In this document: positions 1-64,000 of the stretch, one piece after another
How positions within the stretch are numbered: position 1 is the stretch's first letter
How the letters are laid out: each line of letters starts with the position of its first letter
Origin: Candidatus Heimdallarchaeota archaeon
GTDB lineage: Archaea; Asgardarchaeota; Heimdallarchaeia; Heimdallarchaeales; Heimdallarchaeaceae
Assembly: GCA_030603365.1 (NCBI GenBank)
Contig: JAUVXV010000009.1
Span: 64,001 to 128,000 of the forward strand
Length of the DNA stretch: 64,000 bases
Reading direction: 5' to 3'
Program-made: the position numbers and the translations under genes
Notes under the pieces: model-generated
What the model was told of the DNA's origin: nothing
The model's input: the letters and a program-made list of their open reading frames with translations, nothing else
Database searches by the model: none

Positions 1-28
1 CAACTGTTTTACAAAAAAGAAAGATGGG

Positions 29-1534
29 TTAGTCTAGCCCATATAAGTAAGAATATTTCTCTTGCAAAAACTCAATCAGATATTTTGGACTGGGATACTC
101 GCCTGTAACTATCTTAACTAATTCTGGAGGATCATAAAGGTTACCTCTCTTTTGAACATTCTCCGATATCCAATCTGTAAGAACATTAACTTCACCTTTT
201 TCTAACCTTGTATCCCAATCTGGGATGTCTTGTATTAATTTTGCAAAGAATTGAGCACCATAAACATTTCCTAATGTGTATGTTGGGAAGTAACCAAATG
301 AACCTCCACTCCAATGTATATCCTGTAGAACTCCATCACTAACGTTTTCCACATCTACACCTAGCATATCTTTCATTTTTGTGACCCATATTTCAGGAAG
401 ATTATCCAAGTTAACTTTACCATCGAACATATCTCTTTCAAGTTCAAAACGAAGGATAATATGAAGATTATATGTAACTTCATCTGCTTCAACTCTAATT
501 AGAGATGGCTCGACTTTGTTGATTGCGCGAATAAAGTCATCGTATTGAATATCTGCAAAAATGTCCCCTGTTAATTTCTTGAATCTATCAAGATAGAACC
601 ACCAGAAAGATTTACTCCTACCAAGAATATTTTCATAAAACCTTGATTGAGATTCATGTATTCCCATCGAGCAATAGTTACCAACTGGTTGATAATGTAA
701 TTCTTTATCCAAATTCTGATCATAACAACCATGACCACCCTCGTGCATTACTGCAAAAAGAGAACTTGTGAAATCATTGATGTTATACCTTGTTGTGATC
801 CTGACATCATCATAGTCACCTGTAGTAAAAGGATGGGCTGCAACATCCAATCTTCCTCTTTCTAGGTCATAACTTAAAAGCTTCATAACATCGTTAGCCA
901 ACTCTTTTTGGATTTCTAATGGCACTTCTCTAGTCATCAGTGAGTAATCTGGTTTGATTTCTGAACCCTGACACTTTTGTATTAGTTCAACAGTCGCTTC
1001 TTTGAGAGGATTGAATATCTCATTATATTTCTCACGATTCATTCCAGGTTCATATAAATCAAGAAGAACATCATATGATGGTAAATCAGGATTCAAATAA
1101 TTTGCATATTTTTGAGTCATTTCAAACATAATTTTCAAATGAGGTTTAAATGTTTCAAAATCATTGTTTGATCTTGCTTCTTTCCACTTTTCTGTAGATA
1201 TAACCGATGCTCTGGTGTATTCTGCTACGAAATCAGATGGTAGTTTGGTTTGCCGATCATACTCTCTTTGAATGAGGTAGATGTTTCTTTTTTCTATGTC
1301 TGAAAGCTTATCATAATCAGGATGTTCTTGAATCTCCTTGAGAAGTTTACCAATTTCTGAATCTGTTAGTTTTCCATGAGCAAGTTTTGCGATAAATGCT
1401 TGCTGTTCACTTCTTTGGATAACTCCTCCTTTGGGCATCATAACTTCAGTATCCCAACCTAGGAGCATTGCAATCTGTCCAATAACTTGTATTTCCTTAG
1501 TTTTTTCTAAGAGAATATCATATCTCTCTTTCAT
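29..1534 (-). CDS. Carboxypeptidase, M32 (Taq/PfuCP) family
   Basis: HPF motif, DVRITTRY, HEGGH (HExxH), HESQ, IRVEADEVTYNLH, GVLQDIHW, GYFPTY; ATG at 1534 preferred over TTG 1546. Confidence 0.96.
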   Translation of the reverse strand: MKERYDILLEKTKEIQVIGQIAMLLGWDTEVMMPKGGVIQRSEQQAFIAKLAHGKLTDSEIGKLLKEIQEHPDYDKLSDIEKRNIYLIQREYDRQTKLPSDFVAEYTRASVISTEKWKEARSNNDFETFKPHLKIMFEMTQKYANYLNPDLPSYDVLLDLYEPGMNREKYNEIFNPLKEATVELIQKCQGSEIKPDYSLMTREVPLEIQKELANDVMKLLSYDLERGRLDVAAHPFTTGDYDDVRITTRYNINDFTSSLFAVMHEGGHGCYDQNLDKELHYQPVGNYCSMGIHESQSRFYENILGRSKSFWWFYLDRFKKLTGDIFADIQYDDFIRAINKVEPSLIRVEADEVTYNLHIILRFELERDMFDGKVNLDNLPEIWVTKMKDMLGVDVENVSDGVLQDIHWSGGSFGYFPTYTLGNVYGAQFFAKLIQDIPDWDTRLEKGEVNVLTDWISENVQKRGNLYDPPELVKIVTGEYPSPKYLIEFLQEKYSYLYGLD

Positions 1535-1658
1535 GATTATCAACAATAGTGTTTGTAATTCATCTCGAAAAAAGACTGATAAATATTTGGTAATAACATA
1601 AGTCGAATGGCATATTATTTTCTAAAACTATAAAAGTGCAGTTGTACATTAAACTATT

Positions 1659-3980
1659 ATGCAGATTTCTGGTAAGTTAAAAGGAACTTTAGTTCTATTT
1701 ATAATCATAGCAGCTTCACCTTTTCTGTTTGTACAAGGTCAAACTGTGAATGAACAAAGTATCTCACTCAATGCAGGTCCAAAAGATTGGACTGTTCTTA
1801 TTTATTTGTGTGGAGATAATAATCTAGAATACTTCGCATTCGAAGACCTTAATGAAATGGAAGCAGCTGGAGGAACAACTGCAGATGTAAACATCGTTGT
1901 TATGTTTGACAGATGCGAGTATGAGTACGAAACACCTGAATACCCCAATGACTGGTCTGAAACAAGATACTATACAATAGTAGGTGATAGCAATACCTAT
2001 TCTTTCACTTCTCCAATGAACGTTTCTTTGGGAGAAGTAAATATGGGTGACCCCCAAAGTTTAGATGATTTTATCGATTGGGGGTTAACAAACTATCCGT
2101 CTGACAAAACAGCTTTGATTCTTTGGGATCACGGTAATGGGTTAGATGGAGTATGTTGGGATGAAGATAATGGTGATGATAATTTACTCATTGATGAAAT
2201 CTCTACAGCTTTGGATGGTTATTATTTTGATTTCTTAGGTTTTGATGCATGTCATATGGGGCAATTTGAAGTAATGTATGAACTTCAGGAATATTGTGAG
2301 ATTTACACAGCGAGTATGTTAAATGAACCTGGTGCAGGTTGGGACTATTATAATACTCTCTCATCACTTATTGCTAATCCAAGTATGGATGCAAGTGAAC
2401 TAGCACAAAATGTATGTGAAGATTATGTCCAATATTATTCAGGATATGACGTTGATGTTACGCTAAGTGCTTATAATACATCCGCGTTTACAGATGTAGA
2501 TAATCTTGTAGATGATTTTGTTCTTTCGATGGATGCATATCTAGATGTAGATGTTGCAGATGTTTTTGAAGCAAGAATTAGTGCTTATAGCGACCTATTT
2601 CCAGATACAATGTGTGATATCGAGGAGTTTTTTGATAATATACAAACCATTCCAGACCCTAGCTTAAATGCAGCTGCGAGTGCATTGAGCACTAGATTAG
2701 ATGAACTTCTTGTAGTGTCAGAATCTAGTTTTACTTTAAATCCTTATGGTATGTGGATATTCATTCCTGCAGTTCCGTATCATTACTTCAATGACTTTTA
2801 TATATATGCGAATCAAAGCATTGTCAACAGTTATTATAACAACTATTATGACTTAGATTTTGTTATCAATACAGATTGGGATAATTTCTTATATAAATGG
2901 AAAGAAGAATTGGAAATATTCCTGCCAGAGGTATCAACTAGTACCCCAGTAACTGATACTTTACCTGTTGGAACTTATACTTATCTACATGCGAATCTAC
3001 CAGACCCAGGTGCAGGTAATGCGTATCTAGCAACCCTTACAATGGATTTCACAGCTGATTATGATCTCTATGCTTGGTCAGAAGAATATCATTTTGGACT
3101 TCCTAATGGATTTGAACTTATTGGTCAGAATCCAATTGACACACCTGAGTCTCTCCTCATGGTAATCAATGGTCCTGTGCATGTGTTTTTCCTAATTCAT
3201 GCGTTCGATGGGTTTGGTGATTATACACTACAATTAGAGTTAGTTGAATATAGTGATGATGCTTTTGAAGAGAATGATGATTTCTTGAGTGCAGCTCCTA
3301 TAGAAACAAATACGGTATATGACTTGGTTTCAAATGATGTGGATTTCTTCTCTGTTGAGCTTACTGCTTTTATCGAGGTGGAAATCTTTCTAAACTTCAA
3401 TTACGATGTTGTTGATTTAGATTTATACTTGTTTGCTGATGAGGATACTATGCTTGATTGGAGCGAAGAATATACTAACAATGAATACATAAATTATATT
3501 CCAAGCTATACAGGTACATACTATATTCAAGTGAATTACTATACAGGTGCAATAGGTGAAGATTACACTTTAGAAATTGCAGAATCTGAAGGTCCGGTTG
3601 TTACGTCTCTATCTCACACCCCCTATACACCAGAATCAGGAGAAACTATTACGGTTACCTGTAATATCTATTCCATTTATGATCTGGTTGAAGTAACTCT
3701 AACTTTGAGCTATGATAGTGGTGCATGGGTATACTTTACCATGACTATATCGGGTTCCTCTTACTCTGTTTCTTTCACCCCACCTGATGGTACAGAGATT
3801 GTTCAATATTATGTCTATGTAGAAGATAATCAAGGTAACTTCGATGAAAGTCAGGTGAAAAATATTGGTGTTGAGTCAGGTTCTACAGCATTTGTGACTT
3901 TTCCATGGTTCTTAATGCCTCTGTTACTACTTGGATTGACCATTGCCAATCGTTTACTTATTTCAAAGAAAAGAAAATAA
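1659..3980 (+). CDS. Surface-anchored clostripain-family (C11) cysteine peptidase with PPC-like domains
   Basis: Signal peptide; WTVLIYLCGDNNLE, LILWDHGNG (His), GFDACHM (Cys); two D(Y/L)DLY PPC-like repeats; C-terminal TM + KKRK. Confidence 0.9.
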   Translation: MQISGKLKGTLVLFIIIAASPFLFVQGQTVNEQSISLNAGPKDWTVLIYLCGDNNLEYFAFEDLNEMEAAGGTTADVNIVVMFDRCEYEYETPEYPNDWSETRYYTIVGDSNTYSFTSPMNVSLGEVNMGDPQSLDDFIDWGLTNYPSDKTALILWDHGNGLDGVCWDEDNGDDNLLIDEISTALDGYYFDFLGFDACHMGQFEVMYELQEYCEIYTASMLNEPGAGWDYYNTLSSLIANPSMDASELAQNVCEDYVQYYSGYDVDVTLSAYNTSAFTDVDNLVDDFVLSMDAYLDVDVADVFEARISAYSDLFPDTMCDIEEFFDNIQTIPDPSLNAAASALSTRLDELLVVSESSFTLNPYGMWIFIPAVPYHYFNDFYIYANQSIVNSYYNNYYDLDFVINTDWDNFLYKWKEELEIFLPEVSTSTPVTDTLPVGTYTYLHANLPDPGAGNAYLATLTMDFTADYDLYAWSEEYHFGLPNGFELIGQNPIDTPESLLMVINGPVHVFFLIHAFDGFGDYTLQLELVEYSDDAFEENDDFLSAAPIETNTVYDLVSNDVDFFSVELTAFIEVEIFLNFNYDVVDLDLYLFADEDTMLDWSEEYTNNEYINYIPSYTGTYYIQVNYYTGAIGEDYTLEIAESEGPVVTSLSHTPYTPESGETITVTCNIYSIYDLVEVTLTLSYDSGAWVYFTMTISGSSYSVSFTPPDGTEIVQYYVYVEDNQGNFDESQVKNIGVESGSTAFVTFPWFLMPLLLLGLTIANRLLISKKRK

Positions 3981-4001
3981 TCCTTTCTTTTTTTCTTTTT
4001 T
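3981..4001 (+). terminator. Oligo-T archaeal terminator-like tract
   Basis: T-rich run directly after the C11 peptidase stop codon. Confidence 0.5.
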
Positions 4002-4053
4002 CGCAGTTAAACAAAAATATATACTAGTGAAAAAGATTAGTTTTTAGATTGCA

Positions 4054-4950
4054 ATGCTCAAAATTCTAGGTATTGATGAAAATAAGTGCATTAAGTGTGA
4101 AAAATGTATTCCTTCTTGTAGTGTTAAACTATTCAATGTTATTAGAGAAACCAATATGGAGAAAAGAATCGAATTTAACGATCCTCTAAGATTCTGTTTC
4201 CGATGTGGTCATTGTATTGCTGTTTGTCCCACTGAAGCAATTCTCTATGAAGGAGCTGATCTACCTTATAATTTTAAAGAAGCAAAAAAACCTTCAGAAA
4301 TCATTTCTTATGAAAATCTTATGAAACTTATGAGGAGCCGAAGGTCTATAAGAATCTATAAAGAAGAATCATTATCTGAAGACTTGATAGATCAAATACT
4401 AGAATCTATGAGATACTCATTAAGTGCAAGCAATCGTCAAAACAGAAGATATTTAGTAATAACAAATAGAAACGACATTCGTTATCTCTCAGATCAAGTT
4501 TCAAAATTGATGGTTAAAGCGAAAAGACTTCTGGTATTCAAATATCTAGCAGTTCCTTTTACCAGCGGATTAGTCAGACGAAGATTACTAAATCCTAAAA
4601 CCAAAATCAGTATAAATAGATTTTTAGAAGCAAGAAAAAGAGGAGAAGATCGAATCTTCTTCAATGCACCTTGTGTTATTATCCTGCATGCACCACCATA
4701 TTCAAAGATGACAGCATCTGATTCCGCTATAGCTATTTCACATGGTATGCTAGCAGCGCAATCACTTGGTTTGGGAACCTGTTGGATAGGTTTTGCACAA
4801 GAATACCTTTGGAGAAGTAAAAAGACAAGAAAGGAATTGGGGATTCCAAAAAAGAACAATGTTTATGGTGTCTTTATTATAGGTCATCCTGATATAGAAT
4901 ATTTAAGAGCTCCACCAAGACGTGAAGCAAAAGTTGAATGGAAAAAATAG
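4054..4950 (+). CDS. Nitroreductase family protein with N-terminal 2x[4Fe-4S] ferredoxin domain
   Basis: CIKCEKCIPSC and CFRCGHCIAVCP; RRSIR; SASNRQ; GLGTCWIG. Confidence 0.92.
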   Translation: MLKILGIDENKCIKCEKCIPSCSVKLFNVIRETNMEKRIEFNDPLRFCFRCGHCIAVCPTEAILYEGADLPYNFKEAKKPSEIISYENLMKLMRSRRSIRIYKEESLSEDLIDQILESMRYSLSASNRQNRRYLVITNRNDIRYLSDQVSKLMVKAKRLLVFKYLAVPFTSGLVRRRLLNPKTKISINRFLEARKRGEDRIFFNAPCVIILHAPPYSKMTASDSAIAISHGMLAAQSLGLGTCWIGFAQEYLWRSKKTRKELGIPKKNNVYGVFIIGHPDIEYLRAPPRREAKVEWKK

Positions 4951-4966
4951 TCTTAAAAAACCTACT

Positions 4967-5428
4967 TTACTCCTTTTTCACCTTTGTTTCTCCAGTTTTC
5001 AGGTTAAATGTATATATGTCTCTAAACTGTGGGATTTGAACACTTAGTTTTTCTAAATCAATTTTGTAAAGGAAGAATCTTGGATCTTCTGTAGATTCCC
5101 AAAATCCATCGAACCAAGGAATTGCACCAGCTACATCCATTTTAATAACTGAATCATCTATCAATAAAGCTTTTCCAGTTCCCCTAATAGTACTCATTTT
5201 TTCTTCATCATGAGGATTAATGGCAAATTCAACATTAACATTATTCTCTATTTGTCTGATTTTATCTCTCCCTGCAACACTCACAAACCAGCAAGCATCT
5301 TTATGATAAATCAATGCCATTGGTCTTACTCTAGGATATTTGCCATCAATTGTTGCTAGATACATTAAGGGTTGCTTCTTCAGGTAATCAATAACGTCTT
5401 CCAGCTTCATATTGATTATTTCATTCAA
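4967..5428 (-). CDS. Pyridoxamine 5'-phosphate oxidase-like FMN-binding protein
   Basis: LATIDGKYPRVRPM, KIRQIENNVNVE, IRGTG split-barrel pattern. Confidence 0.85.
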   Translation of the reverse strand: MNEIINMKLEDVIDYLKKQPLMYLATIDGKYPRVRPMALIYHKDACWFVSVAGRDKIRQIENNVNVEFAINPHDEEKMSTIRGTGKALLIDDSVIKMDVAGAIPWFDGFWESTEDPRFFLYKIDLEKLSVQIPQFRDIYTFNLKTGETKVKKE

Positions 5429-5490
5429 GCAGATATATCTTTTTTCGTTAGAGGAAAGTGTTTTTTAAATTGAAAACTAAGAATATAATC

Positions 5491-5889
5491 ATGTCTGACG
5501 ATAGAGAATATCCAATATCGATTAAAAATATCTATTTTCAAGTCAAAGTAACAGATTTAGAGAGAGCAAAGAAATTCTATGAAGATATATTTAATTTTGA
5601 GGTATCTTGGTATATGGGACCTGAAGCTGGTTGGTGCGAATTCTTCCTTCCAAATAAGGTGGCAAGACTAGGATTGAACCTAGTTGAAGAGGATCATGAA
5701 TATCTCCCAAACTCAGGTGTTCTAACATTCGATGTACCTGATCTTGAAACAACAAAAAAATATCTTGAGGATAAAGGTATAGAAACAACTGATATTGTTG
5801 ACCTACCTAAGATGGTTTCATACTTCAACTTCAAAGATTCCGAAGGTAACTCAATTCAAATTATTAGTGAACCCAGGATAAATGATTAA
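5491..5889 (+). CDS. VOC/glyoxalase family protein
   Basis: VTDLERAKKFYEDIF ... FKDSEGNSIQI; ATG 5491 preferred. Confidence 0.88.
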   Translation: MSDDREYPISIKNIYFQVKVTDLERAKKFYEDIFNFEVSWYMGPEAGWCEFFLPNKVARLGLNLVEEDHEYLPNSGVLTFDVPDLETTKKYLEDKGIETTDIVDLPKMVSYFNFKDSEGNSIQIISEPRIND

Positions 5890-6109
5890 TCTTCTCTCTA
5901 AAATTTTTTCTTTAGCTAGAAAAAATATCTAGATAATTCTCCGTTTTTCTATATTTCTAGTTTTTAAGCTGTCAGAACGTTCTAGACGCCGGTAGTATCC
6001 CGACAAAAAGCGAATTGTCTTCGTATTACTTTCGTAAGATTTTCATCTAGATAAAGAACCCAAATGGATAAAGTTTATTATTGACATTTCTTATTTTTGA
6101 TTGGTAATA

Positions 6110-6970
6110 ATGACGTTTTCAATAGTTGCATATGATTCTGAAAAGAAAGAATGGGGGGTTGCTGTTCAATCAAAGTTTATAGCTGTAGGAAGTATAGTTC
6201 CTTGGGGAAAAGCAAACGCTGGAGTTGTTGCAACACAAGCTTGGGCTAACACTAGTTATGGTCCAAAAGGTTTGGCACTTCTTGAACAGGGACTAACAGC
6301 AGAAGAGGTTTTGAATATTCTTACTAAACAAGATGAAAAAAGAGAGCATCGTCAAATAGGTATTGTAGATTCATATGGAAACGCAGTATCTTTCACTGGT
6401 TCAAAATGTTTCGATTGGGCAGGACATATAGTAGGTGAGAACTATGCATGTCAAGGAAACATACTTGTTTCAGAGGATACTGTTTTAGCTATGTCTCAAG
6501 CTTTCAGAGAAACTGAAGGGGATCTTGTGGACAAACTTCTAGCAGCTTTAGAAGCCGGACAAGAAGCAGGTGGAGATAGCAGAGGGAAACAATCAGCAGC
6601 TGTTATGGTATTCAAAGAGAAAGGAGCATATGATGGGAGAATGGATAAATTAGTTGATATTAGAGTTGATGATCATGAACATCCAATCAAAGAACTTCGA
6701 AGAGTGTTTGAATTATTTGATCTTTCTCTCCTCAAAAGAGATAATCCTAAGGATAAAGTGAAACTTGCTGGTGATGTATTGAAAACTGTAATAGAAGTTC
6801 TCAAGAAAGATGGTTTCTATGAAGGAGAGATAGATACCAAACTAGATGAAGAGACTAAGAAAGCTTTGAAAGATTGGATGCATACAAATAACTTCGAAGT
6901 GAAAGAGAGGGAAGATAACTACATGTGGGGAGCTGTTTATAGATATATAGAAAAAAGAGAAGAAGAATAG
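6110..6970 (+). CDS. DUF1028 Ntn-hydrolase family protein with C-terminal PG-binding-like domain
   Basis: MTFSIVA start (Thr2), GVAVQSKF, VATQA, QGNIL, AGGDSRGKQSAA, DIRVDDH. Confidence 0.9.
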   Translation: MTFSIVAYDSEKKEWGVAVQSKFIAVGSIVPWGKANAGVVATQAWANTSYGPKGLALLEQGLTAEEVLNILTKQDEKREHRQIGIVDSYGNAVSFTGSKCFDWAGHIVGENYACQGNILVSEDTVLAMSQAFRETEGDLVDKLLAALEAGQEAGGDSRGKQSAAVMVFKEKGAYDGRMDKLVDIRVDDHEHPIKELRRVFELFDLSLLKRDNPKDKVKLAGDVLKTVIEVLKKDGFYEGEIDTKLDEETKKALKDWMHTNNFEVKEREDNYMWGAVYRYIEKREEE

Positions 6971-6982
6971 TGGTAGAAAGAA

Positions 6983-8635
6983 TTAGTTATTTTTCTTTCT
7001 TCTATATTGTATTATTGTAAGTGTCGCAATTAAGAATGCACCTAATATTCCTAAAACTGGGTAGGGTGTATCATCGGTATTTGCTGGTGTTGTTGGTTCT
7101 GTTTGTTCTACATAAGGTTCATAGTCATCATTGGATTCTAAGTCTATTCCTAAAAGAAACTCAATCGTGTTATATACAAGATAAACATTGTCTCTATTTA
7201 TATTACCATAGTCAAAGTTTGACCAAATAGTTGCTCCGAAAACTGCTAAGGAAGATGAACCATTTACTTCTACTCCTGCAAGAGGGATGATATCTCCTCC
7301 AATATCATCATTGACCATGTCATAGATTACATCTGGTGGTGGAGATGCTTCATCTGTTTGATAGAAGTATTCTTCTCCATACATAGTCCAATGAACATTA
7401 TCTGACCCAGTTTCAGAGTACAGAGAGCTTGGTGAAAAATATTGGATTCGTCTTGTTAGGTTTTCAGTAATATATGCTATTTCTGGATCAAAGTTGTAGT
7501 TTCCAGTATAACAATACCAGTTTTTGTAATATTCTGGATCCGCTGATGTAGTATAAATATTATCGTCATTTACCCTGATATCTGAACCAATTGCAGTCAA
7601 TAGGGTGTTCATAGCATCAAAATTTACATCCCATGTAAAATCTCCTCTACTGCTTAAAATAAGATGTCCTCCTGCTTGATACCAATTTGAAATAACTGTT
7701 AATTCTTCTGTAGTGAAACTAGTGGTTGTTACAGGAGCACAGATAACTACTAAATCAACACCTGCAAGAATGGTTGTATTAAACTCAGCATCATTGTAAA
7801 TTACCTTCACTACATCGCGATCTAGGGTATCAACGAAAGATTTCACCTCATCAGTTGACGCATAATCATTCTCATGAGCTCTATCTATAAGAATTTTAGC
7901 AACATCTGGAGCTTCAGTTATTGCTGGTGGTGTTAAAGTAGACAAGGTGTAGTTCCAAACAGCATTTACGGCACCAATTGCTCTTCCTAATTGCTCTTCA
8001 GTAATAGCTTTGATAGTAGAATTAGAAATAACAACATCACTAGTATCTCCATCTGGGTAAGCATCTCTTATTGTCCAATAGTAATTATAAGCATACGTAG
8101 CACAATCAATGATGAACTCTGTAGTATTAGAAATAACTCCAAAATCATAGGGAGTGATATTTAAACTATCTAGATTATAGTTTATGTCTGTTTCATACGC
8201 AGAGTGTCCAGGCCAAGAATCATATGTGTGAACTGGAATGTTGATATCTGCAGTATAATGAGAAATTATTCCTAAGAAAAAGAAAACATTATCCCATTCT
8301 TCATTGAGTGCCAAATCTCTAATTTCACCAACCATTTCTGTTACTTTCCAAGGAGCATTATGTTCTCCACTTACTGGATAGTAAAGATGATTGTCCCAAT
8401 CCTGAAGGACTTGATCCGGATAAGTACTCCCACCAATAATTTCTGGGGAGAAATAATCAAACACTGTTTCCCAACTTACATCTACGATATTTATAGCTTC
8501 ATAACCAATGCGTTGATGTGTTATAATTCCCCAACCTTGAACAAATTCGTCATTTTGGATGTTTAAGAGAACAGGACTAACAATTAATATCAATGTGATA
8601 AGTACTGAAAACTTTCTTCTATTCATATATTTCAA
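6983..8635 (-). CDS. Surface-anchored zinc-dependent phospholipase C / S1-P1 nuclease-like protein with DUF4350-like domain
   Basis: Signal then WGIITH, YPD, HYTADINIPVH, HSAYE; second domain ILIDRAHEN...GGHLIL; PT linker, TM, RRKK tail. Confidence 0.78.
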   Translation of the reverse strand: MKYMNRRKFSVLITLILIVSPVLLNIQNDEFVQGWGIITHQRIGYEAINIVDVSWETVFDYFSPEIIGGSTYPDQVLQDWDNHLYYPVSGEHNAPWKVTEMVGEIRDLALNEEWDNVFFFLGIISHYTADINIPVHTYDSWPGHSAYETDINYNLDSLNITPYDFGVISNTTEFIIDCATYAYNYYWTIRDAYPDGDTSDVVISNSTIKAITEEQLGRAIGAVNAVWNYTLSTLTPPAITEAPDVAKILIDRAHENDYASTDEVKSFVDTLDRDVVKVIYNDAEFNTTILAGVDLVVICAPVTTTSFTTEELTVISNWYQAGGHLILSSRGDFTWDVNFDAMNTLLTAIGSDIRVNDDNIYTTSADPEYYKNWYCYTGNYNFDPEIAYITENLTRRIQYFSPSSLYSETGSDNVHWTMYGEEYFYQTDEASPPPDVIYDMVNDDIGGDIIPLAGVEVNGSSSLAVFGATIWSNFDYGNINRDNVYLVYNTIEFLLGIDLESNDDYEPYVEQTEPTTPANTDDTPYPVLGILGAFLIATLTIIQYRRKKNN

Positions 8636-8726
8636 TATTCAAGTTTTAGACTTGTTTTTAATCTTAGCTAAATGAGCAATAAACATTGAAACTAATTCTT
8701 ATATTAGATAAGTTTCTCGAAACCAT

Positions 8727-9170
8727 ATGAGACTTCCAATTCAAGTGTTAGTTTATCCTGTCAAACCAAAAGATGAGTCATGGGAGTATCTTCTGTTGAA
8801 AAGAACTGAAGATAGAGGTGGTTTTTGGCAAGGAGTAACTGGACATACGGAAGGTAGGGAAAGTATTGAACAAGCAGCATCTAGAGAATTACTCGAAGAA
8901 ACAGGTTTCATACCAAGTTTTTTGATGAAGACTGATTTCTCATATACTATTCCTCTTAAAGACTTAGATAAGGAGAACTACCCAGAAGGTACAGAAGAAT
9001 TGGATGAGTATGTTTTTGTAGCTCGTATCAATCAAGATGATCTCCCAAGTATTGATTCATTGGAGCACACTGAATGGAAATGGTGTTCATATGATGAAGC
9101 AATAAGTTTACTATATTGGGATACTAATAAACAAGCTTTGGAATACATAAAAAAATTCTTAGAAGAATAA
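8727..9170 (+). CDS. NUDIX hydrolase (NudB-like)
   Basis: FWQGVTG, Nudix box GHTEGRESIEQAASRELLEETG, EHTEWKW. Confidence 0.9.
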   Translation: MRLPIQVLVYPVKPKDESWEYLLLKRTEDRGGFWQGVTGHTEGRESIEQAASRELLEETGFIPSFLMKTDFSYTIPLKDLDKENYPEGTEELDEYVFVARINQDDLPSIDSLEHTEWKWCSYDEAISLLYWDTNKQALEYIKKFLEE

Positions 9171-9178
9171 ATCGAATA

Positions 9179-9652
9179 TTATTCTTCTTTTTGCTTAAAT
9201 GATCCAATTATTTGTGTTGCTCTATATCCTGTAAAGAGCATTGCTAGAAACATTACAGCAATAGCAAAACTCACTGCTACTGTTTCGGAAATTAGAAAAA
9301 AGAAAAGTATAGTGATGACTAAACTCATAGCTACGAAGCCTGAAGCTATTCCAAGGGAGGGGATTAGCCAACCTCTGAAGACATAAATCTCTGTTAATAT
9401 ACCTATCTTCAAACTGCGGAGTTTTTCATATTCTTCTTCAAGGAAATATTTATTGTTTTTTGCCCGTCCTAAGAGTCCCAGCTGTTCCAATCGTTGAAGA
9501 TGGTACTGGGCATGACTTGCTGTTTTCAAACCTAAGTTTCTATGTGTTTCTCTAACACCAATATCTTTCCCTTTCTTAAGAGCATAAACAAATACTCTCA
9601 ACGCAGTTCCAGTCAAAGCGGAGATTATATCTTCAGTTTGTTCAGTCATCAC
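9179..9652 (-). CDS. Membrane-anchored winged-helix transcriptional regulator
   Basis: GVRETHRNLGLKTASHAQYHLQRLEQLGLL HTH followed by two hydrophobic helices. Confidence 0.75.
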   Translation of the reverse strand: MMTEQTEDIISALTGTALRVFVYALKKGKDIGVRETHRNLGLKTASHAQYHLQRLEQLGLLGRAKNNKYFLEEEYEKLRSLKIGILTEIYVFRGWLIPSLGIASGFVAMSLVITILFFFLISETVAVSFAIAVMFLAMLFTGYRATQIIGSFKQKEE

Positions 9653-9661
9653 TTAAACCTT

Positions 9662-10360
9662 CTATGTGTAGGGGTCAAAAAGTGCAGCCATAGCTTGTAC
9701 GTAGTCATCAAATGCGCTTTCAGGAGATAATACAGCAGCACCAATCATATTCATATTTGCATCGAAATTTCCAGTCCAAGTTGTTGATTGAAATAGTATC
9801 AAAGATTCCATATTGACAAATAGAAAGATAGCTGTACCATTATCTAAGTACAATTCTGTAACCCATTTCATATTTGGCGATTCTCCTCCTGCTTCATATG
9901 GAGGTAATCCCCATGTTCCTAGGTATTCAGTATTATTTATTGAATCAAACAAAGCTTGTGCAACTCCACCAACTTCTTCTTTAGAGATACTAAAGTTGAT
10001 TTCTTCATAAGGGTCGATTAAGGTTGCTGTTGTATTCCAGTAATAATCTTCTGCTGTTCCAATGCGTTCAAATGAAGACCAAATCATTCGGTCATCGATG
10101 AATCCTGAAGCATTACCTCCTATTTCCATATACAGTACATTAGGTATTGCACCAAGAAGAGATGATGCTAATCTACTTGAATATGGTTCTGAAGGGTCTC
10201 CATTGGGTGGTGTGGTTCCATTAGGGAGAGTAAAATAAACACTAACTCCTACAACAGATCCTACCACTATTGCGGCTCCAAGACCAATTGCAAACCACTT
10301 TAAGAAACTGCCTCTAAGTCCTTTAGAGATTGTTTTTCCTAATAGTTTTTCTTCACTCAT
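9662..10360 (-). CDS. Membrane-anchored exported hypothetical protein
   Basis: N-terminal TM, PT-rich linker, GGTGA RBS; 9 bp from downstream regulator. Confidence 0.7.
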   Translation of the reverse strand: MSEEKLLGKTISKGLRGSFLKWFAIGLGAAIVVGSVVGVSVYFTLPNGTTPPNGDPSEPYSSRLASSLLGAIPNVLYMEIGGNASGFIDDRMIWSSFERIGTAEDYYWNTTATLIDPYEEINFSISKEEVGGVAQALFDSINNTEYLGTWGLPPYEAGGESPNMKWVTELYLDNGTAIFLFVNMESLILFQSTTWTGNFDANMNMIGAAVLSPESAFDDYVQAMAALFDPYT

Positions 10361-10554
10361 TTTTTTTCACCGAAGTTTTTTAACTTCAGAAGATACTTGC
10401 ACAAAGACACTTTTAATAAAATGTTTTGTACGCCTATTAAAAAATGTTGTACAAACCCTTGAACAGTTCCACTTTTTTTCTTCTATTCCCGAGTAATAGT
10501 CAGATAAAAACTGTTTTAATTGGTTTTTCCTTTTTTCTATCGAACGTGATTTAA

Positions 10555-12036
10555 ATGATTGTTGATTTCAAGAAGATTCAAATTAATGAATTTGACATCC
10601 CTTTGGTTCTAGTAGGAGTACTAGAAGAAGCAAAAGGTGATGTCTTTATTTCTGATATAAACGAAGAAGCAGGAAATGTAGTTGAATTAGGGGATTTTAA
10701 AGGAAAGAACGGTGATCTCTCTCTAATTTATACAAAAGGAACTATATCTCCAAAAAGACTTCTTCTAATCGGTTTAGGAAAACAAGAAAAGCTTACAGTA
10801 GAAACTGTTAGAGAAGCCGTTGGTGATGCATCCAGAAAAGCTCGTGATTTAGACGTTAAGAAACTAGGTATCTATCTTGATTCCTTTGCACGAGATAAAT
10901 TAGAATTGACAGAAACTACTGAAGCATTAGTCCAAGGCATTATTATGGGAAGTTTTCAGAATATTGTATATAGAACTAAAAATCTAGATAAATATAAGAA
11001 AATCGAGGAATTAATTATTTTTAGTCCTGATGCAGATGAAATTGTTTTGAAACAAGGGATTGAAAGCGGTAAGATTATAGCTGATGCAGTTAATTTCTGC
11101 AGAGAACTAGCTTGGGGACCTGCAAACTATATCACACCTACCAAACTCGCTAATGAAGCTCTTCGACTTGAGAAGGACTTAGGTATTAAAACTACAGTTT
11201 TCGAAAGAGAACAAGCAAAAGAAATAGGTCTAACAAGTTTCCTAGCTGTCGCCCAAGGAACTAAGGAACCTCCAAAATTCATTATCATGGAACATGGTGC
11301 TAATAAAGAAGGAGTGGAGACAGTAGCATTAATTGGAAAAGCTATCACTTTTGATAGCGGTGGTATCAGTATAAAACCAGGTCAAAACATGGAAAAGATG
11401 AAAGCAGATATGACTGGTGGTGCAGTTGTTGTTGCTGTAATGGAAGCAGTTGCCAAACTAGATTTAGATCTACATGTAGTGGGTGTTGTTCCCGCAACAG
11501 ATAATATGCCTTCTGGAACAGCTTATCATCCTGGTGATATAATTACTAGTTATAGTGGTTTAACTATTGAAGTTATAAATACAGATGCTGAAGGAAGAAT
11601 GATACTTAATGATGCTTTAACATATGCTGCTAAGCATTATAAACCAAAAGCAATGTTTGATTTCGCTACATTAACTGGTGCAATGATGATTGCTTTAGGA
11701 GAACACGCAATTGGTTACTTCTCAAATCATGATTTCGTCGTAGATAAGCTTGAAGAAGCATCAAACACAAGTGGAGAAAGAGTCTGGAGAATGCCATTAT
11801 GGGAAGTCTATGATGAACAACTCAAAAGTGATGTTGCTGACTTTAAGCACACTGGTGGTCGTCCTGGTGGTTCAATTACAGCTGCAAGATTCTTAAGCCA
11901 ATTTACACTTGATGTTCCATGGGCTCACTTAGATATTGCTGGTACAATGGAACAAAGTAGCGATAAGCATTATAATCCAAAAGGAAGCAAGGGACCTGGT
12001 GTTCGTGTTATCCTTGATGTTTTAAGAAATTGGTAG
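10555..12036 (+). CDS. pepA: Leucyl aminopeptidase (M17)
   Basis: GKAITFDSGGISIK, MKADMTGG, NTDAEGR, ATLTGA, WAHLDIAG. Confidence 0.97.
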   Translation: MIVDFKKIQINEFDIPLVLVGVLEEAKGDVFISDINEEAGNVVELGDFKGKNGDLSLIYTKGTISPKRLLLIGLGKQEKLTVETVREAVGDASRKARDLDVKKLGIYLDSFARDKLELTETTEALVQGIIMGSFQNIVYRTKNLDKYKKIEELIIFSPDADEIVLKQGIESGKIIADAVNFCRELAWGPANYITPTKLANEALRLEKDLGIKTTVFEREQAKEIGLTSFLAVAQGTKEPPKFIIMEHGANKEGVETVALIGKAITFDSGGISIKPGQNMEKMKADMTGGAVVVAVMEAVAKLDLDLHVVGVVPATDNMPSGTAYHPGDIITSYSGLTIEVINTDAEGRMILNDALTYAAKHYKPKAMFDFATLTGAMMIALGEHAIGYFSNHDFVVDKLEEASNTSGERVWRMPLWEVYDEQLKSDVADFKHTGGRPGGSITAARFLSQFTLDVPWAHLDIAGTMEQSSDKHYNPKGSKGPGVRVILDVLRNW

Positions 12037-12065
12037 AGATAATTCTATCTCTTTTTCATCTTTTT

Positions 12066-12680
12066 TTATTCATACCATTTTGTTACTTCCTCTATCGTAA
12101 ATCTTGGCTCTCTTTCAGGTTGTTCATCTGGATAACCAAGTGCAATTGCTGCAATCAAAGGACTAGAATAACCTACTTGCATACCAGTCTTCTCTCCAAA
12201 TTCCACGAGATTAGATCTCATTTCTGATTCTTCAACTTTAATTTTTAATAGCTGAAGTATTGCTTGTTCAACAAAAAGAACATCATTTATCCACACAGTA
12301 CCTAATCCCATACTATGTGCTTTCAATAGCATATTTTGTATAGCTGCCGACACTGATTGTATTTCTGGACCTATTCCTCCCCATTCACATGTTTGTAAAA
12401 CTAGAATAACAACTGGTGCCTTATCCATAATATTGTAAGAATTATGGGTTGAAGCCATTAAAGGAATTTTAGGAAGTTTTTCTATTGTTTCTCTACATGT
12501 TTGAACAAGTCTTGCCTTTGCTTCCCCTTGAAAAACATGGAATCTCCATTGAACTCTGTTCTTAGCTGAAGGTGCTCTATTTCCTGCATCTAAAATATCA
12601 ATTATCTGTTCTTTCGTTAAAGGTTTATCCTTATACTTTCTTATAGATCTTCTATTCTTGATAACTTCATCAATATCCAT
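12066..12680 (-). CDS. Nitroreductase family protein
   Basis: RRSIRKY, APSAKNRVQW, IQNMLLKAHSMGLGTVW, LGYP; ATG 12680 preferred. Confidence 0.9.
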   Translation of the reverse strand: MDIDEVIKNRRSIRKYKDKPLTKEQIIDILDAGNRAPSAKNRVQWRFHVFQGEAKARLVQTCRETIEKLPKIPLMASTHNSYNIMDKAPVVILVLQTCEWGGIGPEIQSVSAAIQNMLLKAHSMGLGTVWINDVLFVEQAILQLLKIKVEESEMRSNLVEFGEKTGMQVGYSSPLIAAIALGYPDEQPEREPRFTIEEVTKWYE

Positions 12681-12738
12681 AGGATAAGAAATAAGATTCC
12701 GAAATAAAAAACTTTTCTGACTACTTCTATTCAAGCAT

Positions 12739-13287
12739 TCAAACCTTATTGTGTTCTATTTCTTTAATTTCATCAGTATGATTAACTGTTTGAATTCTAT
12801 TTACTCCTTCAAACTTATGTATAAGTTTCACCACTTCTTCAGGAACACTATCTTTCCATTTCCCCCCATGAATCATCATATTTCTAATCTCCTTTCCACT
12901 ATATTCAGTTCTATTAACAAGGGGGATTTCTCTAACTTCTTTGTTAGCTAGTTTAGAAAACAGCTGTTGCACTAATGGATTATTTGAAAAAACAACATTA
13001 AATGCAGGTACTAAATCAATAACATTAGCAGCCCAAATGGTATTTCTATTAATATCTGGTATTGCTGTAATAAAGGTCTTATTAATATCGAATCTTTTTC
13101 TGACTAGTGATGTAAGCATTTCCAATCTCTCTCCTCCTGTAAAAGGATTCTTTATTGAATATGCTTTTTCTCCACTTCCAATAAGGATTATAATTTCATC
13201 TATGTCTGGTTGTTCAAGAATATACTCAATTGCATGAATGTGACCATTGTGAGGAGGGTTAAAACGACCTAGGTATAAAGCTCTCAT
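12739..13287 (-). CDS. nadM: Nicotinamide-nucleotide adenylyltransferase (archaeal)
   Basis: GRFNPPHNGH, NPFTGGER, SNNPLV, YSGKEIR; ATG 13287 preferred. Confidence 0.93.
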   Translation of the reverse strand: MRALYLGRFNPPHNGHIHAIEYILEQPDIDEIIILIGSGEKAYSIKNPFTGGERLEMLTSLVRKRFDINKTFITAIPDINRNTIWAANVIDLVPAFNVVFSNNPLVQQLFSKLANKEVREIPLVNRTEYSGKEIRNMMIHGGKWKDSVPEEVVKLIHKFEGVNRIQTVNHTDEIKEIEHNKV

Positions 13288-13343
13288 TTCATAACAATCT
13301 AATTTACTCAATAATATATCTTTGTGCAAAGGGTAATTGTTTC

Positions 13344-14150
13344 CTATTCAATATGATAATTATCTTCTGATTTGTGTATTAAACCATCCTTTTTCATTTT
13401 CACTAAAATGGTATCTAATTGTTTTTTAGAACATTTTAAGTAATTGATTAATTCTTTAGAAGTAGCTTTCTTGTTTTCCAGAAGATACTTGAGGATTTGG
13501 CCTCTTCTTTCTCTATCTGATCCTTTGAATTTAGGCTGTTTAGTTGTAGGTTCTATTCCTGTAGCGGATACAGTAAGATGAATTGCACCATAATCCATCA
13601 GAGCATTGTGCCAATCTCTAGATTTTCCTTGAGGAAGAAGCTGTTCTGCTATTAGAAAAAGTTCCTTCTCACTCATATCTTCAGTTGCAAATCTTTCTGC
13701 AATAAGAATTCTCCTGATATTCGTATCAACTGTTGCAAAATTCATATTGAAAGCGAATATCAAAATAGAATTTGCTGAATAGTTTCCAATCCCTTTGAGT
13801 TTTTGAAGTTCTTGTGGAGTTTTGGGAAATTCTTTCAATTTAATTAGTGTTTGAGCAGCTTCTTGCAGCCACAAAGCTCTGCGATTGTAACCTAAACCTG
13901 ACCAAACAGAAAGCAATTCAGATTTTGGTGCTCTTGTAAGCGATTTTACATTTGGGTATTTTTGTATGAATTCAGTAAATTTCTCAGTAACTCTAGAGGC
14001 TTGAGTTTGTTGTAGCATTATTTCAGAAACCAGTATTTTGTAGGGTTCTTCAGTTTCTCTCCAAGGGAATTTTCTCTTATTTTCTTTCCACCAAGAAAAG
14101 ATTTTTTCTTGGAATTGTGTAATCTTTTTTTCGGAAATATAAGAGTTCAT
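13344..14150 (-). CDS. mutY: HhH-GPD A/G-specific adenine glycosylase (MutY-like), Fe-S-less, C-terminal wHTH
   Basis: PWR, VSEIMLQQT, WSGLGYNRRA, LKGIGNYSA, VDTN, ALMDYGA with no following Cys cluster. Confidence 0.8.
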   Translation of the reverse strand: MNSYISEKKITQFQEKIFSWWKENKRKFPWRETEEPYKILVSEIMLQQTQASRVTEKFTEFIQKYPNVKSLTRAPKSELLSVWSGLGYNRRALWLQEAAQTLIKLKEFPKTPQELQKLKGIGNYSANSILIFAFNMNFATVDTNIRRILIAERFATEDMSEKELFLIAEQLLPQGKSRDWHNALMDYGAIHLTVSATGIEPTTKQPKFKGSDRERRGQILKYLLENKKATSKELINYLKCSKKQLDTILVKMKKDGLIHKSEDNYHIE

Positions 14151-14266
14151 TAACTTTTCCTCTATGATTTAATGCAAATCTATTGTAGAATCTTTAAAAG
14201 TGTTTTTAGCAAATAATAATTAATAGAATCACATTATTTATTTTTAATCTCAGATGGGCGAGACTA

Positions 14267-15091
14267 ATGAGTGATAAGTATGCAAAAGATTTAGATTATA
14301 AAAACAATTCAAACACTTGCGTTCTTATTTTCCATGGATTTTCTGGAACTCCTCTAGATCTGAAAAATCTTGCAGAACAGTTAGCAGATGAACAACTAGA
14401 TGTTTACGTCCCCCTTCTCCCATATCATGGTGTGGATTATGAGCATTTAGCTGACATCAATTTGGAAGAGTTTTTTACTTGGGGTCAGGAGCTTATAAAA
14501 GAAAAACGAAAGGAATATCAACAATTGATTGTTATCGGTATTTCTATTGGGGCTGCACTTTCATATTTATCTGAAATAAACAACCCGATGGTAGATGCTT
14601 TAATAGGAATCAGTTCCACTGGTATTTTTTCTCTAGGAATGAAAATGTTCGCTTTCATCTCTCGATTTATTAAAATCAGATTTGTTCCGTATGATCCAAT
14701 ACATGATTTTGAGGAGAAATACTTTGATAAAGAATATCTTTGCTGGAAAGAAGAAAATTTTCCTAAGATGCCAATGGAGGTTTTTATAGATGCAGTACGA
14801 CAATCAAAGCACTTCAAACATGATGCTAGCAAAATTACTGCACCTTTGTTAATAATAAACGGTTCAAAAGATCCTTCTGCCAGCAATAAAACCTTGCCTT
14901 ACTATATTAAGAAAGCAAAATCTAGGATTAAGAGAGGAGTTATTATCAAAGGTGGCAGACATGTCATCTTGAATTCAAAATTCCATGAACAATTAGTAGA
15001 CGAAATTAAGAGTTTCATAAAACTAGTTCTTGATAACCTTACAGATGATTCTTTTCAAGTTAATGAGATAAAAACTATCTCACTAAAATAG
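14267..15091 (+). CDS. Alpha/beta hydrolase (carboxylesterase/monoacylglycerol lipase-like)
   Basis: HGFSG, GISIG nucleophile elbow, GSKD, GGRH. Confidence 0.88.
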   Translation: MSDKYAKDLDYKNNSNTCVLIFHGFSGTPLDLKNLAEQLADEQLDVYVPLLPYHGVDYEHLADINLEEFFTWGQELIKEKRKEYQQLIVIGISIGAALSYLSEINNPMVDALIGISSTGIFSLGMKMFAFISRFIKIRFVPYDPIHDFEEKYFDKEYLCWKEENFPKMPMEVFIDAVRQSKHFKHDASKITAPLLIINGSKDPSASNKTLPYYIKKAKSRIKRGVIIKGGRHVILNSKFHEQLVDEIKSFIKLVLDNLTDDSFQVNEIKTISLK

Positions 15092-15167
15092 TGAGAATAC
15101 TAATGTGTCTAGTTTGACACAATAAGTATTAATATTGTTTTTACGTTAACTTAAACAACAAATAATT

Positions 15168-17363
15168 GTGATGAGAATGAAAATTTTAAAAAACAAAAAA
15201 ATTATGATAATTAGTTCAACCATAATTGTAGTTCTAGTAGCAACAAATTTGGCAATATTTTTACCAAGAGTTAACAATCCTGGAAGAACCTTGGACTGGA
15301 ACCCTGAACCTTTACTTGAAGGAACAGCATCAACGTTTGAAGTAAAGAATTCTGTAGTTACAAGCTTTGGTTCCTATACACCGGCGAATTTGGACTATAC
15401 TCCATCTATTGTTCCAACTGAAATAGCTGATAATTTGGCAAATGTCAATTTACAGGGACTTCAAGTCTCTCCAGAGATTGAGGAAATGCTAGAAATTTAT
15501 GGATTTGCTATAGTAGATGAGGGGGATGAAGATATTTATGCCATTTATTCTGACTTGGAAAGTCCTAAATTCATTACTACTGACTTATGTTTACACGCTT
15601 ATCACGTTCTCTATGATATTAGCCTTAGAGTTCTAGAAGGAGAACGATTCTTCTATGATTTTGAAACTATGTTGCTAACACTTAGAGATGCTCAAATAGC
15701 TTTGAATGGATCAATTTCTGAACCTGTTGTTCATGATGCATTAAACAAAAACGTAGCCTATCTTTCAGTAATGCTTTATCTTATCAATGAAACAAATACA
15801 ATCCCTGCTGAAGTAGAAACACTTACTCAAACAGAACTCGATTTGATAAATGCAACTGAAAGAGCACCATCTGTTATTTTTGGTTATGACGAAGATTATA
15901 CCCAATATATTGTTAGAGGACATTATACTCGTAATGAGATTCTAGCAAACTACTTTAGAGCCATGATGTATGCTGGAAGAATGGGGTTCCTCCTCCAGAG
16001 TCCAATGGGAGACCCAGCTATGGGTATAGAACATACAAGGATGGCACTTCTATTATTGTCTAGTTTTAATTCTTCCATATCCACAGATACTGTTTGGGAT
16101 TATTGGGATCGGATATACGAACCAACTGTATTCTATGTTGGATCAAGTGATGATCTAACCCCTGCAGAATATTATGGCCTCTGGCAGGATTTAGGAGCTC
16201 CAGAAGGAAATGGTCTTGCTCCTGAGAGTTTCATTGAGAGTTTTATTGAAGAAGCAAAAACCTATCGGAAACCCTTGATTAATTCGATGTTTATTTTCGA
16301 AACTGAAGATTCTGAAAATGTTACCCAAGGTTTCAGATTGATGGGACAAAGATTCATTCCTGATTCTTACATCTTCCAACAATTAGTTCATACTAAGGTA
16401 GATGGAAGACTCATGCCTACTGGTTTAGATGTCTTTTCTGTTTTCGGAAGTCCCAGAGCAGATTATTATATGGAAAATGAAAGCTTAAGTTATCTTGATT
16501 ATGATGATCAAATATTCAAACTCCGAGAAGAATTCGGAAATTTGACAGAATATGATTGGACACAAAATCTGTATTGGTTATGGCTGTACTCACTATTTCC
16601 ATTACTTGCGCCAGTATCTGAAGGTTATCCTGGATTCATGTTAAGTGATGCTTGGTCAGATAAAGCCTTAATGACTTCATCTGCATCTTGGGCAGAATTA
16701 AGACACGATACAATTTTGTACGCTAAACAATCCTATACCCTTGAAACTTCAATGCCTGAGATTAGAAAAGGATATGTTGAACCCTATCCTGAAGTTTATG
16801 CAAGATTAGCAAGTTTAGTTAGGCTTATGCAATCAGGTTTGGAAGAACGAGATCTATTCTTTGGTAGTTTCAGTAGTAAATTACTATATATTGCTGAGAT
16901 ATTTGATAGACTTGTTGAACTTAGTATCAAAGAATTGGAAAATATACCACTTTCCATCGCTGATATTGATTACATAAATACTGTTGCTATTCTAATTGAA
17001 GAAGCCGCAAGCTTCCATGATCCTGACGCAGAAGATTGGGTGAGTGAAGCAGATGATAGAATGGCTGTAATAGCAGATGTACATACAGATCCTAATACAG
17101 GAAATGTTCTAGAAGTAGCATCAGGAGATCCTTTTGTAATATACGTAGTTGTTCAAGATGAGGATGGAAATCTTAGATTAGCTAGAGGAGGAACTTTCTC
17201 TTATTATGAATTCCATCACCCAATGGTTGATAGATTAACTGATGAAGGTTGGCAGGAAATGTTAGATACTAATCCTCCACCTTTACCTGAATGGATGTTA
17301 AGCTCACTACCTTTAGTGAATAGTGCACCATCGCTGATTTTTCATGCAAGAAGAGAGGACTAA
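15168..17363 (+). CDS. DUF3160 domain membrane-anchored protein
   Basis: FITTD..LH.YH, DYTQYIVRGHYT, GQRFIPDS, SWAELRHDTILYAKQ, GYVEP, IADVHTDP, FSYYEF, RLTDEGW. Confidence 0.88.
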   Translation: MMRMKILKNKKIMIISSTIIVVLVATNLAIFLPRVNNPGRTLDWNPEPLLEGTASTFEVKNSVVTSFGSYTPANLDYTPSIVPTEIADNLANVNLQGLQVSPEIEEMLEIYGFAIVDEGDEDIYAIYSDLESPKFITTDLCLHAYHVLYDISLRVLEGERFFYDFETMLLTLRDAQIALNGSISEPVVHDALNKNVAYLSVMLYLINETNTIPAEVETLTQTELDLINATERAPSVIFGYDEDYTQYIVRGHYTRNEILANYFRAMMYAGRMGFLLQSPMGDPAMGIEHTRMALLLLSSFNSSISTDTVWDYWDRIYEPTVFYVGSSDDLTPAEYYGLWQDLGAPEGNGLAPESFIESFIEEAKTYRKPLINSMFIFETEDSENVTQGFRLMGQRFIPDSYIFQQLVHTKVDGRLMPTGLDVFSVFGSPRADYYMENESLSYLDYDDQIFKLREEFGNLTEYDWTQNLYWLWLYSLFPLLAPVSEGYPGFMLSDAWSDKALMTSSASWAELRHDTILYAKQSYTLETSMPEIRKGYVEPYPEVYARLASLVRLMQSGLEERDLFFGSFSSKLLYIAEIFDRLVELSIKELENIPLSIADIDYINTVAILIEEAASFHDPDAEDWVSEADDRMAVIADVHTDPNTGNVLEVASGDPFVIYVVVQDEDGNLRLARGGTFSYYEFHHPMVDRLTDEGWQEMLDTNPPPLPEWMLSSLPLVNSAPSLIFHARRED

Positions 17364-17472
17364 TTTCTTCTCCCTTTCTCTTTTTTTATTTTTATTCTAA
17401 CATATTGTTTATAATTGAATTTACTTATAATCAAGTTTAAGCATCACAGAAAAATCAGTTGAGGAATTTCAT

Positions 17473-18132
17473 TTGGACAAAAATGAGTTTTTATCCAATG
17501 TTCAGAAAAAAGTTGGTAATTTCAGGGATTTAGCTGTATTCAATCAAAGTTATATTCGTCCCAATGTTATCTACCGTTCTTCTTCACCAATTCCTCATCA
17601 GTCACCTGAGCTTCTTGAAGAATTTAAAGAACTAGGGATAAACAGTATTATTGATCTGAGATCAGCTATTGAGATAGGCCATGCTACCTATGATGATGAT
17701 TTTTTGAAAACTATCAATTATTATTGGGTACATATCGATATCTCTATACCTCCTGATGTGATACTGAGAGAAGGACAAAGTGAACTTACATTTTACAAGC
17801 AATTTTGTTGGTACACCTTATTTTATAATAAACAACAGATTAGAAGAGTATTCGATATTCTTTCTCGTTCAGAGAACTTGGCAACAGTTATTCATTGTCA
17901 TGCAGGTCGAGATAGAACTGGAGTAATATCTAGCTTAATTTTATTGCTTCTAAATGCTCCTGAACCGAATATCATCCAAGATTATCTCGCAACAGATGAA
18001 TTTACTCTAAGTGAAGATATTGAATACATTGTTGGTGAGATTAACAAGCTAGGTGGGATTATGGAATACTTAGTCAGTTGTGGTTTACAGGAGGAAACTT
18101 TGGAAGGAATGATTGAACAACTCCGTCCTTAA
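17473..18132 (+). CDS. Tyrosine-protein phosphatase (Y_phosphatase3/MptpB-like)
   Basis: NFRDL, IYRS, IIDLRS, HCHAGRDRTG (CX5R), DYL. Confidence 0.9.
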   Translation: MDKNEFLSNVQKKVGNFRDLAVFNQSYIRPNVIYRSSSPIPHQSPELLEEFKELGINSIIDLRSAIEIGHATYDDDFLKTINYYWVHIDISIPPDVILREGQSELTFYKQFCWYTLFYNKQQIRRVFDILSRSENLATVIHCHAGRDRTGVISSLILLLLNAPEPNIIQDYLATDEFTLSEDIEYIVGEINKLGGIMEYLVSCGLQEETLEGMIEQLRP

Positions 18133-18206
18133 ATTAAGTGAAACTGTTTTCATATTCCAAAAGAGTTATTTGATACTTATTCTAATCCTACATATCGTTG
18201 TTCTAA

Positions 18207-19592
18207 ATGGATTTGAAAAGAATGAATGATGCTGTAAATGAGAGTGTGATTCTAGTTGATGAAAATATCCTATCCTATCCAGTTATAACATCAAAAATGA
18301 AAGTTATTCTTCTGCTTATATCTGCATTTGGTACTGCAGCTAGAATGATTGGACGAATGTTTGTAGAAATGTATGCTGTGGTTATTGGTTCTTCTAAAAC
18401 TGCTATTTCATTGATTACTTCAATTAGGAATTTGATTACATTAGCTTTTCAATCCTCTTTTGGAAGAATATCTGATTTCTTGGGAAGAAAAGTCATGATT
18501 CTCATTGGTCTTTTTGGAGCAGGGATCTCTCTAGCCTTATTCCCATTAATACGAAACCAGTGGGTTTTGGTAGTAGGAGTATTCTTTTTTTCTCTTTGTT
18601 TTGCAATTTATAACCCCTCTTTCACAGCTTTGATTGGCGATTTGACAAAAAAAGAAAACAGAGCAGGATTATTTAGTCTCTTAACACTTGTGGGTTCTCT
18701 AGCTTCTTTTATAGGACTTCTTCTTATAGGTGAATTGAGTGATTTAGTTCAACCTCATTTAACTCAATACAGTCATATACATCTGTCTTCAATGGGGGAT
18801 TTAATTCTTTCTTATACCAAATTTGGGTATGGGTTTGAATCTGATTTTTTGAGTGTTTTTCAGCACAATCAGTATTCGGTTATCCTTTATTTAGCAGCAT
18901 GTCTCTTCATCATTACTGGAATAATCAGTGTCCTCTTAACTGATCCACCTACTGAAAAATTAGCAGAGAGATCTGTCCTTTCCTTTACACCATTGAAGGA
19001 AAACAAAAGATTCAGACGTTTTGTAATCGTTGGTTCAACAATGGGTTTTGTTATGTCTCTTGGTTGGCCTATCTTTCCATTTGTGAGAGTTAACTATGCA
19101 ACACCGAAAGAGAATACTTGGATATGGGCTACATTTAGTATTGTTATGATGCTTACACTTCTTATAACAAGACCTTTTATAGATAAAATGAAAAGAAAAT
19201 GGGCATTGTTCATTGGTCGTTGTTTTATGTTTTTCATACCTTTGAATCTAGCTTTAACAGCGATGTATCTGCCAACTTGGTGGTTTATGGCGATAGGTGC
19301 AGGAATTAGCGGATTTGGTAATTCATTTTATTTTGTTGCAGAAAGCAGTTATGCTCTAGATTGTGCTCCTGAGAAAGAAAAAGGTACTTACACAGGTTTG
19401 TTTTATCTATTTCTTGGGATAGCAACTTTCTTCGGATCATTATTATCTGGACTTCTAGCTGATTTGGTAGAAAATTATCTAGGAGAACTTAATACAATAA
19501 TTTTATTCTTATGGATAATAACAGGAGCAAGATTCTTAGCTTCTTTTGGTTTTCTCTTTCTAAAAGAACCGATGAACACCAGGAATGGTTGA
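18207..19592 (+). CDS. MFS transporter
   Basis: GRISDFLGRK motif A; about 12 hydrophobic segments. Confidence 0.9.
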   Translation: MDLKRMNDAVNESVILVDENILSYPVITSKMKVILLLISAFGTAARMIGRMFVEMYAVVIGSSKTAISLITSIRNLITLAFQSSFGRISDFLGRKVMILIGLFGAGISLALFPLIRNQWVLVVGVFFFSLCFAIYNPSFTALIGDLTKKENRAGLFSLLTLVGSLASFIGLLLIGELSDLVQPHLTQYSHIHLSSMGDLILSYTKFGYGFESDFLSVFQHNQYSVILYLAACLFIITGIISVLLTDPPTEKLAERSVLSFTPLKENKRFRRFVIVGSTMGFVMSLGWPIFPFVRVNYATPKENTWIWATFSIVMMLTLLITRPFIDKMKRKWALFIGRCFMFFIPLNLALTAMYLPTWWFMAIGAGISGFGNSFYFVAESSYALDCAPEKEKGTYTGLFYLFLGIATFFGSLLSGLLADLVENYLGELNTIILFLWIITGARFLASFGFLFLKEPMNTRNG

Positions 19593-19749
19593 AATTTTTG
19601 TAATTCAAGCCCTCAATGGATATTAAAGAGTAAAAGAACCAGTAAATTCTTGCCTTGGTTTACAAAGAAGAAATGAGAGAATAATTCTATCTCTTCCTTC
19701 TCTATCTTGCGTATTCGAAAAGTAATTAAATACTTGAGATGGATATATT

Positions 19750-20028
19750 TTGTCGGAAATGTTCTTTAGAAAAACCCCCCAACCAAATTATAGACGCGAA
19801 GAATCTTCAGAAACTGATACAGATACGCATCTTAAAGGACATTATTTTAGACACTCTCTCGAACTAAGGGAATTGGAATTTCAATCCCAAGAATATCAAA
19901 AGTTAGCTGAACGATTGATAAGGGAAGGACAGCTTGGACCTGTTAATGAAATTAACAGAGAAAGAGCTAAATGTAATGCAAGGATTACTGAGTTGAGAGA
20001 ACTTTTACTCAAGATGCAAGGTGTGTAA
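19750..20028 (+). CDS. Small hypothetical coiled-coil protein
   Basis: 92-aa charged helical ORF filling the intergenic space; TTG start. Confidence 0.55.
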   Translation: MSEMFFRKTPQPNYRREESSETDTDTHLKGHYFRHSLELRELEFQSQEYQKLAERLIREGQLGPVNEINRERAKCNARITELRELLLKMQGV

Positions 20029-20093
20029 AATCTTTTTAATTGCATATGTTTATAATTATTCTTGCTCAATGAAGTTTCAGAATTAAAAATTGA

Positions 20094-21299
20094 GTGATGA
20101 TAAATATGAGTATAGGATTTTGCACCCATTGTGGTGCCCGACTTGCTGAGCAAGCTGATTTCTGTAATAATTGTGGCGCACAGATTGAGATGATTAATGG
20201 AGTTCCGGCTGCAAAGCCAATAAAAACTGATCCTTATCCGGATTCAGCTCCTCCAACACAACCTGTCACCTCTGCTCAAACTTATGTTCCACCCAAGGGA
20301 CCTAGACCTATAAAGCAGCGTCCTAAGATAATTGGTTTTGCTGTTGGAGCAATCTTTCTAATAACCATACCTTTTATTGTCTTTGCTGCACTTGGTTTCT
20401 TGAATTTCACTCTTATTGGAACATTGGATTTTGAGGTTGATTCTTTTGCTGAAACTAATGTAATTCTAGATATTGATAATGACGTTGGTTCAGTTGAAAT
20501 ATATTATGACCCCACCCTTACTAATCTTTTTGAAGCAACTCTGGATGTTTGGGGAAGACCTGGATCGGAAATAGCTGATGCTGTTAATTTTGAACTTACG
20601 AATTATACTGTAGATGCTATTACAGTTAGTTTTGTATCTGGAGATAGAGTTTTCTGGTACTGGGATAAGCAAACCTTCAACTACGATATTGTAATATATA
20701 TCCATCCAACCGCAGTTGTAGATTATGATATAGATGCAGGAACTGGGTCGATATCATTAGACACAGATTCAGAAGATAATCTTGTAATAGAGAATATTTT
20801 CTTAAATTCAGGTACAGGTACACTTACTTTAGATATGGCAGGTTCAGTAAACAGTTCTGTTGAAGATTTGTACATCAATACTGGTACTGGCAGTATAAAT
20901 GCTAATTTAGGTACTTCAACAAGTTTGAACACTTCTGAAGTACTAATACAAACAGGAACTGGAACCATTACTTTTGCTTATGAGGATCTAATTGTTAATG
21001 GTGACATAACATGGGTTTTGGATACTGGTACAGGTTCCATTTATATGGATATCACACAAAATGTGGTGTTGCCCTTTCCTTATGAAACAATTATTCTAGC
21101 TGAATCAGGTACAGGAAGCATTAGTTTAGCTTTAACCTTAGACTCTTCAATAGGGTATAGTGTTACAGCTACTACTGGTACAGGATCGATTAATGTTTTT
21201 GGTTCTGAAAATGATTATGAATCTGCAAACTATGATACAGCTGACAATATCTATACTATTATACTTGATACTGGAACAGGAAGTATAACAGCTACCTAA
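20094..21299 (+). CDS. Zinc-ribbon / TM / DUF4097-like beta-repeat (adhesin-type) protein
   Basis: N-terminal CTHC...CNNC, Pro-rich linker, one TM, eight (T/S/A)GTG(S/T)(I/L) repeats. Confidence 0.8.
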   Translation: MMINMSIGFCTHCGARLAEQADFCNNCGAQIEMINGVPAAKPIKTDPYPDSAPPTQPVTSAQTYVPPKGPRPIKQRPKIIGFAVGAIFLITIPFIVFAALGFLNFTLIGTLDFEVDSFAETNVILDIDNDVGSVEIYYDPTLTNLFEATLDVWGRPGSEIADAVNFELTNYTVDAITVSFVSGDRVFWYWDKQTFNYDIVIYIHPTAVVDYDIDAGTGSISLDTDSEDNLVIENIFLNSGTGTLTLDMAGSVNSSVEDLYINTGTGSINANLGTSTSLNTSEVLIQTGTGTITFAYEDLIVNGDITWVLDTGTGSIYMDITQNVVLPFPYETIILAESGTGSISLALTLDSSIGYSVTATTGTGSINVFGSENDYESANYDTADNIYTIILDTGTGSITAT

Positions 21300-21331
21300 G
21301 AATAAGGGATAATTCCCTTTTTACTTATTTT

Positions 21332-21763
21332 TTATAATTTATCGATTAATTCTTTTGCAATGAGACTTGCTGTTTCAACTGCTTGATCACAGCTTGCTTT
21401 TCTTTTGGGATGATCCACATCTATTGAACCATCTGGCAAGAAGAAATCTTTCAAAATTTCTCTACAATAGAGCGTTCCATTTTTTTCCATAAATTTATCT
21501 TTAAATGCCCTAAACACTTCCTTCTTCTTTTCATCTTCAATATTCTTCTCGACTAGTAATGTACTTATTGCTGCTAACGCTCCTGTAACTGCACCACAAA
21601 TAGATCTCTCTCCAGTTCCACCTCCAAATGGCAATAAAGCTTTATCTAAAATCTCTGAAAGATTTTGATAATTATAATAATCCAAAATCCCTCTAGCAGC
21701 TGCTCTAGCGCAATTAAAATCATTTTCCCAATATTTCCTAGTCTCGTCAACAATATTCTTCAT
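21332..21763 (-). CDS. C_GCAxxG_C_C family putative redox protein
   Basis: FNCA, PFGGG, ICGAVTGA, LYCREI, SC. Confidence 0.9.
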   Translation of the reverse strand: MKNIVDETRKYWENDFNCARAAARGILDYYNYQNLSEILDKALLPFGGGTGERSICGAVTGALAAISTLLVEKNIEDEKKKEVFRAFKDKFMEKNGTLYCREILKDFFLPDGSIDVDHPKRKASCDQAVETASLIAKELIDKL

Positions 21764-21812
21764 TCTAACAGAGTGCTATATGCTTGTTCTTTAAGAATTT
21801 CTGAATGGATAT

Positions 21813-21980
21813 TTAAAAAATAGGTTCTCCACAACTATTACAAAACTCAGATCCCTCTTCTAGTTTTTTTCCACAATGGATGCAAAAGCTTGGTTCCATA
21901 TTATCACAAACAAATAAAAGAACCTCTTCATATATAGTGCTTTCAGAATCAAGGATCTTTTCTAATTCAATCGTTTTCAT
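21813..21980 (-). CDS. Small zinc-ribbon protein (55 aa, or 28 aa from ATG 21899); absent from ORF track
   Basis: Manual translation MKTIELEKILDSESTIYEEVLLFVCDNMEPSFCIHCGKKLEEGSEFCNSCGEPIF; CxxC-x11-CxxC. Confidence 0.7.
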   Translation of the reverse strand: MKTIELEKILDSESTIYEEVLLFVCDNMEPSFCIHCGKKLEEGSEFCNSCGEPIF

Positions 21981-22581
21981 GTGATAAATGATTAGTATCG
22001 TTGAATTTTATTATGTTTATTTTTCCATTTGGGTATAATTTTATATGAGAAACGGAGCATGGTTCTACATAAAAATCCCAATAATGAGAAGGATGGGTTT
22101 CTGTTAAGTATACAAATATCAAGTTAATAGCAGCTCCATGACTTACCAAAACGACTTTCTCCTCTTCTTGTTCCCTTAATCTTAGAAATAGTCTATGAAT
22201 CCTATCTAATACTTGATAAAAAGTTTCTCCACCTGGAATTAAAACATCATTAGGGTTAGTTTTCCATTTTTCCATTAATGCCCTATGAAAAACATCACTG
22301 CCTTTTTTTCCTTCCCAATCACCAAAAGAAATATCCAGAAGATATGGTTCTTCTATAAATCGAGCTTTGTCTTGATGGCTTTTTATCTCTTCAGCTGTAA
22401 CTTTAGCCCGTGATAACCTGCTGTAATAGATTACATCTACAGGAATTTTGGATAATACTTCTCCTACTTCTTTAGCATGCTGAACTCCTAGTTCTGACAA
22501 TGAAACGTCTACTCTACCTCTAATTCGTTCCTCCCCTAAATTAAATGCTGTTTCTCCATGTCTGACAATATAGATTTCCAT
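21967..22581 (-). CDS. Histidine phosphatase (PGM/CobC) family
   Basis: IVRHGET, RAKVTA, FGDWEG, PGGET, VSHG. Confidence 0.93.
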   Translation of the reverse strand: MEIYIVRHGETAFNLGEERIRGRVDVSLSELGVQHAKEVGEVLSKIPVDVIYYSRLSRAKVTAEEIKSHQDKARFIEEPYLLDISFGDWEGKKGSDVFHRALMEKWKTNPNDVLIPGGETFYQVLDRIHRLFLRLREQEEEKVVLVSHGAAINLIFVYLTETHPSHYWDFYVEPCSVSHIKLYPNGKINIIKFNDTNHLSHEND

Positions 22582-22647
22582 TTTTTACCACAAAATTTGT
22601 CTTTTAGGACGAAACAATATTATAGTTCTTGAATATTTCTCAATTAG

Positions 22648-23484
22648 ATGCATGAATTCATGAATAAAGAATGGATGAATGATTATGAGAAAAACTATTC
22701 TCTCTATAAGAAGGAATGGGATTTCCATTATCAGCAAATAAGCGATTTTATTCACTCTTGTTTACCTCATAGAGTTAGTCACTGGGGTTTTATAGGCGTA
22801 ACTAATACTATCCCTGAAATTGATTCAAGAATATTGCATAGAATCTCAAAAATCACTCTTTTAGACATAAATGATGAAGCTTTAAAACGGGCAAGAATCC
22901 ATCTAGCTTCCGTATTTGAATTTCCTAATGTTGTGGTTCAGAGGTTTGATAATACTTGTGGTTTAATGGAACAGATATTAGATGTTTTTACTCAATCTGA
23001 CAACCAAGAGACATCTGAAAAGAAACTATTAGAATATCTAAATGATATAGAAATTTCAAAGGATTTAGTATATCCAAACTCCCAGGAAAACAACAGAAAG
23101 TATGATTTTATTACTCATCTGGGTATAATGGACTACTATCTAATGCCAGTATTCACCAAATATTGTTCTTCTTTTCAAAAGAATAATGATGAATTCTATC
23201 AAGTAATGAAGAAACTCAATGATTTTTCTGTTAGAATCTCTTTAGGATTTTTACATCATATGCTGGATAAAAATGGACAACTTATTATCTCCACTCCAAT
23301 TTCAAGAGCACCTGAAGGAGATCCGTGTAACCGTTCTCTATTTTGGTTAACACCTATTGAAGATATAATAGAGGAAAGTGGATTCATAATACAAAATAGA
23401 ACATCACATAAGTGGGATGAATTTCCTGTTGAAGGGGGACATTTCCATCAAATATTGAATGTTTCTTGTGTAAAAAAGAGATAA
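22648..23484 (+). CDS. Hypothetical protein, possible divergent class I SAM-methyltransferase fold
   Basis: ITLLDIN, YDFITH, MLDKNGQLIISTP resemble MTase motifs; motif I degenerate. Confidence 0.5.
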   Translation: MHEFMNKEWMNDYEKNYSLYKKEWDFHYQQISDFIHSCLPHRVSHWGFIGVTNTIPEIDSRILHRISKITLLDINDEALKRARIHLASVFEFPNVVVQRFDNTCGLMEQILDVFTQSDNQETSEKKLLEYLNDIEISKDLVYPNSQENNRKYDFITHLGIMDYYLMPVFTKYCSSFQKNNDEFYQVMKKLNDFSVRISLGFLHHMLDKNGQLIISTPISRAPEGDPCNRSLFWLTPIEDIIEESGFIIQNRTSHKWDEFPVEGGHFHQILNVSCVKKR

Positions 23485-23519
23485 GAGAGGAGTAATATGA
23501 GAGTGTGAACTCCCATACT

Positions 23520-24587
23520 TCAAGCAACTTTATTTCTCCTAAAGACCAAAACTAAACCAGTTAATATCAAGAAGCTTATTGCTGAAACAATCAGAAGCTC
23601 ATTTTGAGACACTAAGGGGAGATTTACCCAAGAACCTATTAGTGGATCAATTGTTGGTGAGTCTAATCCTGTTAATATGCCAGATAAGCCAATTTTTGGA
23701 TCATGAATGATATCACTTCCTCTCGGATAGTTAAAATACATTCTGTAGTCTTCTCCATCGTATTCCAGAGGAGTTACTTTTACTTCATATTCAACATCAT
23801 CTACTGTTACTGTTTCTATCCAAGAGAAGAATCCACTGTAATCGGCTAGATTTACTTCTATCTCGTGTTCATCATCCGAATAACCATATTCTTCATCTTC
23901 TGTCTCTTCATCATCTTCATAATCAACATCTAGTTCAGACTCGAGTTCTACTTTGAGAGCTAGTTGTGTGTCAAGCTCATCATAATCAAAATCATGAATA
24001 CCGATGTCTATTTTCATCTGAGTAGGAGCTATAACAACTCCAGAAATATTTGCAAAATCACCTGTAATATAAAGTGTAGAAGTAAATATGTCATCTGTTG
24101 TTTCGATAAAGAAAACATGAACTGTTTCATTATCAATTGTTTCAGTAGTATAGATTATAGGCTTGAAATCATCAAGTTCGAGGGTTTTAATCACATCATC
24201 TGATGCATTATAAATCCCATCTGAACTGAGATCTCTAAATTCAATGATTTCAGTGAACCTCACTTCGAATTCTATTTCAGTTTCTAGCGTATCATTGTCC
24301 TCTTCAAACTCTAATTCAATCACTAAACCATCTGACCCAACTGTAACCTGAATCTGGAATTCATTGTCTATACCGTTATTTTCTATTGAAGACGAGATTG
24401 TGACTTCATATGGAGCATATTCAATATCGACTTCTCTCCTATTTTCATCTTCAGTTTCATCATCTATTCCATCTTCATCTTCATCTTCATGTGCGGTTAC
24501 TGGCAAGTAAAGAAATGCAGAAAACACTAAAACTACTATTAATCCTCCTAAGAATAGTTTTTGTTTGTTTAGTAGTTTCGATTTCAT
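23520..24587 (-). CDS. Acidic surface protein, paralog A (signal + C-terminal TM/basic tail)
   Basis: D/E-rich; NYPRG-x-x-IIHDPKIG; near-colinear with 24728..25774. Confidence 0.85.
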   Translation of the reverse strand: MKSKLLNKQKLFLGGLIVVLVFSAFLYLPVTAHEDEDEDGIDDETEDENRREVDIEYAPYEVTISSSIENNGIDNEFQIQVTVGSDGLVIELEFEEDNDTLETEIEFEVRFTEIIEFRDLSSDGIYNASDDVIKTLELDDFKPIIYTTETIDNETVHVFFIETTDDIFTSTLYITGDFANISGVVIAPTQMKIDIGIHDFDYDELDTQLALKVELESELDVDYEDDEETEDEEYGYSDDEHEIEVNLADYSGFFSWIETVTVDDVEYEVKVTPLEYDGEDYRMYFNYPRGSDIIHDPKIGLSGILTGLDSPTIDPLIGSWVNLPLVSQNELLIVSAISFLILTGLVLVFRRNKVA

Positions 24588-24657
24588 TTTTCTGTCACCA
24601 GATTTCTGCTTAATCCTATTTTATATAGAGTAAATAAATAGCTTAGCTTATAATATT

Positions 24658-24685
24658 CTGTAGTTTTAATTATAATTTTCTGTAG
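24658..24685. promoter_or_regulatory. Imperfect TGTAG-N6-YTAYA operator-like motif upstream of paralog A
   Basis: CTGTAG-ttttaa-TTATAA followed by ttttctgtag; aligns with the paralog B upstream region. Confidence 0.45.
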
Positions 24686-24727
24686 AATCATGTTCTAACG
24701 TCCTAAAAAGAAAAAAAAGAAGAGATA

Positions 24728-25774
24728 TTATCTCTTAAATCTTTTACGAAAGACTAAAACTAAACTAGTAAGTGTTAGTATAGTAGCAGCTGATATGATT
24801 AGTAAATTGTTATCTCCTAAGAAGGAAGTATTAATCTGAAGTAGGTTAGATACACCAATTTTAGGATCATGAATGATTTCTGTACCTCTTGGATAGTTTA
24901 GATACATTTTGTTCTCTTCCAAAACCATTTCTAAAGGAGTAACTTTAACATCTACTTCTACACCATCGACCATTGCTGTTTCAATCCAAGAGAAGAATCC
25001 AGCATATTGCTCTAAACTAATTTCTATTTCCAGTTCATCTTCTGCATGGCCATATTCTTCATCTTCAGTCTCATCATCTTCCTCATAATCGACTTCTTGT
25101 TCTGATTCAAATTGAACTTTAAGTGCTAGTTGAGTATCAAGTTCAGTATAATTGAAGTTATGAATCCCCACATCTACCTTCACTTGCGTTGGAGCTACTA
25201 TAACACCTTCAATATCAGCAAATTCACCTGTGGCATAAAGAGTAGCAGTAAATACTTTATCTGTAGTTTCAACAAACAGAACATGTACTGTTGCATTGTT
25301 TATTATTTCGACTGTATATTGAATGGGTTTGAAATCATCTAGTTTTAACACTTGAATTACCTCGTCTGAATCATTATAGATTCCATCTGCATTGAGATCT
25401 CTAAATTCAACAATTTCTCTGATTTTAACTTGAAATTCTATCTCTGTTTCAACTGTGTCGTTGTCTTCCTCAAATTCTAATTCAAGTATTAGACCATCAG
25501 ACCCAACTTTAACCTGAACTTGGAATTCATTTTCTATTCCATTATTTTGTATCGAAGATTCTATCTGTACTTCATAATCAGAATATTCAACATGAACTTC
25601 TCGTTCGTTTTCATCTTCTATTCCATCTTCTATTCCATCATCATCTTCATCATCACCATCACTGTCTGCTAAAGCAGGCATGTACATGAAAGATGAGATG
25701 ACTAATATTGCTACTAAACCACTCAAAAGCAGTTTTTGTTTGTATTTCAGTTGTGCTTTCATTGTTTTGAACAC
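24728..25774 (-). CDS. Acidic surface protein, paralog B
   Basis: Same architecture and shared blocks (NNGI.NEFQ, GSDGL, DDFKPI, ELDTQLALKV, GFFSWIET, IIHDPKIG). Confidence 0.85.
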   Translation of the reverse strand: MFKTMKAQLKYKQKLLLSGLVAILVISSFMYMPALADSDGDDEDDDGIEDGIEDENEREVHVEYSDYEVQIESSIQNNGIENEFQVQVKVGSDGLILELEFEEDNDTVETEIEFQVKIREIVEFRDLNADGIYNDSDEVIQVLKLDDFKPIQYTVEIINNATVHVLFVETTDKVFTATLYATGEFADIEGVIVAPTQVKVDVGIHNFNYTELDTQLALKVQFESEQEVDYEEDDETEDEEYGHAEDELEIEISLEQYAGFFSWIETAMVDGVEVDVKVTPLEMVLEENKMYLNYPRGTEIIHDPKIGVSNLLQINTSFLGDNNLLIISAATILTLTSLVLVFRKRFKR

Positions 25775-25833
25775 CTTTTTTCTTGTGGCTTAAATTGCTG
25801 AAACGCTCAATAAATAGATTAACTTATTCCGAA

Positions 25834-25883
25834 TTGTAGTTCGGGCTACAAAATGAGGTATATTTAACTACACTTTTCTGTAG
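25834..25883. promoter_or_regulatory. Two inverted repeats upstream of paralog B
   Basis: TTGTAG-N6-CTACAA (25834-25851) and CTACA-N6-TGTAG (25868-25883). Confidence 0.55.
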
Positions 25884-25924
25884 GAACAAAGTTTTACAAT
25901 CTCTAACTAATTTTCTTAATATGT

Positions 25925-26770
25925 TTACAAAAGAATGAAAATGAGGGTGAAAATTTGAGCATAACTTACAATCATAGCAATAAGTGCAGATTTCTCAACT
26001 GAAAGCTCTTTTATTTCTCCAACTGCAGTAATTATAATCAAGAAACTCCAGATTTGAAAAACTCCATGAAGAATTAGAAGCACTATTGATGGCACAACTA
26101 TTGCTGTTCCACTAGCCCAACCTATGATGCCAACAATCACTGTAAATAGAAATGAAGGTAAGAAAATTAGATTTGTTACGTTGATCAATGGAAATGTATT
26201 CTTATTTTTCTTGAAAGCGAATCTACTTAGAATTTCTGTGAAACCTGCGATAAATATCCAACTTCCAAGAAGACTGATATAACCAAGCCACAGAGGAACT
26301 TCATAGGAGATAACGAAGTTTCCAACAATAAGTATTTTACTTCCCCATCCAATGAACACACTTATTCCTGCTAGAATAACAAATTCAATTAATGCATGAA
26401 CAGGATTTTTTGCAAAGAATCTAATCAATGGAGCTAGACTAAATTTCCATATGCTGAATACTTTAGGTTTTTCAGTTTCTTCAAAAACCTCATATTCTGG
26501 TTTTTCCTTGCCCTTGAGGATATTTAGAGCTTTTACGCCATCTTCTGATAAGAAATACTTCTTATTATCCCCTTGATATACGAACTGTTTCATCTGACGA
26601 AGATGATGATAAAGAGGACCAGATTTAAGCTCGAAAGTTTCTGTAAGGTCAGTATATGTCGCTCCCCCTATTTCTTCAATGAACTCAAGAATCCTTCTCC
26701 TAATTGGATTAGAAAGAGCAGTAAACAATGCTTCTTCAATTTTAGAATCTTGAGACATATCTATCAACAC
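25925..26770 (-). CDS. ArsR-like winged-helix regulator fused to multi-pass membrane domain
   Basis: LFTALSNPIRRRIL...SGPLYHHL N-terminus; about 6 TM helices C-terminally. Confidence 0.82.
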   Translation of the reverse strand: MLIDMSQDSKIEEALFTALSNPIRRRILEFIEEIGGATYTDLTETFELKSGPLYHHLRQMKQFVYQGDNKKYFLSEDGVKALNILKGKEKPEYEVFEETEKPKVFSIWKFSLAPLIRFFAKNPVHALIEFVILAGISVFIGWGSKILIVGNFVISYEVPLWLGYISLLGSWIFIAGFTEILSRFAFKKNKNTFPLINVTNLIFLPSFLFTVIVGIIGWASGTAIVVPSIVLLILHGVFQIWSFLIIITAVGEIKELSVEKSALIAMIVSYAQIFTLIFILL

Positions 26771-26810
26771 TATGTAATATTTTGTAGTCTCTCATAATAT
26801 TTAGACTTTT

Positions 26811-29800
26811 TCAATCACCGAAATTGCAGAAAGATAATAGCTCTGTAAGTCCCAATCTTTCTAATTCTTCTCCTCTAGGACATCCAGTTTCAGGATTATA
26901 ATTCCTATACTCATACCATTCTTTTAGCTGGATTTGAATATCTGGAGAATTACCTTCTGTTGGACCATCTAGTCTTTGTCTCATGACATTGGGTAGAACT
27001 TGAAGTTCAGGTTTCCACCCCAGTCTTAGATTAATGATTCGTTTAAGAGCGTAAATTCTATCTCCTAATAGAATTAAGTCTTTGGATGTATATGATTTGT
27101 TAACTGCCATTCCAAGCAAATCTGCTACTAACGGAGCTGGGGGATTATAAAAAACGCATATGGTCATTGCATTATACAATTGCCTATAGCTTTGAAGATT
27201 GGCCATTTGTTTTGCTATTCCACTGCTTTCAAATCTACTATCTGGCAAATTATCTATCCCTATTTCAGGAAAAGTTGCTCCTTGCTGTACAAGGTAAGCA
27301 TCACCATTATTATGGCATGCTCCTCTTGGACTTGTAAGATACTGAATTGCCCATCCACTAAATGCTCTTGGGTCATGGAATGGTGCTTCTAATCCAGCAA
27401 CTTGTGGAGCTATTGCTGTATAAAGGTAATTTTCTGCCAAAACCTTACTACCTTCTGCTAATAAGTTCCCTATACCTTCACGTTTAGTAATCATATCAAG
27501 CAAAGTAAGTAATGTATCTGCGTTCCCAAAACTCAAATCTAGTTCTTCAGGTAATGCTTCAGAAGGGATATAATTCTTAGATACAAGATCAAGCAGTACT
27601 CCGATAGTTGTACCAGCAGAAATTGTATCCATACCATAATCATTTGCTCTGTAAGTTGCAAATGATACAGCTTCTAAATCTCCTATTTTCAGATTTGTCC
27701 CAAATGCTCCTAATGTTTCATATTCAGGACCCTTAGTTCGAGGAAGTTTATACTTCCCTTCTGGTATTTCGATGATCCTGCCACATCCAATCGGACAACG
27801 ATAACATGCATATCTTCCTACAAGTATAGTTTCCTTAATAGAAGCTCCAGAAAGATTAGATGCTTCATCAAACTTAGATTCAGACCAATTACGTATTGGC
27901 AAATCTCCATACATGTCTATTGCAACATCGAGATAACCAGCAGTACCAAGTTCTTTAGTGAGTTCAACCATAAAATCTTCTTTTATTGATTCATATGCTT
28001 CTCTTGATTTTTCTTTAAACTCTTTAGGTAATAGAAATTCTTTGTTTGATCCTTTTACAACTATTGCTTTTAGTTTTTTTGATCCCATTACGGCTCCTAG
28101 ACCAGTTCTTCCAACTGCTCTACCTTCATCATTCATAATAGAAGCATATTTCACAAGATTTTCTCCAGCTTGACCTATACACGCAATCTTGAATTTTCTG
28201 TCTCCAAGTTCATCTAGAATCTTTTCATGAGTAGCAAATGTTCCTAATCCCCAAAGCTCCGATGCATCTCTGATTTCTACCTTATCATCTTCAATCAGAA
28301 GATAAACAGGCTTATCTGACGCTCCTTCAAGGATTATGCTATCATATCCTGCAAATTTTAATTCAGGACCAAAATTTCCTCCTGAGTTTGCTTCACCCCA
28401 GAATCCTGTTAATGGTGAACGAGAACAAACTGTAAATCTTCCCGCACAAGAAGTGGGCAAACCTGTCAGGGGTCCAGTCATAAAGATTAAGATATTTTCA
28501 GGTGATAGAGCATCAACATTTCTTGTATTCAAAAATTTGAAATAATAATGTGCACCTAATCCACTTCCACCTACAAAATCCTTTGCCGCATCCATATCTA
28601 GTGGTTCTGTTGAAGATGTGTGATTTGAGAGATTTACCTTAAGTACTAAGTTCCGATAGCCTCCTCTCACAAAATCAGCCATTTCATAAAACATGGATTC
28701 TATTGTTTCATTTGATAATTCTCTTGGATTGACTAAAGATCCTGTGTCATTGAGTGCAAAATCACAGAGAAGTTCCATATTTTCCTGTAGTTGAGAATAG
28801 GTGACTCCAAAATCCTTCAGAGTTGTTTTTAATCCGATATCTGTAATTAATTCTTCTACTTTTAGTACTAGTTTTTCTGCTCCTTCTCTCGGTGAATCGA
28901 ACTCGATTCCGATTGCATGAGCTATCTCTGAATAGTGTTGAGCAGTTTTTTCTTCTTCCAGACAGAATTTCATCATGTGAGGTAGAGCAACAGCAATTAT
29001 CTCTCCATGAGGTATATTTAATATCGCACCTGCTGAATGAGCTAAAGAATGGGTTCCTCCAATTTGACTATTCCCAATAGCTATTCCTGCCATAGTAGCA
29101 GCATTGTGCATTTTTTCTCTATAATCAAAATTATTTCCCTCTTTCACTACTTTTGGAAGATATTCAAATACATGTTTAATAGCTTGAATAGCCATAGCAT
29201 CCGCAAAGTCATTCTTCCAGTCTATTGTATATGCTTCAATTGCATGGGCTAAAACATCCATCCCTGTTGAAGCGGTTAAACCTGGTGGAAGTTTGATAGT
29301 TAGTGAAGGATCAACAATGTCAATATCAGGAATTAAATCTCTATGAGCTAGACTCAATTTCTGTTTAGTTTCAGGATCTGTTATAATTATTGCCCAATTT
29401 GCATCTGAACCTGTTCCACTTGTCGTGGGGATTGTTATCAATCTAGCTTTATTTCGTAAAGGTAAAGGATCTTCAGGAAAAACGCTGTCTATACTCATAT
29501 CAGGATTTTCATAGAATACCCAGATTGATTTCGCACAGTCAATTACTGATCCTCCTCCGATTGCAACTATCCAGTCCACTTCTTCCTTCTGAGCTAGATC
29601 AGCACCTGCTTTAGCCATTGGTATAGATGGTTCATAATCAACTTGATCAAATATTGTTATCTTGAATTCATTTTCTTCTAAAAAACTAATAGCCTTTTGA
29701 GGAATACCTAAGTCTAGAAGAACTTTATCAGTTACAATAAGTGCACTTTTACCCTTAATTTCTTTTAATTCATCTAGTGAATCTTCCCCGAAAACTATTT

Positions 29801-29831
29801 TTCGTGGAGCACAATAAAACCACATAATCAA
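26811..29831 (-). CDS. Fusion: iron-containing alcohol dehydrogenase (aa 1-383) + aldehyde:ferredoxin oxidoreductase (aa 384-1006)
   Basis: ADH: GGGSVID, PTTSGTGS, GMDVLAHAIE, HSLAH, PHG. AOR: SPLTG, GRTGLGAVMGSKKLKAI, CYRCPIGC, PEYET, GMDTIS, DPR, RGACH. Confidence 0.92.
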   Translation of the reverse strand: MIMWFYCAPRKIVFGEDSLDELKEIKGKSALIVTDKVLLDLGIPQKAISFLEENEFKITIFDQVDYEPSIPMAKAGADLAQKEEVDWIVAIGGGSVIDCAKSIWVFYENPDMSIDSVFPEDPLPLRNKARLITIPTTSGTGSDANWAIIITDPETKQKLSLAHRDLIPDIDIVDPSLTIKLPPGLTASTGMDVLAHAIEAYTIDWKNDFADAMAIQAIKHVFEYLPKVVKEGNNFDYREKMHNAATMAGIAIGNSQIGGTHSLAHSAGAILNIPHGEIIAVALPHMMKFCLEEEKTAQHYSEIAHAIGIEFDSPREGAEKLVLKVEELITDIGLKTTLKDFGVTYSQLQENMELLCDFALNDTGSLVNPRELSNETIESMFYEMADFVRGGYRNLVLKVNLSNHTSSTEPLDMDAAKDFVGGSGLGAHYYFKFLNTRNVDALSPENILIFMTGPLTGLPTSCAGRFTVCSRSPLTGFWGEANSGGNFGPELKFAGYDSIILEGASDKPVYLLIEDDKVEIRDASELWGLGTFATHEKILDELGDRKFKIACIGQAGENLVKYASIMNDEGRAVGRTGLGAVMGSKKLKAIVVKGSNKEFLLPKEFKEKSREAYESIKEDFMVELTKELGTAGYLDVAIDMYGDLPIRNWSESKFDEASNLSGASIKETILVGRYACYRCPIGCGRIIEIPEGKYKLPRTKGPEYETLGAFGTNLKIGDLEAVSFATYRANDYGMDTISAGTTIGVLLDLVSKNYIPSEALPEELDLSFGNADTLLTLLDMITKREGIGNLLAEGSKVLAENYLYTAIAPQVAGLEAPFHDPRAFSGWAIQYLTSPRGACHNNGDAYLVQQGATFPEIGIDNLPDSRFESSGIAKQMANLQSYRQLYNAMTICVFYNPPAPLVADLLGMAVNKSYTSKDLILLGDRIYALKRIINLRLGWKPELQVLPNVMRQRLDGPTEGNSPDIQIQLKEWYEYRNYNPETGCPRGEELERLGLTELLSFCNFGD

Positions 29832-29857
29832 ATATTAAAAAAGGTAGAATAAAAATG

Positions 29858-30277
29858 TTATAGAAATTCTGTTGGAACTTTCTGTGCTGAATTAACCAAT
29901 TCTTTTGCAGCTTTGGTTGCTCGCATGACTTTTCCTTTGTCACCAACAAGTTTGAATTTTCTAGTAAGGATTCCTTTGATTGGATCTAATTCTCCATTAA
30001 TTACTTTCAACCAATTAGAATAGGTACCTTTATACTCAAATTCAGTTTTAGGTCCTTCTTGTCCTTCCTCAAAATAATCCACACTTCTACAATCGCCATG
30101 CCAGAGGTCAAGATAATATGTGTGTTGTTTATCTAGTTTATCATCTGGTTCGATTACAAATAGAAAGTCACCTTCCCACGTTTTAGCTGCTTCCTTGTAG
30201 TCTGGTGAGTTGTTAAGAACTTCCATGAATTTTTCTATCCATTCTCTACTTGGAAATTTTGCTGTCATCATAAACAC
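29858..30277 (-). CDS. SCP2 sterol/lipid-binding domain protein
   Basis: FPSREW...LN...Y..AAKTWEGD, YLDLWHGDC, W..VINGELDPIKGILTRKFKLVGD. Confidence 0.88.
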   Translation of the reverse strand: MFMMTAKFPSREWIEKFMEVLNNSPDYKEAAKTWEGDFLFVIEPDDKLDKQHTYYLDLWHGDCRSVDYFEEGQEGPKTEFEYKGTYSNWLKVINGELDPIKGILTRKFKLVGDKGKVMRATKAAKELVNSAQKVPTEFL

Positions 30278-30386
30278 CGTTCATTTAATGTTATTGCTGT
30301 TGCTTCTTAGCTTGTTTTTAAATATTATTTAATGCAAATATAATACTTTAAGAATCATCTAGAAATCTTGAAGTATTGGATTAGAT

Positions 30387-30719
30387 ATGACTTCTGATAT
30401 ACCTGATTGGATTAAAGAGTGGATACAAAAAGATAGATTAGTGCGAAACAAATTCAAGATAAGTCACAAGTATGTGAGTCACCCCAAAAGAATCCAATTC
30501 ATGAAAGGGGAAAAAGATGACCAAGACAATTGGATTTCTTTCAAGTATATGATTATTTCAACTAAATATGGCAAATATTGGGTAAGGTACACTAACGGAT
30601 TGTATGAGTGTTCTTGCCCTTTTTTCAAACATCGAGGTATTTGTTCCCATATCTTTGGGGTATGTCAAGTTACAAATGTCTGGCCTGACAAAGAATTACT
30701 TTTTCCTTCGAAAATTTAG
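30387..30719 (+). CDS. SWIM zinc-finger protein
   Basis: CSCPFFKHRGICSH (CxC-x7-CxH). Confidence 0.8.
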   Translation: MTSDIPDWIKEWIQKDRLVRNKFKISHKYVSHPKRIQFMKGEKDDQDNWISFKYMIISTKYGKYWVRYTNGLYECSCPFFKHRGICSHIFGVCQVTNVWPDKELLFPSKI

Positions 30720-30765
30720 ATATGTTGATAAGAGATGAATGTTATACTGTAACTAAGGTGGTTTC

Positions 30766-31545
30766 TTGGCGCAACTCTTAGGGATTTGCAGTGAAGATGA
30801 AATAGAAATAGATTTTGAGTTTAAAGGTTCAGCAGGATATGGCGACAAAAATCCTGATGGTTGGGGATATGCCTACTCCAAAAAAGATTATTGGGTAATT
30901 GATAAAGAACCTTTTGAGGAAAATCAATTTGACAAAAAGGAATTTTCATTACGCTTTCCTGCAAATTTTTTCAGTAATTTACTCATTTCTCATATTCGAT
31001 TTGCTTCAAAAGGAAGAAAGACTCTAGAAAATACTCACCCTTTTACTCAAGAGTTATTTGATAAAAAATGGATTTTTGCTCATTCAGGTCATCTCCGAAT
31101 GTACAGACATGTTCTAGAAAGTTCAGACTATCTCACTCCAAAAGGAGAAACAGATTCAGAAGAAGCATTCTGCTCGATTCTTGGAGAAGTAAAATCTTTG
31201 GGTCGTTTAGCTGCAGATAAAGAAATTGCTAAACGTGTTGAGAGAACCGCTGTTGAATTAACTAACCAAGGTGGATTAAATTTCCTTCTTTCCGATAGAG
31301 ACAAGATGTTTGCGTATTATTCTGGATATAAATCACTTTATTTTGCAGAACTTCGTCCCCCCCATGAGATTAATATTGTGGGAGAGAATAATCAGCTCTG
31401 GTTTACCCTTTTTGTAAAAGACCAAGATGTCCAAATTAGCATTGTTGCTTCTGAACCTGTAATTCCTGATATTCATTGGAAGGAACTTGATGTTAAAACT
31501 CTTTACACTTTTAAAAGTGGCAAAAGGTACAAATTTGTAATGTAG
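30766..31545 (+). CDS. Class II glutamine amidotransferase (YafJ/EgtC-like), catalytic residues substituted
   Basis: NPDGWG, SHIRFAS, ENTHPF, GETDSE, LNFLLSD, VASEP; MAQLLG instead of MCxLLG, HSG instead of HNG. Confidence 0.85.
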   Translation: MAQLLGICSEDEIEIDFEFKGSAGYGDKNPDGWGYAYSKKDYWVIDKEPFEENQFDKKEFSLRFPANFFSNLLISHIRFASKGRKTLENTHPFTQELFDKKWIFAHSGHLRMYRHVLESSDYLTPKGETDSEEAFCSILGEVKSLGRLAADKEIAKRVERTAVELTNQGGLNFLLSDRDKMFAYYSGYKSLYFAELRPPHEINIVGENNQLWFTLFVKDQDVQISIVASEPVIPDIHWKELDVKTLYTFKSGKRYKFVM

Positions 31546-31590
31546 GTTATTACTTATTCTTATTCAAACTCAAGTAATTTCTAAAATCCT

Positions 31591-32460
31591 TCATTGCATC
31601 AAGAGTTGCATTGCATCTAGATGCTTTCTTAATTCAGTTATCAAATTTGGAGAATGAGTATTTTTGTTGGTTTGCATATCTAAGTATGTTGAATTCTTAA
31701 TTAAACTAACAATCTTTCTTGTTTCCTCGATATTGTGCATTTTGTCAAGTTCTGCCCCAAATATGATGGTGTTTTGTTCGATTTGCTCATATAGATCGTA
31801 ATGCTCTCTCATTGAATGCTTTGCAACATTTTTCCATTTTTTCGCATTAGCTTCTTCTAGCAATCTAAGATATCTCTTAGCATGTTCTTCACTTTCAGAT
31901 TTCTTAGTTATCAACCAGGAACGGAGAAGTGGTTTGATTATAGTCAGTACAAAAGGAGGTGTGAATGGAATCATGTATCTAGTACCTTTAGGTAGAGCAA
32001 TTTTAGATGTTGCTCCTACAAATGCAACAAGAAGAGGATCGAATTTCTTTTTAGCTAATGCGTCAGCAAGAATCATTGCTCCCCATGATGAAGCCAACGG
32101 GATAAGTTTTTGTTCATCTATATTGAGTTGATTGATTACATCTATGATATCTTCAGATACCCTATCCAGAGTGTTTTTTGTTTTCTTATTCAACACACTT
32201 GAGTCTTTTTCTCTTGATTCAAAATACACTATATCAAAGAAATTCATTGCTTCTAGTAGCACGTCATCCCAAGAAGGAACTATAGTTGCCCATCCAGGTA
32301 TAACGAATAAAGTATAACCATTTCTTGTTTTTTCTGGTGCGATTGTATGATAAATGCGAACTATTGTATCATCACTCACAGTAAGGAATTTTTCTTCAGC
32401 CAACTCTTCATACTTCGCAACTAGTGGTTCGAATTTGAATTTCTTTGTTATCTTTACCAT
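31591..32460 (-). CDS. Alpha/beta hydrolase
   Basis: IPGW oxyanion region, ASSWG elbow, DKMH; ATG 32460 avoids overlap with DegV. Confidence 0.75.
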   Translation of the reverse strand: MVKITKKFKFEPLVAKYEELAEEKFLTVSDDTIVRIYHTIAPEKTRNGYTLFVIPGWATIVPSWDDVLLEAMNFFDIVYFESREKDSSVLNKKTKNTLDRVSEDIIDVINQLNIDEQKLIPLASSWGAMILADALAKKKFDPLLVAFVGATSKIALPKGTRYMIPFTPPFVLTIIKPLLRSWLITKKSESEEHAKRYLRLLEEANAKKWKNVAKHSMREHYDLYEQIEQNTIIFGAELDKMHNIEETRKIVSLIKNSTYLDMQTNKNTHSPNLITELRKHLDAMQLLMQ

Positions 32461-32551
32461 TATTTTTGGAATTTCAAGGTTATTTAAATACCTAATTAAG
32501 TGACTACAATCAGACCAATTCTTTTTATACAAGTTGAAATCTGACAAAAAC

Positions 32552-33418
32552 ATGAAGATTAAGTTAGTAACAGATGCATCATCTCTGGTTCCTTTAGAAT
32601 TCCTACAAAAGGAAAAAATAGGTTTTTTGGAATCAGTTCTTCTTATTGATGAGAAAGAATACAGAGAATTAACTGAATTAGATTTTGAAAAATTTGTTAA
32701 AAGTCTCCATGACTTAGATCCATATCCTACAACTAGTCAAGTTAAGCCAGAAGATGCTGTAAACGTCTTTAAACAGGCTATAGATGACGGTTATGATGAA
32801 ATCCTCTACCTTGGTTTAACTCCTAAGGTTTCAAGTCAAATGAATGTAGCTAGGCTTGCTGCAAAAACTCTGAAGAAGAAAATCAACATTCACATTTATC
32901 CAACTGAAGTGACATGTGGCTCTCAAGGAGCTATGACCTATATTGCTTGGAAACTTCTAAAACAAGGAAAAACTTCAGAAGAAATTATGGCATATCTAGA
33001 TGATCTTAAACAAAAAATCTATACCATTGGTGTCACAGTAGATATCGAAACTCTCTTCAAAACAGGTAAAGTGAAAAGAGGTTCAGCTAAAGGGATTCTG
33101 GTCTCTTTACTAAAAATGAAACCAATTGCTCATATTACTTTAGAAGATGGTTTTATTGGATATGGTGCAAGTTTAAGTTATAAGAGTGCTTTGAAGACAA
33201 TGATTGCTGAAATCGAAAAAAGAACAGATCCAGACCAAGAATATGATCTTTATATGGCTGATGCTCTGAATAAAGAATTTGCAGAAGTATATGCTGACGA
33301 GATTAAGAAAGTCAGAAAAATAAAAGATGTTCACTACTGGTCCATGTCTCCTGTTATGGCTTTATCTGCAGGACAAGATGCAGTTACAGCTACAATTGCA
33401 CCAGTTGTTAAGGAATAG
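32552..33418 (+). CDS. DegV family fatty-acid-binding protein
   Basis: IKLVTDAS, PTTSQ, LFKTGKV, LLKMKPI, MSPVM. Confidence 0.9.
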   Translation: MKIKLVTDASSLVPLEFLQKEKIGFLESVLLIDEKEYRELTELDFEKFVKSLHDLDPYPTTSQVKPEDAVNVFKQAIDDGYDEILYLGLTPKVSSQMNVARLAAKTLKKKINIHIYPTEVTCGSQGAMTYIAWKLLKQGKTSEEIMAYLDDLKQKIYTIGVTVDIETLFKTGKVKRGSAKGILVSLLKMKPIAHITLEDGFIGYGASLSYKSALKTMIAEIEKRTDPDQEYDLYMADALNKEFAEVYADEIKKVRKIKDVHYWSMSPVMALSAGQDAVTATIAPVVKE

Positions 33419-33419
33419 A

Positions 33420-34997
33420 TTAAGTTTCTTTTGATTTTTTTAACTCTTTTTTCTCTTTTTCCTTTGGAGGTTCAGGTAGGTTTTTTATTTCTGATAACAT
33501 TTTCTCCGTTTCAACTTTATTGTAAAAAGACTTGGACAGTTTGATTTTTCTTAAAGTTGCTTTAATCTCTTCAATCGACTTTCTTTTATATTCTCCCCAA
33601 TCCTCAGAGAAAATACCTTGTTTTTTAGCAATATCGACCTCAAAGTTCTCTAGAATCTGTTTAGTATTGGTTATAGATATCTTGTTAATTATATATACAC
33701 AATTATCAACTATTTTCCAGATGTGTATTCGTATCTTCTCTCCAAGAGTATCTTTATCTACATTTTTGACTAGTGTGTTTGTCAAATCGACTAATGTTTG
33801 TTTTAATGAATTTATACTCTCATCATCTATAGTATCCGGAATATTGGTGGCAATCAGATTAGTTTCAGAGAGAGTTCGAGTCAGTTGTCCCTCTAGAAGT
33901 GTTGTACTTTTTGCAAACTTCCTGACCTCAAATCGCTTCACCAGACTACTTAGTGCTCGAGTTGATTTACTGACATTAATTTCTGTTTCTTTATGAAAAT
34001 ATGTTAAAATCTTCTTGTTTATTGAAACACTCTCTTTTACAAACTTGTCTGAATATTTTTGATTAGTGAGTTCAGTAAGAGCATTCTCAACTAAATCTAG
34101 TATTCCAACTTCAGAAATTTCTAGTTTCAAAAGAAAATAAGCTAGTTCTATTTGTGAGTAATAAGGAACTTCATCTATTTCTTTCTTAAGAAATTCCTCA
34201 ACTTCCTTTTTAGTTTCTTCATCGATCTGATTTAAAGAACCACAAGTGTCGAGTAAATGCATGAATCTAAGCAAGTTCGTTAGACTTAATTCTTCTGATA
34301 CCTTTTTGTTATTCAGGATTTCAAGAATAATATCTCCTATGATTTTATTGCATGAGAGATTATCTGAACCTATAATTGACCATAAATCCGACAGCATTGC
34401 TAGCTTGTTAATCTGTTCTTCATCTTCCTCAAAATGCTTTAAAAACCGTTCTACTAACAAATTTTCATGAGCGTAGGCTTGTCGAAAGGGTTCATATTTG
34501 TTCAATGTTTGAGTAAATTTTGGAGAATAATGATCATCCTTGACATAATCATCGATTTGTTCTTTCGATTTTTCGTCACCAGTAAGGTATTTTTCAAATA
34601 GTTTCTCACTCAATTTAATAGGTACTTCGGAACCGGTTATCTGTGCTTCATAAAGGATGCTAGTTGTGAGTTTAATGATTAGTCCTTCAATTTTATCCAT
34701 TTTATCTATAATGATATCGTGATCATTGGATAGTTTTTGAACTCCTTTTAAAATCATGATGTCGATTTCTTTATCTTGAATACCATATCCTTCAAGCTCT
34801 TCTTTGAGTATGTCTCTGAAATCTTCTAGATTATCTGCTGTGACTAATTCTTTTTCAATATCCTTATTGTGCTTTTTCTTGAATTTAGATTTAATTCTCT
34901 TATACAAGAAATCAGCTGCTGCTTGCCCTCCTAATCTTTTTACAGCTTCTAAAAGTATTGCTAAAATAAACGATCCACAAGTGACAGCGATAAACAT
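33420..34997 (-). CDS. Hypothetical helical protein
   Basis: 525-aa uninterrupted ORF, K/E/L-rich, no recognised motif. Confidence 0.7.
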   Translation of the reverse strand: MFIAVTCGSFILAILLEAVKRLGGQAAADFLYKRIKSKFKKKHNKDIEKELVTADNLEDFRDILKEELEGYGIQDKEIDIMILKGVQKLSNDHDIIIDKMDKIEGLIIKLTTSILYEAQITGSEVPIKLSEKLFEKYLTGDEKSKEQIDDYVKDDHYSPKFTQTLNKYEPFRQAYAHENLLVERFLKHFEEDEEQINKLAMLSDLWSIIGSDNLSCNKIIGDIILEILNNKKVSEELSLTNLLRFMHLLDTCGSLNQIDEETKKEVEEFLKKEIDEVPYYSQIELAYFLLKLEISEVGILDLVENALTELTNQKYSDKFVKESVSINKKILTYFHKETEINVSKSTRALSSLVKRFEVRKFAKSTTLLEGQLTRTLSETNLIATNIPDTIDDESINSLKQTLVDLTNTLVKNVDKDTLGEKIRIHIWKIVDNCVYIINKISITNTKQILENFEVDIAKKQGIFSEDWGEYKRKSIEEIKATLRKIKLSKSFYNKVETEKMLSEIKNLPEPPKEKEKKELKKSKET

Positions 34998-35082
34998 GAG
35001 TTTCAGTATTATTACTGGTTTTCTAATATTTATCCTTGTTTAAAGTGTTAAAAGAAAAAAGAAAAAAAAGATAAATGAAAAA

Positions 35083-36153
35083 TTATTGTCCATTCATTAA
35101 TTTCTCAAAATCACTTTCTTTTTGATCAAAACCTTTGAGTTCTAAATCTACTACCTTTTTTATCTCTTGTAACATTCCAATTACGCTTAATATAGATAGT
35201 ACAATTATTATCGCTAATATTGTTCTTCCAACATTTGATGCTGGAAACCTGCTATCTAAAACATTGAAGATTAGATGTGGGTTAAAGTGCAATTGTAGAA
35301 ACAATGCAAGATTTAGACACATGGGTATAATCCCTAAAGTTAGGAAAACCTGTTGTAATCTTAGATTTTTGCCAATCAATGCTTGGGAGAATCTGATGAC
35401 ACCAGAGATTAACATAATTCCACCAACAAGTTTCAACCATCCTGGAAGAGCAGGCATCCATGCTTCAAAGTACGCTCTATTGATGTCAATGAAAGGATAG
35501 AAAACTAGTACTCCTCCTGCAACTAATCCCATAATTCCTTCGAACAGATAGCTACCAGAAGTTGGTATAACTGATTTGGTTTTTCTTGGTTTCTTAATTT
35601 TCTTTATCTTTTTATCCATCTTTTCCTGTTCCTTCGCAAGACGTTTGAAATCTTCAGGTAAGAACCCATGATAGGATAATTGAACAAACATGATTGTTAT
35701 ACCTGCAAAGGCAAATGCGAAACCTGCAAATGTTCCTTCAAATGCTTCCCCCACAGTACCTCCAATATCGGCTCCTGGTTGAGCTAATTTAATACTCATT
35801 GTAAGTACATTTATGAATAGAATTACAACGGCTGCAAAAATCAACCCTTTGTAATATCCTGGCCATAATTCTTCGGTTATGAAGAACTTTGGAGTTCCCC
35901 TTGTTCTGAATTCTTTAGCGATTTTCCTTGGACTTCCCATGGCAATAATAGCTTCTCTAACATGCATAATCTCAGGATCTTTTCCTTGAGAGTATTCTGT
36001 AGCTTTATCCCAGATATGATCTTCAAGTTCATTTAGAAAATCAATTAGCTCTGTTACTCGAGTCTTTAACCAAAAAGGTAATTTCTTCTTTACCTCATCT
36101 TTAAATGCTTCAATCAGTATTTTTGATTCATTTTCATTACTCATATATTTCAC
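35083..36153 (-). CDS. PadR-associated membrane protein (HAAS-like N-terminus, about 6 TM)
   Basis: ELEDHI...AIIAMGSPRKIAKEF pattern; 1 bp from padR. Confidence 0.75.
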   Translation of the reverse strand: MKYMSNENESKILIEAFKDEVKKKLPFWLKTRVTELIDFLNELEDHIWDKATEYSQGKDPEIMHVREAIIAMGSPRKIAKEFRTRGTPKFFITEELWPGYYKGLIFAAVVILFINVLTMSIKLAQPGADIGGTVGEAFEGTFAGFAFAFAGITIMFVQLSYHGFLPEDFKRLAKEQEKMDKKIKKIKKPRKTKSVIPTSGSYLFEGIMGLVAGGVLVFYPFIDINRAYFEAWMPALPGWLKLVGGIMLISGVIRFSQALIGKNLRLQQVFLTLGIIPMCLNLALFLQLHFNPHLIFNVLDSRFPASNVGRTILAIIIVLSILSVIGMLQEIKKVVDLELKGFDQKESDFEKLMNGQ

Positions 36154-36154
36154 C

Positions 36155-36676
36155 TTATTTTTCTAATCCTTCAATATTCAAACCACATATGTTGCAAAAT
36201 CGAATGCCTGCTATCTGAGGAATTTTGTTAGCACAATTTGGACAATATATATACTTCTTATCTGGAAGTTTAATGTCAATCTCCATCAAAGGACCAATGG
36301 CTTCTAGCAATTTTGAAAAGAACCCTATCATGTGATAATATAACTTATTTCCTTCTTCTGTAAGTTCATAGTACTTACGAGGACGACCACTTGATTCCTT
36401 TCTTTCAGAAACAAGTAACCCATCTCTCTCTAATTTGCGAAGAATAGGGTAGAGTGTTCCTTCTTCAATAACTAGAGTTTTCTGAGTTTCTTGCTCAAGT
36501 TCTTTAAGTAATTGGTAACCATAAACTCCTTCTTCTGGATGTCGTTGAATTATTGCCAATGCTGATAGTGTAGATATTCCTCTGAGTAGTTCTGATTCAA
36601 AACTTTCAACATATGATCGAATTTTTTCCGATTCAATCAGAGCTTCGGGTCGATATGTTTTAATATTTCTGAACAT
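36155..36676 (-). CDS. PadR family regulator with C-terminal zinc ribbon
   Basis: YGYQL, EGTLYPILRKLE, RPRKYYELTEEG; CPNC...CNIC. Confidence 0.93.
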   Translation of the reverse strand: MFRNIKTYRPEALIESEKIRSYVESFESELLRGISTLSALAIIQRHPEEGVYGYQLLKELEQETQKTLVIEEGTLYPILRKLERDGLLVSERKESSGRPRKYYELTEEGNKLYYHMIGFFSKLLEAIGPLMEIDIKLPDKKYIYCPNCANKIPQIAGIRFCNICGLNIEGLEK

Positions 36677-36725
36677 TTTTACACCTTTTTGTTTCTTTTG
36701 TAGTATTCGTGGCTTACTAATCCAA

Positions 36726-36750
36726 ACATACTATAACACATATAGTATGT
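36726..36750. promoter_or_regulatory. Perfect 10-bp inverted repeat, probable PadR operator
   Basis: ACATACTATA-acaca-TATAGTATGT, between a minus-strand TTTATATA box (36762-36755) and the padR start. Confidence 0.7.
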
Positions 36751-36791
36751 GCCGTATATAAATATTTCTAAATGAAAGTTTCAACAGTAGA

Positions 36792-37697
36792 GTGAAGAAA
36801 ATGAGCAAGGATAGCACAAAAGAAGAATATCTTGCATTAGTTGAACAAGGTGACAAATATTTCACAAATCAGCAGTACGTTGAAGCTATAGAGTTTTTTC
36901 GAAAAGCGAAAAATCTTGACCCATCTGAAGTAGAAGCTTATCGAGCTTTAGCTGATACATATTTAGAAATAGAAAATTTATCGGAAGCAATGGCCAATTG
37001 TAAAACTGCTCTAGACATCAATCCTCAAGATGATGAAACATTGCTTATTATGGGGAATGTATTTTATGAAAAGGGAGAGATTGAAGAATCTCTAAATTAC
37101 TATCAAAAATCTCTGGAAATAAAAGGGGAGAATGTTGATGCTCTATTCAATATTGGTATGATATACTTAAAACAAAAAGAACTCGAAAAGGCTTTAACCA
37201 CTTTCAAAAAAGGTGAATCTATAGCTCCAACAGATTTGGGAATACTGGGTATGATTACAGACATACTTGAGGATCTTGAAAAAATACCAGAAGCAATAGA
37301 TTACTATTACAGAATTGTAAAACTCCTACCTGATGCTTTTTCTATTTGGATTAGATTAGCTGAACTTCATTATGATAGAAAGGAATACATAGAATCCAAA
37401 AAATGCCAAAAAGAAATCCTTCGAATTGACCCATTAGATTATCTCAGTTGGTGTAATCTGGGAGTGGTTCAGTTGGAATTAGGAGAGGTTGATAAAGCAA
37501 TTGAAAGTATTAATAAATCAATAGAGATTTTTCCTGACTTATCAAATTCATGGCATAGTCTCGGAGAATCTTTTGAACGCAAAGGTGCATTAGCCGAAGC
37601 ATTAGAACATTATGAAAAGGCTGTTAATCTTAGCCCTAAGAATGAAACTCATGAAGAGGATTTTGACAGACTAAAGAGAAAACTTGAGGAGAAGTAG
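36792..37697 (+). CDS. Tetratricopeptide repeat protein
   Basis: About 8 tandem 34-aa repeats with G/A...Y..A...P pattern. Confidence 0.92.
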   Translation: MKKMSKDSTKEEYLALVEQGDKYFTNQQYVEAIEFFRKAKNLDPSEVEAYRALADTYLEIENLSEAMANCKTALDINPQDDETLLIMGNVFYEKGEIEESLNYYQKSLEIKGENVDALFNIGMIYLKQKELEKALTTFKKGESIAPTDLGILGMITDILEDLEKIPEAIDYYYRIVKLLPDAFSIWIRLAELHYDRKEYIESKKCQKEILRIDPLDYLSWCNLGVVQLELGEVDKAIESINKSIEIFPDLSNSWHSLGESFERKGALAEALEHYEKAVNLSPKNETHEEDFDRLKRKLEEK

Positions 37698-37703
37698 TTA
37701 GTT

Positions 37704-38348
37704 TTAAGGGTAGCACATCTCCCAAGTAGGATTAAAACTATGGATCATCTCCATCATCTCATTATAACCTTCAGTTGAAAAGAAAGGTTCAGGACAAGTT
37801 TGATCATTTTTATAACTTATATCAAAATGAATATGGGCACTAACTTGAACGTAGAGAAATCTGGCTATCTCCTGACCTAGTTCTACCCAATCTCCTTCTT
37901 GTACTTTTATCATAGCTAACTGTTTATCCTTATCCTCAACATTCTGTGTCCATGGTTCGAAATTATAACCCAAAGTTATACTTCTGTTGAAGCGGATATA
38001 AATACTAACATGGAACCTGTTTTCTACTCCTTCTCCATAATCTCTCCAACGTATTTCTTCAACCCGTCCTGGAGTTGCAGCAATAACTTTCGAATCATTC
38101 AGTAAGAAATAATCGAGTCCATTATGCTCAAATCCCCAAGGACATGCATCAGATTCACTGTACCCCTCATTGAACGCATAGTTATCTGAACGGTTGGTAT
38201 AGATAACATTCATGTAATCAAGTTCTTCTGATGGATAAAGTTCTCCAGGATCGAATGTAATTATATCCCAGAAGAAGTATAAAGTTGCTCCTCCCAGTCC
38301 AGCCAATAAAATTAGGATAATTATCAAAGCCATCCAGATTTTTTTCAT
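37704..38348 (-). CDS. Membrane-anchored M23 family metallopeptidase-like protein
   Basis: N-terminal TM; HNGLD (HxxxD), VIAATPGRV, VQEGDWVELGQEI, HIHF (HxH). Confidence 0.8.
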   Translation of the reverse strand: MKKIWMALIIILILLAGLGGATLYFFWDIITFDPGELYPSEELDYMNVIYTNRSDNYAFNEGYSESDACPWGFEHNGLDYFLLNDSKVIAATPGRVEEIRWRDYGEGVENRFHVSIYIRFNRSITLGYNFEPWTQNVEDKDKQLAMIKVQEGDWVELGQEIARFLYVQVSAHIHFDISYKNDQTCPEPFFSTEGYNEMMEMIHSFNPTWEMCYP

Positions 38349-38545
38349 ACCAGTATATTTCTCTTTGCACATATAATGTTTATTCAATACTGAAGAAAAA
38401 TAAACAGAAACCTCATAAAATTCTAGTGATTTTTGATGTGGTCAAATTCGCACAGATGTGCGTTTTAGCGCCCAGTGTTTGGGAAATGTGAAGCTTTTTA
38501 ACACTGATAGATTTGGTGTTAACAACTCCTAAAATGGTGAACATT

Positions 38546-39097
38546 ATGGGTTTAGATTTTTTTAAAGAAAGTTGGAAAAATAAAGATATAGCCATTTGGC
38601 TAGTTCTCATCCGATTGATTATAGGAATAGAATGGTTCATAGCTGGATTACAGAAGATAATAGGTGGTACTTTTGTTTCAGATATGCCTAATACTCTATG
38701 GTATTTTATTAATGGACCTGACCCGGTAAATTTAGGTACAAATCCTAATATTTGGTATGTTAATCTAATAAACAATGCTTTCACACCAAATGCAGAACTT
38801 TTTGGTTATTTAGTAATGATTGGAGAATTTGCATTAGGAATAGCACTGATTTTTGGTATATTCGTAAACTTTAGCGCCATTGTAAGTATATTCATGAATA
38901 TCAATTTTATATTCGCTGCAGGTTGGTTAGGCGCTTCAACTATGTCAGTAAATTGGATAATGGCTGTAATTGGTCTTATCCTCATCTTAAGTCCTGGAGT
39001 AAAGACTCTCAGTGTGGATAAGTTTGTTGCGAATAAAGTTCCTGTACTAAGAAGATTCCTCATAGATTGGTTTGGTTTTGAGAAATTAGTTGAATAA
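38546..39097 (+). CDS. DoxX / TQO small subunit DoxD family membrane protein
   Basis: RLIIGIEWFIAGLQK, GEFALGIALIFG, SVD; GGTGA RBS before ATG 38546. Confidence 0.85.
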   Translation: MGLDFFKESWKNKDIAIWLVLIRLIIGIEWFIAGLQKIIGGTFVSDMPNTLWYFINGPDPVNLGTNPNIWYVNLINNAFTPNAELFGYLVMIGEFALGIALIFGIFVNFSAIVSIFMNINFIFAAGWLGASTMSVNWIMAVIGLILILSPGVKTLSVDKFVANKVPVLRRFLIDWFGFEKLVE

Positions 39098-39152
39098 TCC
39101 TTCGTAGGTTTATCCTACATTTTTTTTGTTAAAAGAAAAATAGAAGAAGAGT

Positions 39153-40040
39153 TTAGATCTCTTTCTCATACATAGATGATGAGCTTATTTTAGCAAATCC
39201 CATTTTTTCATATTCATCTAATTTTGCAACCATTCCTCCAAACAATAAAGCCCTTAATTCATCTATTTCCTGTTCTTTGCACAAATCGACGATTTTAGCA
39301 ATTAATTGAAGTCTATATTTTTCTTCGGTAGCATGGATATAACCCACATAAACTTCCGGAAGATCTGCAGTTTTTGCAGCATATGTTCTAGCTACGATTT
39401 TTTCATCATCTCTAATAACATAATGTCCTAGAATTCCTTCAGATTTTTCAATTACATCGAAATTTTGTCTTGCCTGTTCCTCAGTCATGCCTAGTTCTTT
39501 AATGAATATTCCAACTAACTCATCTAAATCTCTCTCTTTATCGTAAGATAAAACAGCTGTTGTATCCTCTTTAATCTCCAAGGATTTTACATTCTGACCA
39601 ACAATATAGGCTGTATCACGAATGTGCTTAAACTGCAATCTTTCTGCTATTTCTTGATATTCTCCCCATGTATCATTTGCATAAGTTCGAAGAATATTTG
39701 CTCCTTTAGCTTTAAGAGTCTCTACTGCTTTAGTAATAAGTAAATCTTTTGCTTCATCATGTCCTTCCAGAACCATAGGAGGACTTAGATTTCCAATTGT
39801 TTTGTCTTCCACTTTCTCAGGAAGTATACTAGTTGTTAGAAAACCAACCATTTCCTCTCCCTTAAAACAATACAATCTGGTTTCAGGATCGAATTCAGGT
39901 TGAGAGTAGACTTCTTTCAATCTTTCAGCATTTGTTTGACCAAAAAGTTGCCAACCTTTGCATACTTCAGTTCCTATCTTAACTTGGTTCTCAATAAAAC
40001 CTTCTTGATAGTGTTTTAGTTCGTAATCTGTCATAATCAA
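39153..40040 (-). CDS. Hypothetical protein, probable tandem GNAT fold
   Basis: Two repeats ending RLQF / YEKMGF; MVGFL and IVAR strands. Confidence 0.6.
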   Translation of the reverse strand: MIMTDYELKHYQEGFIENQVKIGTEVCKGWQLFGQTNAERLKEVYSQPEFDPETRLYCFKGEEMVGFLTTSILPEKVEDKTIGNLSPPMVLEGHDEAKDLLITKAVETLKAKGANILRTYANDTWGEYQEIAERLQFKHIRDTAYIVGQNVKSLEIKEDTTAVLSYDKERDLDELVGIFIKELGMTEEQARQNFDVIEKSEGILGHYVIRDDEKIVARTYAAKTADLPEVYVGYIHATEEKYRLQLIAKIVDLCKEQEIDELRALLFGGMVAKLDEYEKMGFAKISSSSMYEKEI

Positions 40041-40156
40041 AGATTTGGTTGGACAATTAATAAACCTTATCTGTTACACGATTCTTCCTTCTTTTCTACA
40101 CTAAATAGTGCAAAGAATTAAATATCTCAAAATTTGCCTTTATTTGTATCATCTAG

Positions 40157-40624
40157 GTGGGTTTGATGAATAAAAAAGATGAATTCTTTAAAAATCAAAT
40201 TGAATTGGAAAATGAAATAGTCGCTACAGCTGAAAAGTCTGTTTCCGAAATCAAGAATCTTCTAGTAAAAGAAATGATATTATCTATAGCTCTTGATTCA
40301 AAGAAACATGCCAACATGCTCAGTGCTCTTTTAGCTATTCAATCTTCCACACAGCCATTTATAGCGGAAAAAATATCTAAAGAGTTAAACGAAAATATAA
40401 TTAAGCATATTAAGCTTGAGCAAAAAGCAATTGAGACTTACAAACAGCTTCTAGAGGAAGTAGATAATGAACAAGAGAAGATGATAATCCAGGCAATTTA
40501 TCATGATGAATTAAGACATCACGCACTTCTGAAGAAGATTTACACAACTATTATTGATAAAGAGACATTTGATGAAGGGGAAGTATGGGAATTTATTAAA
40601 GATGATTTTATCCCTCAATACTAA
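40157..40624 (+). CDS. Ferritin-like (rubrerythrin-type) four-helix protein
   Basis: Duplicated E...DSKKH and E...DELRHH di-iron motifs. Confidence 0.85.
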   Translation: MGLMNKKDEFFKNQIELENEIVATAEKSVSEIKNLLVKEMILSIALDSKKHANMLSALLAIQSSTQPFIAEKISKELNENIIKHIKLEQKAIETYKQLLEEVDNEQEKMIIQAIYHDELRHHALLKKIYTTIIDKETFDEGEVWEFIKDDFIPQY

Positions 40625-40669
40625 TCCTCTATTCTACTAACTTTTATTAATGGTTTTACAAAGTAATCA

Positions 40670-41548
40670 TTGATTTACTTGAAAGTTGTCAAGGTTGGTA
40701 CTCGTGGATTTGTTTTTAGTTTTGATGATCCTTATCTATTAAACATCTATGTAATTAATGGTGACAATCATATCTTTATTTGTGATACAGGCTTTGGATC
40801 TGAAACAATAAATGATATTTTATCACATTTAAACAAACAAGGTATTCACTCTAAACCTTATATTGTCTTCAATTCTCATGCTGATTATGATCATGTATGG
40901 GGGAATCATATTTTCATAGATTCGCAGATAATTGCGCAGGAACTTTCTCCTGAGATATTCGAAAAAGAAGGAAAAGAGATATTAGAAAAATATGCTGCTC
41001 ATAAAAGAGGAGAAGTGATTCTAACACCTCCAAACAAACTGTTTAAAGAAAAGATTGTTTTTGATGAGGAAGAAATAGAATTTTATCACTCACCAGGACA
41101 CACTCTTGAATCTTCCTCTTGTTATGATAGAAGAGATCAAATCCTCTTTGTAGGTGATAATATAGAAACCCCTTACCCATACATTAACTTCTCAAACCTT
41201 GAAGATTACAAAGCTACTTTGAAGGAATATCTTTCTCGGGAAACTAAAGTAGTTATTTCTGGTCATGATGAAATAATGTATAATACACAGCTAATAGAAA
41301 GCAATCTAGATTATTTAGAGAAACTTTCTAGTGGAGAAGTAGATAGATCACAATTTACTAAGAAACACAGAGGAATTCATTTTATGAATATTACAAGATT
41401 GGGAGAGATGATGAAGGAATCTGATAATATCGAAAAGGCAAGAATGTATTATGCAGAAGCTTTGAGCATTTTAGAGGAGATTGAAAAAACTCCTGAAATC
41501 GAACTTAACATTAATGAAATAACTACCATTTTAAGGGAATTAGTTTAG
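40670..41548 (+). CDS. MBL-fold metallo-hydrolase
   Basis: DTG, SHADYDHVWGN, PGHT, VGD, SGH. Confidence 0.9.
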   Translation: MIYLKVVKVGTRGFVFSFDDPYLLNIYVINGDNHIFICDTGFGSETINDILSHLNKQGIHSKPYIVFNSHADYDHVWGNHIFIDSQIIAQELSPEIFEKEGKEILEKYAAHKRGEVILTPPNKLFKEKIVFDEEEIEFYHSPGHTLESSSCYDRRDQILFVGDNIETPYPYINFSNLEDYKATLKEYLSRETKVVISGHDEIMYNTQLIESNLDYLEKLSSGEVDRSQFTKKHRGIHFMNITRLGEMMKESDNIEKARMYYAEALSILEEIEKTPEIELNINEITTILRELV

Positions 41549-41643
41549 ATATTACAACTGTTTCAACTAATATCTTTAAAACAACCTTAGAATAATTCCA
41601 ATAAGATATAAATATAACTAGTTTTGTTCAATATCGCTAGTAG

Positions 41644-43551
41644 TTGGAAAATATGACTTCTGCAAACAACATCACCAATAATCAAGAGATTCAAGATAAA
41701 GAAACTCAACTTTTAATGGGAAACAGAGCGGTAGTTCAAGGTCTTTTGGAAGCCAAAGTCGGTCTTGCAACTGCTTATCCGGGAACACCAAGTACTGAAA
41801 TACAAATGCAATTATACAAGCTGAGTAAAAAGGGACAAATCTACTTTGAATTTTCAGTAAATGAAAAAGTTGCATTAGAGATAGCTGCTGCTTCAGCATT
41901 ATCAGGAGTCAGATCAGCTGTTATTATGAAACATGTAGGATTGAATGTTGCTTCTGATCCATTAATGGCTCTAGCCTATTTTGGTGTTGTAGGGGGAATG
42001 GTTCTTGTAGTAGTTGATGATCCTGGATGTTTATCAAGCCAGAATGAACAAGATTCTAGATTTTGGGGCAAATTCTCTCATTTACCAATATTAGAACCTT
42101 CCACATCTCAAGAAGTAAAAGATACAATAGTCAAAGCTTTTGAATTATCAGAAAGGTATAACTCAGTATTTATTGTTCGTTTAACTAACTATACTTCTTT
42201 AAATACTTCAGAGGTTGAGAAGAACGTCATCGAAGAAGAAATGAAGAGGGATGGAACTTTCTTTAAAGATGTTCGATATATTGTACCAGCTAGGTATGTC
42301 TACCACAAGGAGCTACATGGGAAAATCAAAGCCATTAGAGCAGATAAAGAATTTCTCGGATTTAATGAATTAAGATATTCTGATTCTAAATCTGATAAAT
42401 TGATAATAACTCAAGGGTCTATCTTCCCAATGGTGGAATATACTAGAAACTTTAGTAAATTAGATGTACCTATTCTAAAGGTAAGTGCTATTCATCCTTT
42501 GAGTGAAGAACAACTTTGTGAAATTATTAATAATTACAAATACATCTACTTTGTAGAAGAGCTAGAAACGTATCTAGAGGATGAAATTTCTGCAATTATT
42601 GCTAAAAACAATTTAAATGTGAAGATTATTGGAAAGGAAAAATTACGAATTCCTCAAGAAAATAAAATTTCTCCTGATGTTCTTTTAGAACCTTTCACAC
42701 TTATAGCTGCTAATCCTGATGATGAAAATACGTTCAAATATGAAGAGATTCCCAAACTACCTTTCGAACCAGTCATTGGAAGAGAAGACTTGCTTCTTCC
42801 AAGAACCTTGCCTAGATTGTGTGATGGGTGTTCTCACAGAGGCGCATTCTATTCCATAAAGAGAGCAACTGATGTCACTACACATATTTTACCTTCAGAT
42901 ATAGGTTGCTATGCTCTAGGGCAAGTTTCTCCTATTGAAGTTGGAGATTTCTGGTTATGTATGGGTGCAAGTATAGGAACTGCGATAGGATTTTCACTTA
43001 CTAACAATAAACCAGTTATAGCAATTATTGGTGATGGAACTTTCTTCCATGCTGGTATTCCTCCACTTATAGATGCTGTTCTCTATAATCATAATATCAC
43101 AATAGCGATCTTGAATAACCGATTAACAGCGATGACGGGGGGGCAACCTACTCCATCTTCTGATGATGAGACGACACAGAATCAAAACTCAGTTGATATA
43201 GAAGAACTAGTAAAAGCTATTGGAGTTAAATGGGTCAAATCTGTCAGAGTAGAGAATGTTAAAGAAAACACAAAATTGATTAGAGAGGCCATGGATTTTG
43301 AAGGACCAGCTGTAGTGATATTTAACGGTGAGTGCATAGTAGAACTCTATAAACATGATTACGATTTAGGGGAACCTCCGTACGTAGATCAAGAAACCTG
43401 TAATCACTGTGGTATATGTTTTATAGAATTTGATTGTCCATCAATTGTTAAAGTGGATGGACGTATAGAGATTAAGGAAGAGACATGTTCAGCTTGTAAT
43501 ATTTGCGTAAATGTCTGTCCTCAGGATGCTATTATTCCTAGAAAGAAGTAG
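41644..43551 (+). CDS. iorA: Indolepyruvate:ferredoxin oxidoreductase alpha subunit
   Basis: AYPGTPSTE, NEKVALE, MKHVGLNVASD, SSQNEQDSR, LCDGCSHR, DIGCY, GDGTFFH, C-terminal 2x[4Fe-4S]. Confidence 0.96.
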   Translation: MENMTSANNITNNQEIQDKETQLLMGNRAVVQGLLEAKVGLATAYPGTPSTEIQMQLYKLSKKGQIYFEFSVNEKVALEIAAASALSGVRSAVIMKHVGLNVASDPLMALAYFGVVGGMVLVVVDDPGCLSSQNEQDSRFWGKFSHLPILEPSTSQEVKDTIVKAFELSERYNSVFIVRLTNYTSLNTSEVEKNVIEEEMKRDGTFFKDVRYIVPARYVYHKELHGKIKAIRADKEFLGFNELRYSDSKSDKLIITQGSIFPMVEYTRNFSKLDVPILKVSAIHPLSEEQLCEIINNYKYIYFVEELETYLEDEISAIIAKNNLNVKIIGKEKLRIPQENKISPDVLLEPFTLIAANPDDENTFKYEEIPKLPFEPVIGREDLLLPRTLPRLCDGCSHRGAFYSIKRATDVTTHILPSDIGCYALGQVSPIEVGDFWLCMGASIGTAIGFSLTNNKPVIAIIGDGTFFHAGIPPLIDAVLYNHNITIAILNNRLTAMTGGQPTPSSDDETTQNQNSVDIEELVKAIGVKWVKSVRVENVKENTKLIREAMDFEGPAVVIFNGECIVELYKHDYDLGEPPYVDQETCNHCGICFIEFDCPSIVKVDGRIEIKEETCSACNICVNVCPQDAIIPRKK

Positions 43552-44190
43552 GTGAAAAATATGAGCCAGAACACAGATAATGAAAAACCAATTAACATTG
43601 CAATAATAGGTCTTGGAGGACAAGGAGTAATCACTCTAACTAAACTGATAGCTGATGTAAGCTTTGGACTAGGAAAGAAAGTATGTTACAATGAGATTCA
43701 TGGATTATCTCAAAGAGGTGGATCTGTTCAATCTTTGCTTCGAATAAATGAAGCAGAAAATCCTGTTTTCGCTGATAAAGATGTTGATTACATAATTGGT
43801 CTAGAGATGTTAGAAGCTCTACGATACTTATATTTGGCAAAGGGGTCGACAGCAAAGGTAATTATCACCAATAAATATCTTATCAGATCAACCTCAGATT
43901 TGGGATATGAACAGTTCCCAGATGAGGATGCAATAGTGATGGAAATAAAGAAACACTCTTCTGAGCTATATCTTTTTGATGCTTTAGGGTTTGAAGAGAG
44001 TACAAAAACAAAATTCAAACCACTAAATGTTGCAGTTTTCTCTGCAATGACAACCTTTCAAGAATTAGGTTTACCAACAAAAAAAGCAGAAGATTTAGTA
44101 ACGGAATACCTTGGACGAAATACTATCTTGCGACAAATTAACAAGAAAGCCTTTAAGGATGGTTCAAAATGGCTGAGGAAACTGGAGTGA
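43552..44190 (+). CDS. iorB: Indolepyruvate:ferredoxin oxidoreductase beta subunit
   Basis: GLGGQGVI, EIHGLSQRGGSV, LEALR, NKKAF; abuts iorA. Confidence 0.93.
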   Translation: MKNMSQNTDNEKPINIAIIGLGGQGVITLTKLIADVSFGLGKKVCYNEIHGLSQRGGSVQSLLRINEAENPVFADKDVDYIIGLEMLEALRYLYLAKGSTAKVIITNKYLIRSTSDLGYEQFPDEDAIVMEIKKHSSELYLFDALGFEESTKTKFKPLNVAVFSAMTTFQELGLPTKKAEDLVTEYLGRNTILRQINKKAFKDGSKWLRKLE

Positions 44191-44195
44191 ATAAA

Positions 44196-45233
44196 ATGAA
44201 TGTTCTAATAGTAGGTCCTGGAGCAATTGGTTGTGGTGCAGCTGCAACAATAGGAAAAAACAACCATGTAGTTTATCTTCTTGGAAGAGATTATCACAAA
44301 AAACATTTTTCAAAAAACCCTGTAATTTACAAAGTAGGAGATAAAACCGTTTCTACCAAAATTAATCCTATAATAATGGATGATTTAAAGGATGGTAGCA
44401 TCAAACCGGATGCAATTTTGATAACTCTGAAGGCAAATAGTACTATGGCATTGGTTAAAGAAATGGAACCCTATCTTTCATCTGAAACACCAATTCTTTC
44501 TCTCCAAAATGGTTTTATAGCGCAAGATATTTTTGATAAAACTTCGTTTACTAATGTTTTTGCATGTGTTGTTGGTTTCAACAGTTTCCTAGAAGATACT
44601 GGTGTAGCAATTCAAACTACTGAAGGTGATATGATTGTTGGTAAAATTATATCAGAAGTTTCTGAAAATACCGGTGATGATGTTCCTGGATTTATTTTTA
44701 ATCTTCTAAATCACATCATTGAAACAAAAGTTTCTCAAAATATCATTAGTGATGTTTGGATGAAAGCCATGATTAACTCAACAATCAATCCTATATGTGC
44801 AATAGGTAACTTAACTCTGGGTGAATTAGGAATCTATGAACCAGGACTCAAACTTGGTCTGTGGGTCTGGAGAGAATTAGTTCATGTGGTTGATTCTTTA
44901 AATCTAAAATTGAATCCTTTTCAAGGTATTCTACATCCTGAGATGCTTTATGTGTATGATATTGTGAGTTATGGTATCGCAAGAATGGTAATATGGAAAA
45001 TGACTGGAGACAATAAAGATGCAGTAGTTTCTATGCTTCAAGATGTGAGAAACAACAGATCGACAGAAATTGATTATCTAAATGGGAAAATAGTAGAAAT
45101 AGGTGCTGATTATAGTCTTGAGATGCCTGTTAATAAACTACTAATTGACACAATTAAACAGATAGAGCGGGGAGAACTTAAACCTTCAAAAGGCCTTCTG
45201 AACAAACTTTATAGAAATTATATCATGCATTGA
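44196..45233 (+). CDS. panE: Ketopantoate reductase (PanE/ApbA) family oxidoreductase
   Basis: GPGAIG, LQNG, WMKAMIN, SMLQD, TEIDYLNG; GGAGTGA RBS before ATG 44196. Confidence 0.85.
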   Translation: MNVLIVGPGAIGCGAAATIGKNNHVVYLLGRDYHKKHFSKNPVIYKVGDKTVSTKINPIIMDDLKDGSIKPDAILITLKANSTMALVKEMEPYLSSETPILSLQNGFIAQDIFDKTSFTNVFACVVGFNSFLEDTGVAIQTTEGDMIVGKIISEVSENTGDDVPGFIFNLLNHIIETKVSQNIISDVWMKAMINSTINPICAIGNLTLGELGIYEPGLKLGLWVWRELVHVVDSLNLKLNPFQGILHPEMLYVYDIVSYGIARMVIWKMTGDNKDAVVSMLQDVRNNRSTEIDYLNGKIVEIGADYSLEMPVNKLLIDTIKQIERGELKPSKGLLNKLYRNYIMH

Positions 45234-45355
45234 TGGAATCCATTAGTTTTTTCTTTTACTTTTTATGCTTAAATGTCTATATATAAGTGAATAATGGGTC
45301 AAACTTAAAAATGACTTTATTCCAATATAGTATTAATAGCTCTTAGGTGGTTTAA

Positions 45356-45679
45356 ATGAAAATTGAGGAACTAAAACCAGATTCGAATTTTGATGAACTA
45401 AAGGTCAGAATACTTTCAAAACAAGGTCCTAGAGAAGTACATGCTAGAGGAAACCCATTACATGTCTGGGATATTCTAGTAGTTGATGAAACTGGAACTA
45501 CTACATTGACATTATGGGGAGCAACAGCTGCAGATAATTACAAAGTAGGTCAAGTTATTACAATTAGTAATGGCTGGTGTAAGATGTTTAGAGATACAAA
45601 ACAAATATCCTTGGGTAGAGAAGGAAAAATGTTTCTTTCAGATGATGATCCTAGCATTCCTACCAAACCTCCCGAATAA
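45356..45679 (+). CDS. ssb: Single OB-fold ssDNA-binding protein (crenarchaeal SSB/hSSB1 type)
   Basis: MKIEELKP, VVDETG, LTLWG, GQVITISNGW, ISLGREG. Confidence 0.8.
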   Translation: MKIEELKPDSNFDELKVRILSKQGPREVHARGNPLHVWDILVVDETGTTTLTLWGATAADNYKVGQVITISNGWCKMFRDTKQISLGREGKMFLSDDDPSIPTKPPE

Positions 45680-45755
45680 TTTACTATTGCTTCTTTAATA
45701 AAAGATATATTGCTTATTTTTCTTTTTGTTTTCAAATTAATGTTGATGTGAGTAA

Positions 45756-46826
45756 ATGAGTCAGATTATTATTAAAAGTCCCAATCCTGATGTTATTTGG
45801 AACAGTTGGAAACAAAAAGCATCTCGTAACATAAACTTGGAAAAGCACTACAAAACTAAAGGTGCTGTATTTTCTCTCGATAGTATAATAGCTGCTGAAT
45901 ATGTTAAAGCTGTCAATAAAGCTGCAATTGTTTTCTTTGAAGAAATTTATGAAGCTACAACCTCTTCAGCAAAAAAAATCATTAAACAAGGCAATGTCAA
46001 ATCTCTTCAGAAGGAACAATTTTACGAATTCAAAACTGTAGCAGTTAAATCAGAATGGAAGGGTCCTGAGAATGTTGCTTATTTGAATTCAATTCAAGAA
46101 TATGGTTGTAGTTCATGTAGAGGTTCTGGAACCATTACTTGTTCAAAATGCAATGGCAGAAAAGACATTATATGTTCTAACTGCAAAGGCACAACTATTG
46201 GTTGTAAAAATTGTAACTCTACAGGTAAAATAACGATAAGACTTTCTGTTATAGATCAACAAGGTAACAAGAAAAATGTTGAAAAAACAGTTCCTTGCAC
46301 TCAATGCTCAGGTACAAAAAGAGTGGAATGTTCAAGATGTGGGGGTTCAGGTAAAGTTCCCTGCGATTCTTGCCAAGCTGAAGGAGTTAAATCTTGTAAA
46401 GATTGCGGAGGTAATGGAGTTTTATTCAAGTGGATTATTCAACCTGTGCCTTTCAAAGCAGAAAGAACTGCCAAACCTGTTATCTTATCTTCCATAAAAG
46501 TATCCGGATTTGAAAAGGAAATGGGTGTGGAAATTCAGAAAGCAATTGAAAGAGTAGAAGGGATAGCTATTAGAGATCCATATAATGAGCTCAATCAGCG
46601 ATTCATTGAACCAAGCTTAGGATACTTTACTAAAGAATTATCTAAAATCATCAATGAGACCCAGAAAAGCTGGAAAAGTGCATCCAAGAATACAGATTTT
46701 ACAATCAGAAAACCAATCTATATTTATCCACTGATTGCTTTAGATTGTGAAACAGCAAAAGGAAAGAAATTCCAAGTCTTTTCAATAGGTTCAGAAAGAG
46801 GGTATCTTGTTTTTGGAAAGATATAG
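45756..46826 (+). CDS. J-domain-less DnaJ-type zinc-finger protein (SSUH2-like architecture)
   Basis: Eight CxxC(xGxG) motifs, no HPD J-domain. Confidence 0.75.
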   Translation: MSQIIIKSPNPDVIWNSWKQKASRNINLEKHYKTKGAVFSLDSIIAAEYVKAVNKAAIVFFEEIYEATTSSAKKIIKQGNVKSLQKEQFYEFKTVAVKSEWKGPENVAYLNSIQEYGCSSCRGSGTITCSKCNGRKDIICSNCKGTTIGCKNCNSTGKITIRLSVIDQQGNKKNVEKTVPCTQCSGTKRVECSRCGGSGKVPCDSCQAEGVKSCKDCGGNGVLFKWIIQPVPFKAERTAKPVILSSIKVSGFEKEMGVEIQKAIERVEGIAIRDPYNELNQRFIEPSLGYFTKELSKIINETQKSWKSASKNTDFTIRKPIYIYPLIALDCETAKGKKFQVFSIGSERGYLVFGKI

Positions 46827-46850
46827 AGGGTTTAGTTAAACTCTTTTTTT

Positions 46851-47207
46851 CTAACAGTTCAGGTGAAATGCACCAGCAACTTTAACACCTTTTTTTACAA
46901 GTTCATTGAATTTCTTCACAGCTTGAGTAGATTTTTCAACACTAATACTAATTTCTTTAGTTTCTAGCTTTTTAATTAGCTCTTCAGGAACCTGTACTAG
47001 ACCAAACATGCCTGTCCCTACAACTAAAGTTTCAATTTCTTTCTCCTTTAGAATTTTTAAATCATCTAAGTGAAGAGCATGTCCTTTCTTTCTTCTCCAA
47101 TTAGTTTCAATAGAATCGGTGAAAATTATTAGATCAGAGGTATAAGAATGTCCATTAATCACCATTTTGCCAAAACGATATTTCTCAATTATATTCACTT
47201 TAGTCAC
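46851..47207 (-). CDS. Mth938-like (DUF498/AAMDC/NDUFAF3) protein
   Basis: YRFGKMVING..Y.SDLII, WRRKKGH, LVVGTG, AVKKFNEL, GAFHLNC. Confidence 0.9.
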   Translation of the reverse strand: MTKVNIIEKYRFGKMVINGHSYTSDLIIFTDSIETNWRRKKGHALHLDDLKILKEKEIETLVVGTGMFGLVQVPEELIKKLETKEISISVEKSTQAVKKFNELVKKGVKVAGAFHLNC

Positions 47208-47315
47208 CGAAGATGAGTATACATATTCTACATCTACCTTTAATCTTTTTTATTGACAAAGTATTAAATACAAGAATTAATTATAATTCCTTGATTAGAT
47301 TTAGGAGTTAAGAAA

Positions 47316-48083
47316 ATGGTAGAATTTTGGGTATGGATAGTAGTAGGAGTAATACTGTTATTTTCTGCATTCTGGTTTTTATCTGGAATCAGAGTAGTAT
47401 TAGAATATGAACGAATAGTTGTCTTCCGATTAGGCAGATACAAAAGAACGATGGGACCGGGAGTAGTTTATGTCCTTCCTGTCTTTGAAAAAGCTAGAAA
47501 GGTTGATCTCAGGATCATAACTCAAGATATTCCTAGACAAGAAGTTATGACTCGTGATAATATTCCTGTCTTAGCTAATACAGTTGTCTACTTCAAAGTT
47601 GAACGTCCAGAAGATGCAGTGATTAAAATTGAGAATTATGTTTATGCTGTTAGACAGTATACTCAAGCAGCTCTACGTGATACAATGGGTACCATGGAAC
47701 TTGATCAAGTTCTTATTGAGAGAGATAAGATTGCTCAAGATATACGAAATATAGTTGACAAAGAAACTAGTGAATGGGGAATTGATATTAAGGGAATTAA
47801 AATTCAAGAGCTTGAACTTCCTGCAGAAATGAAAAGAGCATTTGCAATGCAAGCTGAAGCAGAAAGAGAAAAAAGAGCTGCAATAATTAAATCAGAAGGT
47901 GAACTTCAAGCATCAGCAAATCTTGCAGAAGCTGCAAGTAAACTTGCGAAAAATCCAGGATCTATGCATTTAAGAACTTTGCAGACTATCAGAGATATAG
48001 CTCAAGATCCAAGCGAGAAAATTGTTATCTTCATGCCTAGTGATTTAACAGAAGTTGCCAAGAAAGTTGTAGGTAAGAAATAA
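47316..48083 (+). CDS. SPFH/stomatin (slipin) family protein
   Basis: EYERIVVFRLGR, GPG, VDLR, TRDN, QAEAEREKRA, LRTLQT. Confidence 0.95.
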   Translation: MVEFWVWIVVGVILLFSAFWFLSGIRVVLEYERIVVFRLGRYKRTMGPGVVYVLPVFEKARKVDLRIITQDIPRQEVMTRDNIPVLANTVVYFKVERPEDAVIKIENYVYAVRQYTQAALRDTMGTMELDQVLIERDKIAQDIRNIVDKETSEWGIDIKGIKIQELELPAEMKRAFAMQAEAEREKRAAIIKSEGELQASANLAEAASKLAKNPGSMHLRTLQTIRDIAQDPSEKIVIFMPSDLTEVAKKVVGKK

Positions 48084-48097
48084 AAAGGTGAGAGTTT

Positions 48098-48769
48098 TTG
48101 GGTTTAGAAACTCATAAGAGATACGTACAAATTGCTTTCAATGGCTCAGCTCAGCAGGTTCGACGAGTACTACCACAGATACCTTATGACTCAAGAATAA
48201 TCATAGAGGCAGGAACTCCATATATTAAGAGAACAGGTATGGCAGGTGTCAGCCTCATCAGACGATGGTGGCGTGGGTTGATTGTTGCTGATATCAAAGT
48301 TACAGATGGAGCTGTTAAAGAAGTGATGTTCTCAGCTGCTGCAGGAGCTAATGCTGCAACTGTAATGGGTTCTGCTCCAGTTGAAACTTTGGATTACTTC
48401 GTTACATATTGTAAAAATCACAATCTCTACTCTATGATAGATATGCTAGGTGTTGATAAACCTCTACGAAAAATGCTTCCTATGAAAACCAAACCTGATG
48501 TTGTTGTAATTCACAAAGGAAGAGATGAGGAAAGCAACAAGAGTAATATTATCAGATATAAAGACATAGCAAAAATACATTCGAAGTATGAGAGTCTTAT
48601 TTCAGTAGCAGGAGGGTTGGGTTTCAAAGATGTTAGAAAAGCTTATTTCAATGGTGCTGATATAGCTATTCTGAATGTTACAGAACCAGACGACCCAAAT
48701 GTTGGTTTACCTGATCGTTCAAACTTTAAGCGGCTAATACCTGCAATTTTAAGTGCAGTGGGTGATTAA
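48098..48769 (+). CDS. 3-hexulose-6-phosphate synthase / OMPDC-HUMPS family protein
   Basis: IIEAGTPYIK, ADIKVTDGA, AGANAATV, HKGRDEE, VAGGL. Confidence 0.8.
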   Translation: MGLETHKRYVQIAFNGSAQQVRRVLPQIPYDSRIIIEAGTPYIKRTGMAGVSLIRRWWRGLIVADIKVTDGAVKEVMFSAAAGANAATVMGSAPVETLDYFVTYCKNHNLYSMIDMLGVDKPLRKMLPMKTKPDVVVIHKGRDEESNKSNIIRYKDIAKIHSKYESLISVAGGLGFKDVRKAYFNGADIAILNVTEPDDPNVGLPDRSNFKRLIPAILSAVGD

Positions 48770-48786
48770 CCTACTCACAACTTTTT

Positions 48787-49656
48787 CTAACAATCAAAAA
48801 CGAAACTTTTACCAAATGGTGCATAATTAACTCTGTTCTCACCTAATTTCTTTCTTAAAAGATGATATGCCCTTCTACCAATACTATGATTGAAAAAGAA
48901 TTTGACGTTCTTAAAATCTTGATTTAATTTATGAGCTATTTGTAAAATTATCTCTTTCTTAGCACCATAAAGATGAACTCCACCAATTAATGTAGTTACT
49001 TTATCATTCACCAAACTCTCTGCCTTTCTGATAGTATTGCTAATCCCAGAATGGCAACAACCGCAAATAAGTACTAATCCTTCTTTACTTTTTAATATTA
49101 GAGAAATTTCATCTAGAACTGGATCTATAGACCATTCTCCATTTACATAGTGAACAAAATAGCTAGAAATGTTTTGGTCTTCAATTCTTTCATCTAAAGA
49201 TATTTCTCCCGTTGTTATCAAATAAGGCGTTATTTCTACTGGTTCTGAACTTAAATTGAATTTTATTTTATTCTTCAATTCTGGTTTTATTGAATAGATT
49301 CCAGCATTCCACAATCGTAGTTTGCCGATTTGTGCTCTTTTAGCTTCGAGAGCATTTGTATGGGCATATATAGGAATGATTGATTTCTTTGTTCGATTTT
49401 CTAGAAGAGCATTGAGTCCACCAGTATGATCAGAATGACCATGAGAAAAAACAATTTTGTTTATTTTGTCTGGTTTAATATCTAATATCTCCATATTCTT
49501 AATTAGAAGTCTACCAACTAAACCTAAGTCGTACATTATATGATGTCTTCCTGAAGCGATGTAGAATGACAATCCATGACTAAATACTGAAAAAATTCCA
49601 GGATTTGTAATTCTATCATATACTGTCGTAATTGAGGTTTGCAATAAATCACTCAA
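48787..49656 (-). CDS. MBL-fold hydrolase (COG1237/MJ0448-like)
   Basis: HGLSF, SHGHSDHTGGL, TTGEI, GCCHSG, IGGVHL. Confidence 0.88.
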   Translation of the reverse strand: MSDLLQTSITTVYDRITNPGIFSVFSHGLSFYIASGRHHIMYDLGLVGRLLIKNMEILDIKPDKINKIVFSHGHSDHTGGLNALLENRTKKSIIPIYAHTNALEAKRAQIGKLRLWNAGIYSIKPELKNKIKFNLSSEPVEITPYLITTGEISLDERIEDQNISSYFVHYVNGEWSIDPVLDEISLILKSKEGLVLICGCCHSGISNTIRKAESLVNDKVTTLIGGVHLYGAKKEIILQIAHKLNQDFKNVKFFFNHSIGRRAYHLLRKKLGENRVNYAPFGKSFVFDC

Positions 49657-49743
49657 AGAAAGAAGCTATTTTGACAATATAATAATATTTCGAAAAAATG
49701 GGAAAATGCTTTAAATTTGTATCAATACGTTATACATGATAAA

Positions 49744-50592
49744 ATGAAAGCTTTCATTTCTGTTGATCTAGAAGGAATGCCCTTTGTGGTTATTCCTGGT
49801 CATTTAAACCTTAAAGGATCTCTTTATCCTGAAGCAAGAAAAATAGCTACACAAGTTACTCTTTTTGTAACTGAAGAACTTCATAAGAATGGTTTCGACA
49901 AAATAATAGTAGCGGATAGTCATGGACCAATGATAAATCTACTAGTCGATGATTTGCCTGAATGTGTTGAAATCGTGAGAGGTGGTCTTAGACCTACAAG
50001 TATGGTCGCTGGTTCAGAAGGTTGTGATGTCGGAATATTCCTTGGTTATCACGCTAAATTTGGGACCATAAATGCAACTTTTGATCATACTTACAGCGGA
50101 GGAAGTGTAAACAAACTCGTCTTAAATGGAATTGAAGTGAGTGAGTATCTCCTGAATTCCTATACTATAGGAGAGTTAAATATCCCTTCAATATTGGTTG
50201 CTGGAGATAAGCAATTGATAGAAGATGATGTTAAACCTTACACTCCTTGGGTTGAATCTGTAGCATTGAAAGAATCTCTTAGCAGGTTATCTGCAAAGAG
50301 TCCAAGTATGAAACTAATTGAGAGAGAATTACGAGCAGCTACTAATAAAGCTGTGATAAATGTGAATGAAAATCTTGTGAAACCTCTTGTTCTTGAAAAA
50401 CCTATCAATGTCTCTCTGACTCTGCGTGATACACATCAAGCTGATGCAGTTTCTTATCTACCTTTCATTACTCGAAAAGATGCCCTTACAGTAGAATATG
50501 TTTCTAAAGATATGGTCGAAGCTTACAAAACATTTCAAGCAATTATGTTTATTTCTTCGGCTTCCAACTCTATGCTTCAAAATCTCAAATAA
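49744..50592 (+). CDS. dppA: D-aminopeptidase, M55 (DppA) family
   Basis: ISVDLEG, VADSHG, FLGYHA, DHTYS, VAGD. Confidence 0.92.
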   Translation: MKAFISVDLEGMPFVVIPGHLNLKGSLYPEARKIATQVTLFVTEELHKNGFDKIIVADSHGPMINLLVDDLPECVEIVRGGLRPTSMVAGSEGCDVGIFLGYHAKFGTINATFDHTYSGGSVNKLVLNGIEVSEYLLNSYTIGELNIPSILVAGDKQLIEDDVKPYTPWVESVALKESLSRLSAKSPSMKLIERELRAATNKAVINVNENLVKPLVLEKPINVSLTLRDTHQADAVSYLPFITRKDALTVEYVSKDMVEAYKTFQAIMFISSASNSMLQNLK

Positions 50593-50689
50593 AAACGGAC
50601 GAGGAAATTCCTCTGCCAAAATTTTTTTAATAAGTACTATTAAGTTAGCCCAGATACTTCACAATCACTGAAATTTAAGAGGTTCCAAA

Positions 50690-51940
50690 TTGGGCAAGAA
50701 AAAGATACCAACTATTGTTTTTATTGCAATTCTTGTAGTTTCTATTGTTGCTCTTGATATTGTCAGACAAGCTCAATTTAGAGGAGATAAAGATGAGATA
50801 GTTCTGAGTGTTCTCTATACAAGTGAAAAGAAAGGTTGGATTAATTCTATTGCTCCTGAATTCCCAGAATGGTTTTCTGGAAGGAATCCTGGGATGAGTG
50901 TTCGGTTAGAATTCGAAGTATTAGGAACTCGTACATCTATGTTGTCTATTTTATCAGGAGAAAGTAAGCCTACAATATGGAGTCCTGCTGCTTCTGTTTG
51001 GGTACCACTTTTTGACTGGTCCTGGGAGAAGAAATTTGGAACACATATTATTGATTTCGCTCAAGTAAAACCATTGGTTGCTTCTCCTATTATCTTAGGA
51101 ACTTGGGAGAGTTACAGAGATGAAAATAATTTTACTAAATGGGCAGATTTATACGATTTAGCAAATTCTGATCTTAAACTTGCACACACTTCTGCACAAG
51201 AATCGAATTCAGGATACATGGCAGTTCTTCTTGAGATAACTGCAGCTAGTGGAAAGGAACCAGATAAAATAACTATGGCAGATTTGCAAAATACTACTAT
51301 CCATGAATGGATGGAAAAAGTAGAATCGACAGCAGTTCTTTATGGGTCTTCAACTGGTTTCCTCGCTAAGCAAGCAGTACAATTAGGTCCTTCTGGTTTG
51401 AATGTGGTGATACTTTACGAGAATCTAATTATAGAAACTGCAAAAGATGGAGAAGCCTTTGCAAAATGGGGAGATAACCTAGTAGCAGTCTATCCTGAGG
51501 AAGGGACTCTTTGGAGTGATCATCCATTTGTTATTCTTAATGCTTCTTGGGTTACTCCAGATGAACAATTTGCTGCAACAGAATTTGAAATATTCTTGTT
51601 AAGCAAAGAGATTCAAAAACAAGCAATTCCTTTTGGTTTCAGACCTGGTAATGAAACAATAGTTAATGATACTGATATTATAGCAGAAATGGAGCAAGTA
51701 TTCAAACCTGAAAATGGGGTTGCTCTTGATATTACTATACCAAAATTCAGTGTTCCTACTGATGGAGAAGTTTTAGATAGAATCCCTGATGTATGGTTGA
51801 AAACGAGAGCAACAACACTTGAAAAAGATGAGGATGCGGAATATTGGCAGCTAGGTTATGAGGCTCTATCTTTAATTCCTGTCGCATTTGGATCTCTAGT
51901 TCTATTAGTGATCTTTAGAAAGAAGAGGAGGGTAAAATAG
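50690..51940 (+). CDS. ABC transporter substrate-binding protein, anchored at both termini
   Basis: TSEKK, PTIWSPAAS, ASPII, SNSG, STG, YENL, YPEEGTLWSDHP, GFRP; N- and C-terminal TM. Confidence 0.8.
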   Translation: MGKKKIPTIVFIAILVVSIVALDIVRQAQFRGDKDEIVLSVLYTSEKKGWINSIAPEFPEWFSGRNPGMSVRLEFEVLGTRTSMLSILSGESKPTIWSPAASVWVPLFDWSWEKKFGTHIIDFAQVKPLVASPIILGTWESYRDENNFTKWADLYDLANSDLKLAHTSAQESNSGYMAVLLEITAASGKEPDKITMADLQNTTIHEWMEKVESTAVLYGSSTGFLAKQAVQLGPSGLNVVILYENLIIETAKDGEAFAKWGDNLVAVYPEEGTLWSDHPFVILNASWVTPDEQFAATEFEIFLLSKEIQKQAIPFGFRPGNETIVNDTDIIAEMEQVFKPENGVALDITIPKFSVPTDGEVLDRIPDVWLKTRATTLEKDEDAEYWQLGYEALSLIPVAFGSLVLLVIFRKKRRVK

Positions 51941-53670
51941 TGGATCTGGATGACCCAAAACTTGATGTAGAAGTCAAGCTGAGAAGAACCTTACTTGCTA
52001 CTGAAAAGTGGTTGTCTAAGAAAGGAGTTCTTTCTGCTGGTAAAGTTTTTACTGTTGGAATTTTCATCCTATTAGTACTAGGTCCAATTCTTTATCTTCT
52101 TTTACAAATTATCATCAGCTGGAAAGATATTAATGCAACAGTTTTCAATGATCCAATCCTAGGAAATGAAGCATTTCTTATGATGTTGAATTCAATTGGA
52201 CTTTCGCTCAAGATAGCAGCTATTGTAACTGTTTTCGATATAATAATAGGAGTACCTATTGCTTGGATTTTAGCGCGATATAATTTTAGAGGTAAAAATA
52301 TTCTAGATACTCTAGTAGATATGCCTATGGCAGTTCCAACAAGTGCTTTAGGATTTTCTATTTATTTGTTCTGGGGAACAAACAATGGAATTTCAAGAAT
52401 ATTCAATTCTGAAGTTGGTCTTGTTTCTCAGGGAACATTACTAATCATTTTGGCACATGTAGCTTTTACATTTCCTTATGTAACAAGATCAATTAGAGGG
52501 ATTATTGCAGATATGGATTTAAATTTAGAAAAAGCAGGGAGAACTCTGGGAGCGTCACCTTTTACAATTGCAAGAATGATTTCTTTACCCTTAGTTAAAG
52601 AAGGATTGTTAGCTGGAACAGTTTTAGCATTTACAAGATCTTTAGGTGAAACTGGAGCTACCCTAATAGTAAGTGGTGTATATCAGACAGCTCCAGTAGT
52701 TATTGTCAGCTGGATGAAAGGATTAAAGATTCCTACGACCGCATTTCTAGCATTTATTCTTATCATAATCAGTTTATCATTACTAACTTTTGTCAGATTA
52801 TTTGCAAGGAAAGTTGGTCTTCCATGGAGTAAGGTTTTTCCAAAATTTGAGAGAAAATTGAGTTCCAAACCAGTAACCAGAACACGTGATGGTCTTTCTC
52901 TCTTCTTGTTTTCTGCAGTTGTATTTATCCCAGCCCTATTTGTAATTGTATTCTTGTTCCAATGGTGGGGTGGTTCACCGTTCTCAGGAGATCCACAAGC
53001 AGGAATGATTTATCAGGTGTTTCAAGCTCCAGATCAGAAGATTACGGATATTACGAATGCCCTGATCACGTCTGTGGAAATCGCTCTAATTGTTACTGTG
53101 GTTAATGTTATTATAGCCACACCTATGGCATTCTTTATTTCGAAAATGAAAAATAAGAAACTCAAAGGGTTTCTTGATCTATTAATTGATATTCCTTTAA
53201 TTATTCCAAGTTCTGCACTTGGTTTTAGTATTTTCTTCTTGTGGGGATCAAATGGGATGCATATTCTATCACCAGGATTTATGATGATAATAGTTGCACA
53301 TGTTTCTTTCACGTATTCTTATTGTGTTAGACCTCTAATCGGTTCTTTTGATGCCATACCCACAATGTATGATGAAGCCGCTACAGCTTTTGGAGCGTCA
53401 AAGTTTACGGCTTTCAGAAAAGTGACGTTTCCTTTCCTCAAAAGTGGTTTAATTGCAGCTGCAATAATGACTTTTACCAGATCTATGAGTGAAACTGGTG
53501 CAACAATAATCTGTATGGGAGTAGAGCGAACAATACCTGTTTTATTAGTTGATTTTTTTGAAGCATCAACGTTTCCAGCAGCTGCATTTGCTGCAACAAT
53601 ACTGATTGTTATTTCATTCCTATTACTGTTATTATTGAGAGTATTTACAAGGGGGAAGAAAAATGAGTGA
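51940..53670 (+). CDS. ABC permease, two fused CysT/ModB-like domains
   Basis: Twice: D.P..(V/I)P.SALG, EAA loop (EKAGRTLGAS / EAATAFGAS), FTRS(L/M)(G/S)ETGAT. Confidence 0.92.
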   Translation: MDLDDPKLDVEVKLRRTLLATEKWLSKKGVLSAGKVFTVGIFILLVLGPILYLLLQIIISWKDINATVFNDPILGNEAFLMMLNSIGLSLKIAAIVTVFDIIIGVPIAWILARYNFRGKNILDTLVDMPMAVPTSALGFSIYLFWGTNNGISRIFNSEVGLVSQGTLLIILAHVAFTFPYVTRSIRGIIADMDLNLEKAGRTLGASPFTIARMISLPLVKEGLLAGTVLAFTRSLGETGATLIVSGVYQTAPVVIVSWMKGLKIPTTAFLAFILIIISLSLLTFVRLFARKVGLPWSKVFPKFERKLSSKPVTRTRDGLSLFLFSAVVFIPALFVIVFLFQWWGGSPFSGDPQAGMIYQVFQAPDQKITDITNALITSVEIALIVTVVNVIIATPMAFFISKMKNKKLKGFLDLLIDIPLIIPSSALGFSIFFLWGSNGMHILSPGFMMIIVAHVSFTYSYCVRPLIGSFDAIPTMYDEAATAFGASKFTAFRKVTFPFLKSGLIAAAIMTFTRSMSETGATIICMGVERTIPVLLVDFFEASTFPAAAFAATILIVISFLLLLLLRVFTRGKKNE

Positions 53671-54775
53671 TATTCGTTTCCAACATGTAACAAAGATTTT
53701 TGGTAGGAAAGTAGAAGCAGTGAAAGATCTTAGTTTTGTCATAAATGATGGAGAATATGTCTCTTTAATAGGTCCTTCTGGTTGTGGAAAAACAACCACT
53801 TTACGATTACTAGCTGGGACAATCCTGCCAACAAAGGGGCAGATATTTTTTGATGATAAACCTATGGGAAATGTTCGGATTCAAGATAGGAACATTGGCT
53901 TTGTTTTCCAGCATTTCGCAATTTTTCCTCATATGAATATTTGGGAAAATGTTGCTTATAGCCCAACAGTGAGAGGAAGAAGTAAACGAGAAATTGAATC
54001 TCTTGTAGAGGATGCTCTCAAGTCAGTTCAAATGAGTGAAAAAGCTGAACTATATCCACCTTCTTTATCTGCTCCTGATTGGCAAAAAACAGCTCTAGCA
54101 AGAGTATTAGCATCTGAAGCGCGAATTCTTCTTCTAGATGAACCTTTAGGAGCCCTTGACCAGAAAATAAGAGAAGAGTTTCAAATATTCCTTCGAAATT
54201 TAGTCAAACGTGAAAAACTTACTGCAATTCATGTGACTCATGATCAAGCTGAGGCATTGACTATCAGTGATAGGGTTGCAGTTATGAATAAAGGAGAACT
54301 GATTCAATTAGGGTCACCTTCAGATTTGATTTACAATCCTAGTCACATTTTCACATCCTTCTTTGTAGGTGAATCTGATTTCTTAGAAGGTGTTATGATA
54401 ACCGATGAAGAAAATGAGGTAGAAGTAAAAATTGGTCAATCAATAATTAAAACACATAATACTGGTATTCCAAAAGGTAGAAGAGTAGCTGTTGCTGTCA
54501 GAAGAGAATTTTTCTCACTGGAAAAGATGCCAGCTGATGGTAAGGAAATTCCTAACAATTATATTTCAGGTACTATTATTCGTGATCAGTTTCTTGGACT
54601 CTTGAGACGAGTTAGTGTGCTTCTAGAAAACCAACAGATTATAGAAGCAAAGATTCATGCAAAACACCCTGTTCATTTCAATGAAAATGATTTAGTTAAG
54701 GTGCGAATTGATCCAGCTGTAAGTAGATGTTTTGCTTATCCTAAAGAAGGAATTGCAAAGGCTTTGGAGATGTGA
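53663..54775 (+). CDS. ABC ATP-binding subunit 1 (MalK/PotA/CysA-type, TOBE), degenerate signature
   Basis: GPSGCGKTT, FQ, LSAPD, LLLDEP, VTHD. Confidence 0.93.
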   Translation: MSDIRFQHVTKIFGRKVEAVKDLSFVINDGEYVSLIGPSGCGKTTTLRLLAGTILPTKGQIFFDDKPMGNVRIQDRNIGFVFQHFAIFPHMNIWENVAYSPTVRGRSKREIESLVEDALKSVQMSEKAELYPPSLSAPDWQKTALARVLASEARILLLDEPLGALDQKIREEFQIFLRNLVKREKLTAIHVTHDQAEALTISDRVAVMNKGELIQLGSPSDLIYNPSHIFTSFFVGESDFLEGVMITDEENEVEVKIGQSIIKTHNTGIPKGRRVAVAVRREFFSLEKMPADGKEIPNNYISGTIIRDQFLGLLRRVSVLLENQQIIEAKIHAKHPVHFNENDLVKVRIDPAVSRCFAYPKEGIAKALEM

Positions 54776-54779
54776 TAAA

Positions 54780-55868
54780 ATGGTTAAAGTTGAATTGAAA
54801 GATGTAACAAAATTCTACGGAAAGATAAGAGGAGTTGAAAATATCAATCTTTCAATTAGCGATGGGGAATATCTTGCAGTATTAGGTGCAACAGGAGCTG
54901 GTAAAACTACTACCATGTATCTCCTTGCTGGGTTACTCTCACCATCTTCAGGAACCATTTATTTTGATCATGAAGATATTACTAAGAAACCCGCAGAAGA
55001 TAGAGATGTAGGTTTTGTGTTTGAAGAATACAATCTTTTCCCACGAATGTTAGTAGAAGATAATGTTCTATTTGGTCCTATTGTAAAAGATTTAGACATT
55101 ACTGACTCTAAACAAATTGCTCGAGAATTATTTGTTCTACTCAATATTGCAGGAAAAGAGAAGAATTTTCCAGATGAAATTAGTGGCGGTCAGAAGCAAA
55201 GAGTAGCTTTAGCAAGAGCGATAGTATCAAATGCCAAGCTTCTCGTTATGGATGATCCATTAAGAGCCTTAGACGCAAAAATTAGAGAAATTTTGCAAAT
55301 AGAACTCAGGAAACTTGTAAAAGATTTAGGCATAACTTGTATTCATGCAACTCACGATACTCAAGAAGCAATGAGGGTTGCAGATAGAATAGCTGTTTTT
55401 GAGGATGGAAAAATTGTTCAGATTGGTTCACCTGAAGAAGTTTACAATCATCCAAATTCATTTTATGTGGCAGATTTTCTCGGAGAAAGCACTTCAATGG
55501 AAGGAAGGATAAGCAAGAAGAAAAAGGAAAGTTTCTTCATCGCAAACAATGGTTTAGAATTTAAGGTAAAAACTGATTTGAAGGATGGAGAAGAGGCTAT
55601 TGCTTTGGTTCCAGCTGAATTGTTGGATATTTTTGATGTTGAGGAAAGAGAAACCCTCAATTATGACAATATCGTTGAGGGAAAAATACTCAATTCAAAA
55701 TGTGTGGGAGAATTCAATGAAATTGAAGTAATGGTTAATGGTATCATTTTCAAAGCTAAAGATTTGATTGGGAAGGAAGTTCCGGCGAGGAAAGGCAGCA
55801 AAATACTAGTTGCTACTGATAAAGATGATTACAGAATATTTCCAAAAGAAAAGGAGATAAAAAAATGA
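54780..55868 (+). CDS. ABC ATP-binding subunit 2, degenerate Q-loop and Walker B
   Basis: GATGAGKTT, FEE, ISGGQ, LVMDDP, ATHD; ATG 54780 preferred. Confidence 0.93.
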   Translation: MVKVELKDVTKFYGKIRGVENINLSISDGEYLAVLGATGAGKTTTMYLLAGLLSPSSGTIYFDHEDITKKPAEDRDVGFVFEEYNLFPRMLVEDNVLFGPIVKDLDITDSKQIARELFVLLNIAGKEKNFPDEISGGQKQRVALARAIVSNAKLLVMDDPLRALDAKIREILQIELRKLVKDLGITCIHATHDTQEAMRVADRIAVFEDGKIVQIGSPEEVYNHPNSFYVADFLGESTSMEGRISKKKKESFFIANNGLEFKVKTDLKDGEEAIALVPAELLDIFDVEERETLNYDNIVEGKILNSKCVGEFNEIEVMVNGIIFKAKDLIGKEVPARKGSKILVATDKDDYRIFPKEKEIKK

Positions 55869-55949
55869 AAAAGGAAGTAAAATCAGAGAAAGTTAATAAA
55901 CAATCTCACATAGTTAAGAATATAGATTCCTTAGTAGAGGGGATTTTAA

Positions 55950-56618
55950 ATGAGTAATAGAGAGCTTAAACAATGGTTAAGTCGTAGACGTGAATCAAGA
56001 ATATTGAAACGTATAAGAGACCATTTGATTTACGTGAATAGTTGTATTATTAAAGGTAAAGATTTCTATAAATTCTGGATTGAGAAAGATGAAGAAGCTT
56101 CTAAAAACATGTACGAAATTATCTTTCAAGAAGAAAAGACTGCAGATGGTGTTGAAGCCGATATAATCGACATGCTTTCTGAAGGTAGAACTCCAGAGTA
56201 TGTCAGAGCAGATCTTATGACTTTCATAAGAACAGCTGATAGAGCTGCAGGCAATGCAAAAAGAGGAGTTAAGAATCTTCTTTTACTCATCAACCACGAA
56301 TTTCCAAAAGGTATCACTGATTTAATTGGTAAAATTTTCGACCTACTTGCAGAGGAAATTGATGCTTTCATAAAAGTATTTGATACCATGTTTAAAGTTG
56401 AACATCCAGAATTACTAGAGAATATTGCTAAAGTAGATAGAATTGAATCTTCGATAGATACTATCTATGGTAATCTCAAGTTTGAAATAGCTTATAATAC
56501 TGAAAACGTCCCTGCAGGAGCACTCATTATCTTGGATCATGCTATTAAAGATCTTGAAGATGTATCTGATTTGGTTGAAGATTGTGCTGATATGATCAGA
56601 AGTATGGTTCTACTTTAG
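55950..56618 (+). CDS. DUF47 / PhoU-like phosphate transport regulator
   Basis: EKTAD, RADL...ADRAA, ESSID, LEDVSDLVEDCAD. Confidence 0.85.
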   Translation: MSNRELKQWLSRRRESRILKRIRDHLIYVNSCIIKGKDFYKFWIEKDEEASKNMYEIIFQEEKTADGVEADIIDMLSEGRTPEYVRADLMTFIRTADRAAGNAKRGVKNLLLLINHEFPKGITDLIGKIFDLLAEEIDAFIKVFDTMFKVEHPELLENIAKVDRIESSIDTIYGNLKFEIAYNTENVPAGALIILDHAIKDLEDVSDLVEDCADMIRSMVLL

Positions 56619-56679
56619 TCTCTATGAATAACTATGATTAGCTAAATGGTTAACTGAAACATTTTTATTCATCAAATCT

Positions 56680-58089
56680 TTGGCGAATAGTATGGGTCAA
56701 GAGGAAAGTAGCAGTAATCTAATTGAAAGAGTATTAGAAACAATTATTAACAAATCCCAAGAAGAAATTGAGGATTTTATTCTTCAAAATTGGTATCCTG
56801 AAACATTAGAGAAGAGAGGAGTCAAATCTATTACAGATTCTCTTCATCACCTCAAAAGAGAATTTGGGGATTTTAAAATTTATCAAACCTTCAATGAATC
56901 ACCAGGTAAAGAATCTGCATTCTTATTTAATCCGGAAACTGAAGATTGGCTTAAATTCTCTGTAATGATAACTGAAGATAAACCATCATTTGTTAAGGGA
57001 CTAGGATTGAGACCTACAGTACCACCAGATGATGATTCTACTGAAATAAAAGAAGAGAACCTAGCTACTGCAATAACTGATTCTATCAAGCGCTTATTAG
57101 AAAAGAATCTTTTTTCTGGTGTAGCTCTTGTTGCTAAGGATGATAAAACAGTATTTCAGCTGACCCGTGGATATTCAAACATTGATTCAGAAATAAAACC
57201 TAATCTTGAAACCAAATTCAACCTTGGTTCTATGAATAAGATGTTTACATCCTTAGCGATTGCCAAACTTATTGAAGAATGTCATTTTTCCTTTGATACA
57301 TTCGTAGCTAAGTTGTTGCCGGATATTCAAATAGATCAAGCAGGAAAAATCAAAGTGCACCATCTTCTCACACATTCTTCTGGTTTAGGTAATTTTTTCA
57401 CTCCTGAATACATGAAAAATAAGGATAAGTATGTAGAAGTTAAGGATCTTTTACCTTTAATAGAAACAGAAAAATTAGCTTTCTCACCAGGTTCTAAGTT
57501 TCAATATAGTAACTCTGGTTTTGAAGTCCTTGGAAACATAATAGAAAGTGTAAGCGAAATGTCCTATTATGATTTTGTAAGAGAAAAGATTTTTCTTCCA
57601 TTAGGTATGAAAGATACAGATAGTTACAGACTTGATGATGAAGTGGAGAACCTAGCTAATGGATATACTAAGCATTTAGCAATGAATCAACCCCCTTCAA
57701 AAGAATGGGTCTTGAATACACGAATGGCAAGAATCAAGGGAAGTGCAGCGGGAGGAGGATATTCTTCAGCTCAGGATTTGTTAAAATTTAGTCAAGCCTT
57801 ATTCTCTTATAAGATCATCAATAAAGATCTAACAAAAGAAGTTATCCGAGGAAAAATGCAATTGGAACCAGGGAGTGATGAAACTATGTATGGTTATGGT
57901 TTTGGAGTTCACAAATTTGGAAGTCTAACAAGATATGGTCATAATGGAGGTGCTCCTGGAATTAACAGTTTTTTTGGTGTATATCAACCAATTAACTACA
58001 CAGTTGTAGTACTTTCAAACTATGACCCTCCATCAGCTGAAAGAATAGGTAATAAGATTCATTCCCTTATAACAAAAATGAAGAAATGA
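56680..58089 (+). CDS. Serine hydrolase, AmpC/class C beta-lactamase-like
   Basis: FSG, GSMNK (SxxK), LLTHSSGL, YSN, LGMKDT, GHNGG. Confidence 0.93.
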   Translation: MANSMGQEESSSNLIERVLETIINKSQEEIEDFILQNWYPETLEKRGVKSITDSLHHLKREFGDFKIYQTFNESPGKESAFLFNPETEDWLKFSVMITEDKPSFVKGLGLRPTVPPDDDSTEIKEENLATAITDSIKRLLEKNLFSGVALVAKDDKTVFQLTRGYSNIDSEIKPNLETKFNLGSMNKMFTSLAIAKLIEECHFSFDTFVAKLLPDIQIDQAGKIKVHHLLTHSSGLGNFFTPEYMKNKDKYVEVKDLLPLIETEKLAFSPGSKFQYSNSGFEVLGNIIESVSEMSYYDFVREKIFLPLGMKDTDSYRLDDEVENLANGYTKHLAMNQPPSKEWVLNTRMARIKGSAAGGGYSSAQDLLKFSQALFSYKIINKDLTKEVIRGKMQLEPGSDETMYGYGFGVHKFGSLTRYGHNGGAPGINSFFGVYQPINYTVVVLSNYDPPSAERIGNKIHSLITKMKK

Positions 58090-58097
58090 AAAAGTAG

Positions 58098-58535
58098 TTA
58101 GTATTGGATGTAGCTACTCTTAATAGATTGAACAGGTCCTCCACATTCAGGACATTCTCTTTCTCCATAAATTACTTCATATCCACAGTACTCACAAAAT
58201 CTAGCTTTCTTAGCACCTGAAGGTTTGTAGCCTGGAGCATAAGGACCAATTTTAGATATTTTCATGCTTTTAAGAGAAGAGAATATGGTTTTTCTTTTGC
58301 GTGTAAACATAATTACTACTGTGGGCATAAAAATAAATGGAATAAATCCTGCTACACCATATAGCATATAAATTCCTATCCACATCCGATCTATATTTGT
58401 AGAAGGATCATCTCCAAAAACACTAGAGAAAATCAGCACTATTGCTGTAACAATTGTTCCTAAGAATAATAATCCCTCAATAATGAGAATATACTTAAAA
58501 GCACCTATCCCCTTTTTCTTTGTCTCAGTACTCAT
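58098..58535 (-). CDS. Two-TM membrane protein with C-terminal zinc ribbon (paralog 1)
   Basis: Two hydrophobic helices; CEYCGY...ECPECGGP. Confidence 0.8.
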   Translation of the reverse strand: MSTETKKKGIGAFKYILIIEGLLFLGTIVTAIVLIFSSVFGDDPSTNIDRMWIGIYMLYGVAGFIPFIFMPTVVIMFTRKRKTIFSSLKSMKISKIGPYAPGYKPSGAKKARFCEYCGYEVIYGERECPECGGPVQSIKSSYIQY

Positions 58536-58573
58536 CTTGTTATTTTTTGCAATTAGATTAATAAAGTTTGAGA

Positions 58574-58636
58574 TTAAAATAACCGAATTACTGCTATAAA
58601 CACCAGTACTGCTAAAAATTGCAGTACTTCTATAAT
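58574..58636 (-). pseudogene. Possible decayed fragment of a third paralog
   Basis: IIEVLQFLAVLVFIAVIRLF between two stops resembles IIEGLLFLGTIVTAIVLIF of 58098..58535. Confidence 0.3.
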
Positions 58637-58741
58637 TTATTGATTTACTCGACGATAACTTTTTTCCTCTTTTATTAAATTTACAGGCTTTCTGTTTGAA
58701 TATGAAGTTCTAATAGTTCCAACAACCAAAGAATGAGTTTT

Positions 58742-59176
58742 CTATTTTTCCTTTATTGGTCCTCCACATTCGGGACATTCACCAACTAGTGTTTCTGTGC
58801 CATATCCACAGTAAGAACAATAATAGACCTTCTTTTTTGAACCTGCATCTTCTGGGTAATTCTTAGTTGTATATGGTGAATCTGCAGCACTAATTGTAGA
58901 AGAATATCCTGAAGAAGCTTGTTTCCTGGATTTTGTAACAGAGATGACCATACCAATCATCATGAAAGCCATTGTAGACCCAACAACTCCAAAGAATATT
59001 GACCCTCCAATTGAAGCTAAATCAAACCCCTCGATTCCTGAAACGATAGCTGCGATGAAGAAACCTATCGCTGTCAAAAATCCTGCAATTTCTAAGGAGA
59101 CAATTACTAAAACTAGTTTGTTTAGAGGTTTCTTTTTCTTCTTCGAAGGTTCGTTTTTCGACATATCCTGATTCAT
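58742..59176 (-). CDS. Two-TM membrane protein with C-terminal zinc ribbon (paralog 2)
   Basis: Two hydrophobic helices; CSYCGY...ECPECGGP. Confidence 0.8.
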   Translation of the reverse strand: MNQDMSKNEPSKKKKKPLNKLVLVIVSLEIAGFLTAIGFFIAAIVSGIEGFDLASIGGSIFFGVVGSTMAFMMIGMVISVTKSRKQASSGYSSTISAADSPYTTKNYPEDAGSKKKVYYCSYCGYGTETLVGECPECGGPIKEK

Positions 59177-59230
59177 TACTAAAATATTAGTGAAACCAGT
59201 TTAAAAAATTTAGTGAATATAGCTAGTTAA

Positions 59231-59422
59231 TTATCTTGAATTCATGAATAATCCTGAAGCATACGGTACTTCTTCACCTGTGTCAAGATGACTGGGTTCA
59301 AAGATCTTTCTGGTTAGAATTTGTTTTCGTTTAGTAAGTTTATTTCCATAAAAATTCTGATTCCAAAGAACCCAGTCTGTAATGTTTGTAATTCTTAAAG
59401 AATAATCTAGCAATATTTTCAA
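59231..59422 (-). pseudogene. Fragment of an AmpC-like serine hydrolase
   Basis: DWVLWNQNFYGNKL...PSHLDTGEEVPYASGLF matches the segment preceding the H-x-G motif of this family; no SxxK or YxN. Confidence 0.5.
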
Positions 59423-59504
59423 TTATTGAGAAAGTATAATGGTTAAATTTTAAAGCATTGTCGTTCTACAATAATATAGAAACAAATTATTGGTTTGTGA
59501 TTAA

Positions 59505-60071
59505 ATGTCAGAAAAAAAAATTCTAATTTTTTATGGCACCAGGTATGGAGCAACAGAGGGAGTAGCAGGAAAGATGGCAGAATTAATAAGAGAAAAGGGA
59601 AGCCAAGCAGAAGTGTATAACCTAAAAGACCTACCAGATGATAGGATTCCTGATTTCTCCAACTATGATGGTATCCTTATCGGATCAAGCATAAGAATTG
59701 GTCAATGGACTAGAGATGTTAAGAAGTTTATTGGAAACAAAGCTGAGGAATTAAATAAATTCAAAGGCAAAAAAGGGTTCTATGTCTGTTCGGGGTATGC
59801 TTCAAATCCAGATACCTACGAAAAAGTGAAAGTAGAATATACTACAGATGCATGCGAGAAATTAGGTGTTAAGAAACTAGACTTATTCGATGCTTTTGGA
59901 GGATTAATGGACTTTACGGATACATCTCGAATGGGATGGTTGGAGAAGAAAATCTTGAAAAAGGCTGCAAAACAAACAACTGGTGAAAGCGCAGAGGATG
60001 ATAGTTATACTGATCTAAGAGATTGGGATCAGATTGAAAAATTCACTTTGGAATTTCTAGGAAAATTGTAA
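59505..60071 (+). CDS. Flavodoxin domain protein (HemG/Flavodoxin_5-like)
   Basis: YGTRYGATE, YDGILIGSSI, FGG, DLRDWDQI. Confidence 0.9.
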   Translation: MSEKKILIFYGTRYGATEGVAGKMAELIREKGSQAEVYNLKDLPDDRIPDFSNYDGILIGSSIRIGQWTRDVKKFIGNKAEELNKFKGKKGFYVCSGYASNPDTYEKVKVEYTTDACEKLGVKKLDLFDAFGGLMDFTDTSRMGWLEKKILKKAAKQTTGESAEDDSYTDLRDWDQIEKFTLEFLGKL

Positions 60072-60094
60072 ATGAAGAAAAATAGTTAGGAAGT

Positions 60095-60217
60095 TTAATA
60101 GAATACGAATTGACCATTGAAGTAGGTAATCTCTTTCTTTTCTACCTTTCTAACTTCAGGTTGATATACCCATTGTTCATCGTTTTCAATTTTTTTGTTT
60201 TTTGTTTTTTCAGCCAT
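60095..60217 (-). CDS. Small protein (40 aa); absent from ORF track
   Basis: MAEKTKNKKIENDEQWVYQPEVRKVEKKEITYFNGQFVFY with AGGTG RBS 6 nt upstream. Confidence 0.6.
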   Translation of the reverse strand: MAEKTKNKKIENDEQWVYQPEVRKVEKKEITYFNGQFVFY

Positions 60218-60242
60218 TTTTTGCACCTATGTTAACTATAAC

Positions 60243-60291
60243 TGGTCACATGATAAGAAGCTGGTGAGCTAAAGTGACCAAAAAGTGACCA
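60243..60291. promoter_or_regulatory. TGGTCAC/GTGACCA repeat cluster upstream of the 40-aa ORF
   Basis: TGGTCAC at 60243, AAAGTGACCA twice (60271, 60282; 11-bp period). Confidence 0.5.
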
Positions 60292-60447
60292 CAAGAAAAA
60301 ACTTGAAGGCGCTCTTTTCAGAGACTATCCCACAAGTTTACAAGGTTTTCTTCTGAATCAAGCAATAGAGAATTCATCAAAATCTGAACATGTTGAATTG
60401 TGTCCATTTTAAAAAACATACATTTTATGTTTTCCAATCTACTCTTG

Positions 60448-61077
60448 TTATTTTTGAACTATATATTCAAATGAGGATTCTCTGAAATATTCATTACGAA
60501 CAAGTACCTCGATTTGTGTTTTTTCTTTGAATATTAATTTTGTACCTTCAAGCATTTGATCTGTTTCTTCCTCTGTAAAGAAAGAATGCACAGTTTCTTC
60601 TCCGTGCTCCATATTCCAAAACTCTCCCTGATTCTTCTCTTCTCCCAATGATGGATGCACATTCTTATACCAAAGAAAGTTTATACAAAGCAAACCTCCT
60701 TTCTTCAGCACTCTTAGCATTTCCTTTACAGCCTTTTTTGTATCTGCTTTTGTTAGATGGATACTTGAGTTATATGAGTAAACAAGGTCAAAAAATCTGC
60801 CATCAAAAGATAAGTCTCTCATGTCACCTTTTAACAATTTAAAATCCTGACCATATCTTGCTGCAAAATCTTCTGCTTCCTCAAGTGCATTATCAGAAAT
60901 ATCTATTCCATATGCATCATACCCATGTTTGCAGAAAAGTGCTAAAGGAGGATTTTGACCTCCAGCTCCACAATCTAGAACCTTACCTTTTTCAGGTTTT
61001 TTCCACTTTGCTAAACGCAAAAATTTGTAAATTGTTGGACGAAATAATGTAAGACTAAAATCATTCTTTTCAGTCAT
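60448..61077 (-). CDS. Class I SAM-dependent methyltransferase
   Basis: VLDCGAGG, GIDIS, GDMRDL, FDLVYS, RVLKKGG. Confidence 0.92.
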   Translation of the reverse strand: MTEKNDFSLTLFRPTIYKFLRLAKWKKPEKGKVLDCGAGGQNPPLALFCKHGYDAYGIDISDNALEEAEDFAARYGQDFKLLKGDMRDLSFDGRFFDLVYSYNSSIHLTKADTKKAVKEMLRVLKKGGLLCINFLWYKNVHPSLGEEKNQGEFWNMEHGEETVHSFFTEEETDQMLEGTKLIFKEKTQIEVLVRNEYFRESSFEYIVQK

Positions 61078-61159
61078 AATAAATTCTTAGAAGATTACAC
61101 ATTTATAAAAATTCGGAAGAAAATTCTAGCTTGATTAACTCCTTCCTTCGAACGCGGTC

Positions 61160-61558
61160 TCAATGTTCTTTTTCAAAATCTAGAGTTACAGAATTTATAC
61201 AAAATCTTAATCCTGTAGGTTTAGGTCCATCATCAAAAATGTGTCCTAGATGCCCTCCACAATTCTTACAAAGAACTTCAGTTCTGATCATATCATGACT
61301 TGTATCTATTTCTTCCTCGATATTTCCTTCTTCAAGAGGTTCAAAAAAGCTTGGCCAACCACAACCAGAGTCAAACTTAGTGTCTGATTCGAAGAGTGGA
61401 GTTCCACATCCAGCACATTTGTAAGTTCCCTTTTCTTTATGATCCCAAAATTCACCAGTAAATGGTCTTTCTGTTCCTTTCAAACGCAGAACAAAAAATT
61501 GTTCTTTGGACAATTTGTCTTTCCATTCTTTCTCTGATTTCTTTACAGATTCATTCAT
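61160..61558 (-). CDS. msrB: Peptide-methionine (R)-S-oxide reductase
   Basis: GTERPFTG, CAGC, KFDSGCGWPSF, CKNC, HLGHIFDDGP, RFCINS; ATG 61558 preferred. Confidence 0.97.
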   Translation of the reverse strand: MNESVKKSEKEWKDKLSKEQFFVLRLKGTERPFTGEFWDHKEKGTYKCAGCGTPLFESDTKFDSGCGWPSFFEPLEEGNIEEEIDTSHDMIRTEVLCKNCGGHLGHIFDDGPKPTGLRFCINSVTLDFEKEH

Positions 61559-61613
61559 CAATATGATATCTTCTTCGAAACAATTAAAACTAATGCTCCT
61601 ACAAGAAATATTA

Positions 61614-62168
61614 ATGAGTTCAGAAGAACCAGAACAAACTGAATCTTTTGGTGAATTTACTAGCAATCTCTTAATTGCTCTAGATACCTTGGAATTGGCT
61701 CCGGATAGTCTTTGGACAATCATAAGACCAACTTTGTATTTTAGTATACCTGGTTTAATAGGAACAATACTTGGTTACTGGCTTATGGTTAAAGATGAAG
61801 GTACAATCTGGGAATATTTACTCTTAGCATTTAGCGTCTTCTTCTTAGCAACTGGTATTATGTTTGTAATTGTTGGATTAACTCAACTTTCTTCTAACAG
61901 GAGGAGATACACATTTACCAAAGCTGGTCTTACAATAAAACCGTTGTTTGATGAAAAACGATTTATCTCTTGGGAAGAAATGAGTTCTCTTGAAATTGAG
62001 GGAAAAGATCAAAGCATAAGAAAGAAAAAGAAGTGTGTTATCAAAATTGAAGAAGAAGAAATTGTAATTAACATTAGAGGTTTATATGAACCATCATCTA
62101 AATCAAGAAACCATGATAATATTCTTGAAGCAATTGAGAAATATTATCAAAGGATGAAAAAGAAGTGA
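61614..62168 (+). CDS. Two-TM membrane protein with C-terminal PH-like domain
   Basis: Two TM then YTFTKAGLTI...ISWEEM; ATG 61614 avoids overlap with msrB. Confidence 0.65.
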   Translation: MSSEEPEQTESFGEFTSNLLIALDTLELAPDSLWTIIRPTLYFSIPGLIGTILGYWLMVKDEGTIWEYLLLAFSVFFLATGIMFVIVGLTQLSSNRRRYTFTKAGLTIKPLFDEKRFISWEEMSSLEIEGKDQSIRKKKKCVIKIEEEEIVINIRGLYEPSSKSRNHDNILEAIEKYYQRMKKK

Positions 62169-62175
62169 ATTCTGA

Positions 62176-62625
62176 CTAGTTTTCAAGTTCTTCATTCGAT
62201 TTCTTATTACTTCTTTTTAATGCAAACACAAATGCTATTATGAATATTATAAAGAGAAGAATTCTAATTGATTGGAAAATAGCAAATTGTGTGACCGTTT
62301 GATTCGAATACCCTTGTAGGAATAACACTAATTCTCCAGTAAATAGTCCTAAAACAACAGGAAATGCAGTAAAAAATAATATCAATCTTCTCTCGATAGG
62401 TTTTCTGTCACCCCAAATTAATAGTATTGTCCATCCCCACATCAATGCCATTCCAGCACTGAGCATAAACCTTAACTCATTTGTAGGTTCTGGGTAGTCC
62501 ATTCCTATATTCACTTGGAAGAAAACATATAGTGTCATTGAAAGGGCTACAAGAAAATCCATCAAAGCACCTAACCAGTAAGCAAAACGGATAAAGATTA
62601 AATCTAGTTGCATTTGCTTTTTCAT
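62176..62625 (-). CDS. Four-TM hypothetical membrane protein
   Basis: Hydrophobic helices; LMWGWTILLIWGDRKPIERR. Confidence 0.7.
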   Translation of the reverse strand: MKKQMQLDLIFIRFAYWLGALMDFLVALSMTLYVFFQVNIGMDYPEPTNELRFMLSAGMALMWGWTILLIWGDRKPIERRLILFFTAFPVVLGLFTGELVLFLQGYSNQTVTQFAIFQSIRILLFIIFIIAFVFALKRSNKKSNEELEN

Positions 62626-62722
62626 TTCTATTCATCCATTATTTTTGTTAATGAATCAAACCGAGTTAATAATTGTTATGCAATTCAATATCCTTAGCTT
62701 AATGTTTTAAAATTAGAATGAG

Positions 62723-63946
62723 ATGTTTTTAGCGAATACAATGACAGAATTCATTCTCAATACAAATGATTTTGAATCTATTTTAGTGAACAAAGCTCAA
62801 GGTTCATGGATTTGGGATGTTAAGGGGAAGAAATATTTGGATTGCACATCAGGAGTATGGTGCTTGCTTATAGGTCATAACCATCCTAAATTGATTAAAA
62901 CTATAAAATCTCAAATAGATAATCTAATCCATACAAATAACAGATTTTTGTCACCAATAACATTAGAAGCTGCTGAAAGAGTATTAAACTTCATCCCTGG
63001 AAATTTTGATAAAATTACATTTCTAAATAGTGGTAGTGAAGCAGTTGAGTTTTCGATTAATTTAGCAAAGAAAATAACAGGTAGAGTAGATGTACTTTCT
63101 TTGAAAGATTCATATTATGGTTCTTATGGGACCTCCAAATCATTATCTTACACTTCTGGTAAAGAATCTAAGATGAAATTGCAATATAGAAAATGTAATT
63201 CTGAAGAATGTAATTGTATAGAAGATTTAATTCCAATTCTTGATGAACTATTACTAGCTGAATCCATCCAACCAGCTTGTTTTGTACTTGAGCCAATCAT
63301 GGTAAGCGGTGGTATTCACAAACCCTGCAAAAAGTATGTTGAAGAGGTTTGTAATAGAATAAAAAATGCTGGTGGATTAATAATTTCGAATGAGGTAACT
63401 ACAGGATTAGGAAGGTCAGGAAAACCTTTCGGATTTCAACATTATAATATTACTCCTGATATAATCGTTTTGGGTAAGGGATTAGGAGCAGGTTATCCAG
63501 TAAGTGCGATTATCACTAGATCAGAACTAGCATCAAAAATACCAGCTGAACAGAAATATTATGCTCAATCGCATCAGCTAGATCCTCTAGGATCTGCAAT
63601 TGCTAATACAGTTGTTAGAATAATTGAAGAGGATGAAATAATCGAAAGGAGTCAAGAAATTATTAGTATTCTTGAAGAATTCTTTGGTAATCTAAGACAT
63701 CCTTCCATTAAAGAAATCAGACAATATGGTATGATCATCGGTATCCAAATCCAACCTTATTCTAGCAAAAATAGTTCTCAACTAATACTTGAAATCAAGA
63801 ATAGATTGTTGGAGGAAGGTATTATGATCGGACTGAGTCTTGGAAAAGATTTGTTAAGACTTTTACCACCACTAAATATGTCTGTAGAAGAAGTGGACTT
63901 CCTTAAACGGAAATTAACTAAGGTTTTTGATAATCTATCCCCTTAA
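62723..63946 (+). CDS. Class III PLP-dependent aminotransferase family protein
   Basis: YLDCTSG, GHNHP, SGSEAVE, EPI, NEVTTGLGRSG, PDIIVLGKGLG (PLP Lys), RLLPPL. Confidence 0.92.
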   Translation: MFLANTMTEFILNTNDFESILVNKAQGSWIWDVKGKKYLDCTSGVWCLLIGHNHPKLIKTIKSQIDNLIHTNNRFLSPITLEAAERVLNFIPGNFDKITFLNSGSEAVEFSINLAKKITGRVDVLSLKDSYYGSYGTSKSLSYTSGKESKMKLQYRKCNSEECNCIEDLIPILDELLLAESIQPACFVLEPIMVSGGIHKPCKKYVEEVCNRIKNAGGLIISNEVTTGLGRSGKPFGFQHYNITPDIIVLGKGLGAGYPVSAIITRSELASKIPAEQKYYAQSHQLDPLGSAIANTVVRIIEEDEIIERSQEIISILEEFFGNLRHPSIKEIRQYGMIIGIQIQPYSSKNSSQLILEIKNRLLEEGIMIGLSLGKDLLRLLPPLNMSVEEVDFLKRKLTKVFDNLSP

Positions 63947-64000
63947 GATGTTCAATGTTAATCTTTTCACTTCATAGATTTTCAAATATATTACTTAGTC

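Follow-up and report, generated by a model that had tools for sequence, protein, structure and literature searches.

An uninterrupted fusion of an iron-containing alcohol dehydrogenase and an AOR, encoded behind an SCP2 gene in one Heimdall-group genus

To our knowledge there is no joint encoding of the AOR and the alcohol dehydrogenase (ADH) of acetogens. The route formed by the two enzymes operates in these organisms, as described in one report (PMC12727526), and another describes the reduction of acids by AOR (PMC9295118). The main text of a classification of the WOR enzymes (PMC13328260) makes no mention of alcohol dehydrogenase or of Asgard archaea. A literature search covering Fe-ADH/AOR fusions of Asgard or bacterial origin, any link between SCP2 and AOR, and work on Asgard AORs and their cofactors turned up no paper on any of these subjects; the author of an earlier note on this DNA likewise knew of no described fusion. 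Public databases already list the fusion proteins, with generic names. The fusion analysed here is real, conserved and unstudied, and is a variant of an older and widespread three-gene cluster.

The fusion gene occupies positions 26811–29831 on the minus strand of the window (the whole stretch of DNA analysed, 64,000 nucleotides) as one open frame ending in the stop codon at 26811–26813. The frame encodes 1006 residues when counted from a TTG; the true start is likely to be the ATG at 29825, which gives 1004 residues, and the orthologues start at MWFY, with a stop codon immediately preceding this motif in two of them. The Fe-ADH half (28683–29831, minus strand, with ATG 29825 as its probable start; residues 1–383) contains the Pfam domains Fe-ADH (residues 9–175; PF00465, 6.8e-44) and ADH_Fe_C (186–381; PF25137, 6.9e-50), and the AOR (WorL) half (26814–28664, minus strand; residues 390–1006) contains AFOR_N (396–594, at 28050–28646; PF02730, 3e-81) and AFOR_C (610–995, at 26847–28004; PF01314, 6.9e-100). 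The presence of these four domains in a single frame bears out the statement of the earlier note that one uninterrupted ORF joins a full Fe-ADH to a full AOR. The claim that there is almost no linker also stands, the junction (28665–28682, minus strand) being made up of Met384 and the five residues ADFVR. Comparison of the junctions of 30 loci, extracted by anchoring with tblastn, showed that ADFVR stands where split relatives have a stop, a start and the first AOR residues. The earlier note placed the join at Met384; this residue is no former start of the AOR but a conserved Met lying 2–3 residues short of the C-terminus of the stand-alone ADHs (the split forms finish ...NEML* or ...YTMF*). 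In an AF2 model of the fusion (pLDDT 89.7, pTM 0.73) the junction is predicted to be ordered (pLDDT 84–88) with no disordered segment, and the pTM of 0.73 is too little to establish a fixed interface between the modelled halves.

The N-terminal half is an iron-containing (group III) alcohol dehydrogenase with an N-terminal Rossmann-like domain and a helical C-terminal domain. Its nearest solved structures are the ADH domains of AdhE (3zdr, 9e-73; TMt 0.92), and Foldseek comparison with FucO and 1,3-propanediol dehydrogenase gave TMt values of 0.91–0.93. The GGGS loop (G90–S93) and the metal ligands D190, H194, H259 and H273, judged by FucO D196, H200, H263 and H277, are invariant among 37 sequences, as is the Asp of a VTD motif. 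In iron-containing ADHs this Asp is expected for NAD(H) preference. The activity predicted for this half is that of an NAD(H)-using alcohol/aldehyde dehydrogenase.

The C-terminal half has the domains and fold of the AOR/WOR (WorL) proteins, with PDB matches to 9mqx (4.8e-119) and 1aor (3.4e-117) and TMt values of 0.93–0.95 to 9mqx, 1aor and 9g7j. By alignment with 1aor the [4Fe-4S] ligands Cys288, Cys291, Cys295 and Cys494 of PfAOR correspond to C674, C677, C681 and C890 of the fusion, all of them invariant. The motifs named in the earlier note are present in the sequence, and its assignment of CxxCxxxC to the cluster holds; the Cys of RGACH, which it had added to this motif, merely adjoins the catalytic His448, and the fourth ligand is the Cys of TICVF that aligns with PfAOR Cys494. 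The residues Thr243, Glu313, Tyr427 and His448 (PfAOR numbering) have been given as near-invariant in aldehyde-oxidising WORs (PMC13328260). Thr243, Glu313 and His448 are invariant in the AOR half and its relatives, and Tyr427 is replaced by His in 32 of 32 Asgard sequences linked to adh or SCP2, being retained in the bacterial fusions discussed below and in a paralogue from the same genome (L001). Because this active-site Tyr is His, the chemistry or the substrate may depart from those of the AORs that have been studied. The pterin and Mg contacts R76, N93, R182 and D343 are preserved in the fused clade, and the first Asp of both DxxGL(D/C) repeats (D338 and D489) is Asn, as it is at position 338 in the solved AOR 9mqx. 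The predicted AOR half is nearest to broad-range AORs. Judged by the metal, NAD, cluster and catalytic residues kept, both halves look catalytically intact, with the exception of the His at Tyr427.

The gene upstream of the fusion (29858–30277, minus strand) encodes a small protein of SCP2 fold (PF02036, E 8.5e-10). The ORF has 139 codons from a GTG, and a start at the ATG at 30268 is likely, giving 136 residues and matching the homologues. The spacer (29832–29857, minus strand) is short and AT-rich and is equally tight in genus-mates, and the gap to the fusion gene is 26 nt measured from the TTG or 32 nt from the ATG; the coordinates and the Pfam match confirm the SCP2 gene placed 26 bp upstream on the same strand by the earlier note. 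Co-transcription of the two genes is likely. The AF2 model of this protein (pLDDT 95.4) has the alpha/beta fold of SCP2 and finds its best PDB match in SCP2 of T. thermophilus (2cx7; TM 0.80–0.85, 30% identity), with matches to many lipid-bound SCP2s at E values below 1e-4; binding of a hydrophobic ligand is putative. The invariant residues of the family include a polar cluster (WEGDF, DLWHGxCR). A gene for a winged-HTH protein (ArsR-like/DUF7347; Pfam HTH_20, DUF7347 and HTH_5) with a multi-pass membrane C-terminal part lies 40 nt downstream of the fusion on the same strand (25925–26770, minus). It may be co-transcribed with the fusion gene and is a candidate regulator; its position directly downstream is conserved in the genus (g1), and no counterpart was found at the corresponding loci in the sister genus g2. 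A DegV gene is present 2.7 kb away within the window.

Uninterrupted fused ORFs with 70–89% identity were found in 14 genomes of genus g1, and no orthologue was detected in 8 of the 25 g1 genomes. Sixteen fused clusters come from independent assemblies, the sources of further clusters being NCBI, ENA, JGI and Logan, and the residues across the junction are conserved among the fused genes. Adjacent but split adh and aor genes are found in g2 and in the families f7, f31, f20, f12 and f13, often sharing a frame that one stop interrupts (...NEML*VVLISGYRGK at a split g2 junction as against ...DMLGEEKGGYRGK at a fused g1 junction), and the split Asgard orthologues show 42–70% identity. Stops flagged within ORFs were checked locus by locus: the TAG in g1 is the terminal stop and those elsewhere are real inter-gene stops. 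Read-through of the inter-gene stop by pyrrolysine was rejected as a general explanation; TAG, TAA and TGA are all found there. Several fused genes contain an out-of-frame TAGGTG, the stop and start of the split form, to which we give little weight, TTA and GGT being common codons. The synteny with SCP2 proved real and old: in eight groups (g1, g2, f7, f11, f12, f20, f26 and f31) the gene is the immediate upstream neighbour of adh-aor or of aor. Some f7 genomes retain SCP2-aor without adh, and in some f31 clusters a gene for an NMO/FabK-like FMN enzyme is found between SCP2 and adh. In a quick PMSF tree of the AOR half (SH-aLRT support), which includes one contig-truncated fused ORF (L020), the fused g1 sequences are monophyletic (98) with split g2 as sister (96), followed by f7 (100), and the genome's other AOR paralogues fall outside this grouping. 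Since the genes of the sister genus and of several other Asgard families are split, often in frame, and again lie behind SCP2, the older unit is the split SCP2-adh-aor cluster common to several Asgard classes and the fusion a younger variant produced by stop loss at the level of the genus. The comparison of loci shows the fusion to be limited, within Asgard, to one Heimdall-group genus and, judged from the junctions, to have arisen by loss of the inter-gene stop and a few surrounding codons.

We consider it roughly 60% probable that this is a bifunctional gene born by stop loss, the product of which would carry out serial conversion of alcohol, aldehyde and acid with NAD(H) and ferredoxin while SCP2 handles a poorly soluble substrate. 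Serial conversion on one chain is probably the function, and is the likeliest of those considered. The ADH half would interconvert alcohol and aldehyde at its metal site with NAD(H), and the AOR half would interconvert aldehyde and carboxylic acid at its W site with ferredoxin, so that a single polypeptide would both make and use up the reactive aldehyde, with no need of CoA or ATP. During oxidation the unfavourable ADH step would be drawn forward by the AOR step, which is strongly exergonic; during reduction the enzyme would act as a sink for both reduced ferredoxin and NADH. SCP2 probably binds or delivers a poorly soluble substrate or intermediate, and this is the weakest part of the scheme. 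We infer that the fusion may channel its intermediate and may act on lipid substrates.

A more specific role for SCP2 is possible, though we advance it tentatively: it might present long-chain fatty or isoprenoid alcohols, aldehydes and acids, making the cluster a CoA-independent system for the interconversion of fatty alcohols and fatty acids. This would be consistent with the conservation of SCP2 synteny across classes, with the resemblance of the fold to lipid-binding SCP2s, with the NMO/FabK-like enzyme inserted in some f31 clusters and with the nearby DegV gene. In most comparisons the conservation of SCP2 also equals or exceeds that of the enzymes (in f11 and f31, 54–60% identity as against 38–49% for the halves of the enzyme). 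However, the ADH half is nearest to short-chain enzymes (the AdhE domain, FucO and 1,3-propanediol dehydrogenase) and the AOR half to broad-range AORs, the invariant polar cluster would be an unusual feature in a passive carrier of lipids, and SCP2 is absent near the bacterial fusions.

It is rather unlikely that the halves act in parallel, an incoming aldehyde (for example from the decarboxylation of 2-oxoacids in the course of amino-acid fermentation) being split between oxidation by AOR to acid with reduced ferredoxin and reduction by ADH to alcohol with use of NADH, as a redox valve or an aldehyde-detoxifying dismutase. Precedent is found in the Thermococcales, in which AOR and ADH act side by side on amino-acid-derived aldehydes. 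Asgard genomes hold many AOR paralogues that are highly expressed (PMC11291895), which also favours parallel action, and AOR can evidently work without ADH, since adh is missing from some f7 genomes that have SCP2-aor. The near-absence of a linker and the widely conserved order of adh before aor nevertheless fit hand-over from site to site, and so serial conversion, better.

The supply of cofactor to the AOR half presents a puzzle. The MoaA C-domain, MoaC, MoaE and MoeA (MoeA_N) were found in none of the 25 g1 genomes, that of the window (G000, 89% complete) included; no WtpA/ModA-type binding protein was found in G000, and the sole MoCF_biosynth match is CinA-like. Assembly gaps are unlikely to account for the missing molybdopterin genes because the absence holds genus-wide. 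On this gene content the genus has several AOR genes and no detectable genes for molybdopterin synthesis. One speculative and improbable account would have tungstopterin come from neighbouring organisms, as a pterin-cofactor auxotrophy, within an Asgard-wide CoA- and ATP-independent SCP2-adh-aor module that turns alcohols of low solubility (fatty, isoprenoid or aromatic) into acids, or the reverse, via a carrier-held aldehyde, uses a His-for-Tyr AOR subtype and has become a single channelling enzyme in one Heimdall genus. The same absences might instead mean that the AOR half, lacking tungstopterin, is inactive in vivo or otherwise employed and that the protein amounts in practice to an ADH bearing a large appendage; this is very unlikely, as the sequence is well conserved, the residues linked to pterin, cluster and catalysis are invariant in more than 30 orthologues, and G000 has seven AOR-family genes, a pattern that argues for a cofactor obtained otherwise. 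That the fusion is an artefact of sequencing or assembly, with a stop or frameshift missed at the junction, is refuted by the comparative data and practically inconceivable, the uninterrupted frame and its conservation across the junction being common to 14 species-level genomes and the NCBI, ENA, JGI and Logan clusters.

If ADH and AOR act in one natural chain, they would offer a compact means of turning carboxylic acids into alcohols without ATP or CoA, a reaction wanted in gas fermentation, and the paired fused and split orthologues offer a natural experiment on the kinetic benefit of gene fusion. The conserved SCP2 and the His-for-Tyr site mark a still unstudied subtype of AOR in the archaea most closely related to eukaryotes, and the occurrence of several AOR genes without a pterin pathway raises the question of cofactor sharing in syntrophic communities.

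Among known systems, the AOR and ADH route of acetogens such as C. autoethanogenum (PMC12727526) shares both enzyme families and the consecutive reactions, acid to and from aldehyde (ferredoxin, W-pterin) and aldehyde to and from alcohol (NAD(P)H), neither CoA nor ATP being involved. The AOR half aligns with the structure of the C. autoethanogenum AOR (9g7j) at a TMt of 0.95. The acetogen enzymes are separate proteins, whereas here there is a single chain behind SCP2 with His for Tyr427. The AOR half resembles Class I WORs (PMC13328260) in being a single WorL that has one [4Fe-4S] cluster and lacks adjoining WorS, WorN or WorABC genes, but none of the five classes of that scheme (2026) is ADH-fused or SCP2-linked. 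AdhE likewise has an Fe-ADH domain fused to an aldehyde-converting enzyme, and it is the AdhE ADH domain that the ADH half most resembles. The AdhE model NF010378 matches the fusion at its ADH part alone (positions 458–860; 313 bits, the cut-off being 951), and no ALDH domain was found in the fusion, in which the N-terminal CoA-acylating ALDH that defines AdhE is missing; it differs further in having no CoA, in the N-terminal position of its ADH (the reversed order) and in its partner, a W/[4Fe-4S] ferredoxin enzyme.

The four Pfam domains also share one chain in a fusion from Anaerovoracaceae/Firmicutes UBA1422 (P0174 cluster, 1029 aa) and in P0139 (1026 aa), and occur in the opposite order, AOR before ADH, in the P0248 cluster (977 aa) from Deltaproteobacteria MAGs, of which one also bears the label Ca. 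Tharpellaceae. These proteins have 31–35% identity to the Asgard fusion and fall into clades of their own in the tree of the AOR half, and no SCP2 was found within 4 kb of them. On this comparison the fusion arose independently in Anaerovoracaceae and, reversed, in the Deltaproteobacteria MAGs; the architecture, sought in other genomes as the earlier note had proposed, is not unique to Asgards. Also comparable are the split Asgard SCP2-adh-aor clusters (g2, f7, f11, f12, f20, f26 and f31), which have orthologous genes in the same order, the SCP2 partner and the HDPR signature, and which differ in yielding two polypeptides, the genes being kept apart by a stop, in many cases just one and in frame, and by a short spacer with the start codon of the second gene.

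The locus comprises three ORFs on the minus strand. The central one (26811-29831; ORF listing and translation) runs for 1006 aa in a single frame in which Pfam recognises four domains: Fe-ADH (residues 9-175), ADH_Fe_C (186-381), AFOR_N (396-594) and AFOR_C (610-995). An earlier note had described one uninterrupted reading frame joining an iron-containing alcohol dehydrogenase (ADH) to an AOR, with an SCP2 gene 26 bp upstream on the same strand, and both observations were confirmed: the upstream ORF (139 aa; 29858-30277, minus) matches Pfam SCP2 and is separated from the fusion by 26-32 nt. In NCBIfam the N-terminal half scored best against AdhE, over the ADH section of the profile (positions 458-860) and well under the full-length cut-off. 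Translation of the fusion probably begins with the ATG at 29825 (1004 aa), because MWFY opens the orthologues and in two of them is immediately preceded by a stop codon. Directly 3' of the fusion lies a gene for a mostly membrane-spanning protein of 281 aa with an ArsR-like winged HTH (HTH_20/DUF7347 in Pfam; 25925-26770, minus), and this membrane-tethered regulator-like gene is kept in the window's genus, g1, and not in the sister genus, g2. Neighbouring genes encode a histidine phosphatase (21967-22581, minus), a class-II glutamine amidotransferase-like protein (30766-31545, plus) and a DegV family protein, of a fatty-acid-binding family (32534-33418, plus); several ORFs flanking the locus had no match in Pfam.

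A search of 5.8 billion proteins recovered 16 full-length fused clusters (69-89% identity) from NCBI, ENA, JGI and Logan assemblies, labelled at NCBI merely as 'iron-containing alcohol dehydrogenase'. Homologues that carry organism names assign the window's genome to the Heimdall group of Asgard archaea. When 400 genomes of the phylum were searched and checked locus by locus, uninterrupted fused frames were seen in 14 genomes, all of g1, which argues against a stop or frameshift hidden at the junction; the remaining g1 genomes had contig-end fragments (three) or paralogues only (eight). In g2, in G082 (a genome of f7, another Asgard family) and in many genomes of families f31, f20, f12 and f13, adh is followed directly by a separate aor. 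In the split loci retrieved the two genes often share one frame with a lone TAG, TAA or TGA in between, and in three further loci they lie in different frames. The g2 junction reads ...LYNEML* then VVLISGYRGK, and that of f31 ...IDF*, after which a short spacer contains a purine-rich run resembling a Shine-Dalgarno sequence and a GTG. In most g1 genomes the equivalent sequence is ...DMLGE(L/E)xGGYR and in the window's fusion ...SMFYEMADFVRGGYR. Approximately five linker residues therefore stand where the split form has its stop, the AOR start codon and the opening residues of the AOR. It follows from this line-up that Met384, which the earlier note put on the AOR side of the junction, is part of the ADH C-terminus.

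In a quick maximum-likelihood tree of the AOR half the fused g1 sequences formed a single clade (support 98), whose sister is split g2 (96), with f7 branching next (100). This whole group is nested in an Asgard adh-linked clade (100), and the six further AOR paralogues of the window's genome fall outside that clade. On these comparisons of sequence, the fusion is real and young and was produced by stop loss in a pre-existing adh-aor pair. It occurs in a single genus, and the gene cluster it derives from is conserved widely among Asgard archaea.

Both halves look catalytically competent in an alignment of 37 sequences, made up of the fused proteins, in-frame split pairs translated through the stop, and the bacterial fusions. 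On the ADH side the alignment shows no variation in the GGGS loop, the Asp of VTD or the four metal ligands; on the AOR side Cys288/291/295/494, Thr243, Glu313, His448 and Arg182 are likewise invariant (PfAOR numbering, transferred via the 1aor alignment). Tyr427 of PfAOR is listed as an active-site residue that hardly varies in aldehyde-oxidising tungsten oxidoreductases, WORs (PMC13328260). All 32 Asgard adh/SCP2-linked sequences of the alignment have His at this position (...APFHDPR...; 27381-27383, residue 819 of the ORF); the bacterial fusions and one paralogue from the window's genome have Tyr. The substitution is a sequence signature of the Asgard adh/SCP2-linked AOR clade. The AF2 model of the fusion (mean pLDDT 89.7, pTM 0.73) has no disordered stretch at the junction. 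By Foldseek its C-terminal half matched AORs 9mqx, 1aor and 9g7j (TMt 0.93-0.95) and its N-terminal half the ADH domains of AdhE (TMt 0.92), and no PDB chain spanning both halves was found.

Serial catalysis is the simplest reading, since two intact enzymes of consecutive steps are joined in a conserved gene order by a near-zero linker. The ADH half would interconvert alcohol and aldehyde with NAD(H) and the AOR half would then interconvert aldehyde and acid with ferredoxin, such that the AOR step could pull the ADH step or, in reverse, the pair could act as a double electron sink. The redox potentials on which this argument rests are established. An alternative is that the halves work in parallel on incoming aldehyde.

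Another alternative, lipid-substrate specificity of the module, turns on the SCP2 protein. With the window's SCP2 as tblastn query, a homologue was found directly 5' of the pair in g1, g2, f7, f11, f12, f20 (G167), f26 and f31, extending to other genomes the synteny seen in the window; SCP2-adh-aor is thus an older unit than the fusion. The gene for an NMO/FabK-like FMN protein (PF03060, 8.5e-47) is inserted between SCP2 and adh in some genomes of f31 (L031:4586-5692, minus, and equivalent positions in loci L029, L032, L033 and L036). In two f7 genomes (G083, locus L048; G081, locus L050) the orthologous aor directly follows SCP2 and there is no adh, and G082, which belongs to their genus, carries SCP2-adh-aor, suggesting that SCP2 is linked primarily to the AOR. 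Heimdall, Thor and Bathyarchaeia assemblies contain 506 proteins of this SCP2 family, 134-147 aa in length. In most comparisons the family is conserved no less strongly than the enzymes, and its invariant positions include polar WEGDF and DLWHGxCR. Its AF2 model (pLDDT 95.4) matched Thermus thermophilus SCP2 at TM 0.80-0.85 and lipid-bound SCP2s more weakly. The conservation and the invariant polar residues hint at recognition of a particular ligand or contact with another protein, and less at a passive pocket for lipid.

The AOR half might also be starved of cofactor. The window's genome (3.65 Mb, 17 contigs, 89% complete) has seven AOR-family genes, yet gave no match for MoaC, MoeA_N, the MoaA C-domain, MoaE or a WtpA/ModA-type binding protein, and its sole MoCF_biosynth domain is CinA-like. 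The same four pterin domains were absent from 24/24 other g1 genomes (MoaC, 0/25 in the genus) and from g2-g4; MoaA, MoaC and MoeA are present in g5, of the same family. Across the class MoaC was present in f3 and f4, which showed no member of the fusion's AOR clade in the phylum genome search, and almost absent in f5 and f7 (0/12 in f7), most genomes of which gave AOR-family matches in that search. This gene content suggests that the pterin cofactor may be acquired from outside (auxotrophy) or that an unrecognised pathway exists. An AOR-rich genome without detectable pterin genes bears on the function of the fusion.

The interpretation of the locus as a natural bifunctional enzyme, which may channel its aldehyde and may be specific for lipids, is partly supported: the fusion is genuine and undescribed, but it is a young stop-loss variant of an existing pair and similar fusions occur elsewhere. 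No described Fe-ADH/AOR fusion was known to the earlier note, and full-text literature searches likewise found no paper on an ADH-AOR fusion, an SCP2-AOR link or Asgard AOR cofactor supply. A June 2026 classification placed approximately 4,000 WORs in five classes, and its main text mentions neither alcohol dehydrogenase, nor fusions of the AOR-type subunit WorL, nor Asgard (PMC13328260). Other AOR fusions also emerged from the searches, namely an Asgard AOR of 790 aa with a C-terminal extension beside a 440-aa ADH (L041/L042), an AOR with an OMP-decarboxylase/HUMPS-like domain (832 aa; P0186) and one with a GNAT acetyltransferase (776 aa; P0128). When the whole fusion protein was searched against 1.84 billion cluster representatives, both halves were found in only three other clusters among the best 150, so that the architecture is rare but not unique to Asgard. 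These are P0139 (1026 aa; taxon unassigned in the search), P0174 (1029 aa; Anaerovoracaceae/Firmicutes UBA1422 by genome scan), whose loci have no SCP2 in the neighbourhood, and P0248 (977 aa; Deltaproteobacteria MAGs, one also labelled Ca. Tharpellaceae), in which the order is AOR-ADH. All three fall outside the Asgard clade in the AOR-half tree. The g1 fusion is a hitherto undescribed form of a route already known from two separate enzymes.
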